This document shows positions 1-54,520 of a stretch of DNA of 54,520 nucleotides, piece by piece; positions within the stretch are counted from its first letter, which is position 1, and every line of letters starts with the position of its first letter. A program made the position numbers and the translations under genes. Source of the DNA: Thermoflexia bacterium (lineage in GTDB: Bacteria; Chloroflexota; Anaerolineae; B4-G1; SLSP01); the NCBI GenBank assembly GCA_011192175.1, contig DUEJ01000107.1, positions 1 through 54,520 on the forward strand, read 5' to 3'. Below the pieces are notes generated by a model. The model was not told the DNA's origin, ran no database searches, and saw only the letters and a program-made list of their open reading frames with translations.

Positions 1-1041
1 ACTCTGGTTAAGTCCTGCTGGATATAACTGATGTAGTTGATAAACAGCGGAGTCCGCCGGCAAAAGGCGATGATTGTTAATCTCGTCCCTGGTCATTTTC
101 CTGCGACTGCCATCAGAAAGTTCAACACGATCCCAATGAGAATCGCTTTCTACCGCCTTGGATTTGAACAACTGACGGTACTTTATCTGTGATTTGATAC
201 GCGCATACCAAATCAGGTAATCCACTGTTCCCTCAAGATACTTTGAACCAAGAGGCATTCCCTTCTTTCGGAACGTGATTAGCGCAACGAAATTCTCGCT
301 CCCCAATACCTCATCCATCAACTCCCGCACGTGATGCACATTCTCGTCGCCGATCTGCACGAACACACTCCCGCTCTCGTGCAGCAGCTCGCGGGCCAGC
401 AGCAGGCGGTCGCGCAGGTAGCTCAGGTAGGAGTGAATGCCCAGTTCCCAGGTGTCGCGGAAGGCGCGGATCTGCTCCGGCTCGGCGGTCAGGTCCTCGT
501 CCCTGCGGTCCTTCACGCTGCGCTTGTTCACGAACGGCTGAAAGTTGGAACCGTACTTGATGCCGTAGGGCGGGTCAATGTAGATCATCTGCACCTGCCC
601 GGCCAGCCCCTCTTTTTCCAGCAGGGAGTTCATCACCAGCAGGCTGTCGCCGGCGACGAGGCGGTTGGACCAATTGTGCCGGTGGCGGTAGAACTCAATG
701 GCCTGGCGGATGGGCGGGTTTTCTTCGAGTTGGGCAAAGAGGGAGAGTTGCTCTGCCTGCGGGCCGTTCTGCTTGCGCACCGCCTCGATGATGGTGCGCG
801 GGTCAATCCGCTCGTGGACGTGGAGCGAGACGGTGGGCACCTTGAAGGAAGTGTGCTCGGCCTTGCCGGCCCAGTGCAGTTGCGGGTCGAGGTGGGGATC
901 GTAGGCGTAGGTGCGCGGGCCGGCGTCGGGGTCAGTGTCCGGCGTCACCAGGCCGACGGGCGGGTTGTTGACCCGCTCCTTGCCGGTGTGCTGGTAGGAT
1001 TCAATCGGGCGTTTGGTTTTGGTTGATCTTCGTCGGGCCAT
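1..1041 (-). CDS. Site-specific N6-adenine DNA methyltransferase (type III R-M Mod-like); 5' part only, runs off the left edge
   Basis: Not in the ORF track because there is no stop in the window. Manual minus-strand translation from ATG 1041 gives MARRRSTKTKRPIESYQHTGKERVNNPPVGLV...NRLVAGDSLLVMNSLLEKEGLAGQVQMIYIDPPYGIKYGSNFQPF...SYLRDRLLLARELLHESGSVFVQIGDENVHHVRELMDEV, with the DPPY catalytic motif; frame open to position 1. Confidence 0.9.
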   Translation of the reverse strand, partial: MARRRSTKTKRPIESYQHTGKERVNNPPVGLVTPDTDPDAGPRTYAYDPHLDPQLHWAGKAEHTSFKVPTVSLHVHERIDPRTIIEAVRKQNGPQAEQLSLFAQLEENPPIRQAIEFYRHRHNWSNRLVAGDSLLVMNSLLEKEGLAGQVQMIYIDPPYGIKYGSNFQPFVNKRSVKDRRDEDLTAEPEQIRAFRDTWELGIHSYLSYLRDRLLLARELLHESGSVFVQIGDENVHHVRELMDEVLGSENFVALITFRKKGMPLGSKYLEGTVDYLIWYARIKSQIKYRQLFKSKAVESDSHWDRVELSDGSRRKMTRDEINNHRLLPADSAVYQLHQLYPAGLNQS

Positions 1042-1169
1042 TTGTGATTTTCCTTTTGTGGTGATGGGAAGTGCTGGTGGGAGGGCGATCTCGCGGAAGG
1101 ACTGCTAGTCACCCAACAGCCCCCGCACCGGGATCTTCAGGTAGCCTCGCTTCCGCAATCCAGCCTAGA

Positions 1170-1472
1170 TTAGTTGAAGTTGTCTCGTCTTTTGATTCGT
1201 GGCCGCGAATAGCTGGCCGTTCGCCTCCCCCCAATCATACCCCTCCACTGCCATCGCGCAACCGCTTGCCGCAGTTCAGTGATCACCGCCGGGGCTGATT
1301 GTGGCTCGAGTTGTCCACTGTGAAAGGCCGCCAATGATTCCTGGGCATCGCGGGCAATTTCACGACGCCGGGCTTCAGTACGCCAGGCACGCATCAGATC
1401 AATGAGCATCTCTTGCTGTTCGGCCGGAAATTGTTTGGCCGTCTCTACCACTTGCTCAAAAGTCATCGCCAT
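1170..1472 (-). CDS. Small helical antitoxin-like hypothetical protein; C-terminus probably non-native read-through
   Basis: MTFEQVVETAKQFPAEQQEMLIDLMRAWRTEARRREIARDAQESLAAFHSGQL resembles small antitoxin-like proteins usually paired with RelE-type toxins; GAGGGA RBS-like sequence upstream. The last ~30 aa are read through a promoter-like repeat. Confidence 0.55.
   Translation of the reverse strand: MAMTFEQVVETAKQFPAEQQEMLIDLMRAWRTEARRREIARDAQESLAAFHSGQLEPQSAPAVITELRQAVARWQWRGMIGGRRTASYSRPRIKRRDNFN
1230..1265 (-). promoter_or_regulatory. Promoter-like direct repeat, copy 1 (TTGCGC-N16-TATGAT), upstream of the methyltransferase
   Basis: cccaatcatacccctccactgccatcgcgcaaccgc; near-identical to 1587-1623. 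Confidence 0.55.
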
Positions 1473-1586
1473 TATTATTCCCTCTCTTTAATTTTCTCTG
1501 CTCGTACCTGTCACATCTACGAAGGCGAGTGCAAGTCGCTTGGTTCAGGAGTGTTCGTTGGTGGGATGAAGGTTGTCGTTTCCCAG

Positions 1587-1623
1587 CCCAATCATACCCC
1601 TCCACCCCCCATCGCGCAACCGC
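1587..1623 (-). promoter_or_regulatory. Promoter-like direct repeat, copy 2 (TTGCGC-N17-TATGAT), upstream of the small gene
   Basis: cccaatcatacccctccaccccccatcgcgcaaccgc; the reverse complement has sigma70-like -35/-10 hexamers with a 17-nt spacer. Confidence 0.55.
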
Positions 1624-1932
1624 CACTGGGCCCTGCTAACCGGTCCCTGCCTGCAAATTGGCACTACTACAAGTCGCGGCTACTTTTGTATCATTAACCA
1701 ATTTGTAATTCCAGGATTGAACCATTGAGGGCCCCAAGTAAAATTAAGGGGAAGGTTGAGAATTTTGCGAAATCTCAACCAAAACATAACCATTTTGCAG
1801 CTAGACCTTGGAAATCTTTGCCCCCTGAGCATTCTTTGCAGTTAGAAAATCTTTTTTCGGCATAACCATAAATCAGTATTTATCTGCGAAAATCTGCGTC
1901 CAAAAAATGGACAAAAACTCTGGTAGCTTGAA

Positions 1933-3570
1933 CTAAAGAGGCCCTTGCCCTCCCCGGGGAGCAGGTTGCCGCGCTAACACGCTCAACGCCAGGTTATCGG
2001 CGTGATCGCAGACCCGCTCCAGGGTCCGGAGCGTTTCGTTGTAACTGAAGCTCGCTTCCGGTTGGCAGACGCCGTTATTCAGACGTTCAAGGTGTTCCTC
2101 GCGCGCCGTCATGTACAGCCTGTCAAATTCGTCCTCCAACACGCAAACTTTTTGGGCCAATGCCGCATCATCGTCTTGAACAGCCCGCAACGCCAGCCCA
2201 TAAGTCTGCTGAGTATGTGCGAACAACTCCTGCAACTCCTCCTGCGCCTCCTTGCTGAAGAGTGCCTCTTCCTGCGCCTTGCGTTGAGCGAACTGCGCCA
2301 GGTTTTCGGTCAAGTCCCCCACCCGCTCGATATCGGTGGTGAGACTTTTGATCTGAAAGCAGCGTCGCTGTTGCTCAACGCTCAAATCCTTCCGCATGAG
2401 CGTGTTGACGAAGTCTTCCAGCACAACACAAACGGGATCAATAAAGCCCTCCTCGAGCTCTAAAACGCGCTGAGTGGCTGCCGCATCATCTTCCACCAGG
2501 GCCGCGCGGCTCCACTTTACCATCTCGGCGGTGGTCTCCCCGATGCGCAGGAGCTCCTTGTGAGCCTCGGCCAGCGCCACCGAGGGCATACTGAGTTGCT
2601 GTAGGTCAATGTAGGCGGTGAGCTTCGGCTGCTGCTCGGCCGCGCTCGGCGGCACCAGCGCCTCAACGCCCCGCGTGATGTATTTCACAAAAGGAAAGAG
2701 CATTACGCTCACCGTGATGTTGAAGATCGTATGCGCATTGGCAATCTGGCGCGCCAGATCGGGAGAAGTACGGGCCACCAGCTCGGCGAAGGGGATGAGA
2801 AAGGGCAGAAAGATAAGCACGCCGGTAACGTTGATGAACGTCTGCGCCAGAGAAGCCCGGAAAGCCATCCGGGAGAGGTTGAAAGAGGCGACGAACTGCG
2901 TATCAATGCAAGTACCGATGTTGGCTCCCAGCAGCAACGCGATGGCGCCCGGCAAGGTGATGGCCTGACTCATGCCCATGGCGACGACCAGCCCGGTCAT
3001 GGCCGAGCTGCTCTGGACGATAGCCGTGATCACGGTTCCGGCCAGCACGCCGGCCCAGACATTCTGCCCCATGAAGGTCAACCACGTTTCCACTGCCGGT
3101 AACGTAGCCAGCACCTTCAGCGCGCCGGACATCAAATCCATTCCTAAGAACAGAAGCCCGAACCCCATGGCAATTTCACCGTACTTCCGCCACTTCTCCT
3201 CCGGCATAAATTCGATGAAGACAATTCCCAGCGCCAGGAAGAAGTAGAAGAAATCGCCGATATCGAAGGCCGCGATTTGACCGGTGAACGTGGTGCCGAT
3301 CTCCTGCCCAATCATCACGCCGACCGATTGCTCTAAAGTCATCAAATTGGCGCTGAGCAAGCCCATCATCGTGAGCATCAAGAGACTACTGCTCTGGATC
3401 AAGGCCGTCGCGCCGAAGCCAAACAGCGCGGCCTTGATCGGGCGGTTCGTCATCCGGTCCAGCCATTGTTGGAGCTGATGGCCGGCCAGTTTTTCCATGC
3501 CGTTACTGAGCATCTGGATACCGAACAAAAAGAGAGCTAATCCACCCACAACTTGCAAACCGTTTACCAT
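1933..3570 (-). CDS. Na/Pi cotransporter family protein (NptA-like) with C-terminal PhoU-like domains
   Basis: Repeated QSSS motifs (ALIQSSS, AIVQSSSA), GANIGT, IANAHTIFN, and a soluble helical tail (IERVGD, LERVCDHA). ATG 3570 follows an AGGAG RBS. Confidence 0.9.
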   Translation of the reverse strand: MVNGLQVVGGLALFLFGIQMLSNGMEKLAGHQLQQWLDRMTNRPIKAALFGFGATALIQSSSLLMLTMMGLLSANLMTLEQSVGVMIGQEIGTTFTGQIAAFDIGDFFYFFLALGIVFIEFMPEEKWRKYGEIAMGFGLLFLGMDLMSGALKVLATLPAVETWLTFMGQNVWAGVLAGTVITAIVQSSSAMTGLVVAMGMSQAITLPGAIALLLGANIGTCIDTQFVASFNLSRMAFRASLAQTFINVTGVLIFLPFLIPFAELVARTSPDLARQIANAHTIFNITVSVMLFPFVKYITRGVEALVPPSAAEQQPKLTAYIDLQQLSMPSVALAEAHKELLRIGETTAEMVKWSRAALVEDDAAATQRVLELEEGFIDPVCVVLEDFVNTLMRKDLSVEQQRRCFQIKSLTTDIERVGDLTENLAQFAQRKAQEEALFSKEAQEELQELFAHTQQTYGLALRAVQDDDAALAQKVCVLEDEFDRLYMTAREEHLERLNNGVCQPEASFSYNETLRTLERVCDHADNLALSVLARQPAPRGGQGPL

Positions 3571-3700
3571 AATTGCTCCTATGAAAGCCCTCACCACAGA
3601 GGCCCAGAGGGCCCTGAGATTTTAATCATTTACCCTACCTAACTCACGCCGGCTTTCATGCGCGCGGGTGACTGTGGACAGTCATCCCCTATACGCTGAA

Positions 3701-4516
3701 TTACTCATCACGCAGGAAAATGTACCAGTACATTCCAGAGATGATGACCCCGCCGCCGATGATGTTGCCGATAGTAACCGGCAGCAGGTTCTTGAAGATA
3801 AAGTTCTCCCAGGTCAGCGCCTCGTAACCCGCCGCACCGGTGCCGGCCTTGATGAACAGCCCCACGGCGATGAAGTACATGTTCGCTACGCTATGCTCAA
3901 ATCCGGCCGCCACAAATCCTGCGATGGGGAGGGTAAGAGCCGCGATCTTGCCCACAACCGTGCGAGCGGAGAAAGTGACCCAGACGGCCAGACAGACCAG
4001 CATATTGCAGAGGATCCCCAGGGCGATAGCCTGCACGAATCCCAAGCCGCATTTACTGTTGGCGATGGCCATGGCCTTCTCGCCTAGCGCGCCGCCGGAG
4101 AAAGTGTACTGCTTGCTCAAGAAAACTAGCCCCGCCAAGAACACCGAGCCGGCGAAGTTCCCCAGGTAAACCCAGCCCCAGTTACGTAGCAACTGGCTGG
4201 CGGTCACCTGCTTGTGGAGCCAGGCTATCACGATCAGGTTGTTGCCCGTGAACAATTCCGCGCCGCCTATGATCACCAGAACCAGACCCAAACAGAAGAC
4301 CAGACCGATCAACAGTTTGGCGACGCCAAAGGGCAGATCACCGGCGCCGGTAGCGATGGTAGTCGCAAAGATCGCGCCGAAACCAATGAAGATGCCGGCT
4401 AACATTCCCGACACGATAAGCGTCGCAGTCGCCTTATGCACTTTGGCGCTACCGACGTTCACGGCTTTCTCTGCCATTTTGGCAGGAGGAAGAGAGTTAC
4501 TGTTAATCTCAGGCAT
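3701..4516 (-). CDS. Formate/nitrite transporter (FNT family, FocA-like)
   Basis: GAELFTGN, GILCNMLVCLAVW, GFEHSVANMY and VTIGNIIGG FNT signatures. Confidence 0.92.
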   Translation of the reverse strand: MPEINSNSLPPAKMAEKAVNVGSAKVHKATATLIVSGMLAGIFIGFGAIFATTIATGAGDLPFGVAKLLIGLVFCLGLVLVIIGGAELFTGNNLIVIAWLHKQVTASQLLRNWGWVYLGNFAGSVFLAGLVFLSKQYTFSGGALGEKAMAIANSKCGLGFVQAIALGILCNMLVCLAVWVTFSARTVVGKIAALTLPIAGFVAAGFEHSVANMYFIAVGLFIKAGTGAAGYEALTWENFIFKNLLPVTIGNIIGGGVIISGMYWYIFLRDE

Positions 4517-4640
4517 AAAAACCTCCTTGATACCTGGTCATCACGGCATAACTGGTTAGATTAACTACTTCCGGCGGCAAGGTTATCTCCTGTGGTAACC
4601 ACCCTCATAAATATCCTATGTGGTGATAAATCAAACCCAA

Positions 4641-4746
4641 GTATCATCTCAATATTTCGGGGGCTTGTAGCGCGGAATGGAATGGTATTCCACCCGCCGG
4701 ATTGACAATCCGGGATACAACCGACCCTAATTTTTTGAGATGATAC
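4641..4746. mobile_element. 106-bp non-coding MITE/REPIN-like element, copy A
   Basis: 12-bp terminal inverted repeats gtatcatctcaa...ttgagatgatac and internal palindromes (ccggattgacaatccgg); near-identical inverted copy at 17295-17400. Confidence 0.75.
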
Positions 4747-4813
4747 AGCCAAGCAGTGTTTCTAACCCTCAAAAGGGAGCTGATTTTCCATATGCGATTG
4801 CCCCCCTCAAATC

Positions 4814-5122
4814 TCACTCTGCCTTGACACCCGCCCTGCGTTTTTGGGGGATAAGCATTATCAGAGAACGTAGAGCCGCGTTCACAGATTCCGAATCGGG
4901 GAAATAGTCTCGCACATCTGGTTCTAGCAGCACTGCGCCTTCTTCGAGCGTAAAATGCTGCACAGTGGTCGTTCCGTCAGATTGGTGAATCTTGACCGTA
5001 TGCCCCGCACGATAGGCTTTGTAATACTTACCTCGAACCCCGCCCTCCATACTGGCAAAATCGTATTCGGAGCGCATATCATCGTTTTCCAAGTTTGCTT
5101 GTTTAGAGGTTCCTTTTTTCAT
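4814..5122 (-). CDS. BrnA-like antitoxin
   Basis: DDMRSEYDF...GVRGKY...LEPDVRDYFPDSESVNAALRSL; overlaps the end of the upstream BrnT gene. Confidence 0.8.
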   Translation of the reverse strand: MKKGTSKQANLENDDMRSEYDFASMEGGVRGKYYKAYRAGHTVKIHQSDGTTTVQHFTLEEGAVLLEPDVRDYFPDSESVNAALRSLIMLIPQKRRAGVKAE

Positions 5123-5387
5123 AATTTCTCCGTTCAGATCTGGTCGCTTTGCGACAACTGATAATGCGTACATTTACTTCTCGCTCTGTATGCACCATAA
5201 TTAAAATTCGGCGTTTCAAAGAATAGCCGATGTTGAGGTAACGTTGTTCGCGGTGAGAATGCTCCGGGTCAGGAAACGTCATCAGGAATGGATCACTGAA
5301 AACCGTCTTGGCTTCCTCAAAACTGATTTTATGCTTCCTCAGATTTGCTTGAGCCTTTTCTTCGTCCCACTCAAATGTCAGACTCAT
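5103..5387 (-). CDS. brnT: BrnT family ribonuclease toxin
   Basis: FEWDEEKAQANLRKHKISFEEAKTVF...RIISCRKATRSERRNY signature. Confidence 0.9.
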   Translation of the reverse strand: MSLTFEWDEEKAQANLRKHKISFEEAKTVFSDPFLMTFPDPEHSHREQRYLNIGYSLKRRILIMVHTEREVNVRIISCRKATRSERRNYEKRNL

Positions 5388-5487
5388 CGAGTACCTTTCT
5401 CCAATTCTTGAACATAAATTTACCCATCATTGGTACGACCTACCATATTGCTCACATGGTTGGTGTACCGAGACGTAAATTTTTCAT

Positions 5488-5551
5488 CACAGATTAGACA
5501 GATTGCACTGATTTTTGATTTCTTTCACGTTAATTTGCGCAATTCGCGGTT
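5488..5551. repeat. Degenerate inverted element built of ~9-nt units (cacagat/atctgcg family)
   Basis: cacagattagacagattgcactgat...aatttgcgcaattcgcggtt; same style as 32053-32132 and 37812-37888. Confidence 0.4.
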
Positions 5552-5751
5552 GATTTTGGCTTGACCATGCGAAACCCTAAAGAACCAAATTTGGGGGAAA
5601 TTACCCCGGCGGCTGGCTGGCGGTAAAATCCACGCACCGCCAGCTAACTTTCAAACGTAGCTGGGAGCTGATCAGCAAATCGCCCCGCGGCCCCTTTGCT
5701 ATTTCAACCACCTCACAGGCAGCTCCATCCGCACCTGCGGCAAGCAGCTCC

Positions 5752-7782
5752 TCAGCGTTCCGCATCCAGAGCGCGGTGAATTGCCTGCCCCAGAGCCTCT
5801 ATCTCAAAAGGCTTCTGGAGTAGCTCCCGGAAGCCGCTTTGGCGCAGCTCTGTCGTGAGCTGCGCATCCACATAGCCGGTGAGTCCCAGCGCGCCCAGCT
5901 GCGGGTCTCTCTTTTGCAACTCACGCAGCAACTCCTCCCCTCCCATTTCAGGCATCACTAGATCTGTGACGACCAAATCAATATCCCGCTCCGTCTCATA
6001 AATCTTCAGCGCGGCATGCCCGTGGGGCGCGCTCAGTACCCGGTAGTTGAGTGCTTTCAAGAACGTCTCGATCACATCCCGGAGCAGTTGGCTATCCTCC
6101 ACCACCAACAGCGTCTCCCCTTGCCCGGCTACCATTCCCGCAGTGGGGTTAGCCACCCACTCTTCCTCCAATTTACCAGCCGGCAGGTAGATATAAACCG
6201 TTGTCCCCTCTCCCAGCTTAGTCTCTACGTCAATATGTCCCTTATGCATCTTGATGATGCCGTACACCTGCGCTAATCCCAGCCCCGTACCTTGACCTAC
6301 TTCCTTGGTAGTGAAGAAAGGTTCAAAAAGATGCGCATACACCTCCGCGGGCATGCCTATCCCGGTATCCGCCACAGTCAGGCAAATCCATTCGCCAGTC
6401 GACATAGCCGCCACCGGTGGCTTAGCAGCGGGACCGAGAGTTAGTTTGGAGAGCGTAACCCGTAATTCCCCGCCTTGAGGCATCGCATCACGGCTGTTCA
6501 ACACCAAGTTCATTAACGCCTGCTCCAGGCGGTTGGCATCAGCCTCCACGATATACTCCTCGGCTTCCGCCGCCAGAGTGAAGCGGATATGTTCTGGAAT
6601 CGTGCGCCGCAGGACCTCGAGCACGTTGCCCGTGAAAGGTTTTAAGTCCAGCGTTTGCCGCTCAATCATTGAACGGCTACTGAAATCGAGAATTTGCTGC
6701 ACTAAATTCGCCGCTTTTTTCGATTGACTGCTGATAATCTCAAAGATCTTCGCCAACTCCGGCGGCAGAGTGGGTTTCCGTAAGGCCAGCTGCGCATAGA
6801 GAATGATGACCGCCAGAATGTTACGAAAATCGTGAGCAATACCCGCGGCCAGTTGCCCCACCACGGCTAACCGCTCTTGACGGCGCAACTGCTCTTCAAG
6901 TTGCTGACGCTCGGTGATGTCGCGGCCGAGGGCGATGGAACCCGTGGGGGTACCCTGCCGATCCACCAGATTGCGGTAGTTCCACGAGATGGTGCGGGTT
7001 GCACCGTCCTTGCGCCGGATAGTTGTCTCCCAATCCTCTACTACTGCACCTCTGTTAATGATAGTCGTGGCTTGGGTCACGATCTTGTCACGATAGACCG
7101 CGTCCGGGTAGAGCCACTCCCATATTTTGTTGTGCCCCAGGACTTCTGCGCAGGTGTAACCACTGATTTCTGCGGCAGCTCTGTTCCAGACAACGATATT
7201 AGCTTCAACATCAAGCACATTCAACCAAACATTGGCGTTATCAATCACACTGCCCCGAAACTGGCTGAGTTTATAGATATCCTCTTCCGCCCGCTCGCGC
7301 TCGGCGATCTCGACCACGAGTTGGGCGTTAGCCTGGGAGAGTGCGGCGGTGCGTTCTGCCACCAACTCCTCGAGGCGCTCCCGGTATTGTTGCAGTTCCT
7401 CCTCAACGCGCCATTGGCGTAAGATGCGCTCCACGGTGGCCGGCAGGACGGTGAGGTAGTTGCCCTGCGGGTCTTTGATAAGATAATCGCCCGCGCCAGC
7501 TTTCATCGCCCTGACGGCGGTCTCTTGGTCACCGCTGCCCGTGATCACGACGATCGGCGTGTCTCCCGCCACGGCGAACAGATCGAAGGCCGTGCCCCCG
7601 CCGAGCATATAATCCAACAACGCGATGTCGAAACGCTCGTTGGTCAGGCAGTCACGGGCTTCCGAAAGCGACCCCGCGATCACATAGTCATAGGGCAGGT
7701 TCTCCCGCTTGACAAAGCGCTGGAAGGCTAGCTGATCAACCTTGTCATCTTCAACCAGCAAAATTTTGATTCTTTTTTCCAT
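5752..7782 (-). CDS. Hybrid sensor histidine kinase (REC-PAS-HisKA-HATPase-REC)
   Basis: N-terminal receiver (LLVEDD, ALLDY), PAS, H-box AAGIAHDFRN, NLVLNSRDAM, DTGIG, FEPFFTTK, GTGLGL, and C-terminal receiver (VVTDLVMP). Confidence 0.92.
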   Translation of the reverse strand: MEKRIKILLVEDDKVDQLAFQRFVKRENLPYDYVIAGSLSEARDCLTNERFDIALLDYMLGGGTAFDLFAVAGDTPIVVITGSGDQETAVRAMKAGAGDYLIKDPQGNYLTVLPATVERILRQWRVEEELQQYRERLEELVAERTAALSQANAQLVVEIAERERAEEDIYKLSQFRGSVIDNANVWLNVLDVEANIVVWNRAAAEISGYTCAEVLGHNKIWEWLYPDAVYRDKIVTQATTIINRGAVVEDWETTIRRKDGATRTISWNYRNLVDRQGTPTGSIALGRDITERQQLEEQLRRQERLAVVGQLAAGIAHDFRNILAVIILYAQLALRKPTLPPELAKIFEIISSQSKKAANLVQQILDFSSRSMIERQTLDLKPFTGNVLEVLRRTIPEHIRFTLAAEAEEYIVEADANRLEQALMNLVLNSRDAMPQGGELRVTLSKLTLGPAAKPPVAAMSTGEWICLTVADTGIGMPAEVYAHLFEPFFTTKEVGQGTGLGLAQVYGIIKMHKGHIDVETKLGEGTTVYIYLPAGKLEEEWVANPTAGMVAGQGETLLVVEDSQLLRDVIETFLKALNYRVLSAPHGHAALKIYETERDIDLVVTDLVMPEMGGEELLRELQKRDPQLGALGLTGYVDAQLTTELRQSGFRELLQKPFEIEALGQAIHRALDAER

Positions 7783-7785
7783 CCT

Positions 7786-8205
7786 TCACCTCTCAGGCGG
7801 TAACTCGCTCAACGTCCAATATAGGTCAATAACTCTCACCATTTCGACAAATTGCCTATAGTCCACCGGCTTGATCATGTAACCAGCCACCCCTAGGTTA
7901 AAACTAGCTACTTTGTCCTGTTCTTCCCTGGAGGTTGTCAGCACCACTACCGGGATTCGCTTTAGGAGCCCGTCTTGTTTGACTACGTTCAGGAACTCGA
8001 GGCCATTCATGCAGGGCATATTCAAATCCAGCAGAATGACACAAGGGAGTTCATTCTCCGGATTTCTCAAGAACGCCAGCCCCTTTTCCCCGTCTCTGGC
8101 GATGTCCAGGCGATTCGCGACCTTGAGCTCTCGCAGCGCGCGTCTGACGGTCATGGCATCTACCCGATCGTCTTCGACCAGCAAAATAGGTTTAGTCCCT
8201 CTCAT
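7786..8205 (-). CDS. Single-domain response regulator (Rcp1-like)
   Basis: ILLVEDD...ILLDLNMP...VVVLTTS...YMIKPVD...IDLYW. ATG 8205 overlaps the kinase stop and follows a GAGGAGG RBS. Confidence 0.9.
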   Translation of the reverse strand: MRGTKPILLVEDDRVDAMTVRRALRELKVANRLDIARDGEKGLAFLRNPENELPCVILLDLNMPCMNGLEFLNVVKQDGLLKRIPVVVLTTSREEQDKVASFNLGVAGYMIKPVDYRQFVEMVRVIDLYWTLSELPPER

Positions 8206-10103
8206 CTTTCCTCCTCTTGCTTGGGTAGCGTGAAGTAGAAGGTACTCCCTGCGCCAACTGTTGATTCCACCCAAACCTTTCCCTCATTCAGCTCGACGAT
8301 CTTTTTCACCAACGCCAGCCCAATGCCGGTGCTCTCAAATTCGTCACGCGGGACCAACGTCTGGAATATCTGAAAAATTTTGGCGTAATACTTGGCCGCT
8401 ATCCCCGGACCGTTATCGGCCACGCTAAACAGCCAGTAATCTCCTGCATCTGCACAGCCGATTCGCACCCACCCCTGCGGCTTGTCCATGAATTTGAGAG
8501 CGTTATCCAGCAAGTTTTGAAACACTTGTCTGAGACGCGCGCGCTCCCCCACAACGGTGGGCAATTCGTTCGTGACGGTGATCTGGATGCTAGCTGGCGG
8601 GGCCAACATCTCGAGGGTCTCTTGCACAAGCTGGTTCAGGTTCACGCTTCTTTTTTTCTCTACGACGCGCCCAATACGCGAGTATTGGAGAATTCCCTGG
8701 ATGAGACCGTGCATCCGCCTGGTGCGCCCGATCAGTAAATCTACCAGCTCTCGACCATCCGCGTCAAGCGCCTCCGCGTAATCTGTCGCGATCCAGCTGC
8801 CCAGTTGGGTGATGGCGCGCAACGGAGCTTTCAGGTCATGGGAGACGACGTAGGCAAAGTCTTTCAATTCCGCGTTGACGGCTTCCAGCTCCACGGTGCG
8901 TATCTCTACCAATTCCTCGAGATGGTCACGGTATTTCTGGAGTTCTTTCTCCGCCCGCTTGCGCTCGGAGATGTCCCGCACGATGCCCAATACGTATTTC
9001 TGAACCTCGCCTTCTCTAATCGGAGAAACCACCAAATCCACCGGAATGGGATGCCCATCTTTGTGACGCAGAGATAGCTCTTGCATGCCTCCCTCTCTCC
9101 ACATACGCGAACGCACCTCCGGAGAAACCTCTGCGCTTGGTATTCGCAGATCGTCTACCAGCATCTCTTGAAGTTCAAGGAGCGAATAACCGACCATTTC
9201 CGTGGCAGCCGGATTCACATCTTGATACTCGCCTTGCAGGTTGATAATAAAGATGGCATCCTGTGAAGCCTCGAACAGATTACGGTAACGTAACTCGCTT
9301 AAAATAGCTATGGTGTTAAAATTTTGAGCAACATAGACAGCGCTGAGCGTTATGCCCGAAAATAACAGACCCAAGAGGAATGTTCTGTTAGCATGCACAA
9401 TTTCAGAGTGCAGCAACTCCGCGGTAGGCGCAAAAATTAAATTCAAAACGGTTGTATTTTCAAAGGTTATCATTCTACTGATAACGAATTTTTCCTGAGA
9501 GGGTTGCCAGTTGTCACTTGCGAAAATTGCCAATCCCTCATCTAAAAGTTGCAACATGTAGTCATCGTCTATTTCGCTAAGTACCGGCGCAATAAATGCG
9601 CCAACATCTATAACCCCCCAAATATATCCTTGAAATTCTTCACCGTCATAGCTGGGTACCCACAGATTGATCTCTGCTGGCGTCCCCTTAACTGCACTGG
9701 CTAGCTGATTCAGAGAAGAGCTATTATCCTGAAGCGGCACAATCTGCCGGATGTGAAAGGTTCCGTCAACCCAGGCAATACTGTTTAGGCCTACAAAAGC
9801 ATCAATGTAAAAAGCCGCGTCTTTTTCCCATTCAACAATAGCTGTTTCCTCACGCGGTATGTCCCTGGCTGCCAGTCTCTCCAGGGCCTGATAGATGCTA
9901 CTATATCTAATTTCTGTTTCACTGACATAAGATCTAGCTTTAGATTCTGTGCTAGATCCTATTTGAGATAAATTTCTTGATTCTTGAGTTCTCCACAAAA
10001 AGATAGAAGTAGCCACCAAACAAAATCCCAGTAAGACTAAAAAGGGATTGGTAGAGAAGAAGTTCTTATTGGATGGGGTCTGCTTGCTTCTATAATTTGC
10101 CAT
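8202..10103 (-). CDS. Membrane sensor histidine kinase (2 TM, extracellular CHASE-like domain, PAS, HisKA, HATPase)
   Basis: Two hydrophobic segments, PAS, FAYVVSHDLKAPLR, QNLLDNALKF, DNGPGI, TGIGLAL. ATG 10103 follows AGGAG. Confidence 0.9.
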   Translation of the reverse strand: MANYRSKQTPSNKNFFSTNPFLVLLGFCLVATSIFLWRTQESRNLSQIGSSTESKARSYVSETEIRYSSIYQALERLAARDIPREETAIVEWEKDAAFYIDAFVGLNSIAWVDGTFHIRQIVPLQDNSSSLNQLASAVKGTPAEINLWVPSYDGEEFQGYIWGVIDVGAFIAPVLSEIDDDYMLQLLDEGLAIFASDNWQPSQEKFVISRMITFENTTVLNLIFAPTAELLHSEIVHANRTFLLGLLFSGITLSAVYVAQNFNTIAILSELRYRNLFEASQDAIFIINLQGEYQDVNPAATEMVGYSLLELQEMLVDDLRIPSAEVSPEVRSRMWREGGMQELSLRHKDGHPIPVDLVVSPIREGEVQKYVLGIVRDISERKRAEKELQKYRDHLEELVEIRTVELEAVNAELKDFAYVVSHDLKAPLRAITQLGSWIATDYAEALDADGRELVDLLIGRTRRMHGLIQGILQYSRIGRVVEKKRSVNLNQLVQETLEMLAPPASIQITVTNELPTVVGERARLRQVFQNLLDNALKFMDKPQGWVRIGCADAGDYWLFSVADNGPGIAAKYYAKIFQIFQTLVPRDEFESTGIGLALVKKIVELNEGKVWVESTVGAGSTFYFTLPKQEEER

Positions 10104-10133
10104 CAATGGCGCTCCTGAAAAAAGTTGTCTCGT

Positions 10134-10187
10134 CACAGAGACACGGAAGGCATAGAATTCTTATTTTTTTTCTCAGTGTCCTCCGTG
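10134..10187. repeat. Short inverted element (cacagag/ctccgtg family)
   Basis: cacagagacacggaaggcatagaa...ttctcagtgtcctccgtg; ~9-nt units in inverted arrangement. Confidence 0.45.
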
Positions 10188-10236
10188 ATGAATTTCCCTT
10201 TTGGTCTTGGCTTATCCAAATTAGGCAACAGCTACT

Positions 10237-11775
10237 TTAGTTGTTCTCTGCTTCCCAGGCGATATTCCAGATTTCTTCCATGGTTTTGTAGCCTCTTTTC
10301 TCCAATGCGGCTAAATATCCAGCCCAATCTTCATCGATACTGAGTCTGCCCGTAATAAAATCTTGGCTGGCGGCGGCTACATAAGGCGTGATCTCTGTAT
10401 CAATAATACGTAGCGCTTCAATAGCATTAGCTTCTAACGCGAGCTGCGGAGCCATCTCCGCGGTCTCTCCAGCAGCTAAAGAACGTGCTAGGAACGCTAC
10501 TATTTCTGGCGGTTTTTTATAATCCTCAAATTCTACGTTTTCATTGAGATTGAATAGCGTGTCGCAACCATATTCCTCCGTGATATCCAGCGTCCCGGCT
10601 GGATTATTGGACGTTTTGATAGTAAGCAGATAGGTTTTACCCTCCGGCGTATTTTCAAAGGTTACGCCCTCAACCCCCCAGGTAGTGAGCGTCAGCCCCT
10701 CTTCGGAATAGACTGCCCAATCCAAGAATTTGAGCAGCTCTTCAAAATAGGATTCGTTGATCACCCGCGCTGGCACGACTAATCCTTTTCTAAATGGATT
10801 CACTGGAGGAAGAGCCTTGATTCCCAGGGTGCTTTCTGGCACCGGTAGCGCGGCCCACTCGCCAGCGGGGAACCCATTTTCTCTTAATGTTTCATTCCAG
10901 GAACTAAAACCCGATGTAATCCACGTCACCGTAACCAACGCTCTCCCATCTTGCAGCTTATGGTTGAAATCTTCATTACTTTGCGTAAAAATCGCCGGGT
11001 CCAGGATTCCAGCCGCATAACAACGATTCAGAAAGCGGTAAAGCTCCCGATAGTTTTCCGTAGCCGGAGCAAATTGCCACCGGTCTTCCTCATAATTGTA
11101 ATCTCTAGTCCCGGCCCAGCCAGCCGGGATGCCATAACCGGCCCCCATCATAGCGAATAGATGCGCTCCCCCCCAAGAAGCCGTGAGCGGAGTGGTATCA
11201 GGATAAATTTCCTTCAAATACACTAAGGCTTCGAATAGCTCCGCATAGGTATTGGGGATTTCTATCCCCTGTTCCTCGAAGATATCTCGCCGGTAAATCC
11301 ATTGTTGCACTTGGATTTTTCTTTGATAGCCGGGAAGAATATAATACTTTCCATTGCTCAATCTTAGCTTATCTAACTCGCTGGCTAGATTATGTTCTTT
11401 GATGTATGCCCTAAAATTCGGCATAAGGTTTTCATAATCACTGAAAGGTAGCAAAATTCCAGCCGCAGCATAATTTTCGATAGAATCCGGCCAAACTTTC
11501 AAAACAATATCTGGGATATTTCCCGATTCAAAGGTTTGGTTTATTATCCTGCCATAGTCGGCATCATCCCCTACCTGGACGTTCAAGACCACGTTCTGCC
11601 GTTTTCTGTATTCTTCGAGTATGAGCCACTCTTCTTGAAAAGGTCTGGCTTCGCGCTCGTTATACAAAACTGTTAAAACAATTGGTTCAGCAGGTTTTTC
11701 CGTTGGGCTACAACCTACGATACCCATGGATAGGCCTACTCCCAGTAGCACGGCAACTACGATTAGCCTCTGCAT
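10237..11775 (-). CDS. Extracellular solute-binding lipoprotein (carbohydrate SBP family 1-like), with no adjacent permease or ATPase
   Basis: Lipobox GIVGC, SGNIPDI, WIYRRDIF, TWGVEGVT. ATG 11775 follows GAGGAGG. Confidence 0.82.
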   Translation of the reverse strand: MQRLIVVAVLLGVGLSMGIVGCSPTEKPAEPIVLTVLYNEREARPFQEEWLILEEYRKRQNVVLNVQVGDDADYGRIINQTFESGNIPDIVLKVWPDSIENYAAAGILLPFSDYENLMPNFRAYIKEHNLASELDKLRLSNGKYYILPGYQRKIQVQQWIYRRDIFEEQGIEIPNTYAELFEALVYLKEIYPDTTPLTASWGGAHLFAMMGAGYGIPAGWAGTRDYNYEEDRWQFAPATENYRELYRFLNRCYAAGILDPAIFTQSNEDFNHKLQDGRALVTVTWITSGFSSWNETLRENGFPAGEWAALPVPESTLGIKALPPVNPFRKGLVVPARVINESYFEELLKFLDWAVYSEEGLTLTTWGVEGVTFENTPEGKTYLLTIKTSNNPAGTLDITEEYGCDTLFNLNENVEFEDYKKPPEIVAFLARSLAAGETAEMAPQLALEANAIEALRIIDTEITPYVAAASQDFITGRLSIDEDWAGYLAALEKRGYKTMEEIWNIAWEAENN

Positions 11776-11974
11776 GGTGTTTCCTCCTCTGAAAATAAGT
11801 TTAAAGTCGCCAGTCAAAGGCCTAAAGTCGGCTTCAAGGCCCCGGTGTTTGCGTTAGTGAAGCATTTTCGGGGTCAGGGGTGTACCCACATTACTCTAAC
11901 AGTCAGTATATATCACCCCGCCCAAAATCTCAAGTATCTCAGGGGCGCGGCCAGTCGAGTATTACGCCGTGAGT

Positions 11975-13057
11975 CTACGGGCGGCCAAAATCGGCGATGA
12001 AATAATAATATCCGCGCCCCGCGTCGCTCGCCCCCAATCCAATCTCCGTCAGCCAGTCGCTCAACAACGTGCGGCGGTGCGGATCGTTGGGCGGAACCTC
12101 ATCCATCCACCTATCCACCGCGCCCTGGGGACTCTGGGATTGCGCCCAACACTCGGCCCAGCCCGCCCCCGCATAACCGGCGCGCCGCAGCCGCTCCTGG
12201 ATGTAGACGCCATCAGAGCCGGTATGGCTACACCAACCGCGCTGCGCGCAATCATTGGCGTGCAGTTGCGCCGCGCTAGCCAACGTGAGATGATAGCTGA
12301 ACGGCGGTAAACCATGCACCGCGCGCACCTCATTGATCAAGCGCGCCGCCTCCGCCGGCCAAGCTGCCACATCAGCGGGAGGAGCAACGGGGGAAGCAGG
12401 AGGCGGTATCGCCGGCGGGGGCGTTGGCTCCTGCGGCGATACCGCGGGCGTGGGGGCAGGAACTGTGGCGGTAGCCGGCGCCGCAGTCGGAGGAAGCGGC
12501 GTCGCTGGGGAAGCGGGCGCCTGTGCCACAGCCGGGCCCCTCAACGGCAGGATCAAGAGCTGCCCCACGTGAATCGTTGCGGCGTCCCCCAACCCGTTGA
12601 CCGTCTGCAACTCTGTCAGCTGCAACTCATAGCGCTGGGCAATCTCGCCCAGCGTATCCCCGGCAACCACCTCGTAGAGCACCCAAAAAGGCGCGGCTCC
12701 CCTCCAAGCAGCCGCGGCGGGAATCTCCAACACGGCTCCCGCCGGCACCATGCTGCTCGCTCCCATGCCGTTGGCCTGCTGGATGGCGGCCAGCGGCACA
12801 TCATACTGCATCGCCAACGCTAAGAGCGTATCCCCAGCTTGCACTACATGTTGGCGGGATAGCGACGCCTCCTCAACCGCTGGCGTCACGACAAGCGTGA
12901 CCGGCGCTAAGATAGTCGGCGGCGGCGCAAATACAGGCACGACCAGCTCCGCCACTTGCGGTTCTCCCGTAGGGGATGATGTAATCTCCGGCCCTCCAGA
13001 TGCGCAAGCCGTCAACAAAAACAGACAACACGCCCAGTCCAATCGCCATCCATTCAT
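11975..13057 (-). CDS. LysM-LysM-CAP (SCP-like) domain lipoprotein
   Basis: Lipobox LTAC; two LysM repeats (HVVQAGDTL, YEVVAGDTLGEIA), a Pro/Ala linker and a CAP domain (INEVRAVHGL...SHTGSDG...HRRTLL...EIGLG). Start uncertain (13057 or 13081). Confidence 0.85.
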   Translation of the reverse strand: MNGWRLDWACCLFLLTACASGGPEITSSPTGEPQVAELVVPVFAPPPTILAPVTLVVTPAVEEASLSRQHVVQAGDTLLALAMQYDVPLAAIQQANGMGASSMVPAGAVLEIPAAAAWRGAAPFWVLYEVVAGDTLGEIAQRYELQLTELQTVNGLGDAATIHVGQLLILPLRGPAVAQAPASPATPLPPTAAPATATVPAPTPAVSPQEPTPPPAIPPPASPVAPPADVAAWPAEAARLINEVRAVHGLPPFSYHLTLASAAQLHANDCAQRGWCSHTGSDGVYIQERLRRAGYAGAGWAECWAQSQSPQGAVDRWMDEVPPNDPHRRTLLSDWLTEIGLGASDAGRGYYYFIADFGRP

Positions 13058-13143
13058 CTTCCCAGCGCTCCCTATCCCCAAACTAACATTTCGCCCGCTC
13101 TGAGCTCTAACTATACCAGCTCTGAAGAAATCCAGGCTAGAGA

Positions 13144-13179
13144 ACGCAGAACGCCGAGCTAGAGCTCGGCGTTCTGCGT
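13144..13179. terminator. Strong hairpin, probable terminator
   Basis: Perfect 17-bp inverted repeat acgcagaacgccgagct/agctcggcgttctgcgt downstream of the receiver gene. Confidence 0.6.
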
Positions 13180-13201
13180 ATCCTCACGTACCTGCTCCGT
13201 T

Positions 13202-13600
13202 CTACCCGGTTGCGAGCATTTCGCCTACCCCCTGCGGAGCGAGCCAATAGCTGATCGCCTCAAACAACATCTGCGGGGTGATGGGACGCAACAAGAAATC
13301 GTTAGCCCCGGCTGCCATGACACGGCCACGCACCTCAGGTAAAGCTATCGCAGTGAAGACCAACACCGGCAAATTTTGATAATTAACGTCGGCGCGTATA
13401 ATCTTCAACAATTCCAACCCATCAAGTTCCGGTAACGCAAAATTGGTGATCACCAAATCCACCGGTGTCACTCGCAAACGATCCAACGCCTCAAAGCCGT
13501 GCATGGCTGTCACCACAGTATAACCCTCCAGCCGGAGTAAATCTCGCAACGTAGGCCGCATAATCGGATGATCTTCTACAACTAGGATGGTGAACATCAA
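13202..13600 (-). CDS. Single-domain receiver protein with atypical active site (pseudo-receiver)
   Basis: ILVVEDH...DLVITNFALPELDG...FLLRP: the phosphoacceptor Asp is Asn and the conserved Lys is Arg. Confidence 0.8.
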   Translation of the reverse strand: MMFTILVVEDHPIMRPTLRDLLRLEGYTVVTAMHGFEALDRLRVTPVDLVITNFALPELDGLELLKIIRADVNYQNLPVLVFTAIALPEVRGRVMAAGANDFLLRPITPQMLFEAISYWLAPQGVGEMLATG

Positions 13601-13730
13601 ATCATTCCTCCCGGGTAACTATTACAAAGACATTTTACATCTTTGCTAGGACTTCTTCCACCTCTATCCTACCAAAAGAAATGACCGCTGGCAGTTACTA
13701 AATAGTTTCAGGTAAGTTACGTCACCCGGG

Positions 13731-13782
13731 GCGAGAAAGCGAGTGAGCGAGAAGGCGAAAAGGCGAGTGAGCGAGAAAGCGA
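13731..13782 (+). repeat. Tandem octamer array GCGAnnnn (6.5 units)
   Basis: gcgagaaa gcgagtga gcgagaag gcgaaaag gcgagtga gcgagaaa gcga. Confidence 0.8.
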
Positions 13783-13851
13783 AGTTGGGGATAGCCTCCG
13801 GTAGGAACTGCCCTTCCCGGGGACCGCGCCATTCTAACAGTAATCGAGCCA

Positions 13852-13895
13852 AAGCAAAAGCGGCCCGGGAGGATCTCTCCGGGCCGCTTTTGCTT
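13852..13895. terminator. Rho-independent terminator (bidirectional type)
   Basis: aagcaaaagcggcccgg...ccgggccgcttttgctt inverted repeat just after the AIM24 stop. Confidence 0.8.
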
Positions 13896-13903
13896 CGATC
13901 CAA

Positions 13904-14689
13904 TTACTGTTGTAGAAACCCCGTCAAACCACGCACCACTGAACCTTCACCTTGCGACTGGCCGCCTGCGGAAGGAGCGGCTTGCAAGATGCGATCCGCC
14001 AGCCGCGAGAAAGGTAACGATTGCAACCAGACGCGCCCGGTGCCGGCCAGGGTCGCCAGGAACAACCCTTCTCCGCCAAAGACCATTGATTTCAGGTTGC
14101 CGGCCCGTTGGATATCGTAGTTGATAGTCCGCTCAAAGGCGACGATACAACCAGTATCCACCAGCAACTTCTCATTATGAAGTTGCTTCTCCACGATAGT
14201 GCCGCCCGCATGGAGGAAAGCCATCCCGTCGCCCCGCAACCGCTGGAGAATGAAGCCCTCACCGCCAAACAACCCGGCGCCCAACCGTTTGTTGAAAGCG
14301 ATACTCACCTCAGTGCCCAACGCCGCCGCCAAAAAGGAATCCTTCTGGCAGAGGAGCTCGCCGCCAGTTTGGTCCAAATCCAACGGCATGATGCGTCCCG
14401 GATAAGGCGCGCCAAACGCCACATGCCGCTTCTCAGCGCGGGTATTGGTGAAATGGGTGATGAAAAGCGATTCCTTAGTCAACACGCGCTTGCCCACGTC
14501 CATCATCGCGCCTAAGAACCCCTGCTTAGGCTTGGAACCATCCCCCAGCTTGGTCTCAAAAGAGATGCCATCTTCCATGTACATCATCGTGCCGGCCTCA
14601 GCAATCACGGTTTCACCACGATCTAGCTCGACTTCAACGAATTGTAAATCGTCACCAAAAATCTTGTAATCCACCACATGACTCTTCAT
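13904..14689 (-). CDS. TIGR00266/AIM24 family protein
   Basis: [13 protein letters not shown]...AEAGTMMYM...FGGEGFILQ...[11 protein letters not shown]...WLQSLPFSR. Confidence 0.9.
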
Positions 14690-14769
14690 CTTGCTCTCCT
14701 TAATTGCGATTGATTAACTGCACCGCTGTGTTTCCTGTTATACTACGCGGCCAGGAAATTAAAAGTTGT

Positions 14770-14801
14770 GCAAGAAAGCGAGAAGGCGAGTGAGCGAGGG
14801 T
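14770..14801 (+). repeat. Tandem octamer array GCGAnnnn (4 units)
   Basis: gcaagaaa gcgagaag gcgagtga gcgagggt. Confidence 0.7.
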
Positions 14802-14845
14802 CGCGCAGACACAGATACGGCAGACCGACTTGTTCCATAGTGGAT

Positions 14846-14907
14846 TTGTCCACGCCGGTGGACAACCGGCCAGCAGGCCTACGGTAGCATACTTCAATAT
14901 GCGTATT
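14846..14907. repeat. Two-hairpin REP-like repeat, copy downstream of groEL
   Basis: ttgtccacgccggtggacaaccggc...gcatacttcaatatgcgtatt; inverted homolog at 17226-17285. Confidence 0.65.
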
Positions 14908-14976
14908 AAAAACACCGAGGCCCTTACTTCTCCTCGGCGAGGCGCGTTTCACTGTGATACTACGGGAAGGCTATAC

Positions 14977-15011
14977 AAAAAAGCCCCAGAGCATGACGCC
15001 CTGGGGCTTTT
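14977..15011 (-). terminator. groESL rho-independent terminator
   Basis: aaaaaagccccag...ctggggctttt; gives a U-tract on the minus strand. Confidence 0.8.
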
Positions 15012-15050
15012 CACAACTAGGCGGTCAATCAAATCAACCGCTCAGAAATC

Positions 15051-16736
<1,686 letters not shown>

Positions 16737-16759
16737 TCAGTATACTTGTAAAATTAATG

Positions 16760-17044
16760 TTATGCGGCAAGAATCGCCAGCAGGTCATCTTCACGCAAAA
16801 TCAGCACTTCATCGCCAGAGCGGTTCTTGAAATTGGTGCCCGCGTACTTGGCATAGATCACGATATCGCCTTCTTTCAGCAAATCACTCTCTACATCCGC
16901 ACCCAGCGCCAACACCTCACCCTGTTGGGGCTTCTCCTTGGCGGTGTCTGGCAATACCAGTTTCCCGCCGGCAATGGTTATCTCTTTTTCTTCGACGGGT
17001 TTCACGATTACGCGGTCACCCAAAGGACGAATCTGTACACTCAT
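16760..17044 (-). CDS. groS: Co-chaperonin GroES
   Basis: IRPLGDRVIVK...LPDTAKEKPQQGEVLA...YAKYAGT. ATG 17044 follows GGAGG. Confidence 0.98.
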   Translation of the reverse strand: MSVQIRPLGDRVIVKPVEEKEITIAGGKLVLPDTAKEKPQQGEVLALGADVESDLLKEGDIVIYAKYAGTNFKNRSGDEVLILREDDLLAILAA

Positions 17045-17085
17045 GCTCTTACCTCCATCCACTATAAAATTGTAGTTAATTATCG

Positions 17086-17112
17086 TTAGCACTCCTCACG
17101 ACCGAGTGCTAA
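17086..17112. promoter_or_regulatory. CIRCE element (HrcA operator)
   Basis: Perfect TTAGCACTC-N9-GAGTGCTAA upstream of groES. Confidence 0.97.
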
Positions 17113-17123
17113 CAACGGTTGCA

Positions 17124-17152
17124 ATAATAACACAGAGTGATTTTTCTGTCAA
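17124..17152 (-). promoter_or_regulatory. sigma70 promoter of groESL
   Basis: Minus strand TTGACA-N17-TATTAT with an extended TG. Confidence 0.85.
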
Positions 17153-17176
17153 GCAGTCGCCAGGGTCGAGTGCTAA
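17150..17176. promoter_or_regulatory. Second, imperfect CIRCE overlapping the -35 box
   Basis: CAAGCAGTC-N9-GAGTGCTAA; right arm perfect, left arm 6/9. Confidence 0.75.
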
Positions 17177-17225
17177 TACCCGGGGGGGGGGCAAATGGCG
17201 AAGGGGTTTAGGGTTCCGCCATTAC

Positions 17226-17285
17226 AGTACGCCTACTGAAGTAGGCTCCCAGAGGCTAAAGCCGGCTGTCCACCGGCGTGGACAG
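17226..17285. repeat. Two-hairpin REP-like repeat, copy upstream of groES
   Basis: agtacgcctactgaagtaggc...gccggctgtccaccggcgtggacag; inverted homolog of 14846-14907. Confidence 0.65.
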
Positions 17286-17294
17286 CGATTAGAG

Positions 17295-17400
17295 GTATCA
17301 TCTCAAAAAATTAGGGCCGGTTGTATCCCGGATTGTCAATCCGGCGGGCGGAATACCATTCCATTCCACGCTACAAGCCCCTAAAATATTGAGATGATAC
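17295..17400. mobile_element. 106-bp MITE/REPIN-like element, copy B (inverted relative to copy A)
   Basis: Same 12-bp TIRs and interior as 4641-4746; flanked by gattagag / aattagag. Confidence 0.75.
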
Positions 17401-17507
17401 AATTAGAGGGCGTCGCCCGGCGCAGCGCGCCTCGGCCAGCGACTTTAGTCGTGTCCCGAGGTCAGCGGACTAAGAGCAGCTGCCGGCTAATCGCCAACAG
17501 CTAATCC

Positions 17508-18566
17508 TCATACCTGAACATCTTCCAGAATCTGCCGCACCACGGCGACGTCCAAATCCTTCTTGTCCAGGAAAGCCACGGCGCCCGCCTCCAGGCCCAA
17601 GCGGTGAAATTCTCGATCTGGATAGGCGCTGATCAAGATAATACGTGAGCTGGGGCAGAGGGCCTTGAGACGCCGCGTACAACGAATACCGTCCTCATCG
17701 CCTAGCACCACATCGACGAGCATCAGCGCCGGGGAGAGCGCGCCCGCCAACCGCACGGCCTCTTTCACGTTACGGGCCTCGTAAATCACGGCCTGCGGGG
17801 AGGCCCGCCCGACCATGCGTCGCAATTGGGAGCGGTAGAAATCACTATCATCCACCAATAACAGGGTGAATTGTGAGGCCAAAGTCACAGCACAGATTCG
17901 AGACGCGCGCCGTGACTTTGGCTGCCGGCCGGAAAAGCCCATGATTTCAGGGTGCTCCCGCGCGTATTTTGCCGCTTCCAGCCGGCTCTGCACCTCCAGC
18001 CGGCGGTAGAGACCGGTCAGGTGATTCTCCACTGTCTTGACGCTCAATCCCAGCCGTTGCGCGATGCGCTGATTATCCAATCCTTCCTGAAGGAGCCGGA
18101 GCAGATCATGCTGGCGCGGGGTGAGCGGAGAGTCATGGTGCGTAGGAGTAGTACTTTGCACCAGTTTATCGAGCAAAGGGCTAGAGATCCAGCGCTTCCC
18201 TGCCAATACACGTTGCACGGCCAGCTTGAGATCACTGAGCGGTTGATCTTTGAGGTGATATCCATCCACGCCGGCGCTTAACAACCCTTGTACATAGACA
18301 TCATCGTCGTAGGCGCTGATGACGAGGATACGCATTTGAGGATAACGTCCATGGATCTGCCGTAGAGTGGGCAGCGGTCTGAACTCCGGCATCCGCACAT
18401 CGACGATCAATAGCTCCGGCTCCTCGGCCTCCAGGGCCGCGAGTAACGCAGGCCCATCTCCCACCTGGGCCACAATTTCCAACCCGGAGAGCTCTTGCAG
18501 CGCGTTAGAGATACCGGCCCGCACAAGAGCATGATCGTCAGCTAGGAGTACCCGTGTTTTGTTCAT
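17508..18566 (-). CDS. NarL/LuxR-family response regulator with a second C-terminal receiver domain (REC-HTH-REC)
   Basis: LADDHALVR...LLIVDVRMP; LTPRQHDLL...NQRIAQRLGLSVKTVENH (LuxR HTH); second REC LLVDDS...MLVDVVLG...FLDKK. Confidence 0.9.
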   Translation of the reverse strand: MNKTRVLLADDHALVRAGISNALQELSGLEIVAQVGDGPALLAALEAEEPELLIVDVRMPEFRPLPTLRQIHGRYPQMRILVISAYDDDVYVQGLLSAGVDGYHLKDQPLSDLKLAVQRVLAGKRWISSPLLDKLVQSTTPTHHDSPLTPRQHDLLRLLQEGLDNQRIAQRLGLSVKTVENHLTGLYRRLEVQSRLEAAKYAREHPEIMGFSGRQPKSRRASRICAVTLASQFTLLLVDDSDFYRSQLRRMVGRASPQAVIYEARNVKEAVRLAGALSPALMLVDVVLGDEDGIRCTRRLKALCPSSRIILISAYPDREFHRLGLEAGAVAFLDKKDLDVAVVRQILEDVQV

Positions 18567-18661
18567 AGTATTTTAGCCCGGTTACAATTAAAGTGAGTAA
18601 TGAGGAGTAATAGTAGACAGTAGACAGGACCTGGGAAACGGCAGGGGGGAGACCAGGACAG

Positions 18662-20266
18662 TTAATTATGGAGAGAGGGATAAGGACTAGTAGGAATCTC
18701 AATCTCCAATTCCAGTCCGCCTGCGGGGGGCGACTTCACCGCTAAGGTACCAGAAAGTAATGAGACCCGTTCACTAATACCTACTAGCCCAAAATGTTTC
18801 TGCGCGGTCAATGCCGCCAGATCTACCGGCTCCGCCATCCCATAGCCATTATCAACCAAGCGCACCACCAGGCTAGCCATGTCCGTGCGCTGGAGGGAAA
18901 GTAGTACCTGCGTGGCGCTGGCGTGTTTCTGGATGTTACGCAATCCTTCTTGGATAATACGAAAAACCGAAAGTTCAATCGGTTCTGGCAAACGTCCCAA
19001 CCCTGGATCAATATCCAGCTCCACCGCAATCCCACTCCGGGTGGCCCACTGGCCTACCAACGAGCGAATGGCCGCCGAGAGACCATGATTATCAATCGTC
19101 GGCGGACGCAAGTTGCTGCAAACCTGACGCAGGCTACCCACTACTTGCCGGATACCCTGCCGAATTTGCGCCAATTCCAGAGGTTGCGCCTCAGAAGAAG
19201 GGTTCTCTATTTCTTCCAATTGATAATTATAACTCAGTAAATCTTGGATGATCTGATCATGTAACTCCCGGGCCAAGGCTTTGCGCTCGGCCTCCCGTTC
19301 ACTCATCAAGCGGCGGCCAGCATCTTGTAACGCCAGATTCAAGCTATCCAACGCTTCTAGTTGATTATTCAATCGCTCAATCAACTCGCGATTGAGCGAA
19401 TCTTTCTCTTCCAAATTCTGACGTAAGGTTAACTGATCCTGTCGTAAGGCCTCGGCCTGTTGTTGGGCGCGATGGTAGTTTTTAAACGCCCAGATCACCG
19501 GCGTGATGCGTGCTGGCTGCTTAGAACCGACAATCAGCTCCACAATCTCGCGGGGCGTAGTCTCAACGGTCCGCCGCAGGGCTAGTTGTTGCCCTTGGTA
19601 TAAAACCAGAATACGATCAGTAACGGAAAAAATCTGTTCCAAATCATCACTGCTCAGGATGACGGAGACCTGCTGTGCTCGCAAGGCCTCGATACGTTCC
19701 AATAGCTTCTCCTGCCGCGCGAAACTTAGCGCCTCTAGGGCATCATCCAGTAACAATAACCGGGAAGGGCGGCAGAGTGCTCGCGCCAACGCCACGACCT
19801 GTCTCTGTTCGTCAGAGAGGTTGACGGCCCGTTCCTTAAATAGGTGGGGAGACATCTCGAAGGCAATCAATAACTCGCGCGTTATCTTTAACATCTGCCG
19901 CTCTGCGGGCAGCAATTTTGGCCAGCTGGAGCCACAGATTTCACGTCCCAGAAACACATTGTGTGACACGTCCATATTATCGATCAACTGGGGAGCCTGT
20001 TGCACCATCGCGATGCCCAAACGTTGGGCCAGAGAAACGCTTTTAAGCACCACGGGGGTGCCATCCCAGATAATCTCACCCGCCGAAGGCGTATAAACGC
20101 CGCTGAGCAGCTTAAAAAGCGTGGATTTACCCGCGCCACGCTGGCCGACTACGCCCAGCACTTCGCCCGGCTCGAGAGCGAAGGTCACGTCCACCAATGC
20201 CGGGACTGCACCAAAGTATTGAGAGAGATGGTTAACTCTTAGGAGTTTCAATTTGTCGGTTTTCAT
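18662..20266 (-). CDS. Fusion of an ABC nucleotide-binding domain to a NarX-type (HisKA_3/HATPase) histidine kinase
   Basis: N-terminal ~250 aa: GQRGAGKST, Q-loop MVQQ, LSDEQRQ, LLLLDDA, DRILVL. Then a coiled coil, ERKALARELHD H-box, FRIIQEGLRNIQKHA, DNGYG and FGLVGISERV. No TM segment. Confidence 0.88.
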   Translation of the reverse strand: MKTDKLKLLRVNHLSQYFGAVPALVDVTFALEPGEVLGVVGQRGAGKSTLFKLLSGVYTPSAGEIIWDGTPVVLKSVSLAQRLGIAMVQQAPQLIDNMDVSHNVFLGREICGSSWPKLLPAERQMLKITRELLIAFEMSPHLFKERAVNLSDEQRQVVALARALCRPSRLLLLDDALEALSFARQEKLLERIEALRAQQVSVILSSDDLEQIFSVTDRILVLYQGQQLALRRTVETTPREIVELIVGSKQPARITPVIWAFKNYHRAQQQAEALRQDQLTLRQNLEEKDSLNRELIERLNNQLEALDSLNLALQDAGRRLMSEREAERKALARELHDQIIQDLLSYNYQLEEIENPSSEAQPLELAQIRQGIRQVVGSLRQVCSNLRPPTIDNHGLSAAIRSLVGQWATRSGIAVELDIDPGLGRLPEPIELSVFRIIQEGLRNIQKHASATQVLLSLQRTDMASLVVRLVDNGYGMAEPVDLAALTAQKHFGLVGISERVSLLSGTLAVKSPPAGGLELEIEIPTSPYPSLHN

Positions 20267-20311
20267 ATTGGACTAGGTTAGCATAGCCTCTTATTCAATC
20301 AAGCCCGCTAT

Positions 20312-20360
20312 AAAACAACGCACCGGCGTCCCAGTTGAGGCCCTTGGATTGGGACGCCGG
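20312..20360 (-). terminator. Hairpin between the sugar permease and the NBD-kinase gene
   Basis: ccggcgtccca...tgggacgccgg 11-bp stem, followed on the minus strand by tgcgttgtttt. Confidence 0.55.
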
Positions 20361-20401
20361 CACGCTGCCTATTCATGGAGAAACCGGGGTTTCTGATCTT
20401 G

Positions 20402-21586
20402 CTACTTGCTGCTGCTCCGTGTGGCGACATCAAAGACCACTGCTGCCACAAGTACCGCTCCCCGGACAACGTACTGATAAGCGATATCGATGCCCATCAA
20501 GTTCATGCCACTAGTCAGGGACATGTAAACTAGCGCACCGATAAACGACCCCATAATTTTACCCACCCCCCCCGCCGCCGATACGCCGCCGATATACGCC
20601 GCCGCGATGGCGTCCAGCTCAAAGAGCGTGCCCGCCGTGGTGGTGGCGGATTGTAGCCGGGAAGCGAATAGAATGCCCGAGAGAGCGGAAAGCATCCCCA
20701 TTGAGCCGAAGACCATATAGGTAATGTTCTTCACATTGATGCCACTCAACTCGGCAGCTTCTGGATTGCCGCCTACGGCGTAAACATGCCGGCCAACCAC
20801 CGTTTGCGTGGTCACGAAGTGGTAAATACTCACTACCAATAATACGACCACAACAGTCCAAGAGAGGCCATTATATCCCGCCAGCACCCAAGTAATGAGA
20901 GCTATTAACACCGAGACAAATACCAATTCCAAGATAAACATATCCTGGGGCAAGACTTCAAAGTCGTAAGCCTGTTTCTCTTTGCGACCACTGAGGGTAC
21001 TTTTAATAAACAGCATGATCGCCGCAACCCCCAATAACAAAGTCAGTTTGTGCATCTCTGGTAAGAAATTGCTCAAGCCAGGAATATCCGGGATGTAACC
21101 ATTGCCGATAGCATTAAAGATATTATCATTGATAATGATCGTCCCGGTGCCCGCCGTGACCAGTAACAAGGCGCCGCGATAAATCAACCAGCCCGCCAGA
21201 GAAGTCACAAAAGAGGGAATGCCCAACTGCGCCACCGGGAAAGCGGTAATCAATCCGGCCAGCGCCCCGAGCACTAACAGCAGGGGAATAACCACATACA
21301 CTGGAATATGCCAGAACGATAGTGCAATCGCCGCTATCGCGCCCAGAAAACCAGAGAGAAAGCCCACCGACAAGTCAATATGTTGAATGACGATCACTAA
21401 CGTCATCCCCACTGCTAAGATCGCAATATAACCCGTTTGATTCAGCAAGTTACTGATATTGCGTGACGAAATAAAGACACCATCCGTAGTAATGGTAAAG
21501 ATCGTCATGATGGCAAATAGGGCAATATACATGCCGTATTCGCGGATATTTTCCTTCAAAACCTTCTGCAAATCCCGAAAAAACAT
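20402..21586 (-). CDS. Monosaccharide ABC transporter permease (GguB/XylH-like)
   Basis: IDLSVG, GIPSFVTSLAG, YAVGGNPEAAELSGI, FELDAIAAAYIGG. Confidence 0.92.
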   Translation of the reverse strand: MFFRDLQKVLKENIREYGMYIALFAIMTIFTITTDGVFISSRNISNLLNQTGYIAILAVGMTLVIVIQHIDLSVGFLSGFLGAIAAIALSFWHIPVYVVIPLLLVLGALAGLITAFPVAQLGIPSFVTSLAGWLIYRGALLLVTAGTGTIIINDNIFNAIGNGYIPDIPGLSNFLPEMHKLTLLLGVAAIMLFIKSTLSGRKEKQAYDFEVLPQDMFILELVFVSVLIALITWVLAGYNGLSWTVVVVLLVVSIYHFVTTQTVVGRHVYAVGGNPEAAELSGINVKNITYMVFGSMGMLSALSGILFASRLQSATTTAGTLFELDAIAAAYIGGVSAAGGVGKIMGSFIGALVYMSLTSGMNLMGIDIAYQYVVRGAVLVAAVVFDVATRSSSK

Positions 21587-21597
21587 TTTGAGCCTCC

Positions 21598-23121
21598 TCA
21601 GTAATCCGTTGCTAGACCCATGATATTCTCTTGAGTGGCTTCCCCGGCCGGCATTTCTCCGACGATTTTACCGCCAGAGACAACGTAAATCCGGTCGCTC
21701 ATGCCTAGTACCTCCGGCAACTCAGATGATATCATGATAATACTCATCCCTTCTTGCACTAGCCGATTCATAATTGTATAAATTTCATACTTGGCACCCA
21801 CGTCAATACCACGGGTGGGTTCATCCAAAATCAAGATATCCGGTTTGACAAATAAGCATTTAGCCAAACTGACCTTCTGCTGATTACCACCGCTTAAATT
21901 CCCCACCTTTTGTTCCACGCTAGGCGTCTTGATACTCAGAGAGCGCCGATATTCATTCGCCACTTTGATCTCAGCATTATTATCAATCCTCCCCCGCAGG
22001 GAAATCTCCTCTAAATTTGCCAACGTGATATTCTGCTTCACGTCCTGGATCAAAATCAGGCCATCTCCTTTGCGATCTTCGGTGAGGTACACTAACCCCG
22101 CCACTAGCGCATCATGCGGATGGCTAAACTTCATGAGTGTCCCTCGCACAAATATCTCCCCGCTAACACGATAATTAGCGGCGTTTCCAAATAGGCTTAA
22201 TGCCAACTCTGTCCGTCCGGCGCCCATCAACCCTGCCAGCCCGACAATTTCACCTTTTCTGACGTTGAAATTGATGTCTTTCAGGATTTCTCGCCCCAGT
22301 TGCGGATCATAGGCCTGCCAATTTTTAACCTCGAGCGCGACCTCTGTGGAAATTTCATGCTCTCTAGGCGGATAGATATTATCGATCTCGCGTCCCACCA
22401 TGTACTTGATTAACGCGGACTCGGATGCTTCACCCGCACTGGCATCCAGCGTACAAATAGTCTGCCCATCGCGCAAGACAGTGACGGTATCGGCAATATC
22501 TATGATCTCCTTCAATTTATGGGAAATCAAGATGCAGGTAACCCCTTGGGCACGCTGCTCACGCAGCAAGCGCAATAAATTCTCACTATCATCTTCATTC
22601 AGCGCCGCCGTCGGCTCGTCTAAGATCAAGATACTCACATTGCGATGTAATGCTTTGGCGATTTCCACCAATTGCTGCTGCCCTACCCCCAAATTTTTGA
22701 TCTTGGTAGAAGGGTTCACATCCAATCCAACACGCTTCAGTATCACCGCAGTCTGTTTGATGGTTTCGTTCCAATCGATCGCGAGACCTTTACTGATTTC
22801 TTGACCTAGGAAGATGTTCTCATAGACCGACAATTCAGGAATCAGCGCCAATTCCTGATAGATGATAGCCACACCGGCCTGTTCGCTCTCGCTGATATGC
22901 TTATATGCCTGCACTTCTCCGTGCAACAAAATATCGCCGGTGTACGTCCCAAAGGCATGTACCCCGCTCAAGACTTTCATTAAGGTAGATTTTCCTGCGC
23001 CGTTCTCCCCCACCAAACCATGAATCTCACCCTCGGCGACCGTGAAACTAACATCGTCTAGGGCTTTCACGCCGGGGAACTCTTTAGTAATGTTCCGCAT
23101 CTCCAATATAGGAGCACCCAT
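21598..23121 (-). CDS. Monosaccharide ABC transporter ATPase with two NBDs (GguA/XylG-like)
   Basis: GENGAGKST, ILDEPTAAL, LISHKL; LSGGNQQKV, LDEPTRGIDVGAK. Confidence 0.95.
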   Translation of the reverse strand: MGAPILEMRNITKEFPGVKALDDVSFTVAEGEIHGLVGENGAGKSTLMKVLSGVHAFGTYTGDILLHGEVQAYKHISESEQAGVAIIYQELALIPELSVYENIFLGQEISKGLAIDWNETIKQTAVILKRVGLDVNPSTKIKNLGVGQQQLVEIAKALHRNVSILILDEPTAALNEDDSENLLRLLREQRAQGVTCILISHKLKEIIDIADTVTVLRDGQTICTLDASAGEASESALIKYMVGREIDNIYPPREHEISTEVALEVKNWQAYDPQLGREILKDINFNVRKGEIVGLAGLMGAGRTELALSLFGNAANYRVSGEIFVRGTLMKFSHPHDALVAGLVYLTEDRKGDGLILIQDVKQNITLANLEEISLRGRIDNNAEIKVANEYRRSLSIKTPSVEQKVGNLSGGNQQKVSLAKCLFVKPDILILDEPTRGIDVGAKYEIYTIMNRLVQEGMSIIMISSELPEVLGMSDRIYVVSGGKIVGEMPAGEATQENIMGLATDY

Positions 23122-23160
23122 AGCGCCTCCGTTTCCTCAAGATCCTATACAGTAAGCTCA

Positions 23161-23198
23161 AACAGGGATAGTGTTGAAAACTCTCCACTACCCCTGTT
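23161..23198. terminator. Intercistronic stem-loop after the SBP gene
   Basis: aacagggatagtg...cactacccctgtt imperfect inverted repeat. Confidence 0.5.
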
Positions 23199-23223
23199 AT
23201 TTCCTAGCTATTCGTTATTAGAA

Positions 23224-25392
23224 CTACTTCTCGAAGTCAGCAGCGTCGTAATAACCCGAATCAATCAAGACTGCTTGGACATTATCGGCATCCACCGAGA
23301 CCACGGCGGATTGAATGGCCGGAACTTCAGTGGCGCCGTTATCATACGCGCCTTTGGCGGTGGGTTCTGCGCCCTGCAGCAGAGCTACTGCCGCATTGAT
23401 GGCGTCCTGTACCAGGGTGCGGACGTCTTTGAAGACAGTCATAGACTGTTTGCCATCAATGATGTATTGTACCGAAGCCTTCTCCGCATCCTGACCGGTG
23501 ACCGAGAAGCTCGTGACCTCTTTATCCGCCGCAAACGCATCCGCAATCGCGCGCGCCGTGCCATCGTTCGGAGCCAAAATGAAGACGGCGCCTTTGTCCT
23601 CGGCCCGTGCCATCGTCAAGTTAGCCTCGGCCAAGTTCTTGGCCGTATTGAAGTCCCAGTTGGTGGTGACCTGCCCGATAATCTGCGCCTGCTCATCGCG
23701 GGTTAGCTCGGCCTGGCCTTGTAATTCCTCAGCCGCACTGGAGTTCTTGATGACGAAGGTGCCGTCGGCGATTTTGGGCTGCAAGACGCTCCACGCGCCC
23801 TGGAAGAAAATGAAGGCGTTGTTATCGGAAGCGGCGCCAGCATAGAGGTAGAGCGGGTTGCCTTGCCCCTCGGCCCGGTCAACTAAATATTGCGCCTGTT
23901 GCGCACCCACCGCCACGCTATCGAAAGTCACGTAGTAATCTACGGCGTCCGTGTCACGGATCAGGCGGTCGTAGGAGATAACCTTGACGCCAGCCTCAGC
24001 GGCGGCGTTAGCTGCCGCGGCGGCGGCGGTGCCATCCTGCGGGCAAATGATCAATACTTTGACGCCCTTGGTCAGCAACGCCTCAACATTTTCTTTTTCC
24101 TTAGCGGAAGAACCCTGGCTGAAGAGAATCTCCACATCGTAGCCGGCCTTCGCGAAGGCGTCACGGAAGCGTTCTTCATCTTGAATCCAGCGCGGTTCAT
24201 CTTTCGTCGGCAATACCACTCCCACTGCCAATTTGCCTTCGGGGGCAACGGCCCCTGCGTCTAACCCGGTGAAGTCAGCCGCATCGTAATAGCCAGAATC
24301 AAGCAAGGCCGCCTTGACGTTGTCTGAGTCCACCGAAACCACCGCGGATTGAATAGCGGGAACATCCGTGGCGCCGTTATTATAGGAACCGCTGGCCTCG
24401 GGGTTCTTACCTTCAAGCAAGGCCACTGCTGCATTGATGGCGTCCTGTACCAGCGTGCGGACGTCTTTGAAGACGGTCATGGATTGCTTGCCATCAATGA
24501 TGTACTGCACCGACGCTTGCTCGGCATCCTGCCCGGTCACCAAATAGCTCGTGACCTCCTTATCCGCGGCAAACGCATCGGCGATCGCGCGCGCCGTGCC
24601 ATCGTTCGGAGCCAAGATGAAGACGTCGCCCTTATCCGCGGTTACCGCAGCAGTCAGGTTGGCCTCGGCCAAATTCTTGGCCGTGTTAAAGTCCCAGTTG
24701 GTGGTGACCTGCCCGATGATCTGCGCCTGCTCGTCACGGGTCAGTTCCGCCTTACCCATCAAATCAATGGCTTCACTGGAGTTCTTGATCACGAAGGTGC
24801 CATCGGCGATTTTGGGCTGCAAAACGCTCCACGCGCCCTGGAAGAAGATGAAGGCGTTGTTATCGGAAGCGGCGCCAGCGTAGAGGTAAAGCGGGTTGCC
24901 TTGCCCCTCGGCCCGGTCAACCAAGTATTGCGCCTGTTGCGCACCCACCGCCACGCTATCGAAAGTCACGTAATAATCTACCGCGTCCGTGTCACGGATC
25001 AGGCGGTCGTAGGAGATAACCTTGACGCCAGCCTCAGCCGCCGCATTAGCTGCCGCTGCTGCCGCAGTCCCATCTTGCGGGCAGATGATAATTACCTCAA
25101 CCCCCTTGGTGATCAGCGCCTCGACGTTCTCTTTCTCCTTCGCCGAAGAACCCTGGCTAAAGAGAATCTCCACATCATAGCCGACTGCACCCAGCATATC
25201 GCGGAAGCGCGTCTCATCCTGAATCCAGCGCGGCTCATCTTTCGTCGGTAATACCACGCCAACTGCTAGTTTCTCTGCTGGCTCAGTATCGGCGGGGGCA
25301 TCGGTAACTTCCGCATCTCCGCCACAAGCAACAAGAAGCATTGCAGCCAAAACCAGGAGCGCTAAAACAGCCAACAAATTTTTTCTAAACAT
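23224..25392 (-). CDS. Sugar-binding lipoprotein with two tandem ChvE-like domains
   Basis: Lipobox LVAC; KLAVGVVLPTKDEPRWIQDE...VISYDRLI...ILAPNDGTA...QSMTVFKD...DSGYY occurs twice. ATG 25392 follows GGAGG. Confidence 0.92.
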   Translation of the reverse strand: MFRKNLLAVLALLVLAAMLLVACGGDAEVTDAPADTEPAEKLAVGVVLPTKDEPRWIQDETRFRDMLGAVGYDVEILFSQGSSAKEKENVEALITKGVEVIIICPQDGTAAAAAANAAAEAGVKVISYDRLIRDTDAVDYYVTFDSVAVGAQQAQYLVDRAEGQGNPLYLYAGAASDNNAFIFFQGAWSVLQPKIADGTFVIKNSSEAIDLMGKAELTRDEQAQIIGQVTTNWDFNTAKNLAEANLTAAVTADKGDVFILAPNDGTARAIADAFAADKEVTSYLVTGQDAEQASVQYIIDGKQSMTVFKDVRTLVQDAINAAVALLEGKNPEASGSYNNGATDVPAIQSAVVSVDSDNVKAALLDSGYYDAADFTGLDAGAVAPEGKLAVGVVLPTKDEPRWIQDEERFRDAFAKAGYDVEILFSQGSSAKEKENVEALLTKGVKVLIICPQDGTAAAAAANAAAEAGVKVISYDRLIRDTDAVDYYVTFDSVAVGAQQAQYLVDRAEGQGNPLYLYAGAASDNNAFIFFQGAWSVLQPKIADGTFVIKNSSAAEELQGQAELTRDEQAQIIGQVTTNWDFNTAKNLAEANLTMARAEDKGAVFILAPNDGTARAIADAFAADKEVTSFSVTGQDAEKASVQYIIDGKQSMTVFKDVRTLVQDAINAAVALLQGAEPTAKGAYDNGATEVPAIQSAVVSVDADNVQAVLIDSGYYDAADFEK

Positions 25393-25550
25393 GTCCATCC
25401 TCCATAAAGTTAGGTTCATACAGGGTAAAATTAACTAAATTCTCTCTCCTGAGAGTTAGAGTTTCTCTGACTTCTCTTCCCACTTACCTCCTTAGCTCCT
25501 ATAAAGCACCTCCAATCAACAACCGCTTCATCAGATTGACGCACAAGATA

Positions 25551-25579
25551 ATCATAGCCTCAGCCTGGGGTAGAATCAA
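25551..25579 (-). promoter_or_regulatory. Putative sigma70 promoter of the sugar ABC operon
   Basis: Minus strand TTGATT-N17-TATGAT. Confidence 0.5.
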
Positions 25580-25690
25580 TCTCTCTTCCCCTTTTTGAGC
25601 TAGTGTTTACCCTCAAGCCGGTCGGGGGGTTTCCCCTAACGACCCGCGAAAATACCATCATGCAGGCGCCAGACGCACTAGCTCGCCAGT

Positions 25691-25719
25691 TTGACAAATT
25701 TTTACACCTCTTATAAAAT
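25691..25719 (+). promoter_or_regulatory. Putative sigma70 promoter of the AfuABC-like operon
   Basis: TTGACA-N17-TAAAAT. Confidence 0.65.
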
Positions 25720-25863
25720 TACCGGCATGTCGCTTCACGTTTTTTAGCCCAAGAAATACTATCTTATCCCCAATTCCACCGAGGAGGTGATATTCATAGC
25801 GCAATTACTCCAGAGAACATTCCCCAGGTAAACTATTTATTTAACTAATTTTCAGGAGGAAAA

Positions 25864-26910
25864 ATGAATCCGCAGAAACTATTGTACGTTATGTTATCCC
25901 TCATGCTCTTGTTGCCCTTGTTACTGGCCGGATGCCAGAAGGAAACCGCCAGCACCGAGATCAACGTACTCTGCACACCTCAGGAAGAATGGTGTCAGGG
26001 AATGAAACAGGAATTTGAAAAAGAATTTGACATTACCGTAAACTACGTGCGAATGTCCAGCGGCGAGGCGCTGGCCCGCTTGCAGGCCGAACAGGACAAT
26101 CCGCAATTCGACATCTGGTGGGGGGGGCCGATTGATAGCTTCGTCGCGGGCACAGAGATGGGATTATTTGAAGCCTATGATTCCCCCAACTACGCCAACC
26201 TGCTCGATCAAGCGAAGTATAAAGACGCCAACAATCATTGGGCTGGCATTTACGTAGGTTCGCTCGGTTTCTGCACCAATACGGATTGGTTAGCCGCACA
26301 CCCTGGAGTGGAAGCTCCCACTTCCTGGGCCGACTTGCTCAAACCGGAATTCGAAGATCAAGTGATGGTGGCCCACCCCTCCACCTCTGGCACCTCATAT
26401 ACCGCCCTCTCCACCATCCTACAAATTATGGGGGATGAAAAAGGTTGGGAATACTTGGAGCAGTATGCTGGCCAAGTACACCAGTTCACCAAGAGCGGTT
26501 CCGCACCGGGTAAATTCGTAGGACAGGGAGAAGCAGCCGTCGGCATCGTCTTCTCACACGATATCGTCCATGAGATTGATGACAACAACTTACCCTTAAT
26601 GTTGACCTTCCCCTCGGAAGGCACCGGCTATGAGATCGGCGGCATGGGCATCATCAAAGGCGCCCAGCATCTGGACGCGGCTCAACAGTGGTTCGACTGG
26701 GCGCTGACCGCAGAAACGCAATCCTTAGGCCCCAAGTATCACGCCTATCAGGCCCCCACCGTCAAGGGTGTGGCGCTCTCGCACCCCGAGTTGCTCGAAG
26801 TTACCTTGATCGATTATGATTTCCAGTGGGCGGGCACGCACAAGGTTGAATTCGTCGATAAATTCACTAACGAGATCTTCGCGGCCGATAACTTACGGCT
26901 AAAGGACTAA
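25864..26910 (+). CDS. ABC substrate-binding lipoprotein (AfuA/FbpA-like; sugar-phosphate or Fe3+)
   Basis: Lipobox LAGC, RMSSGE, DIWWGG, PSTSGTSY, FTKSGSAP, PSEGTGYEIG. Confidence 0.88.
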   Translation: MNPQKLLYVMLSLMLLLPLLLAGCQKETASTEINVLCTPQEEWCQGMKQEFEKEFDITVNYVRMSSGEALARLQAEQDNPQFDIWWGGPIDSFVAGTEMGLFEAYDSPNYANLLDQAKYKDANNHWAGIYVGSLGFCTNTDWLAAHPGVEAPTSWADLLKPEFEDQVMVAHPSTSGTSYTALSTILQIMGDEKGWEYLEQYAGQVHQFTKSGSAPGKFVGQGEAAVGIVFSHDIVHEIDDNNLPLMLTFPSEGTGYEIGGMGIIKGAQHLDAAQQWFDWALTAETQSLGPKYHAYQAPTVKGVALSHPELLEVTLIDYDFQWAGTHKVEFVDKFTNEIFAADNLRLKD

Positions 26911-26975
26911 CTACTGGGAGTGCAAAGAGCCTTAAGTTTGTGAAGTTCTCCGCACTCCCCTAACAGTGAATTTCC

Positions 26976-27038
26976 AGCGGTAACGCAGTCACGAATATCA
27001 CTCAGCTCTTCACCAGATATTCCAATTGCGTTACCGCC
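26976..27038. terminator. Intercistronic stem-loop after the SBP gene
   Basis: gcggtaacgca...gaatatc / gatattc...tgcgttaccgc, followed by a T-rich run. Confidence 0.5.
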
Positions 27039-27105
27039 AGTTTTTGTTACTCCGGCATATTATTTTTGAAACTTCAGCCACGCGCACTATCAGGGAGGAA
27101 CGCCT

Positions 27106-29382
27106 ATGGAAGAAAAATCTCTGGCTACCAAAAAACCCGGCCCCCTAAAACGGATTCTACAACGTCGCTACCGCGAGTTTGTGCTCATCGCCCAGGACCC
27201 AGTGTTATTCATCAGTCTCATGCTCTGTAGCATTTTCTTGCTCGTCTTTATCTTTTACCCCATCTTTCAGACCATCAGCAATGGCTTTTTTAACACCACC
27301 GGACAATTTGATCTAACTTACTTTACCCGCTTTTTTGATGCTTACTACGGCTCTCAAGCGCGGCTGGTCTTCCGCAATACGATGACCATGGGGCTATTGA
27401 CAGCGTTGGGCGGCACACTCTTGGGATTTATCTTCGCTTATACCCTAGTGCGCTGTGATATTCCGGGGAGACGCTGGGTACACATCCTCGCGCTGCTCCC
27501 CACCGTCTCCCCGCCCTTCGCGCTTTCCTTGAGCACCATCTTGCTCTTTGGACGTAACGGCCTCATTACCCACAAAGTGCTGGGGATGTCATTCCCCGTC
27601 GGCAGCAATGATATCTACGGGATGGATGGGCTGGTCGCGGTACAGATGATTACCTTTTTCTCGGCGGCTTACTTGATGCTGCGCGCCATGTTGGAACGGT
27701 TAGATCCGGCCATGGAGGAGGCTGCCGCCAGCATGGGAGCGGGACGCTTTCACATCTTCCGCACCGTGACGTTGCCGCTCCTAATTCCCGGCATAGGCGG
27801 CTCGATCTTATTACTCTTCGTAGAATCGCTCGCCGACCTGGGAAACCCGCTCTTTATCTCCGGCAACGTGATGGTACTCTCGGCGCAGATCTTCTTGGCC
27901 ATCAGCGGCGAGTACAATTACCAGAAAGCTTCAGCTCTGGCCCTCGTCTTGCTGATTCCCACCTTGATTGTCTTCTTAGTCCAACGCTATTACGTCAGCC
28001 GGCGTTCCTACATCTCTGTCACCGGAAAACCAACGGGGGGACAACATAAGGAGAGCAATCCGTGGATCCGCTGGACGTTCATTGGTATCACCTATCTAGC
28101 TTGCCTGCTCGTAGTGACCCTCTATTTAGGGATTATCGTCGGCTCCTTCAGCACTGCCTGGGGCACCGATTTCACACCGACGCTAATGTGGTGGCGGTTG
28201 ATGGTGACGCGCGGTATCGAAGCGATTCTGGATACCACCTTCCTCAGCGTGCTCGCGACACCCATCGCGGTGCTCATCGGCATGGTAGTCGCTTCCTTAG
28301 TCGTCCGCAAAAAATTCAGCGGCAAGGACGTGTTGGACTTTGGCTCCAACTTAGGTGGCGCGATCCCCGGTACCATCTTGGGCATCGGCTTTGTCTTGGC
28401 CTTCAGCACTCCCCCGATGCTGATCGTGATCTTGCTCTACATGGTCCTCTCCATTTTCTTGGTCCGGTCGCTCTTTGACAAACCCCGGGAGCAGCTCATC
28501 GTCCTCGCTCTCGGTTCGGCCCTGGGCATGGGTCTCAGTTTCCTGGATGGGCCGTTAGGGCTGCGTGGCCTTTACTACCTCTTGGGCGGTCTCTCCATCG
28601 CGCTGGGCCTTTATTTCCACTGGGGACGCGGCATGAAGCAACGGGGACAGCTCTTGCTATTACTAGGCGGTTACTTTTTCGCCTATGATCTAAGCGATTA
28701 CTTGGCGATGCCCATCGCGACTCTCAGCCGCAATATATCCGGCGGCTTTTGGAGTAATGCCATCTATCAATTCGCTACCTATGTCAAGGTTCCTTTTCAG
28801 CTACCCCCGATTTTCTTAGCTGCCGGCCTGATCTTTGGCGGGCTATTCTTCGTAAAACCCGAAAAAGACAGCTGGCGGCTCGCGCTGGCTATTGGAGCGC
28901 TGGCCATCTCTTGCGCGCTCACCTTCACTGACGCGCCGTTAGCGCTGGTCGGCAGCCCCTTCATTATCATTGCCGCTTACGCTGTGCGGAGCCTGCCAGC
29001 CTCAGTGCGCGCGGGCATCGCCGCCTTGCAGCAGATTGATCCAACGATTGAAGAGGCTTCAAGTATCCTGGGCGCGGACGCCCAATATACCTTTCGCAAA
29101 GTGACGCTTCCGTTGATCTTGCCAGCGCTCCTCTCCGGGCTGATCTTCAGTTTCACGCGCCACATGACCAGCGTCTCAGCCATCATCTTCCTGGTCAACG
29201 CCCGCTGGCGGATCGTCACGGCCGCCATCCTCAGCGAGTGGGAACAGGGCGGCATCAGCATCGCCGCCGCGTATTCCACCACGATCATCATCTTTGTCCT
29301 AATCGCCATCGGGTTGCTCTACTTCGTCACCAATAAGTTGCTGAAAGGTCAGGGGAGTGTGGATCTGAACCTCGGCGCATAG
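27106..29382 (+). CDS. ABC permease (AfuB/FbpB-like, two TMDs) with a large internal hydrophobic insertion
   Basis: Two EAA motifs (MEEAAASMGA; IEEASSILGA), SPPF, ADLGNP; 758 aa. Confidence 0.88.
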   Translation: MEEKSLATKKPGPLKRILQRRYREFVLIAQDPVLFISLMLCSIFLLVFIFYPIFQTISNGFFNTTGQFDLTYFTRFFDAYYGSQARLVFRNTMTMGLLTALGGTLLGFIFAYTLVRCDIPGRRWVHILALLPTVSPPFALSLSTILLFGRNGLITHKVLGMSFPVGSNDIYGMDGLVAVQMITFFSAAYLMLRAMLERLDPAMEEAAASMGAGRFHIFRTVTLPLLIPGIGGSILLLFVESLADLGNPLFISGNVMVLSAQIFLAISGEYNYQKASALALVLLIPTLIVFLVQRYYVSRRSYISVTGKPTGGQHKESNPWIRWTFIGITYLACLLVVTLYLGIIVGSFSTAWGTDFTPTLMWWRLMVTRGIEAILDTTFLSVLATPIAVLIGMVVASLVVRKKFSGKDVLDFGSNLGGAIPGTILGIGFVLAFSTPPMLIVILLYMVLSIFLVRSLFDKPREQLIVLALGSALGMGLSFLDGPLGLRGLYYLLGGLSIALGLYFHWGRGMKQRGQLLLLLGGYFFAYDLSDYLAMPIATLSRNISGGFWSNAIYQFATYVKVPFQLPPIFLAAGLIFGGLFFVKPEKDSWRLALAIGALAISCALTFTDAPLALVGSPFIIIAAYAVRSLPASVRAGIAALQQIDPTIEEASSILGADAQYTFRKVTLPLILPALLSGLIFSFTRHMTSVSAIIFLVNARWRIVTAAILSEWEQGGISIAAAYSTTIIIFVLIAIGLLYFVTNKLLKGQGSVDLNLGA

Positions 29383-29442
29383 CTTCGAGGGCGCGGTACA
29401 AGAATTGCTCATCTGTGGTCAACAATCGGAGGATTATAGATT

Positions 29443-30522
29443 ATGTTTTTATCATTGAAAAATCTGGTTAAGATATTCCCACCTCGGGGCGGAAGCACTG
29501 AAGTGACGGCGGTAGACAACATCTCCCTAGATATTGCGAAAGGGGAAATGATAACTTTGCTGGGACCTTCAGGTTGCGGCAAAACCACCACCCTGCGACT
29601 GATTGCCGGTTTTGAATTTCCCACACGGGGATATATTTCACTGGATGGGCAGAGAATCAACGAACTTCCCCCACACCAGCGGGATATGTCCATGGTCTTC
29701 CAAAGCTACGCGATCTTTCCCCATCTCAACGTCTTTGAAAACATAGCCTATGGGCTAAACGTGCAGCGGGTAGGGAAAAAAGAACTTCGGGAACGGGTCG
29801 CAAAAGTCATGGCGTTGGTGGAGCTAGAAGGGCTGGAGAACCGCGCCCCCAATCAACTTTCCGGCGGGCAACAACAGCGGGTAGCCCTCTCCCGCGCGCT
29901 AGTTATGGAACCTAAGGTGCTGTTGATGGATGAACCACTCTCCAATTTGGATGCCAAACTCCGCGAGCAAATGCGCTCAGAAATTCGGCGCATCCAGCAA
30001 ACCTTGGGGATTACCAGTGTCTACGTCACCCACGACCAGATCGAGGCCATGACGCTCTCCGACCGGGTGGTAGTTATGAACAACGGTATCATTGAACAAG
30101 TCGCGCCGCCGCAAGAAGTTTACCGCCATCCCCAAACCAAGTTTGTGGCGGATTTCATCGGACGGGCGAATTTCATCAGCGGCACGGTTAAAGGAGTAGC
30201 AGGCGACGCCTTGATCGCCACTGCGCTGGGCCAAACGCTCCACCTCACCAATATACAAAAGAGTTACGCTACTGGCAGCCAGATCACGTTGGTAGTGCGC
30301 CCAGAAATGGTACACCTCCATGACCAGGAGGGAACTTATTCCGCCACCGTGCGCCAGGCCGCTTATTTGGGCGATAAGATCGATTACCAGGTCGAAATCA
30401 GAGGGCAGCTACTGGACGTCGTGGAATCTGATCCTACGCGCATCGCTAAAATTTACCCCGCCGGGACAAAAATTAGCGCCAGCTTCCACGAATCCTGTAT
30501 CCACCTGCTCCCGGCTGAATGA
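29443..30522 (+). CDS. ABC ATPase (AfuC/FbpC/PotA-like) with TOBE domain
   Basis: GPSGCGKTT, LSGGQQQR, LLMDEP, YVTHDQ. Confidence 0.95.
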   Translation: MFLSLKNLVKIFPPRGGSTEVTAVDNISLDIAKGEMITLLGPSGCGKTTTLRLIAGFEFPTRGYISLDGQRINELPPHQRDMSMVFQSYAIFPHLNVFENIAYGLNVQRVGKKELRERVAKVMALVELEGLENRAPNQLSGGQQQRVALSRALVMEPKVLLMDEPLSNLDAKLREQMRSEIRRIQQTLGITSVYVTHDQIEAMTLSDRVVVMNNGIIEQVAPPQEVYRHPQTKFVADFIGRANFISGTVKGVAGDALIATALGQTLHLTNIQKSYATGSQITLVVRPEMVHLHDQEGTYSATVRQAAYLGDKIDYQVEIRGQLLDVVESDPTRIAKIYPAGTKISASFHESCIHLLPAE

Positions 30523-30677
30523 AGACTGCCCCTACTGAGGAAAGATGAATAACTGCTTTCAAATCTTTGCGGTGAAGCTCTTGGCTCTTTCCGTAGAACC
30601 GTCTGTGTCATCTGTGGCTAGGATTTACCTTAATCTCACAGTCTCACACGCAATCCCAGAAGCCCTCCCGGTTCTCC

Positions 30678-30705
30678 TTGACAATTAACCAGATAATTAT
30701 ATAAT
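30678..30705 (+). promoter_or_regulatory. sigma70 promoter of the glutaredoxin gene
   Basis: TTGACA-N16-TATAAT. Confidence 0.75.
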
Positions 30706-30746
30706 AAAATATGGTTATTTGAGATATTACTAGACAAGGAGTTGCC

Positions 30747-30998
30747 ATGAAAGAAGAAAAAAAACAACCGCGAGTGCTCGTTTTTTCCACCCCCACTTGC
30801 CCGCATTGTAAACATGTCAAGAGCTATCTACGCAAAAATAACATCCAATTCAAAGATATTGATGTCTCCCGTGACCAGTCCGCGGCCCGCGATATGATGC
30901 GTCGCAGTGGCCGTCAGGGAGTACCACAGATTGACATCAATGGGCGGATTGTAGTGGGCTTTAACCGCCGCAAGATTAATCAGCTGCTCGGCTTGTAA
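30747..30998 (+). CDS. Glutaredoxin / NrdH-redoxin family protein
   Basis: FSTPTCPHC (CxxC), SGRQGVPQIDING, VGFN. Confidence 0.92.
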   Translation: MKEEKKQPRVLVFSTPTCPHCKHVKSYLRKNNIQFKDIDVSRDQSAARDMMRRSGRQGVPQIDINGRIVVGFNRRKINQLLGL

Positions 30999-31021
30999 CC
31001 ACTAACGTTCAACGTACAATC

Positions 31022-31054
31022 AAAAAGACGTGGGGAGTATTCCCCACGTCTTTT
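31022..31054. terminator. Bidirectional terminator
   Basis: aaaaagacgtgggga...tccccacgtctttt between convergent genes. Confidence 0.85.
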
Positions 31055-31077
31055 GCGCTGGATGACTGGCTCTCCTT

Positions 31078-32013
31078 TTACCCGCTCATAAAATCAGTCC
31101 CCAGCCGGGCGATTGCTACCGCCGGCTCTTCCGTAACATCTAACCAGTGGATTTCGTCCCCGTTAAACCAGGTGTATTGACGGCGAATAAAATCATGCGT
31201 CTCCAACTTGATGCGTTCCACAGCCTCGGCTAACGTACACTTCCCGGCCAGATAAGGCCGCAACTGGCTATATCCTAACCCTGACATGGCCGGCAACCCC
31301 CAACCGTACCCGCCGGCGAGCAGCCGGCGCACCTCGGCCACCAGTCCCATGTCGATCATCGCCTCCACCCGCGCATCGACGCGCTCGTAAAGTGCATCCC
31401 GCTCCATCGTCAGGCCAATTTGCAACACGCGATACGGGGACGGAACACGCCGCCGCAACTCGGAGAAGGGCCGCCCCGTTTTGAGCGACACTTCCAATGC
31501 GCGGATGATGCGCCGCAAATTGTGCGGATGGATGAACTCCACGGCGTCCGCGTCCAACGCCAACAACCGCCGCCAGAGCGCGTCTGGAGCGTGGGCTGCC
31601 AACGCTTCCAGCTCGGCGCGCAATTCTGGATCGGGGGGCACATGCGGCACCTGCCAGCCCTGGAGCAACGCGCGCAGATACTGCCCCGTTCCGCCCACCA
31701 GAAAAGGCAACTTACCGCGTCGGTGGATTTCCTGGATCAGCGGGCGCGCCAACTCCAGGAAGCGTGCCAGACCTACCGTCTCATCCGGGGCCGCGATATC
31801 GATGAGATGATGCCGCACTTGCGCCAACTCCGCCGGTGAGGGCTTGGCCGTCCCGATATCCATGCCGCGATAAAATTGCCGGGAATCCACCGAGATTACT
31901 TCTGCATCCCAACGCGGCCCGATTTCAGCCGCCAGACTAGTCTTACCTATCCCCGTCGGCCCTAAAATCACCACTAGCGGTATCAATGCTGGTTCTGCCA
32001 AATTTGTCTCCAT
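31078..32013 (-). CDS. miaA: tRNA dimethylallyltransferase
   Basis: GPTGIGKT, DSRQFYRGMDIGTAKP, VGGTGQY, RRIIRALEV, RRQYTWF. Confidence 0.96.
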   Translation of the reverse strand: METNLAEPALIPLVVILGPTGIGKTSLAAEIGPRWDAEVISVDSRQFYRGMDIGTAKPSPAELAQVRHHLIDIAAPDETVGLARFLELARPLIQEIHRRGKLPFLVGGTGQYLRALLQGWQVPHVPPDPELRAELEALAAHAPDALWRRLLALDADAVEFIHPHNLRRIIRALEVSLKTGRPFSELRRRVPSPYRVLQIGLTMERDALYERVDARVEAMIDMGLVAEVRRLLAGGYGWGLPAMSGLGYSQLRPYLAGKCTLAEAVERIKLETHDFIRRQYTWFNGDEIHWLDVTEEPAVAIARLGTDFMSG

Positions 32014-32052
32014 TTATTACACAAAGCCTAGTCGCCTGACACTTTCAATTTT

Positions 32053-32132
32053 GGACGCAGATTGGCGCAGAAAAACGCAGATTTTTTAGTTTTTTCCTGG
32101 GAAAGCCTTTTTATCAGCGTTCATCTGCGTCC
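32053..32132. repeat. Inverted element of ~9-nt units (ggacgcagat...atctgcgtcc)
   Basis: 10-bp terminal inverted match and internal cgcaga repeats; related sequences at 1871-1901 and 37812-37888. Confidence 0.7.
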
Positions 32133-32145
32133 CATCCCGTACCTA

Positions 32146-32538
32146 TCACGCAAAATTACCCGGCCACGGCTCCTCGCCCACATCTGGATAGATCGTGATG
32201 CGTTGCAACTTCCCCGTGCGATCCAGCGCCACGGCCACTAATCCCAGATGCCAGCTAGGATCGAGCTCTATGCACTCCGTGCCCAGATAGCGCCGGGCGA
32301 CAGCTTCCATCCGCGCCCGCTTACGCGGCGTCACGGATTGTTCCGGCGATCTGTATGCGGCGCCGCGCCGGGTGCGTACCTCAAAGAAGGTGAGCTCCCC
32401 TTGCCGGGCCGCGACAATATCCACTTCCCCTTCTGGACAGTACCAATTCCGCCGCACAATGCTAAACCCCTGGCGCTCCAATACCCTAGCCGCCAGAATC
32501 TCCCCGCGTCGCCCTAAACCTACCTTACCCTTTGCCAT
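32146..32538 (-). CDS. YraN family (UPF0102) endonuclease-like protein
   Basis: LGRRGE...RNWYCPEGEVDIVA...FFEVRTR...EQSVTPRK. Confidence 0.9.
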   Translation of the reverse strand: MAKGKVGLGRRGEILAARVLERQGFSIVRRNWYCPEGEVDIVAARQGELTFFEVRTRRGAAYRSPEQSVTPRKRARMEAVARRYLGTECIELDPSWHLGLVAVALDRTGKLQRITIYPDVGEEPWPGNFA

Positions 32539-32576
32539 CTAGCTAGCGTAGCGGAATGTCGCCTACTGTCAAATAA

Positions 32577-32628
32577 GCGAAAACGCGAGAAAGCGAGAGA
32601 GCGAAAAGGCGAGTGAGCAAGCGAGGGT
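32577..32628 (+). repeat. Tandem octamer array GCGAnnnn
   Basis: gcgaaaac gcgagaaa gcgagaga gcgaaaag gcgagtga gcaa gcgagggt. Confidence 0.75.
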
Positions 32629-32808
32629 CTGGTAAACAGAGATAAGGAGTTAGAGGTTAGGAACTTCTTGCCAACTAGCTCTCGGTGGTGAAGGCCCCAT
32701 TTGCCGATTTGCCTGCGCACTTGACCAGGAAAGCTTTTAACTTTACAATAAGTTTTTATTATTCAGTATCTGGCCCATTTAGTATTATCCTCAAGGAGGA
32801 TAGAAATT

Positions 32809-33990
32809 ATGGATATTTTCAAGAAGTGTCTAGGCGGCTATCAACCAGCCCAAAAAGTCCGCGCAGCTGGTCTCTACCCCTATTTTATCCCGCTGACCAA
32901 CAACGAGGGGACAGAATCCAGTATCGGGGACCGCAATCTCATCATGATCGGCTCCAACAACTACTTGGGGCTGACCATGCACCCCCAAGTACGCCAGGCG
33001 GCGATTGACGCCATCAACACTTACGGCCCCAGTTGCAGTGGCTCCCGTTTCCTCAACGGGACGTTAGAGCTCCACTTGGAGCTGGAACGCCAGCTGGCAA
33101 GCTGGGTGGGCAAGGAAGCCGCGCTGGTCTTCAGCACCGGCTACCAAGTCAACGTGGGAACCATCCCCGCCATCGTGGGACGCAATGACTACGTCATCAC
33201 GGACAAAGATGATCACGCCAGCATTGTGGACGGCTGCAAGCTGTCTTATGGGAAGATGAAACGTTTTATCCACAACGACATGGCCTCGTTAGAACACGTG
33301 CTCGCCTCCCTGCCAGAGGAAGTGGGGAAACTGGTGGTAGTAGATGGCATCTTCAGCATGGGCGGCGATATCGCCCCACTGCCAGAGATCATCCCCCTTT
33401 GCAAACAATACGGCGCACGACTGATGGTGGACGACGCCCATTCTCTAGGCATCCTAGGCGGCGGGCGCGGCACCGCGGCCCACTTCGACATGACGGATGA
33501 CGTGGACTTGATCATGGGCACTTTCAGCAAGTCCTTCGCCTCGTTAGGCGGGTTCATCGCCGGCGACGCTGACGTGCTGGATTACATCCAGCACACCGCC
33601 CGCTCGCTCATCTTCAGCGCCAGCATCCCCCCGGCCAACGCGGCGGCGGCGCTGGCTTCTTTGGAAGTGATGCGAAAAGAACCGGAGCGCATCGCCCGGC
33701 TCAACGAGATCGGCGCGTTCATGCGTCGCCGTTACCGCGCGTTAGGCTTCGACATCGGCGCCACGGAGACCCCGATCATCCCGATCCTCATCCGGGACGA
33801 TATCAAAACCCTCCAAACCTGGAAAGCCCTCTTCGAGGCGGGCGTCTACACCAACCCCGTGCTCTCCCCGGCCGTGCCGCCAGACCGCACACTCCTCCGC
33901 ACCAGTTACATCGCCACGCACACCGCCGCGCAATTGGAGAAGGTGCTGGCTATCATGGAGCAGGTAGGCCAGGAGCTAGGAATCATCTAG
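32809..33990 (+). CDS. PLP-dependent alpha-oxoamine synthase, serine palmitoyltransferase-like
   Basis: GLYPYF, GSNNYLGLT, GSRFLNGTL, HASIVDG, DDAH, GTFSKSF (PLP lysine). Confidence 0.85.
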   Translation: MDIFKKCLGGYQPAQKVRAAGLYPYFIPLTNNEGTESSIGDRNLIMIGSNNYLGLTMHPQVRQAAIDAINTYGPSCSGSRFLNGTLELHLELERQLASWVGKEAALVFSTGYQVNVGTIPAIVGRNDYVITDKDDHASIVDGCKLSYGKMKRFIHNDMASLEHVLASLPEEVGKLVVVDGIFSMGGDIAPLPEIIPLCKQYGARLMVDDAHSLGILGGGRGTAAHFDMTDDVDLIMGTFSKSFASLGGFIAGDADVLDYIQHTARSLIFSASIPPANAAAALASLEVMRKEPERIARLNEIGAFMRRRYRALGFDIGATETPIIPILIRDDIKTLQTWKALFEAGVYTNPVLSPAVPPDRTLLRTSYIATHTAAQLEKVLAIMEQVGQELGII

Positions 33991-34008
33991 GCGGCTGGCC
34001 GCCATTCA

Positions 34009-35043
34009 CTATCTGCCGTTTTTTATCTGCCGAATGGCCCAGGCGGCATGTTCGCGGAGCAGGTCACTCCGGGGCGAGCTAACGACCTGCTCCAAATAGG
34101 GAATGGCGGCAGGATCGCCCCGGTTCCCCAGCACTACGGCCGCATTGCGCGCCAGTCCCTCCGGCGTCGCGCGCCAGAGGGGCGTCTGGCGGAAGCGCGC
34201 GCGGAACTCCTCCGCACCGAGCAGCAGGAGTTCTGGTAAGTACAACGTCGCCCCCGGCGGCGGGGACTCGTTGCGATGCACCGCCAACGGCTGGCGATTC
34301 CACGGGCAGATTTCTTGACAAATATCGCAACCGAAGAGATTTTCACCCAGCGCCGAGCGCCATTCCACCGGAAGACTACCGCGATGCTCGATAGTGAGAT
34401 AGGACAAACAGCGCCGCGCATCCAACTGCCCCGGGGCGACCAGCGCACCGGTGGGGCAGGCATCCAAGCAGCGCGTACAGCTACCGCAGGCAGGCAGCTC
34501 CGGTAGTGAGGTTAGCTCGCAATCTAAATCTAGCAGCGCCACGCCCAAAAAGAGATACGATCCCCAACGGGGATGGATTAAATTGGTATTTTTACCTAAC
34601 CAACCCAACCCCGCCGCCCGCGCCCAATCCCGCTCCAAAATTGGCCCGGTATCCACATAACAACGGGATAGGAAATCCCCTCTCTCCTCGGCAATCCGCG
34701 CTACCAATAATCTGAGCCGGCGCAGCAACCAGCGATGGTAATCCTCCCCCCAGGCATAGCGAGAGACACGCCCGTGCAACGGCGGCAACGGGGGATATGG
34801 TGCGCCAGCATAGGAAGCCGCCACCACCAAGACGGCGCGCGCCGTCGACAGAATGCGGCGCGGATCGGCACGGCGAGAGAGCGCCACAGGTCGCGCCAGG
34901 TAACGCTCCAGACCGCCGGCATACCCCCGTACCAGCCAATCGCGGTACGCTTCCCAGGTCGCCGCCGGCCCGACGGGCGACACGCCCACCACCTCCAGAC
35001 CCAAATCTAGCGCATAGCTGGATAGCTGCTCATTCGTCAACAT
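34009..35043 (-). CDS. queG: tRNA epoxyqueuosine reductase
   Basis: SRYAWGEDYH, VDTGPILER, AGLGWLGKN, CGSCTRCLDACPT, RCLSYLTIE, GCDICQEICPWN. Confidence 0.95.
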   Translation of the reverse strand: MLTNEQLSSYALDLGLEVVGVSPVGPAATWEAYRDWLVRGYAGGLERYLARPVALSRRADPRRILSTARAVLVVAASYAGAPYPPLPPLHGRVSRYAWGEDYHRWLLRRLRLLVARIAEERGDFLSRCYVDTGPILERDWARAAGLGWLGKNTNLIHPRWGSYLFLGVALLDLDCELTSLPELPACGSCTRCLDACPTGALVAPGQLDARRCLSYLTIEHRGSLPVEWRSALGENLFGCDICQEICPWNRQPLAVHRNESPPPGATLYLPELLLLGAEEFRARFRQTPLWRATPEGLARNAAVVLGNRGDPAAIPYLEQVVSSPRSDLLREHAAWAIRQIKNGR

Positions 35044-35063
35044 AGTCTTCATCAAATTATAAA

Positions 35064-35111
35064 GCGAGAAAGCGGACAGGCGAGGGAGCGAGAAGACGAG
35101 AAAGCGAGAAC
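35064..35111 (+). repeat. Tandem octamer array GCGAnnnn (6 units)
   Basis: gcgagaaa gcggacag gcgaggga gcgagaag acgagaaa gcgagaac; followed by gactaccc gactatct gactaccc. Confidence 0.7.
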
Positions 35112-35151
35112 TATAAGGCGACTACCCGACTATCTGACTACCCCCGCCACC

Positions 35152-35185
35152 AAAAAAACGGGCCGGAGATCATCCGGCCCGTTTT
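35152..35185 (-). terminator. Rho-independent terminator
   Basis: aaaaaaacgggccgga...tccggcccgtttt. Confidence 0.85.
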
Positions 35186-35198
35186 AGCTTACCGCAGT

Positions 35199-36335
35199 TT
35201 ACTCTTCACCCTCTATCATTATCAAGACCGAGACCTCCCCGGTATCGTCATCAGAGGAGATGGTTAATTGCAACGTGCGCTCATCCTTAGTCCAGGGGTC
35301 CATCACCAGACCTTCCATGCTCATGCCGCCCTCCGCCTTACTCCACCCGGCACTCACCAACTCCGCAGCATAGAAGTCAACCACCGTTTCAAAATCATCC
35401 CCCACCTCAAACGAGGTCATGCCCATCATCGTAGTCTGGTTGGTGGCATTCGGATAAGCGGGGATATCCTCTGGCAAGCCACCACTAGTTGCCTCTGCTG
35501 GCGGCTCAATGGTGATATCCGCATTGATGTCGGTAACATCCCAGGACATGAAGTATTTAGCCACCTTCTCGTCCCCCATCTCCAGGCCCTCCACTTCACT
35601 CTCCATGCGCACCGCGAAAGCCGGTAGATCCCCTTGATCGGCGATCCAGAGTTCCATCTTAGCGCTCTCAACCTCACCAACCTCTCCCGGAGCCATCCCG
35701 CCCGTAGCCTCCATCATCTCCAGCAACTGTTTATCAAGCAGATAATGGCGCGTGCGAATTCCATTGATGGTTTCCTTCCCTAGATACTCCGCCTCCTCCA
35801 ACATGTCTGCCTGGACATCATCCGGAGAAAAAGGTAGATTTTCTTCAAAGCTACTAACATCCTCATCCGAAATCTGGGTCTGCATCCACTCTCCGCCCAT
35901 CTGCATCCACTGCTGGTTGCCGATCTGGATAATCTCCATGCTATCGCCGTCAGCGGATAAGCCGCCGGCCATGACTATCCGGTGCGCAGCCGGCTCGCGC
36001 GTCGCAGACATCTCCATGCGCGTCTCTTCGATAGTGCCATCCTCTGCTTCAAAGCGCATAATCATGATAGTCCGGTAACTATCCAGCCCTTCCAGGGCCG
36101 CAGGATCAAGCTCAATCTCCCCCTCATCGGATTCTGCTTCGGGCGCGTCTTCTTCCTCTCCCCCCGCCCCTTCAGTCAGTTTTTCGGCATTTTCGGCTAA
36201 ATCCTCAGCCTGTTCAACTAATTCCTCCGCTTGCTCGCCTACTTCTTGCGCCTTTTCGGTCAAGCTGCCCAGGCTACAACCTAGCGAAAGCACCACCAAA
36301 ACCGTTAACAACCACCCTAAATACTGTTTTTTCAT
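35199..36335 (-). CDS. Acidic hypothetical lipoprotein (possibly LolA/LppX-like fold plus a C-terminal domain)
   Basis: Lipobox SLGC, GAGGAGGAG RBS, and LDSYR...GKETINGIRTRHY...DINADITIEPP pattern. Confidence 0.7.
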   Translation of the reverse strand: MKKQYLGWLLTVLVVLSLGCSLGSLTEKAQEVGEQAEELVEQAEDLAENAEKLTEGAGGEEEDAPEAESDEGEIELDPAALEGLDSYRTIMIMRFEAEDGTIEETRMEMSATREPAAHRIVMAGGLSADGDSMEIIQIGNQQWMQMGGEWMQTQISDEDVSSFEENLPFSPDDVQADMLEEAEYLGKETINGIRTRHYLLDKQLLEMMEATGGMAPGEVGEVESAKMELWIADQGDLPAFAVRMESEVEGLEMGDEKVAKYFMSWDVTDINADITIEPPAEATSGGLPEDIPAYPNATNQTTMMGMTSFEVGDDFETVVDFYAAELVSAGWSKAEGGMSMEGLVMDPWTKDERTLQLTISSDDDTGEVSVLIMIEGEE

Positions 36336-36538
36336 AATTCTCCTCCTCAGAGATTACTCACTGCCCTCATTTACCAATACCGTGAAACGCAATAAATGTA
36401 TTCTAACAGAGTTATTCCACCTAGTCAATTTTTCGATGAGGTGCATCCCTCTTCCACGGGAGTATGCAATCCCATTCCTCGCTCCTCTTTCTGTAATTCC
36501 TTGCCCTTTCACCCATTAGTGCTATATTGGCTCCCATT

Positions 36539-37696
36539 ATGAGTATGGAAGAGGAAATAAGAACAGTCCCTAACCGTCCCCATCGTCACTGTCCGGTCTG
36601 TGATGCCCGGGTAGCAGAAGGAGCTAAAACTTGTCTGATGTGCGGAGCCTCTCTAGATGATACGGAATCTCTAACGGCCCCGGCAACTGAAGCAGGAGTA
36701 CCTAAAAAACGGCTCACCTGGCACCGGCTGGCCATTCTAGGCGGTTTAACACTGGTCATTCTCACCACGGCGGTTCTATTGGGACTGAATCTCTCCCGTA
36801 AAACCTCCGTGGTACCCACCGCCACCGCCACCATCACTACCACCCCCACTATCACGCGCTCCCCTACCGTCACACCCTCTCCCCCCATCACCCCCTCACC
36901 ATTCCCCACCGCCACTCCCATTCCGCCAGAGGCCTATACTATCCAGGCCGGCGACACCTTGCTCTCCATCGCCTACAAATTCGATATGACTGTGCCGGAA
37001 TTAAAAGCCTTCAATTACCTGGAAGACGACACCATCGTAGTGGGCCAAGCGCTACTGATACCTCCGCCCACCCCTACCCCCGGCCCCACGCCGACTTGGG
37101 ACCCGGCCCAGCCCACGCCGACCTATGCGCCCTATCTACTCCACACCGTTAAACGCGGCGACACGCTCTCCACAATTGCCGAAAAGTATAACGTCAGCCT
37201 AGCTGATATTCGGTGGGCCAATGATATTCCCGCCGATTCCACCACGTTACAAGTAGAGCAGCTATTGCAAATTCCACAATACACACCTACCCCGGAAGCT
37301 CCACGGCCAGCTCTGGTTGAAGGCACACCTGCTCCGCGAGCCGGCTACGCATCTCCCACCCTACTCTATCCACCCACGGGGATGACTTTCACCGGCGCGC
37401 AGACGCTAGTTATGTTACAATGGACCTCCACCGGGATTTTAGAGGAAGAGGAGTATTACCGAGTGGAACTCATAACTCCCACCGGAGATAAATCAGCGAG
37501 CACTTATACTTACCTGCGCAGCACCGCGTGGCGGGTCCCGGAAGAGCTCTTCCCTATCCCCGAAATAGCCAATCGCACCTGCTCTTGGCGCGTGGCAATT
37601 GTCCGTCGCCGCGGCCCGGCGGCTAACCCAATCGATACAGTTATCAACCCCGCCGTGGAAGAGCGTACTTTTTTCTGGAAACCAGCACAACCATGA
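36539..37696 (+). CDS. Zinc-ribbon / TM / LysM-LysM membrane-anchored protein
   Basis: CPVC...CLMC, one TM helix, Thr/Pro linkers, YTIQAGDTL and HTVKRGDTL LysM repeats. Start uncertain. Confidence 0.85.
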   Translation: MSMEEEIRTVPNRPHRHCPVCDARVAEGAKTCLMCGASLDDTESLTAPATEAGVPKKRLTWHRLAILGGLTLVILTTAVLLGLNLSRKTSVVPTATATITTTPTITRSPTVTPSPPITPSPFPTATPIPPEAYTIQAGDTLLSIAYKFDMTVPELKAFNYLEDDTIVVGQALLIPPPTPTPGPTPTWDPAQPTPTYAPYLLHTVKRGDTLSTIAEKYNVSLADIRWANDIPADSTTLQVEQLLQIPQYTPTPEAPRPALVEGTPAPRAGYASPTLLYPPTGMTFTGAQTLVMLQWTSTGILEEEEYYRVELITPTGDKSASTYTYLRSTAWRVPEELFPIPEIANRTCSWRVAIVRRRGPAANPIDTVINPAVEERTFFWKPAQP

Positions 37697-37811
37697 CCCT
37701 CATTTGACACGCCAGACAAAGGAACCGCGTATGACCGCGAAATGTCGTCACCCGCGCTAAATGAAACCCCAGCCGCGGCTCAGTAGGAAATGGGTTTCAG
37801 GAGAAAAAATG

Positions 37812-37888
37812 GGACGCGGACCAGCACGGATGAACACGGATAAAAAATAGCCACAAAAATCCGCGCTCGGCAGCGTTCATCCGCGTCC
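37812..37888. repeat. Inverted element of ~9-10-nt units (ggacgcgga...tccgcgtcc)
   Basis: Terminal inverted match and internal cacggat units; same family as 32053-32132. Confidence 0.7.
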
Positions 37889-37920
37889 TATAAAAAATCA
37901 GGTTTCATAGGAGAAGATAT

Positions 37921-38439
37921 ATGCGCGTCAAAAATCGAGCCCAGACTCCTGTTGAATTTTTCTCACAGAGCTATCGGCTCTCCTGCACTTTTGATGCCCG
38001 TCGCCATTCTTTAGGAGATTTGCTCTATGCTACCACCTCAGCTTACTTGATGTTAGATAATGCCTACATTTCTCCCATTGACCATCCATCCCGTATCTCA
38101 GCCGACTATCCGCGTGTCATCATTATTAAAGAAAGCCTCACCTTTGCGCTAACCACTTACAGAGATGATGCGTTACGCCGCGATCAAAAATATGGCAGTT
38201 ACCTGGGTACCCAGCTAACTGCAGTTTTCATCACCCTCCCCCACTTTGACATCAGTGGTGAGCTACGCATCCCCGGTCGTTTTGATCCTCGCGTCCTGCT
38301 TAGTTCACAGACCGGCATGTTCATCACGTTACTCAACGTAACCGCGCGGTTAACCTCAAATCCAGAAATTACTTATCACGGGGAAGCCGCCATAGTAAAT
38401 AAAAACCAGGTCAGTTTCATGGGGTTATCTGATCGCTAG
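37921..38439 (+). CDS. Hypothetical protein, probably co-transcribed with the REC-ParA gene
   Basis: 172-aa ORF with an AGGAG RBS and an 18-bp gap to the next gene. Confidence 0.7.
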   Translation: MRVKNRAQTPVEFFSQSYRLSCTFDARRHSLGDLLYATTSAYLMLDNAYISPIDHPSRISADYPRVIIIKESLTFALTTYRDDALRRDQKYGSYLGTQLTAVFITLPHFDISGELRIPGRFDPRVLLSSQTGMFITLLNVTARLTSNPEITYHGEAAIVNKNQVSFMGLSDR

Positions 38440-38457
38440 CGCGGGGGGAAATTAACA

Positions 38458-39540
38458 ATGGCACATATTCTGATAATTGATGATAACTATGAGATATTAG
38501 AGATGCTCAAGACGATCTTGGGACAGCGAGAAACACACCAAATATCGCTCTCCGCCAACGGGAAAGATGGTTTAGCTCAAGCCCTCAAGGAACGCCCAGA
38601 TCTGGCTATCGTGGATGTGATGATGCCGGAAATGAGCGGCTACGAGGTCGTGCGTCGTCTCCGAGCGGATTCAAATACGGCAGATATGGGCATCATCATC
38701 TTGACCGCACGCGGACAGGCCGTGGATAAAGCGGCCGCCCTCGAAGCAGGCGCAAGCCATTACATGTCAAAACCGGTCAATGCACAAGAATTATTGGAGG
38801 CAGTTAATAAGATTCTCACGGTACCTCCAGCGCAAAAAGGGTCTGTTCTCTACCCCGTTTTCAGCTTACGCGGAGGGGTTGGCGTCACCACCCTGGCTGT
38901 CAATCTCGCCTTGTTGCTCCAACATCTAAGCGCCACGGCACTGATTGATTTTTCACCCAACTCAGGACATTGCGCTTCGTATTTGGGGTTACGTCCCAGG
39001 CAACACTGGGGTCAGTTTATCCAGAAAGATACTGATTCAACCATTGGCAGCCTAACCATGAAACATCACTCCGGATTACGATTACTGGCCGCGCCGCCCA
39101 TCCCTATCCCCACAGAGCAACTCGCCGAAGCGACGGTGGAACTGCTGCTCGCCGTTTTACAAAAATACCTCCACTTTGTGGTAGTAGATATGCCTCCAGT
39201 ACTGAATAGCACCAGCACACTCATACTAGAAAAAGCAACTAGAGTAATCTTGGTAAGTGGCTCCGACTCTCCCGGCCTCCAAACCACACTACGCACTGTA
39301 CAAGCATTGCAAGAATACCATCATAAATTAGTATTGGTGCTCAACCACATTGCTCCTGGTCGCCAGTTACCCTTATCAACAGTACAACGCGCGCTCCACA
39401 TACCAATCACAGCCCAAATCCCCTATTACGCCCAAGAGATCGCCACTAAACAAGCCGGAGCTCCGGCCGTGCTCAGCCAACCAAAATCGCCGGTAGTGAG
39501 CAATTTGCAACAGGTTGTCCGCACCTTACTGCGTAAGTAA
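38458..39540 (+). CDS. Receiver domain + MinD/ParA-like ATPase (CpaE/TadZ-like)
   Basis: ILIIDD...AIVDVMMP...MSKP; deviant Walker A FSLRGGVGVTTLA, LRLLAAP, VVVDMP. Confidence 0.82.
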   Translation: MAHILIIDDNYEILEMLKTILGQRETHQISLSANGKDGLAQALKERPDLAIVDVMMPEMSGYEVVRRLRADSNTADMGIIILTARGQAVDKAAALEAGASHYMSKPVNAQELLEAVNKILTVPPAQKGSVLYPVFSLRGGVGVTTLAVNLALLLQHLSATALIDFSPNSGHCASYLGLRPRQHWGQFIQKDTDSTIGSLTMKHHSGLRLLAAPPIPIPTEQLAEATVELLLAVLQKYLHFVVVDMPPVLNSTSTLILEKATRVILVSGSDSPGLQTTLRTVQALQEYHHKLVLVLNHIAPGRQLPLSTVQRALHIPITAQIPYYAQEIATKQAGAPAVLSQPKSPVVSNLQQVVRTLLRK

Positions 39541-39672
39541 TTTGACAGTAGCCCTCCGCAGCCTGAGAGGGGAACAGCTCTATCCACCAAAAATCTCTTG
39601 AGAGCTGCGATTCGAGAACTTGAGGGCGCATCTGTAGGATCTCTGGGATCCAATAAGGAATTACCGGTCCAC

Positions 39673-39711
39673 AAAAATAAACCTTCCGTTTCCAGTAAGC
39701 GGAAGGCTTAT
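39673..39711 (-). terminator. Rho-independent terminator
   Basis: aaaaataaaccttccg...cggaaggcttat; U-tract on the minus strand. Confidence 0.65.
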
Positions 39712-39794
39712 CAATTAAATCTCGTGACGTGGAACTGGACGGCTTCCTGGCCGAGTCGCTAACAGGCGCAGTTCAGGTAGAAACCTCTCCCCCG

Positions 39795-39959
39795 CTAGAG
39801 CTGGATACACCCCAAAACTACCAAAAAGAGCCCGCCTATTAACGACACATTGAGAAAAAGTAGGACTGAGAGCACAAACCGTTGCCAGGGAAGCAGTCCT
39901 AGCCCCAATCCTGACCGGGTTGCCGAATCATCCCTCCTCTTCTCCCGTAGCTCCAACAT
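39795..39959 (-). CDS. Small single-pass membrane protein
   Basis: MLELREK...LGLLPWQRFVLSVLLFLNVSLIGGLFLVVLG; GAGG RBS and a downstream terminator. Confidence 0.55.
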   Translation of the reverse strand: MLELREKRRDDSATRSGLGLGLLPWQRFVLSVLLFLNVSLIGGLFLVVLGCIQL

Positions 39960-39995
39960 CATATACCTCTTGAAATACATTTCACCTAAACTAAA

Positions 39996-40625
39996 ATGAG
40001 CATACCTCGACCAACAGAAAAAGTCAATAGGGCCTCGCGCTTACCACGCGAGTTCTATGCGCGAGCCACCCTCACCGTCGCGCGAGAACTGCTCAACAAA
40101 CGGCTGGTGCGGCTTTTGGATGGGGAACGACTCGCGGGGCGCATCGTGGAAGTGGAGGCGTATAGCGGCGCCGAAGATCAAGCTTCTCACGCCCGTTGCG
40201 GTAAAACGCAGCGCAATGCGGCCATGTTCGGGCCGCCGGGTCAGGCTTACATCTATCTGATCTACGGCATCCACCACTGCTTGAATTTGGTCACCGCCAC
40301 GGAAGGCTACCCGGCCGCCATCCTCATCCGCGCCTTAGAGCCGGTTGCAGGACTGCCCACCCAATGGCGCTTGCGCGGCCCCAAACGCTTCCCCCAGGAG
40401 CTAACCAACGGGCCGGGGAAGCTCTGCCAAGCGCTGGCAATCGACCGCCGGTTCGATCAAACCGACCTTTGTGCTCCGCAAAGCCCGCTCTGGGTTGAAG
40501 ACGCTGACGTTATCCACGCTTCCCGGCTGGTCGCCACTCCCCGTATCGGCGTTACGGGCGATGAGCGCGCGCGGAGCGTGCTCTGGCGCTTCTTCATCCG
40601 GGACAATGTCTGGGTGAGCAGATAA
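39996..40625 (+). CDS. mpg: DNA-3-methyladenine glycosylase (MPG/AAG family)
   Basis: GRIVEVEAY, MFGPPGQAYIYLIYGIHHCLN, ILIRALEP, NGPGKLCQAL, PRIGV. Confidence 0.95.
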   Translation: MSIPRPTEKVNRASRLPREFYARATLTVARELLNKRLVRLLDGERLAGRIVEVEAYSGAEDQASHARCGKTQRNAAMFGPPGQAYIYLIYGIHHCLNLVTATEGYPAAILIRALEPVAGLPTQWRLRGPKRFPQELTNGPGKLCQALAIDRRFDQTDLCAPQSPLWVEDADVIHASRLVATPRIGVTGDERARSVLWRFFIRDNVWVSR

Positions 40626-40646
40626 ATCAACCCAGGTACTTACATC

Positions 40647-40682
40647 AAAAAAAACGGGGGGGGAGATATCTCCCCCCCCGTT
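40647..40682. terminator. Rho-independent terminator
   Basis: aaaaaaaacgggggggg agatatct ccccccccgtt between convergent genes. Confidence 0.85.
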
Positions 40683-40704
40683 CGCGTTTCAAAACATGTC
40701 ACGT

Positions 40705-42021
40705 TTAAGCGAAGCGTTCCGCCAAAATATCTTCCAACGTGGGCTTGCCGATTACCTGTAATTCGTAACGCACGCGCTGCATAGGATGCTTGATCTTCAA
40801 GATACGCGTAAGGTCAATGGGCGTGCCGATTACCACCAAGTCACAAGGCGTACTGTTGATGGTCTCCTCTAACGCCTTTATCTGCTCTGCCCCGTAACCC
40901 ATCGCGGGCAAAACCGTGCCGGTATCCGGGTATTTCTCGTAAGTGTCCACAATCGAACCCACCGCGTAGGGGCGGGGATCGATGACCTCTGCCGCGCCAA
41001 AACGTTGCGCGGCCACGTAGCCAGCCCCGTAAGTCATGCCCCCATGCGTCAACGTGGGACCATCCTCGATTACCAAGACCCGCTTGCCCCGAATCTTCTC
41101 CGGATGATCCACGAAGAGCGGGGAAGCCGCCTCGATTACCGTCGCCTCGGCGTTTACCGCTTTCAGGCTCTGGTAAATTTCACGCACGCCAGCGTAATCC
41201 GCCGTATCCATCTTGTTGATCACAATCACGTCCGCCGCCCGGAAGTTAGCTTCGCCGGGATAATAGGAGAGCTCATGCCCCGCGCGGTGCGGGTCGGCCA
41301 CTACGATCCAGAGATCCGGGATGTAGAAGGGTAAATCATTGTTCCCCCCGTCCCAGACGATCACATCCGCCTCTTGCTCCGCTGCACGCAAAATCAGTTC
41401 GTAATCCACACCGGCATAGACAACTACCCCCCGATCAATGTGCGGCTCATATTCCTCACGTTCCTCGATGGTGCATTCATGCTTATCCAAGTCGGAGTAA
41501 TCCGCAAAACGCTGTACCGCCTGCTTAGCCAGATCACCATAAGGCATAGGATGTCGAATAGCAACTACGCGCTTGCCCATCTTTTGCAACAGATCACAGA
41601 CGCGCCGCGTAGTTTGGGATTTACCAGAGCCAGTGCGCACAGCGCAGACGGCCACCAGCGGCTTACTGCTCTTGAACATAGTAGCGTTCCCCCCCATCAT
41701 GCGGAAATCAGCGCCTGCTGCGTTGACCAAAGAAGCCTTGTGCATCACGTATTCATGCGGCACATCCGAGTAGGAGAAGATTACCTGATCAACTTTCTCT
41801 GCGGTAATCAGCTCAACCAGCTTTTCTTCGGAATAAATAGGAATGCCCGCCGGATAAAGTTCGCCCGCCAACTCCGGCGGATACCGGCGTCCCTCGATGT
41901 TAGGAATTTGCGTCGCGGTAAAGGCCACTACTTCGTAGCTCTCGTTACCCCGAAAATAGCTGTTGAAGTTGTGAAAATCACGTCCAGCCGCACCCATAAT
42001 TAGAACCCGAATTTTTCCCAT
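40705..42021 (-). CDS. COG2403 P-loop protein (cyclic 2,3-diphosphoglycerate synthetase-like; probable arginine synthetase ArcE type)
   Basis: IMGAAGRDFHNFN, VAFTATQIP, AVRTGSGKSQT, IRHPMPYG, TIEEREEYEPH, WDGGNND, EDGPTLTHG, LPAMGY. Confidence 0.8.
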   Translation of the reverse strand: MGKIRVLIMGAAGRDFHNFNSYFRGNESYEVVAFTATQIPNIEGRRYPPELAGELYPAGIPIYSEEKLVELITAEKVDQVIFSYSDVPHEYVMHKASLVNAAGADFRMMGGNATMFKSSKPLVAVCAVRTGSGKSQTTRRVCDLLQKMGKRVVAIRHPMPYGDLAKQAVQRFADYSDLDKHECTIEEREEYEPHIDRGVVVYAGVDYELILRAAEQEADVIVWDGGNNDLPFYIPDLWIVVADPHRAGHELSYYPGEANFRAADVIVINKMDTADYAGVREIYQSLKAVNAEATVIEAASPLFVDHPEKIRGKRVLVIEDGPTLTHGGMTYGAGYVAAQRFGAAEVIDPRPYAVGSIVDTYEKYPDTGTVLPAMGYGAEQIKALEETINSTPCDLVVIGTPIDLTRILKIKHPMQRVRYELQVIGKPTLEDILAERFA

Positions 42022-42221
42022 AGCTTAGCTCCTTTTAAAATATATAGCTAACAGCAACTAGTAAGCCTGCTCATGCCCGTATTCTACCTCCCAGCAGAGA
42101 CCAGCTACTACTTTATCTGATTTCTATCATCCTCACAAGTGAAATTCCGAAACAAAAACGACGCCAATCCTCACTTCGGAAGGCGCCGCAAGCTCTCGGC
42201 ACTTAACTGAAAAACAATTTA

Positions 42222-42683
42222 TCAATTCTTCTCGTTCAACTCCATTTGCCCCGACTCCAAGATAATCTGCCTAATCTCATCGCTTTGCGGAAGTAATGCG
42301 CCTAAAACTCCATTGATAAAACGGGGCGCACTATCGCCCCCAAAAGTCTTGGCTAATTCTACGGACTCGTTGATAGCCACTTTGTAAGGCACCCCGCCCA
42401 CAGCAAATTCGTACAGAGCCATCCGCAAGAGATTGCGATCAACCACCGCGACCTGCGCTAAAGGCCATTGGGAAGCATGTTGCTGGATATAGTGATCCAA
42501 AACACCACTACATCTCAGCACGCCCACTACCAGCTCTTGGCAATACTGATGCACCAAGGGAACTGCTTCGACATCCCGTTCAAAACCATGTTGTAAGACC
42601 ACTCCTACCGGATGCGTAGTCACATCAACTTCGTAAAGAACCTGTAATGCTAGCTCCCGAGCAAGACGTCGCCCCCCTTTCAT
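42222..42683 (-). CDS. nusB: Transcription antitermination factor NusB
   Basis: RRLARELALQVLY, VDRNLLRMA, VAINESVELAKTFG, FINGVLG. Confidence 0.95.
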   Translation of the reverse strand: MKGGRRLARELALQVLYEVDVTTHPVGVVLQHGFERDVEAVPLVHQYCQELVVGVLRCSGVLDHYIQQHASQWPLAQVAVVDRNLLRMALYEFAVGGVPYKVAINESVELAKTFGGDSAPRFINGVLGALLPQSDEIRQIILESGQMELNEKN

Positions 42684-42704
42684 TTCAAAAAACTGGCTCC
42701 CATC

Positions 42705-43064
42705 TTACGCCGTCTCTCTCTCTTCTGCTTGTGCAAAAATCACGTCCTCAATGTAAACGTTGACTGTCTCAACCGGCATCTCTATCATTTTTTGAATGGC
42801 TTGAGTAACATCTCTCTGGATAGTCTGTCCTAATTTGAGCAGGCTAATTTCAGGAGCGGCCAGAACATGCACTTCAACAGAGACCCGCCCTGCATTTACA
42901 GCTACTTCCACGGGGTTATGACTCAGCCCCAAAAACCGTTTCCCTTCAACCTGCTGGTAGATTTGCACCACTCCGGCAACTTTTTGAGCTGTCAGACGCG
43001 CAATAGTCTCCAATACTTCCGGTTCTACGGTAATTTTGCCAGGAACAGCTTCATTTATACCCAT
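42705..43064 (-). CDS. Asp23/Gls24 family protein
   Basis: GKITVEPEVLETIA...IQRDV...VNVYIEDV; usual position upstream of nusB. Confidence 0.88.
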   Translation of the reverse strand: MGINEAVPGKITVEPEVLETIARLTAQKVAGVVQIYQQVEGKRFLGLSHNPVEVAVNAGRVSVEVHVLAAPEISLLKLGQTIQRDVTQAIQKMIEMPVETVNVYIEDVIFAQAEERETA

Positions 43065-43111
43065 CTAGCTAACTCCTCTGGCCACTAACGATACCCAATC
43101 AAGGCTAACGC

Positions 43112-43303
43112 TTATCCCTCTTTCGCTGCTAAGACCTGCCGGCCACGATAAGTCCCACAGTTGCGACAGACGTGATAAGGACGAATCATCTCCCCACATT
43201 CAGGGCAAGTGATCAGATGTGGCAAGGAAGGCGCCGCCCAAGTTTGGGCACGGCGATTCTTACGACGGCGGCTGGTAATACGATGCTTTGGTACTGCTCC
43301 CAT
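43112..43303 (-). CDS. rpmF: 50S ribosomal protein L32 (zinc-binding form)
   Basis: MGAVPKHRITSRRRKNRR...CPECG...HVCRNCGTYRG. Confidence 0.96.
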   Translation of the reverse strand: MGAVPKHRITSRRRKNRRAQTWAAPSLPHLITCPECGEMIRPYHVCRNCGTYRGRQVLAAKEG

Positions 43304-43472
43304 CTCTTTAACTCCTTCACTATTTGTTTATCGCTGGTTGCATATAAACGCAACCAGCAAGCATTATACGTCTAAGAACACTTCTGTCAACTTAGCAACC
43401 GGGACTTTCAGCTTCCTTTTCCTTGTGCCCCTAGCCTACACCTTGAGCTGGCTGACTTTTGCCACTACGCCT

Positions 43473-43943
43473 TTATTCATCTTCCAGACGGCGCTCACAC
43501 GCACTCTCAATCCGGGCCAATCCATTCTCCACTTCCCGCAGCGAACGTTTCATCTCTTCCTCCAGTTGGCTGAGCACGGTGAAAACATACTCATCCGCAT
43601 CAGCGCGCATCGTTGCCGTTTCTTGTGCAGCTTGGTGGTAGATGATTTTCACCTGCTTGCGCGCCTCCCGCACAATCTGATGTTCAGCCAGCAGTTCTTC
43701 CAGCTCTCGCTCGGCGCCCACTAAGATCCGCTGCGCTTCCTCCCGCGCTTGCTGCAACAGCTCCTGCCGCCGCTGGACAATCTGCTGCGCTTGCTGCACC
43801 TCACCGGGCAACACCTGCCGTAACCTCTCCAACTGGCTCCGCACCTCAGCCTCGCTCACGGCCCTACTGCCAGAAAAAGGGATTTTAGGACATTCTTCCA
43901 ACAAGTATTGTTCAAGTCGCTGAATCAAAAATTCTATATCCAT
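43473..43943 (-). CDS. Conserved coiled-coil protein typically found downstream of coaD
   Basis: MDIEFLIQRLE...LPGEVQQAQQIV...ADEYVFTVLSQLE; gene context. Confidence 0.8.
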   Translation of the reverse strand: MDIEFLIQRLEQYLLEECPKIPFSGSRAVSEAEVRSQLERLRQVLPGEVQQAQQIVQRRQELLQQAREEAQRILVGAERELEELLAEHQIVREARKQVKIIYHQAAQETATMRADADEYVFTVLSQLEEEMKRSLREVENGLARIESACERRLEDE

Positions 43944-43983
43944 GATTCAATCTCCTCGTTAGGTAACGCGAAAATGCCCGACC

Positions 43984-44514
43984 CTAATCGCGCAGCGAGA
44001 CCAACTGTATCGATTCATCCATGCATGAGGCTTCCGCCCGCTTGCACGCTAAGGCCTGTTGAACATGCGGAGGCACTAAGCTAGACACATCGCCCCCCAA
44101 CATGAAAATCTCCTTGATGATGCTCCCCGTAAGGAATGCGTATTCCTGGCGAGTCATCAGACAGATTGTTTCCATACCCGGCTCAAGTTGATTGTTGGTC
44201 AACGCCATCTGATATTCCAGCTCAAAGTCAGAGATAACCCGCAATCCTCGCACCAACACTTGAGCCCCTCTAGATTTAGCAAACTCCGTCGTCAGTCCCC
44301 CATAGGGACAGACTTCGATATTGGTAACCTCACCCAACGCCGCGCGCGCTAACGCCACCCGTTCTGCCGCCGAGAACAACAATTTTTTGTTCGGCCGGTT
44401 GTAAACAGCGACGATCAGCCGCTCAAAGAGCCTCGCCGCCCGTTTCGCAATGTCAATATGTCCCCAATGGACTGGATCAAATGAGCCGGGATAGATAGCC
44501 ACGCGCGGACTCAT
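43984..44514 (-). CDS. coaD: Pantetheine-phosphate adenylyltransferase
   Basis: YPGSFDPVHWGHIDI, RGLRVISDFELE. Confidence 0.97.
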   Translation of the reverse strand: MSPRVAIYPGSFDPVHWGHIDIAKRAARLFERLIVAVYNRPNKKLLFSAAERVALARAALGEVTNIEVCPYGGLTTEFAKSRGAQVLVRGLRVISDFELEYQMALTNNQLEPGMETICLMTRQEYAFLTGSIIKEIFMLGGDVSSLVPPHVQQALACKRAEASCMDESIQLVSLRD

Positions 44515-46904
44515 CAACTAACATCTCCCTCTAGAGTTACTGGATTCCAGAGTGCGGCGATGCGGCGCGCTAAGCCACGATGCTCCGGGCGCGATAAATC
44601 GCTATCTACCGCCAGCAACCTCTCAGCCGCCTCCCGTACCTCATGCAACAACCGCGTATCGCGCGCCTGCATAGCCAGAGGCAGTTCCGGAAAACCACTC
44701 TGGCGCGTGCCCAGGAATTCACCCGGGCCGCGCATCTCCAAATCTTTTTCTGCCAACGCAAACCCGTCATTAGTAGCTGCCAACGCCTGCAACCGTTCTG
44801 TGGCCCGCTCAGAAGCATTCTGCGCCAGCAACAGACAATAGGATTGCTGCGCGCCGCGTCCTACTCGTCCTCGGAACTGATGTAATTGCGAGAGGCCGAA
44901 CCGTTCCGCGCCATCAACCAACATGACGGTAGCATTGGGCACATCCACTCCCACCTCAACCACGGAAGTGGCAACCAAAATATCCACCTCACCACGCGCG
45001 AAAGCGGACATCCCTGCTTCCTTATCTGTGCCGCTCATCCGCCCGTGGAGCAAGCCCACCCGCAAAGACGGGAAGATTTCCTTTTGTAACCGCTCATATT
45101 CCACCACAGCCGCCCGCGCCTCTATTTTCTCCGATTCCTCAACCAACGGGTAAATAATAAATGCCTGCCGGCCCTGAGCTATCTCTTTGCGGATAAAAGC
45201 GTAAGCGCGTTCCCGGTGCCTCGGAGCCAAGACGCGCGTTTGGATCGGCTGGCGACCAGGCGGCAGCTCATCCAACACCGAGACGTCCAAATGCCCCCAG
45301 AGAGTCAGTTCCAGAGAACGGGGAATAGGCGTCGCGGTCATCACTAACAGGTGCGGATTGTATCCCTTCTGGCGCAGAGCGCCGCGCTGTTCAACGCCGA
45401 AGCGATGTTGCTCATCCACCACCACCAGCACTAACTCGTCAAACTCTACCGTTTCTTGAATCAGCGCATGGGTGCCCACCACCAGCTGGACAGCCCCCGA
45501 GGCTAACCCGGCGTAAATTTCCTCCCGTGTTTCCCCAGAGACGCTCCCCGTCAGCAGCCGAATTTCCGGATGAGGGGCTGGGAAAGTCGCTAGCAATTGC
45601 TGGAGAGTCTGATAGTGCTGCTCGGCCAAAATTTCAGTGGGCGCCATCAGTGCAGCTTGATATCTTTCCAACGCCACAATATCCATCAAGATTGCGGCCA
45701 CCGCCGTCTTGCCAGACCCCACATCTCCCTGCAAAAGCCGGTTCATGGGCCGCCCAGAAGCCAGATCCGCCATCATTTCATTCAACGAGCGCCGTTGGGC
45801 TGCCGTTAGCTCATAAGGCAGCGCCACCGCCAACGCCTTCAGATAATCCAATGGCGGCTTGACCTCCCGGCCCGGCACCGCTTTCCACTGCTGCTTTTGC
45901 TGCAACAACCCCAACTGTAAGTAGAGGGTTTCCTCAAAGATCAACCGCCGCCGGGCGGCTTTAAGGCATTCGACGTCTTGAGGGAAGTGAATGCCCCACA
46001 ACGCTTGTTCCATAGATAAAAGCTGGTGCCTCTCGCGTAAATACTCTGGCAGAGGATCAGGCAGCCGGGCGGCCCAGACACTCAGCGTCTGGCGCATCAA
46101 CTTCCGCAACCCGCGGGCGGCCAGCCCCTCGGTCAGCGGATAGATAGGCAGTATCTGGGGAGTACCCAGATCATCCTGCCCAATACGTTCCCACTGCGGA
46201 GAATTCATAGTCAGGCGGCCCAAATACTCATCCACCTTGCCCCGCACCCGTATTTGCATCCCCGGCTTGATCCGTCCCTGCAAATACGGTTGATTGAACC
46301 AGGTAATTTCCAACGTCCCTGTACCATCAGATAAAATAGCGTGGAACAAACTACGCCCACCCCGCGTTTTTCGTACCTCCGCCTCCCAAACAGAAGCGAG
46401 CAACGTCACCCGCTCGCCATACTCCAGCCGGTCAATCGTCTTAAACTTAGAATAATCTTCATACCGGTGTGGATAGAGGGTCAACAAGTCCCCGATCGTC
46501 TTTGCGCCCACCTTAGCCAACAATTTAGCGCGTTTCGCTCCCACCCCCGGTAACAAATTCGTCGCGGCCCGTAACCCGCGCTCCACTGGCCCCCTGCTTG
46601 GCGCAGGAGGAACCGTTGAAGCCCCAAACCGTGGGGTTGGCGCCTCTTCCCCAGGAGCCAATAAATTCCACAACTGCCGCCAACATTCCGGGCGCACCTC
46701 GGCTGGCCCAGCACTATACTCCTCCATGCGCCGCGCCACCTCAGTCACCCAATCCGCCCGCTCCGCACCGTAAACCCGCGCGGCCTGCTTCTGCCACGTT
46801 CCCACGTAGCGCGCCAGCCCGCCCGCTACGGCCTTATCCTGGAACAGATAATCCCGTTTCTCCAAAACAAGCATCTTCTTCAGCGTTTCCAAAGGCTCTC
46901 CCAT
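44514..46904 (-). CDS. recG: ATP-dependent DNA helicase RecG
   Basis: MNRLLQGDVGSGKT, APTEILAEQH, DEQHRFG, MTATPIPR, QLHQFRGRVGRG, RGPGEFLG. Confidence 0.97.
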   Translation of the reverse strand: MGEPLETLKKMLVLEKRDYLFQDKAVAGGLARYVGTWQKQAARVYGAERADWVTEVARRMEEYSAGPAEVRPECWRQLWNLLAPGEEAPTPRFGASTVPPAPSRGPVERGLRAATNLLPGVGAKRAKLLAKVGAKTIGDLLTLYPHRYEDYSKFKTIDRLEYGERVTLLASVWEAEVRKTRGGRSLFHAILSDGTGTLEITWFNQPYLQGRIKPGMQIRVRGKVDEYLGRLTMNSPQWERIGQDDLGTPQILPIYPLTEGLAARGLRKLMRQTLSVWAARLPDPLPEYLRERHQLLSMEQALWGIHFPQDVECLKAARRRLIFEETLYLQLGLLQQKQQWKAVPGREVKPPLDYLKALAVALPYELTAAQRRSLNEMMADLASGRPMNRLLQGDVGSGKTAVAAILMDIVALERYQAALMAPTEILAEQHYQTLQQLLATFPAPHPEIRLLTGSVSGETREEIYAGLASGAVQLVVGTHALIQETVEFDELVLVVVDEQHRFGVEQRGALRQKGYNPHLLVMTATPIPRSLELTLWGHLDVSVLDELPPGRQPIQTRVLAPRHRERAYAFIRKEIAQGRQAFIIYPLVEESEKIEARAAVVEYERLQKEIFPSLRVGLLHGRMSGTDKEAGMSAFARGEVDILVATSVVEVGVDVPNATVMLVDGAERFGLSQLHQFRGRVGRGAQQSYCLLLAQNASERATERLQALAATNDGFALAEKDLEMRGPGEFLGTRQSGFPELPLAMQARDTRLLHEVREAAERLLAVDSDLSRPEHRGLARRIAALWNPVTLEGDVS

Positions 46905-47110
46905 GCACTCTCCCCGCAAAATCTCATCCCGCTCAGTTGATTGCCAGCCAGTGTCCGTGCTCTCTCTGCCATGTTCTTAATTTTTTGATCAATTTCCCTG
47001 GCGGCTCCCCTCAATGTCATTACGTACAGTTCAACCTACCACCCCGCCAAATGGGAAAAGGAAGAGATCTTCTCCGCGCGTCTCGCGCCACATTCCACCC
47101 TCCATCCCGC

Positions 47111-47977
47111 TTACCAAACCTTCCCCGCGCCCTCCGCTTGCACCCAGGCCACGCCCACGCCCTGCGGCCCGATATGTGTTCCAAAGATAGGGTTAACTTC
47201 CACCACCGGCAACTGCCCACAGGGAGCATAAGGCTGCATAGCCTCATGCAGCGCCATCCAACTCTCTTCAGCCAGACCGCTGTGCAACAGCACCAACCGC
47301 TCCAAAGGCCCGGCTTCCGCCACCTGCCGGAGCAACCACGCCCGCGCCCGCCGGCGAGTACGCACCCGCCCCCACAGGCGCGCCTCGCCCGCATGAAAAG
47401 CTATCAAGGGCTTAACCTTCAACCACTGCCCCAGCTGCGCCGTGACCCAACTCACGCGACCGCTACGTTTCAAATACTCCAACGTATCCAGCACCCCGAT
47501 GATATATGTGCGCTGGCGCAACGCAATCACTAATTCCTTAACCTCAACTACCGTTGCTCCCCGCGCGAGAGCTTCAGCCGCCGCCTGGACCAGAAAGCCC
47601 AGGCCCCGCGAAATTTGACCACTCTCCAACAGATGCACCCGCGCGCCCCCCAGCTCTCTGGCGGCCAACTGCGCATTGGCCTGCGTGCTGCTAAGAGAAT
47701 TAGCCAGAAAGATTGCGATAATATCCTCCGCCCCTTCCGTGACCAACTCCTCGTAGAACGTCAAAATCTCTCCCACACCCGGCGCAGCCGTCTGCGGCAT
47801 CTCCCCACTCTGCGCCAACCGTTGATAGAAGCAACTCCGATCCAACGTACCATCATCACAATAATCCTCCCCCTCTAGCGAAAAATGCAGGGGGAGAATC
47901 CTGATACCCAAACGTTGCGCGGTCTCTACGGATAGATCCGCGGTGCTATCGGTGAGCACGCGGATAGAGTTGCTCAC
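47111..47977 (-). CDS. DegV family fatty-acid-binding protein (FakB-like)
   Basis: LTDSTADL, DTLEYLKRSGRV, GTHIGP. Confidence 0.92.
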   Translation of the reverse strand: MSNSIRVLTDSTADLSVETAQRLGIRILPLHFSLEGEDYCDDGTLDRSCFYQRLAQSGEMPQTAAPGVGEILTFYEELVTEGAEDIIAIFLANSLSSTQANAQLAARELGGARVHLLESGQISRGLGFLVQAAAEALARGATVVEVKELVIALRQRTYIIGVLDTLEYLKRSGRVSWVTAQLGQWLKVKPLIAFHAGEARLWGRVRTRRRARAWLLRQVAEAGPLERLVLLHSGLAEESWMALHEAMQPYAPCGQLPVVEVNPIFGTHIGPQGVGVAWVQAEGAGKVW

Positions 47978-48840
47978 CTAAAATTAAGCCCCTCGTAAAC
48001 CACCAGCCCCAATCCATTTGGCCCCACATGCGAGGCCAGAATTGGATCGTAGAAAATAGTGGGAAAATCAATACCCGGCAATAGCTCTTCCAGCTCATCC
48101 CGCAGCTCGGCCGCCTCTGCTGCAATTTCCGGCCCATATCCTTGCAAAATCACCAATTGTCTAATGCGCGAAAATTCAGAGGCAAACTCATCTAATCTAT
48201 CCAACGCTTTCGACGCAGATCTACTCTTCTCCAGCGGGAGAATATCCCCCCTTTCAATCTCCATAAAAGGATGGATGCCTAAAAAGGAACCTAAAATCGC
48301 CTGCATAGCACTCAACCGGCCACTGCGCTGCAAATACTCTGACGTGTGCGAAGTCATTGCCACGTACAGGTGCGGCATCATCCCACGCAATTGACGCACA
48401 ATAGCCGGTAATGGCCAAGCGTCTTCCTGTAACAACATCCCTGCTCGCTCCACCAAGGCCCCTAACCCCATCGAGATCGTTTCAGAATCCAAGATGGTGA
48501 TGTCACAGCGGCCCATAAAATCCTGTGCGCCCAGACGTGCATTTTTCAGTACGGGGCTTAAGCGACCAGAGGAAAGAATTAACAACATCTTATTAGTGCG
48601 ATAAAGTGTGCGTGCAAACACTGCCCGAAAATCATCTGGTGAAGGGCCAATAATTTTTACTGCTTGCCGTTCCTTCATCAAATCGGATAACAGTTCAATA
48701 TGCCCAGCTACTTGCTGATCGTAAATATAGGTTCTATCCCCTACCTGTGCCACAATAGGAAGACTAATCACCCCCAACTCGCGCAACCGCTCGGGGGGGA
48801 GACAAGCAGTACCGTCAGTAATCAATTGCACTCGACTCAC
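47974..48840 (-). CDS. DegV family protein (FakB-like), divergent
   Basis: ITDGTACL, DSETISMGLG, EYLQRSGRL, SHVGP. Confidence 0.88.
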   Translation of the reverse strand: MSRVQLITDGTACLPPERLRELGVISLPIVAQVGDRTYIYDQQVAGHIELLSDLMKERQAVKIIGPSPDDFRAVFARTLYRTNKMLLILSSGRLSPVLKNARLGAQDFMGRCDITILDSETISMGLGALVERAGMLLQEDAWPLPAIVRQLRGMMPHLYVAMTSHTSEYLQRSGRLSAMQAILGSFLGIHPFMEIERGDILPLEKSRSASKALDRLDEFASEFSRIRQLVILQGYGPEIAAEAAELRDELEELLPGIDFPTIFYDPILASHVGPNGLGLVVYEGLNFR

Positions 48841-48896
48841 TTCCGCTCCTCCATAAGACTGTTAATTCCGAAAATGTTTTCCCCTACCCCCCCCCG

Positions 48897-50588
48897 CTAT
48901 TCAATCGAAATCAAGTAGGGGTAATGTGGTTGACCACCAAACATAACTTCAAATTCCAACTCCAGATAGGCAGCTCTCAATAGTTCAATCAGAGACTCGG
49001 CCTCTTCAGCTAGCACGTCTTCCCCATAATAGAAAGTAACAAGTTCCCGTTCCTCAAGCTCGGCTAACCCCAAGAGCTCTCTGACGATTCCTTCAACAGT
49101 TTCACCGGCCACGACCATTTTACCATCTAATAAACCAATAGCATCCCCTTTCCGGACCTTCACCCCATTCACGGTTACACTGCGAACCGCCCAAGTCACC
49201 TCGCCAGAGATTATCTCCTGCGCGGCCTCGCCCATAGCCGTCACATTTTCATCCAGCGTAGCCTGAGGATTTAAGAAGAGCAATGCCCCCACGCCCTGAG
49301 CCATGCTGCGGGTAGGCACTACGGCAACTGTTTTCTCACTTACCTCCGCCGCTTGTTCCGAGGCCATAAAGATATTTTTGTTATTAGGAAGCACTATAGC
49401 CTGCTCAGTTGGTAACTGGTCAAGTGCTTTTACTATATCTGCCGTACTGGGATTCATCGTCTGCCCCCCGCGTACCACCACCGCCCCCAAACTTTGGAAA
49501 ATCTGGACCATGCCCTCCCCGGCAGCTACCACCACTACCCCCATTTCATCCGGGGCTAAATTCGCTATCAGCGGTGAAATTAACTCTTTGCCCGGCCCCC
49601 TCCCCGGATGTACGTCACGCCCAGCGAGAAACTCCAGATATTGGGCCTGCATATTTTCCACCACCACATCTAGCAGCTCGCCATGCCGCACCCCATAACT
49701 AATCGGTATTCCGGGATCAGATACATGCACATGCACTTTAATGGTCTGAGAATCACCCACTATTAACGGGCAATCTCCCAGGGCCTCAATCCCCGCACGG
49801 ATGCTGGTCACATCCATATCCTGCCCTCGGACAATAAATTGCACATCATAAGGATAAGCCCTATCAAAATGAATATGCTCATGTCCATGATCTACATCCA
49901 ACTGTCCTGCGGTGGAGAGATCCACCACTTGTAAGAGGCGTTCATCCTCCGTCACTGCTATTCCCGCGACAGAGTGCCACATCCCTTCGAAGATCACCGC
50001 CAAGCCCTGCCCTCCGGCGTCCACCACCCCGGCCTCACGCAACACGGCCAATAGCGAGGGAGTCCGGGACTCACTAGCTTTCGCCGCACTTACCAGCTGC
50101 TTAAAGAACTCCCGCATATCAGTCTCGTCTTTAGCAACCAGCTCCATCTCTGCCGCTGTCTCGCGAATTACCGTGAGAATCGTGCCCTCGACCGGTTTCA
50201 CGACCCCTTTATAAGCCGTATCTGAGGCCGCCTGCAGCGCAGTCGTCAATTCTGGCACATTCACGCGGGTCTTGCCAGCTAGGCCCCTAGCCAGTCCGCG
50301 CCATATCTGAGAAAGAATCACCCCAGAGTTCCCCCGCGCCCCCATCAAAGCGCCATGCGCCACCTTCTCCGCGATCACCCCCACCTCCTCCTGCGGGAGA
50401 TTCTCTATCTCCTCCCAGGCAGAGGTCATAGTCAACATCATATTGGTACCAGTGTCGCCATCAGGGACCGGGAAAACATTCAAAGCATTGATAGCCTCTT
50501 TATGTTGTCGCAATCTGACCAGCGCCGCTTTCACCATCCATTTTAGATCTTGGCCATCCAAAGCCATATATTCTTCACGCACAGCCAC
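48897..50588 (-). CDS. DAK2 domain protein (fatty acid kinase FakA/YloV-like)
   Basis: LNVFPVPDGDTGTNM, GARGNSGVILSQ, KPVEGTILTV, VVDAGG, GGQTMNPST, GGQPHY. Confidence 0.93.
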   Translation of the reverse strand: MAVREEYMALDGQDLKWMVKAALVRLRQHKEAINALNVFPVPDGDTGTNMMLTMTSAWEEIENLPQEEVGVIAEKVAHGALMGARGNSGVILSQIWRGLARGLAGKTRVNVPELTTALQAASDTAYKGVVKPVEGTILTVIRETAAEMELVAKDETDMREFFKQLVSAAKASESRTPSLLAVLREAGVVDAGGQGLAVIFEGMWHSVAGIAVTEDERLLQVVDLSTAGQLDVDHGHEHIHFDRAYPYDVQFIVRGQDMDVTSIRAGIEALGDCPLIVGDSQTIKVHVHVSDPGIPISYGVRHGELLDVVVENMQAQYLEFLAGRDVHPGRGPGKELISPLIANLAPDEMGVVVVAAGEGMVQIFQSLGAVVVRGGQTMNPSTADIVKALDQLPTEQAIVLPNNKNIFMASEQAAEVSEKTVAVVPTRSMAQGVGALLFLNPQATLDENVTAMGEAAQEIISGEVTWAVRSVTVNGVKVRKGDAIGLLDGKMVVAGETVEGIVRELLGLAELEERELVTFYYGEDVLAEEAESLIELLRAAYLELEFEVMFGGQPHYPYLISIE

Positions 50589-50602
50589 AATTCACCGCCT
50601 CC

Positions 50603-50959
50603 CTACTCCTCGTCGCTAACCCGGAGCGCCTGCACATGCACATTCACCGCTTCCACAGGCATCTCCAACGCCTTTTCGACTTGATATCGCACTACATTTT
50701 TGACACTCTGAGCCACGCTGGCAATACGGGTCCCATATTCTACCACAACGAAAACATTGATAACGATCATTTTGTTACGCACGCGAATCTCCACTCCTCG
50801 CTTGCGATCAGCTGAAAGTAAATCAGCCACCTCTGCGGCAAAGTTCCTGGGGACTACACCCACCACCCCATAACATCTTTGCACGACCTCACTAACAATT
50901 GAAGAGATCGCCGCTGACGAAACCTCGATCTTTCCCTTAGGTCGAATTTGTTCACTCAT
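50603..50959 (-). CDS. Asp23/Gls24 family protein (YloU-like)
   Basis: GKIEVS...CYGVVG...VEYGTRI...VNVHVQ. Confidence 0.9.
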   Translation of the reverse strand: MSEQIRPKGKIEVSSAAISSIVSEVVQRCYGVVGVVPRNFAAEVADLLSADRKRGVEIRVRNKMIVINVFVVVEYGTRIASVAQSVKNVVRYQVEKALEMPVEAVNVHVQALRVSDEE

Positions 50960-51038
50960 TTTTTACACCCCTCCTAAGTTGCTCTTTATTCCGTATATGG
51001 TATTATATTCGCACAGAAATATACGAGGTGAAATTACT

Positions 51039-51227
51039 ATGGCAAAATGTGATATCTGTGGAAAAAGTACTCGCTTTGGTCGCAACGTAAGTCACTCAAA
51101 GAAATCCACCAACCGTAGATTTATGGCCAATATTCAACGCAAGCGCGTTATGCTTGACGGTAGGATGCAACGCATTCATATCTGCACCCAGTGTCTACGC
51201 ACCTTGACCAAACAACCAACGAGATAA
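51039..51227 (+). CDS. rpmB: 50S ribosomal protein L28
   Basis: MAKCDICGK...GRNVSHSKK...ICTQCLRT; GAGG RBS before ATG 51039. Confidence 0.97.
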   Translation: MAKCDICGKSTRFGRNVSHSKKSTNRRFMANIQRKRVMLDGRMQRIHICTQCLRTLTKQPTR

Positions 51228-51244
51228 CTTTTACCCTCTCAATA

Positions 51245-51275
51245 AAACAGCTCCGTCTTAATGACGGGGCTGTTT
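51245..51275. terminator. Bidirectional terminator
   Basis: aaacagctccgtc...gacggggctgttt between rpmB and rpe. Confidence 0.8.
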
Positions 51276-51291
51276 GTGGTTCATCAAGTTA

Positions 51292-51963
51292 TTATTCTCT
51301 CTCTGCCGCATCCCGTAAATCAGCAATAGCCTGCGCTATTCCTAGTGGATATCTGAAAATTGCAGAACCGGCTACCAACATATCGGCGCCTGCCGCAACC
51401 ACCTCAGTGGTCGTCTCCACATTTATCCCGCCATCCACTGAGAGCCAAACCTCACTCCGATTTTCGTCCAGCCAACTCCGGAGCCTCCTGATTTTAGGAA
51501 GCATCCCGGTAATAAATTTCTGTCCCCCAAAACCAGGATTAACAGTCATCACTAAGATCAAATCCAGCTCGGGCAAGAGATATTGCAACACGTTTTCCCC
51601 CGTCGCCGGATTGAGTGCCACCCCCGCCTTCGCCCCCAACTCCTTGATCCGGCATAGAGTGCGATGCAGATGAGTAGTGGCTTCTGGATGCACCGATACC
51701 CAATCCGCCCCGGCCCTCACAAAATCCGTCAGATAACGTTCTGGACGATCAATCATCAAATGCACGTCCAGCGGCAAAGTCGTAACCTGGCGAATCGCTT
51801 TAACCACCGAGGGGCCAATACTGATATTGGGAACAAACTGCCCATCCATCACATCAATATGGATTAGATCAGCCCCGGCGGCTTCCGCTTTTCGCACCGC
51901 CAGCCCTATTTCAGTAAAATCAGCCGCTAGAATTGACGGAGCAATACGTATCCATTTACTCAT
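51292..51963 (-). CDS. rpe: Ribulose-phosphate 3-epimerase
   Basis: IAPSILAADF, HIDVMDGQFVPN, DVHLM, MTVNPGFGGQ, VDGGIN, VAGSAIF. Confidence 0.97.
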   Translation of the reverse strand: MSKWIRIAPSILAADFTEIGLAVRKAEAAGADLIHIDVMDGQFVPNISIGPSVVKAIRQVTTLPLDVHLMIDRPERYLTDFVRAGADWVSVHPEATTHLHRTLCRIKELGAKAGVALNPATGENVLQYLLPELDLILVMTVNPGFGGQKFITGMLPKIRRLRSWLDENRSEVWLSVDGGINVETTTEVVAAGADMLVAGSAIFRYPLGIAQAIADLRDAAERE

Positions 51964-52183
51964 AATCCAACTATAATACAATGGATAATAAAAATGACAA
52001 CCACTACTTTATTTAATAGCATGCACTCTCGAACTAAGATCAGGATCAAAGCACTTACTTAATTCCAATTCGCTACCGTGCCCCTGCATTAAAAACAAAA
52101 CCGTTACAAAAAGGTTAAAAAAAGCGCGCAGGTATTGACATGCCTTGCAAGAAATAGTAACATACTTAGTAGGTAAATGTACC

Positions 52184-52196
52184 TGAAAACCTTTCA
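52184..52196. promoter_or_regulatory. Palindromic candidate operator for the adjacent RpiR regulator
   Basis: TGAAA-acc-TTTCA about 50 bp upstream of the ATG; autoregulation is inferred. Confidence 0.35.
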
Positions 52197-52243
52197 CATC
52201 ACAAATTTTTTGGCACCTAGACTAACAAATACAGGAGGATCCA

Positions 52244-53137
52244 ATGTTTCGCCACCGCATACAAGAACACTACGAAGAATTAACTCCTCGTTTTAGGACT
52301 CTGGCCGACTTCATTCTAGAAAACACTCTCGACGTAGGTTTTCTCACCGCTACGGCCTTAGCCCGCCGCGTTGCTGTAGATCCAGCCACTGTAGTCCGCT
52401 TTTCTCAAGAAATAGGCTATTCCGGATATAGAGAGCTGTCTATTGAGATCAAAGAGTACGTCAATAATGAGCTCGCGCTACGTTACAAAACTGGGAATCC
52501 TGAAGCTGAAGGACTGGCAGGAGAAATCGCCATCTTAACCGATGAACTCAGTGATCGCATTTTGAGCTTCAAGTCAGAAGCCGTACAAATCGCTGAGATC
52601 GCGGAGGCTCTGCAACAAGCAAATCGCATCTTTGTCACCAGCGAAGGTGAGAGTTACGGCCTAGCTTCCTTGTGGGCCAACTATTTGCGCATTATCGGCC
52701 TCCAATCTTACGCCATCTCAGCCAATGCTGCTCAAGCAGCGTTGATGCTTCGTGACGCCAAGCCCGGCGATTTAGTTTTTGCTATCTCACTAGGCTTAGA
52801 TCCCGACGTTGATTTAGGTCACCTGCTTCACAACGCCCAAAAACACTCCTTGCGCACCATCAGCATAACTACCAACGCCACGCTCTTGCCGGCCCGGCAA
52901 GCAGATATCAACCTCACCGCTCCCGCCGAAACTCCCTCCGGATATCCCTCTTTCGATACCTTGATGGGCCTACTCTCTCTCATCTGGCAAGCCCTGCTCA
53001 AAATAAATCTGGACCGTAGCCAATCCAGTATCAAAGCTATGTTAGCTACTCTAAGCTCGCTGGTTGCAGAACAAGAGGAAATTCCTCCCTATGATGTTGC
53101 CACTACCATGCGCCTCTGGAATCAGGATAATAAGTAA
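52244..53137 (+). CDS. MurR/RpiR family transcriptional regulator (HTH + SIS)
   Basis: LADFILEN...LARRVAVDPATVVRFSQEIGYSGY, followed by a SIS-like domain. Confidence 0.92.
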   Translation: MFRHRIQEHYEELTPRFRTLADFILENTLDVGFLTATALARRVAVDPATVVRFSQEIGYSGYRELSIEIKEYVNNELALRYKTGNPEAEGLAGEIAILTDELSDRILSFKSEAVQIAEIAEALQQANRIFVTSEGESYGLASLWANYLRIIGLQSYAISANAAQAALMLRDAKPGDLVFAISLGLDPDVDLGHLLHNAQKHSLRTISITTNATLLPARQADINLTAPAETPSGYPSFDTLMGLLSLIWQALLKINLDRSQSSIKAMLATLSSLVAEQEEIPPYDVATTMRLWNQDNK

Positions 53138-53143
53138 GCTAAT

Positions 53144-53179
53144 CAAACGGGGACCGTTCCAAAAAACGGTCCCCGTTTG
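53144..53179. terminator. Bidirectional terminator
   Basis: caaacggggaccgtt...aacggtccccgtttg. Confidence 0.8.
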
Positions 53180-53194
53180 CATCCGAGTATCCTC

Positions 53195-54211
53195 TTAATC
53201 CTGAGGCGGCAATTCATCGTACGAACGCGGCCAAGTCTCCGTGTAGAATTTCAAATAATTTGGCAACCCCAATCTCCAAAGTCTATCCACATGCGCGCCT
53301 TCACCCATCTGGTATTGCACCTCAGCCTCATTCTCGACCAGTAGCTCATACAAACGTATGGTACTATGGCGGGCCCAATCCGCATCACCCGCACTCAGGT
53401 AAATTCGCTGCCCCAGAGCACCGTCCTCAACCAAAAGAAACGGATCATAAGCTGGTAGTGGATAATTAACAGAGAGCGCCGGACTATGCGCTCCCACTAT
53501 ACTAAAAATATCAGGGTTACGTAGCCCAATCTCTAAGGCCCAAACGCCGCCCCGCGAAATACCTCCCAGCGCCCTCCCCTCTGCAGCCTGCCAAGTACGG
53601 TAATTATCATCAATCAAAGGGACTAGCTCGTTCACCACCATGCCTTCCACTGAGTGGTCACCGCCACTAGAGTTGATGTATAATCCTTGGGGATTAACTA
53701 CTCCGGGCATCACGATAATTAAGGGTCCCATCATAGAGCGCCCGCTCCATTCATCCGCAATTTTCTCTACTCCCAATTCCACCCAATGCTCTTCATCCAT
53801 AGGCCATCCATGGAACAAATAAAGTACCGGGAAATTACGTTCTCTGGAATACGCATAGCACGGGGGTAGATGAACAAAATAATGGATTTCCTCTTCCGCC
53901 ATCGCTGGGCTAAAAAAAGAACCTTCCCGTGTCTGACCTTCCTGCGAGGAGCAAACAAAGGGTGTAGCCGTAGGAATAGCCGTCTTAGTAGGAGCCGAAG
54001 TAGGCGTTGCTGTGGGGGTAACAGATGGAGTAGCTGTGTATATAGCTTCTATAGTTGCTGACGGTTCGCTTGCAACCACCACAGGATTTTGAATGTCAAC
54101 TCCATCGGCACCTTGACAGGCCACCAACAGAGAAGTCAATATGAAAACCCAGATCCTTTCAAATTTTCGCAATAATTGAACCCTCTTTACCGCATCCATC
54201 TTCCTTGTCAT
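53195..54211 (-). CDS. Secreted/lipoprotein alpha/beta-hydrolase esterase
   Basis: Lipobox-like LVAC, Thr/Pro linker, PVLYLFHG, GISRGG nucleophile elbow, C-terminal GAH. Start uncertain. Confidence 0.85.
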   Translation of the reverse strand: MTRKMDAVKRVQLLRKFERIWVFILTSLLVACQGADGVDIQNPVVVASEPSATIEAIYTATPSVTPTATPTSAPTKTAIPTATPFVCSSQEGQTREGSFFSPAMAEEEIHYFVHLPPCYAYSRERNFPVLYLFHGWPMDEEHWVELGVEKIADEWSGRSMMGPLIIVMPGVVNPQGLYINSSGGDHSVEGMVVNELVPLIDDNYRTWQAAEGRALGGISRGGVWALEIGLRNPDIFSIVGAHSPALSVNYPLPAYDPFLLVEDGALGQRIYLSAGDADWARHSTIRLYELLVENEAEVQYQMGEGAHVDRLWRLGLPNYLKFYTETWPRSYDELPPQD

Positions 54212-54348
54212 CCCTGTCGTTCAGCAAAATCCATTACTCTCGAAGCCAAGTCATTTTAACAATAACCAACTACCCGTCAAACCGTTGCGCGCAGCTAGCC
54301 CTCCTCCCGGTCGACGAAAATTACGCCGGGGGCACCCCGCGATAGCAC

Positions 54349-54380
54349 AAACCGTCCGGGCCTCGAGGGCTCGGACGGTT
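54349..54380 (-). terminator. Hairpin downstream of the 5S rRNA gene
   Basis: aaccgtccgggc...gctcggacggtt. Confidence 0.6.
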
Positions 54381-54406
54381 AAGTCCTACTAACCTAACAC
54401 GAGTGC

Positions 54407-54520
54407 GTTTGGCGCTGACCTACTCTCCCAGAGGGCTGCCCCTCCAGTACCATCGGCGCTGACGGACTTAACTGCCGGGTGCGAGATGGAACCGGGTGTC
54501 TCCCCGCCGCTCCAAGCACC
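54407..54520 (-). rRNA. rrf: 5S ribosomal RNA (5' few nt lie beyond the window)
   Basis: Plus strand carries the reverse-complement hallmarks acctactctccc, cagtaccatcggcgc, cttaactgccgggtgcgagatggaaccgggtgt. Confidence 0.95.

Follow-up and report, generated by a model that had tools for sequence, protein, structure and literature searches.

The window, a 54,520-nt stretch of Thermoflexia bacterium DNA (contig DUEJ01000107.1, assembly GCA_011192175.1), carries on its reverse strand a run of genes in the order binding protein, GguA, GguB, kinase and response regulator. The first (23224..25419) encodes a tandem double ChvE-like substrate-binding protein (SBP) of 731 aa with two Peripla_BP_4 domains (NCBIfam ChvE, 3e-157), the second (21598..23121) a GguA-like ATPase with tandem nucleotide-binding domains (NBDs), the transporter's own motor (NCBIfam GguA, 4.8e-223), and the third (20402..21586) a GguB-like CUT2 permease (NCBIfam GguB, 4e-118; BPD_transp_2), the EAA-type coupling helix of which, YAVGGNPEAAELSGI (aa 269-283), is invariant in 31 orthologues. 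These NCBIfam assignments bear out the sequence-only reading, according to which a complete ChvE/GguA/GguB-like operon with its own ATPase lies upstream of the kinase. The kinase gene (18662..20266; 534 aa, ATG start, from ORF call and translation) is separated from the permease gene by a spacer of 135 nt containing a hairpin with an 11-bp stem and a T-rich tail (20311..20360, reverse strand), and terminator-like sites were flagged at 20335-20317; the hairpin is possibly a partial terminator setting a low kinase:transporter ratio.

The response regulator gene (17508..18566, reverse strand; 352 aa) starts 95 nt downstream of the kinase, and its product was resolved by Pfam and NCBIfam as REC-GerE(LuxR/NarL type)-REC. 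The LuxR regulator expected at this position is present, but Pfam shows that it is no plain LuxR protein. Full-length regulator orthologues adjoin the kinase in most loci, and gene adjacency points to it as the cognate NarL/LuxR-type (GerE) regulator. A conserved candidate operator lies ahead of the binding-protein gene: in the window, the putative operator/promoter (25551..25640, reverse strand) consists of the palindrome TTAGGGGAAACCCCCC, followed by two GGG(G)-A-rich half sites and then by the elements -35 TTGATT and -10 TATGAT, with a promoter-like site at 25579-25551. In 16 of 16 loci the palindrome [AG]GGGG-N2-4-[CT]CCC[CT] lies 5' of the gene for the binding protein (shuffle mean 0.045), and 18 of 23 further loci carry it as well. 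Elsewhere in the genome, another operator-like site (C92:167) falls within a coding frame and was taken as chance. We infer that the REC-GerE-REC regulator pairs with the GGGG-N-CCCC palindrome.

The kinase matches three Pfam families, ABC_tran (PF00005; residues 26-177, 9.8e-27, 94.7 bits against a cut-off of 25), HisKA_3 (PF07730; 327-389, 1.1e-10, 42.4 bits) and HATPase_c (PF02518; 432-526, 3.9e-6, 27.7 bits), the last two likewise exceeding their cut-offs, and a Pfam scan of all 534 residues returned no further domain above threshold. No transmembrane (TM) segment is predicted, since every 19-residue Kyte-Doolittle window stays below 1.6. Translation, Pfam and the structure model confirm the single 534-aa ORF with ABC NBD, helical linker (read as a coiled coil) and HisKA_3/HATPase core described from the sequence, as do hydropathy and Pfam for the lack of a TM or other sensor domain; unlike kinases of the LytS, LuxQ or VirA type, the protein neither spans the membrane nor has a periplasmic domain for a ligand or SBP. 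The AlphaFold2 model (mean pLDDT 80.5, above 90 for the NBD at 9-246) contains helices at 251-287 and 292-353, a DHp helix at 362-386 and a CA domain at 395-525. Contigs from two studies span the ORF end to end, and at least 119 other full-length relatives occur among the matches listed, all from Chloroflexota wherever the source is named. The best 120 matches are each approximately 510-554 aa long with a query coverage of at least 95%, 116 of them carrying all three Pfam domains and 4 carrying ABC_tran and HisKA_3. Of 401 sampled Chloroflexota genomes, 26 contain a full-length match, as do 29 of 121 genomes of one order. The ORF is a genuine conserved fusion kept across many genera, not a chimera, and the possibility that it is restricted to this assembly, raised by the sequence-only reading, is dispelled by the two-study contigs and the relatives in other genomes. 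The kinase belongs to a family, conserved in Chloroflexota, of two-component kinases that are soluble and have a single ABC NBD as input.

The kinase core (HisKA_3 DHp and HATPase_c, aa 395-526; 18689..19291, reverse strand) harbors the phospho-acceptor His336 in the DHp (codon 19259-19261). Residues H336, N444, D472, G474 and G476 are invariant across 70 aligned sequences; the phospho-acceptor His and the N, G1 and G2 boxes place the core in the HisKA_3 type (NarX/DesK/UhpB group), and NCBIfam UhpB covers residues 299-526 at 2.8e-29. The helical linker (aa 251-335; 19262..19516, reverse strand), delimited from the AlphaFold2 helices and heptad analysis, opens with a TPxxW motif, a junction that is nearly invariant. 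From the Trp of this motif to the phospho-His there are 77 residues, or 11 heptads, and this constant length, kept in 125 of 128 relatives (the remaining 3 missed the search pattern), suggests mechanical coupling. In the best heptad register, 16 of 23 a/d positions are hydrophobic, and the linker is about as conserved as the DHp (top-residue frequency 0.71 vs 0.73).

The input domain (aa 9-246; 19529..20242, reverse strand) was assigned by Pfam, NCBIfam, AlphaFold2, Foldseek and phylogeny as a single CUT2-NBD1-like ABC NBD. Its top Foldseek matches are ABC NBDs (E ~1e-17), the tree places it next to CUT2 NBD1 with a support of 0.76, and for residues 8-249 NCBIfam gives its best matches to the N-terminal halves of the CUT2 proteins YtfR, XylG, RbsA, AraG and GguA. 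The scores lie far under the equivalog cut-offs (YtfR 148.5 bits vs 850, GguA 124.9 vs 810), and with one NBD only, aligning to model positions 1-240 of ~500, the kinase is not itself a CUT2 tandem ATPase. The input domain is derived from NBD1 of CUT2 sugar-transporter ATPases.

Alignment to GguA locates Walker A GQRGAGKST at 41-49 and the Q-loop Gln at Q90, both correctly read as intact from the outset and retained in aligned relatives (Lys in 122 of 124, Gln in 122 of 124). The same alignment gives the signature as LSDEQ (150-154), Walker B as LLLLDD (170-175, D174-D175) and the H-switch as SSDD (205-208), with D207 where the H-loop His is expected; the full catalytic set of LSGGQ, Walker B Asp-Glu and H-loop His is absent from the kinase NBD. 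Among the relatives, the fourth signature residue is Glu (LSxEQ) in 123 of 124, the H-loop position is Asp in 119 of 124 and in none His, and the Walker B Asp, present in 124 of 124, is followed by D in 95, N in 16 and E in 11 sequences. In seven more divergent relatives, the signature Glu and the loss of the H-loop His recur in all seven, whereas the Glu after the Walker B Asp is retained in six. Judging from these alignments, the replacement of the Walker B Glu by Asp is a particularity of the window's subclade; all three altered motifs are as originally written, but this one is not a trait of the whole family. Random decay of the NBD was looked for and is absent from these counts, and the altered motifs are fixed states.

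One sequence combining ABC_tran and HisKA_3 with canonical motifs (P0156) was rejected as a chimeric singleton on a 1976-nt contig, the N-terminal 42% being 97% identical to a sugar ABC ATPase and the C-terminal 59% being 97% identical to PAS-kinase-REC proteins; it is included as one of the 124 sequences in the motif counts, one of the 70 rows of alignment A1 and one tree tip, and A1 with this sequence also fed the structure and complex predictions, but no conclusion is based on it. At eight genome sites, a long open frame spanning an NBD match proved to encode a standard tandem CUT2 ATPase. A distant relative, P0130, is a singleton in which Walker A is wholly lost, and a metagenome scan for it returned generic kinases only, with no gene context. 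Two further putative architectures, NBD-PAS-PAS-kinase (P0151) and NBD-GAF-HisKA (P0222), are singletons on short contigs, and a search with residues 1-320 of P0222 found no second protein of its kind. The ESM Atlas holds candidate ABC_tran and HisKA_2 clusters in Bacillota with scores of 0.86 (values below 0.9 being leads only), and its structure search gave a candidate ABC_tran and Sugar-bind cluster with a TM-score of 0.46.

From its motifs, the kinase NBD probably binds ATP and hydrolyses it poorly or not at all, and it is unlikely to drive transport itself, because the H-loop His is missing and the signature is non-canonical; for the same reasons, the sequence-only proposal that the protein converts transport cycles into autophosphorylation is probably too strong. 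A vestigial or purely structural NBD, a remnant of gene fusion serving dimerisation or stability in a kinase that is constitutive or controlled elsewhere, for example through the second REC of the regulator, would agree with the broken hydrolysis motifs, with the position of the NBD as the least conserved kinase domain (top-residue frequency 0.61 vs 0.67-0.73 elsewhere) and with the otherwise unexplained extra REC. Against it, particular non-canonical residues do not drift but are fixed, there is almost no variation in Walker A, the Q-loop and TPxxW, the linker length is constant in 125 of 128 relatives and the fusion persists over many genera, and we consider this explanation very unlikely.

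Genomic context was surveyed in 73 distinct kinase loci, 67 of which were judgeable, and a CUT2 sugar-transporter gene lies beside the kinase in 63 of these 67, so that the linkage of homologues to monosaccharide-type ABC genes suggested for the window holds for the family. The genes are arranged as ATPase-permease-kinase on one strand in 39 loci and as permease-kinase with a contig end upstream in 5; the regulator gene is inserted between permease and kinase in 1 locus, and 11 loci have an adjacent transporter operon in another gene order. In the remaining 7, binding-protein and permease genes are located directly 5' of the kinase with no ATPase gene between them. The strand run of four of these units (L070, L093, L095 and L097) has no ATPase gene at all, while three of the seven have a complete transporter operon upstream on their strand and could represent a second permease and SBP served by the ATPase of the neighbouring operon. 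Lipoprotein signal peptides are present on the binding proteins of the units read (L095, L097 and L111), and the second permease of the units without an ATPase gene keeps the coupling motif VVGG[NS]PEAA. In seven loci the tandem GguA is replaced by a 265-aa ATPase with one NBD and fully canonical motifs. In three loci (L068, L092 and L110), the kinase is flanked on both sides by at least 3.3 kb free of transporter genes, and for L068 a matching regulator/SBP/single-NBD/permease cluster lies ~470 kb away.

These three loci without an adjacent transporter are what might be expected of a free cytoplasmic nucleotide sensor, the NBD of which would bind ATP/ADP, dimerise with energy charge and tune importer expression without ever contacting a permease. 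The retention of the Walker A Lys (122 of 124) and of the conserved aromatic Phe18 beside altered hydrolysis motifs fits this explanation too, as does the comparatively relaxed predicted permease-contact surface described below. Yet it leaves unexplained why 63 of 67 loci lie beside one transporter family and why the kinase carries the sole NBD in operons of a lipoprotein SBP and a permease, and it is at odds with the conservation of the permease-contact residues Q90 (122 of 124), G107 and E109 (at least 90%) and with the loss of Walker A in P0130, albeit a singleton; we regard it as unlikely. The single-NBD ATPase of seven loci raises another possibility, since this 265-aa protein could in principle heterodimerise with the kinase: the kinase NBD would pair head-to-tail with it, or with GguA, and read the motor cycle. 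PstB-PhoU-PhoR, in which an NBD signals to a kinase, offers a precedent. Both composite sites of such a heterodimer would nevertheless be defective, because LSxEQ would face a good Walker A and a good LSGGQ would face an NBD without the H-loop His; in addition, tandem GguA pairs its own two NBDs in one chain, the kinase dimer already supplies two, and units without an ATPase gene offer nothing to pair with. Pairing with the transporter ATPase, one of the two options of the sequence-only reading, gains nothing and is impossible in those units, making this a highly improbable arrangement.

The other option, docking of the NBD on the permease, was modelled as a 1:1 complex of GguB and NBD residues 1-262. 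The complex scored 0.62, as against 0.00 for the best of 3 control proteins, a score that may echo general likeness because ABC NBD-permease complexes have already been solved, and that cannot tell a domain that docks from one that resembles a docker, because the controls were all unrelated and close cousins can pass. The mark for this score is reached by 58 of 80 solved complexes and by 2 of 110 mismatched pairs. Runs share at least 92% of contacts with partner pLDDT of at least 79, and in the modelled interface permease residues 261-284 (the EAA helix) face NBD residues 89-111 (the Q-loop and the FLGRE stretch), the EAA helix sitting in the Q-loop groove; in this FLGxE stretch, G107 and E109 are at least 90% conserved. 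A sequence search of the PDB found no structure of a GguB/RbsC-type permease.

Conservation of the predicted contact surface points the other way. At the 23 predicted interface positions, the sequence varies more than elsewhere in the NBD (entropy 2.11 vs 1.62; 9905 of 10000 random position sets at least as conserved), and these positions do not stand out among the variable ones as specificity-determining (a score as high is reached by 3078 of 10000 random sets). Across 23 matched loci, interface versus rest gave 0.77 vs 0.85 for GguA NBD1 and 0.54 vs 0.70 for the kinase NBD, and positions 57, 89, 93, 94 and 102 are invariant in GguA and variable in the kinase. This pattern appears to count against a tight canonical interface. 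Support for the proposed docking is indirect, coming from the units without an ATPase gene, the 1:1 model and the fixed linker, and is weakened by an interface less conserved than that of GguA. In the window, docking would require competition or a sub-population of permeases, because tandem GguA fills both sites of the GguB dimer.

On balance, we put it at a little better than even that the kinase takes the place of the ATPase on the permease, or competes with it there, and so reads extracellular sugar. In its fuller form, which we offer tentatively and as falling slightly short of an even chance, the scaffold of an ABC importer has come to serve as a transmembrane receptor composed of a lipoprotein SBP, a CUT2 permease and a dimeric NBD-kinase replacing the ATPase, with NBDs that open and close with SBP docking and drive the kinase via the 11-heptad coiled coil. 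Under the main reading, the kinase would dimerise through the DHp and the coiled coil and, being dimeric, would present two NBDs side by side, like an ABC ATPase. The pair would dock on the cytoplasmic EAA coupling helices of the CUT2 permease dimer, which in the window would be GguB, with the kinase in competition with GguA, and in some relatives a dedicated second permease without an ATPase gene of its own. Docking of the sugar-loaded lipoprotein binding protein on the outside would shift the permease, and the shift would alter the closeness of the two ATP-binding, poorly or non-hydrolysing NBDs; the rigid linker would relay this change to the DHp and set His336 autophosphorylation. The phosphate would then pass to the REC-GerE-REC regulator, which would bind the GGGG-N-CCCC palindrome before the binding-protein gene and control the transporter operon, its own genes included. 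We infer both the docking and the direction of signalling. In the fuller form, units without an ATPase gene would be pure non-transporting sensors controlling an adjacent real transporter, while the kinase of the window would sample the permease of the working transporter itself.

Two-component kinases receive outside signals through membrane-spanning sensors of their own or, in a few cases, through contact with a separate membrane transporter. A kinase hard-wired to the cytoplasmic motor domain of a transporter would constitute a third sensing route, by which a soluble two-component kinase would perceive a ligand outside the cell in a manner so far undescribed. NBD closure and kinase activity would be coupled within a single soluble polypeptide with a rigid linker, which is experimentally convenient, and the long-debated relay of SBP docking by the permease to the NBDs could become readable as phosphorylation. 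The locus also provides a candidate regulator-operator pair for sugar uptake in Anaerolineae-type Chloroflexota, which are abundant and mostly uncultured and about whose gene regulation, to our knowledge, almost nothing is known. Should the docking be wrong, the family remains an unstudied kinase with a nucleotide-binding input domain.

In BceAB-BceS, PstSCAB-PhoU-PhoR, DctA-DcuS and UhpC-UhpB, a transporter or a transporter homologue senses and a separate kinase reads its state, these kinases being membrane proteins whose contact with the transporter is made within the membrane or via an adaptor, for instance PhoU. Like the present kinase, UhpB is of the HisKA_3 type; in contrast to BceS, PhoR, DcuS and UhpB, however, the family described here carries the transporter-derived domain covalently within a soluble kinase. 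Pfam found no PhoU or FtsX-type permease in the kinase module, which is not of the Bce type, with its intramembrane-sensing kinase and FtsX-type permease with a large extracellular loop: here the kinase is soluble, and GguB is a BPD_transp_2 permease. A search of the openly accessible full-text literature found no study of a histidine kinase with a fused ABC NBD, and the words "ABC" and "transporter" are absent from a 2026 preprint on HisKA profiles. The design seems to be unstudied, in agreement with the initial remark that no characterised example was known.

The SBP-dependent sensor kinases XylFII-LytS, LuxP-LuxQ, TorT-TorS, HptA-HptS and ChvE-VirA are described in a review (PMC8050422), the main text of which does not contain the terms "ATPase" and "nucleotide binding domain"; in these systems the binding protein contacts the periplasmic domain of a membrane-spanning kinase, and XylFII-LytS controls xylFGH (PMC8050422). 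XylFII, LuxP and ChvE share the Peripla_BP_4 fold with the binding protein of the window and report sugar to a two-component kinase. Unlike LytS, LuxQ and VirA, the present kinase has neither a TM segment nor a periplasmic domain, so that the signal would need to cross via the ABC permease. GlnH-GlnX-PknG of Corynebacterium and Mycobacterium (PMC8050422, PMC9769921) shares the three tiers of the proposed receptor, an outside binding protein, a membrane protein and a soluble kinase, but GlnX is no ABC permease, PknG is a Ser/Thr kinase, and the system has no NBD. Covalent joining of a transporter module to a histidine kinase is described for CbrA and CrbS, which are fused to an SLC5 solute-symporter domain (PMC7096432, PMC5715377); there a secondary carrier contributes its membrane transport domain to the fusion, whereas in the present family an ABC system contributes its cytoplasmic motor domain, the membrane part remaining separate. 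Finally, NBS1 of Pdr5 is described as an ATP-binding, non-hydrolysing site with signature LNVEQ and a Walker B Asn (PMC8421411). It resembles LS[DNG]EQ of the kinase family in the Glu at position 4, in the replacement of the Walker B Glu (Asn in Pdr5, Asp/Asn in the kinase family) and in the missing H-loop His. In Pdr5, the degenerate site stands beside a working one within a transporter, whereas a homodimer of the kinase would have two degenerate sites and gives kinase activity, not transport, as its output.

The kinase is encoded by one uninterrupted open reading frame of 534 amino acids (18662-20266, minus strand) within a self-contained five-gene block on a single strand, composed of a tandem double ChvE-like binding protein (23224-25419, minus strand), a GguA-like tandem ATPase (21598-23121, minus strand), a GguB-like permease (20402-21586, minus strand), the kinase and a REC-GerE-REC response regulator (17508-18566, minus strand). 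The block lies between a chaperonin gene and an unrelated ABC operon that runs in the opposite direction. The 731-aa binding protein carries two ChvE-like domains in tandem behind a single signal with a lipoprotein-like N-terminus; many related loci also encode the double form, at about 724-738 aa, and others have a single domain. The regulator (352 aa) has a second, apparently complete receiver domain after its GerE DNA-binding domain, a form kept next to the kinase throughout the family. In the 135-nt permease-kinase spacer, a hairpin with an 11-bp stem and a T-rich tail (20311-20360, minus strand) could attenuate read-through into the signalling genes, and would fit a low kinase-to-transporter ratio.

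Pfam analysis of the kinase identified ABC_tran (26-177), HisKA_3 (327-389) and HATPase_c (432-526), with no other domain above threshold, and a scan of the 534 residues found no hydrophobic stretch of transmembrane strength. In NCBIfam, residues 8-249 best matched tandem sugar ATPases (YtfR, XylG, RbsA, AraG and GguA), in each case over the N-terminal half of the model, and all scored well under the equivalog cut-offs. The AlphaFold2 model, built from an alignment of 70 relatives (mean pLDDT 80.5), shows a confident nucleotide-binding domain (NBD; residues 9-246), helices 251-287 and 292-353 that continue to His336, the phospho-acceptor, and after them the second DHp helix and the catalytic (CA) domain. 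Foldseek matched the N-terminal part to ordinary ABC NBDs only and found no solved chain spanning both halves. The kinase residues H336, N444, D472, G474 and G476 are invariant among 70 sequences. A nearly invariant TPxxW motif closes the NBD. In 125 of 128 relatives its Trp lies precisely 77 residues (11 heptads) from the phospho-acceptor His; the remaining three had no match to the search pattern. In one register, 16 of the 23 a/d positions of the linker are hydrophobic, and the linker is conserved to the same degree as DHp (top-residue frequency 0.71 for the linker, 0.73 for DHp, 0.67 for CA and 0.61 for the NBD). A rigid linker without indels is expected if NBD movement is passed mechanically to the kinase; that the NBD is merely structural is, in our estimation, very unlikely.

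The best 120 matches of the kinase in a collection of 5.8 billion proteins measured about 510-554 aa, with at least 95% query coverage and 64-100% identity; 116 of them contained all three domains and four the first two only. The named sources of relatives were Chloroflexota, Anaerolineae, Anaerolineales or Thermoflexia. Contigs from two studies, one of which may be the source of the window itself, each cover the entire reading frame with 1-4 differences, and the gene is single-copy in its own genome (86% complete). Profile searches recovered the full-length kinase in 26 of 401 evenly sampled Chloroflexota genomes, counting that of the window, and, within one order, in 29 of the 121 genomes searched. 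Because of these full-length relatives, spanning contigs and genome matches, the kinase represents an established gene family, and the concern that the fusion might be a chimera unique to this assembly can be set aside. The ABC_tran-HisKA_3 protein P0156, with fully canonical motifs, was rejected as a relative: its 1976-nt contig is a chimeric assembly, one part of which matches a sugar ABC ATPase and the other a Terriglobales PAS-kinase-REC protein, both at 97% identity. Single-contig 'fusions' of this type in metagenome protein sets need checking. In the ESM Atlas, the nearest clusters by language-model features (0.86, a score to be taken only as a lead) included Bacillota proteins of ~615 aa with HisKA_2 and HATPase_c, and ABC_tran in 45-83%, and the hits of the separate structure search (TM-score 0.46) included a Pseudomonadota cluster with ABC_tran and Sugar-bind. 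NBDs may be more widely spread as regulator input domains.

All motifs quoted in the sequence-only reading are present as written in the window kinase. Among 124 relatives, a count that includes the chimera P0156, the Walker A Lys and the Q-loop Gln are each kept in 122, the Walker B Asp in all 124, a signature of the form L-S-[D/N/G]-E-Q with Glu at position 4 in 123, and Asp replaces the H-loop His in 119. The position after the Walker B Asp is Asp in 95, Asn in 16 and Glu in 11. All seven divergent relatives (45-56% identity) keep the signature Glu and lack the H-loop His, and six of them retain the Walker B Glu. Hence, of the hydrolysis-related changes proposed earlier, those of the signature and H-loop extend to the whole family, and Walker B Glu to Asp is a subclade feature. 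The motif changes are fixed states, and what marks the family as a whole is an unbroken P-loop combined with LSxEQ and the loss of the H-loop His. One site of yeast Pdr5 is occupied by ATP and does not hydrolyse it; its signature reads LNVEQ and its Walker B carries Asn (PMC8421411), so that an LSxEQ-like signature with an altered Walker B is known to accompany nucleotide binding without turnover. By analogy, the kinase NBD may likewise bind nucleotide without turnover. That the NBD is a free nucleotide sensor seems rather unlikely: most loci have a transporter beside the kinase, although three lack a neighbouring one.

The partner ATPase GguA is itself asymmetric: NBD1 combines intact Walker A, Walker B and H-loop motifs with a degenerate signature (LGVGQ), and NBD2 combines a good signature with Arg in place of the Walker A Lys and Ser in place of the H-loop His. 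The kinase NBD aligns most closely with GguA NBD1, and in a 67-NBD FastTree phylogeny all kinase NBDs but two, which are singletons either unverified or chimeric, fall into one clade beside NBD1 and the single-NBD ATPases, with modest support (0.76). The proposal that the kinase NBD pairs with the transporter ATPase is very unlikely in our view.

We compared 73 distinct kinase loci. Besides that of the window, scanning species-representative genomes supplied 44, and genome searches, once six duplicates had been removed, supplied a further 28; since many of these genomes are kin, the counts are not independent events. The order ATPase-permease-kinase on one strand was found in 39 loci, permease-kinase with the contig ending before the ATPase position in five, and permease-regulator-kinase in one. 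In a further 11 the transporter operon adjoins the kinase in another order or on the opposite strand; in seven, binding-protein and permease genes directly precede the kinase with no ATPase gene between; in three, the kinase stands alone or with the regulator only, flanked on both sides by 3.3 kb or more of other genes; one is a deletion remnant and six were too short to judge. CUT2 (sugar ABC class) transporter genes thus lie beside the kinase in most loci. The partner permeases belong to at least three CUT2 subfamilies. CUT2 transporters typically use a tandem two-NBD ATPase, and the partner is tandem GguA in most loci and a canonical single 265-aa NBD in others (LSGGQ, DEPT, SHR; L024, L032, L034, L035, L036, L038 and L043). 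In four loci (L005, L016, L020 and L021) a binding-protein-like domain is inserted between the two NBDs of the ATPase. The 852-aa reading frame of L005 (4141-6699, plus strand) comprises GguA NBD1, a ChvE/PBP-like domain 65% identical to residues 131-466 of the window binding protein, and GguA NBD2; a binding-protein fold placed inside a cytoplasmic ATPase may let the motor sense sugar internally. In the degraded L042 (6836-8843), with ATPase, permease and NBD deleted, the binding-protein gene is directly followed by a 227-aa kinase remnant that begins after the NBD.

The most telling loci are the units without an ATPase gene. In L070 (the G362 locus) the genes run permease, binding protein, kinase, spaced 5 and 6 nt apart, and there is no ABC NBD besides that of the kinase within 11 kb. 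L093, L095 and L097, from three genomes of one genus, have a binding-protein, permease and kinase unit divergent from the regulator gene; a ChvE-type transporter operon follows the regulator in L093 (complete ChvE-GguA-GguB) and L095 (ending inside the binding-protein gene), and the L097 contig ends just past the regulator. In L071, L072 and L111 the unit comes after an entire transporter operon read from the same strand. The second binding proteins of L095, L097 and L111 begin with lipoprotein signal peptides, the L093-type second permease keeps the coupling motif VVGG[NS]PEAA, and in the L070 type the motif is altered yet recognisable. An exported binding protein, a permease of a kind made to accept an NBD, and a kinase with an NBD as its sole further domain are hard to read except as a putative single receptor. 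The alternative for these units is a permease that uses an ATPase encoded at another site, a real possibility in L071, L072 and L111.

NBD-permease complexes are well known in general, and a search of the PDB by sequence found no GguB/RbsC-type permease structure. The modelled complex of GguB (alignment of 31) with kinase residues 1-262 (alignment of 70) scored 0.62, against 0.00 for the best of three controls; the score mark was reached in 58 of 80 cases for solved complexes and in 2 of 110 for mismatched pairs. Runs showed at least 92% contact agreement and partner pLDDT of at least 79. The modelled interface is canonical, permease residues 261-284, including the invariant YAVGGNPEAAELSGI helix, facing NBD residues 89-111 (Q-loop and FLGRE stretch). 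Because complexes of this general kind are so familiar, and a near relative of a genuine partner may score as well, the model indicates that the NBD still looks able to dock, not that it docks. Several points count against docking. Conservation is lower at the 23 modelled interface positions than elsewhere in the NBD; in 23 matched loci these positions are preserved less well in the kinase NBD (0.54 vs 0.70 for its other positions) than in NBD1 of GguA, the real motor (0.77 vs 0.85); they are not enriched for positions tracking permease type; three loci lack a neighbouring transporter, and for one of them the matching regulator, binding-protein, single-NBD and permease genes are clustered 470 kb away; and the window kinase would have to compete, since GguA already occupies both coupling sites of the permease dimer. 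The earlier interpretation of a transporter-coupled sensor is partly supported. We regard as slightly more probable than not a receptor model in which the kinase NBDs bind to a CUT2 permease and signal the occupancy of the binding protein.

As for the output, a palindrome (AGGGG-A/T-rich-CCCCT) lies 181-292 nt before the start codon of the binding-protein gene in all 16 loci with enough sequence (shuffled-sequence control, 0.045 of 16), with a pair of G-rich half sites and then promoter-like -35 and -10 elements after it (25551-25640 in the window). Of 23 further loci, 18 have the pattern; in most of those compared with gene positions it lies in the promoter region beside the regulator or binding-protein gene, but the L101 match is 4.6 kb downstream of the kinase and one L100 match far upstream of the module. 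It was not found in the three transporter-less loci, nor in L098 and L111. No second convincing copy was found in the genome of the window. A GerE/NarL-type regulator on a 7-N-7-like palindrome just upstream of a promoter is a textbook layout. In the simplest circuit the kinase would act through the regulator on this operator, so that sugar would govern expression of the operon and, with it, of the signalling genes themselves. In L070 the palindrome (9303-9316) lies between the regulator gene and an SBP_bac_1-type binding-protein gene of a different family, a position that fits, and suggests, control of another transporter by the sensor unit.

The observation of an NBD-kinase fusion beside a ChvE/GguA/GguB-like operon is confirmed. 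No published account of such a protein was found in the full-text literature, whose coverage leaves out subscription journals and supplements. Transporter-coupled kinases made of separate proteins are represented by Bce, Pst-PhoU-PhoR, DctA-DcuS and UhpC-UhpB, none with an ABC motor-kinase fusion. XylFII-LytS, ChvE-VirA and LuxPQ are binding-protein-dependent membrane kinases (PMC8050422), and CbrA/CrbS are SLC5-kinase fusions. The ABC motor domain fused to a soluble kinase is therefore without counterpart among the closest known systems compared, and the kinase would belong with transporter-coupled two-component sensing, a known kind.
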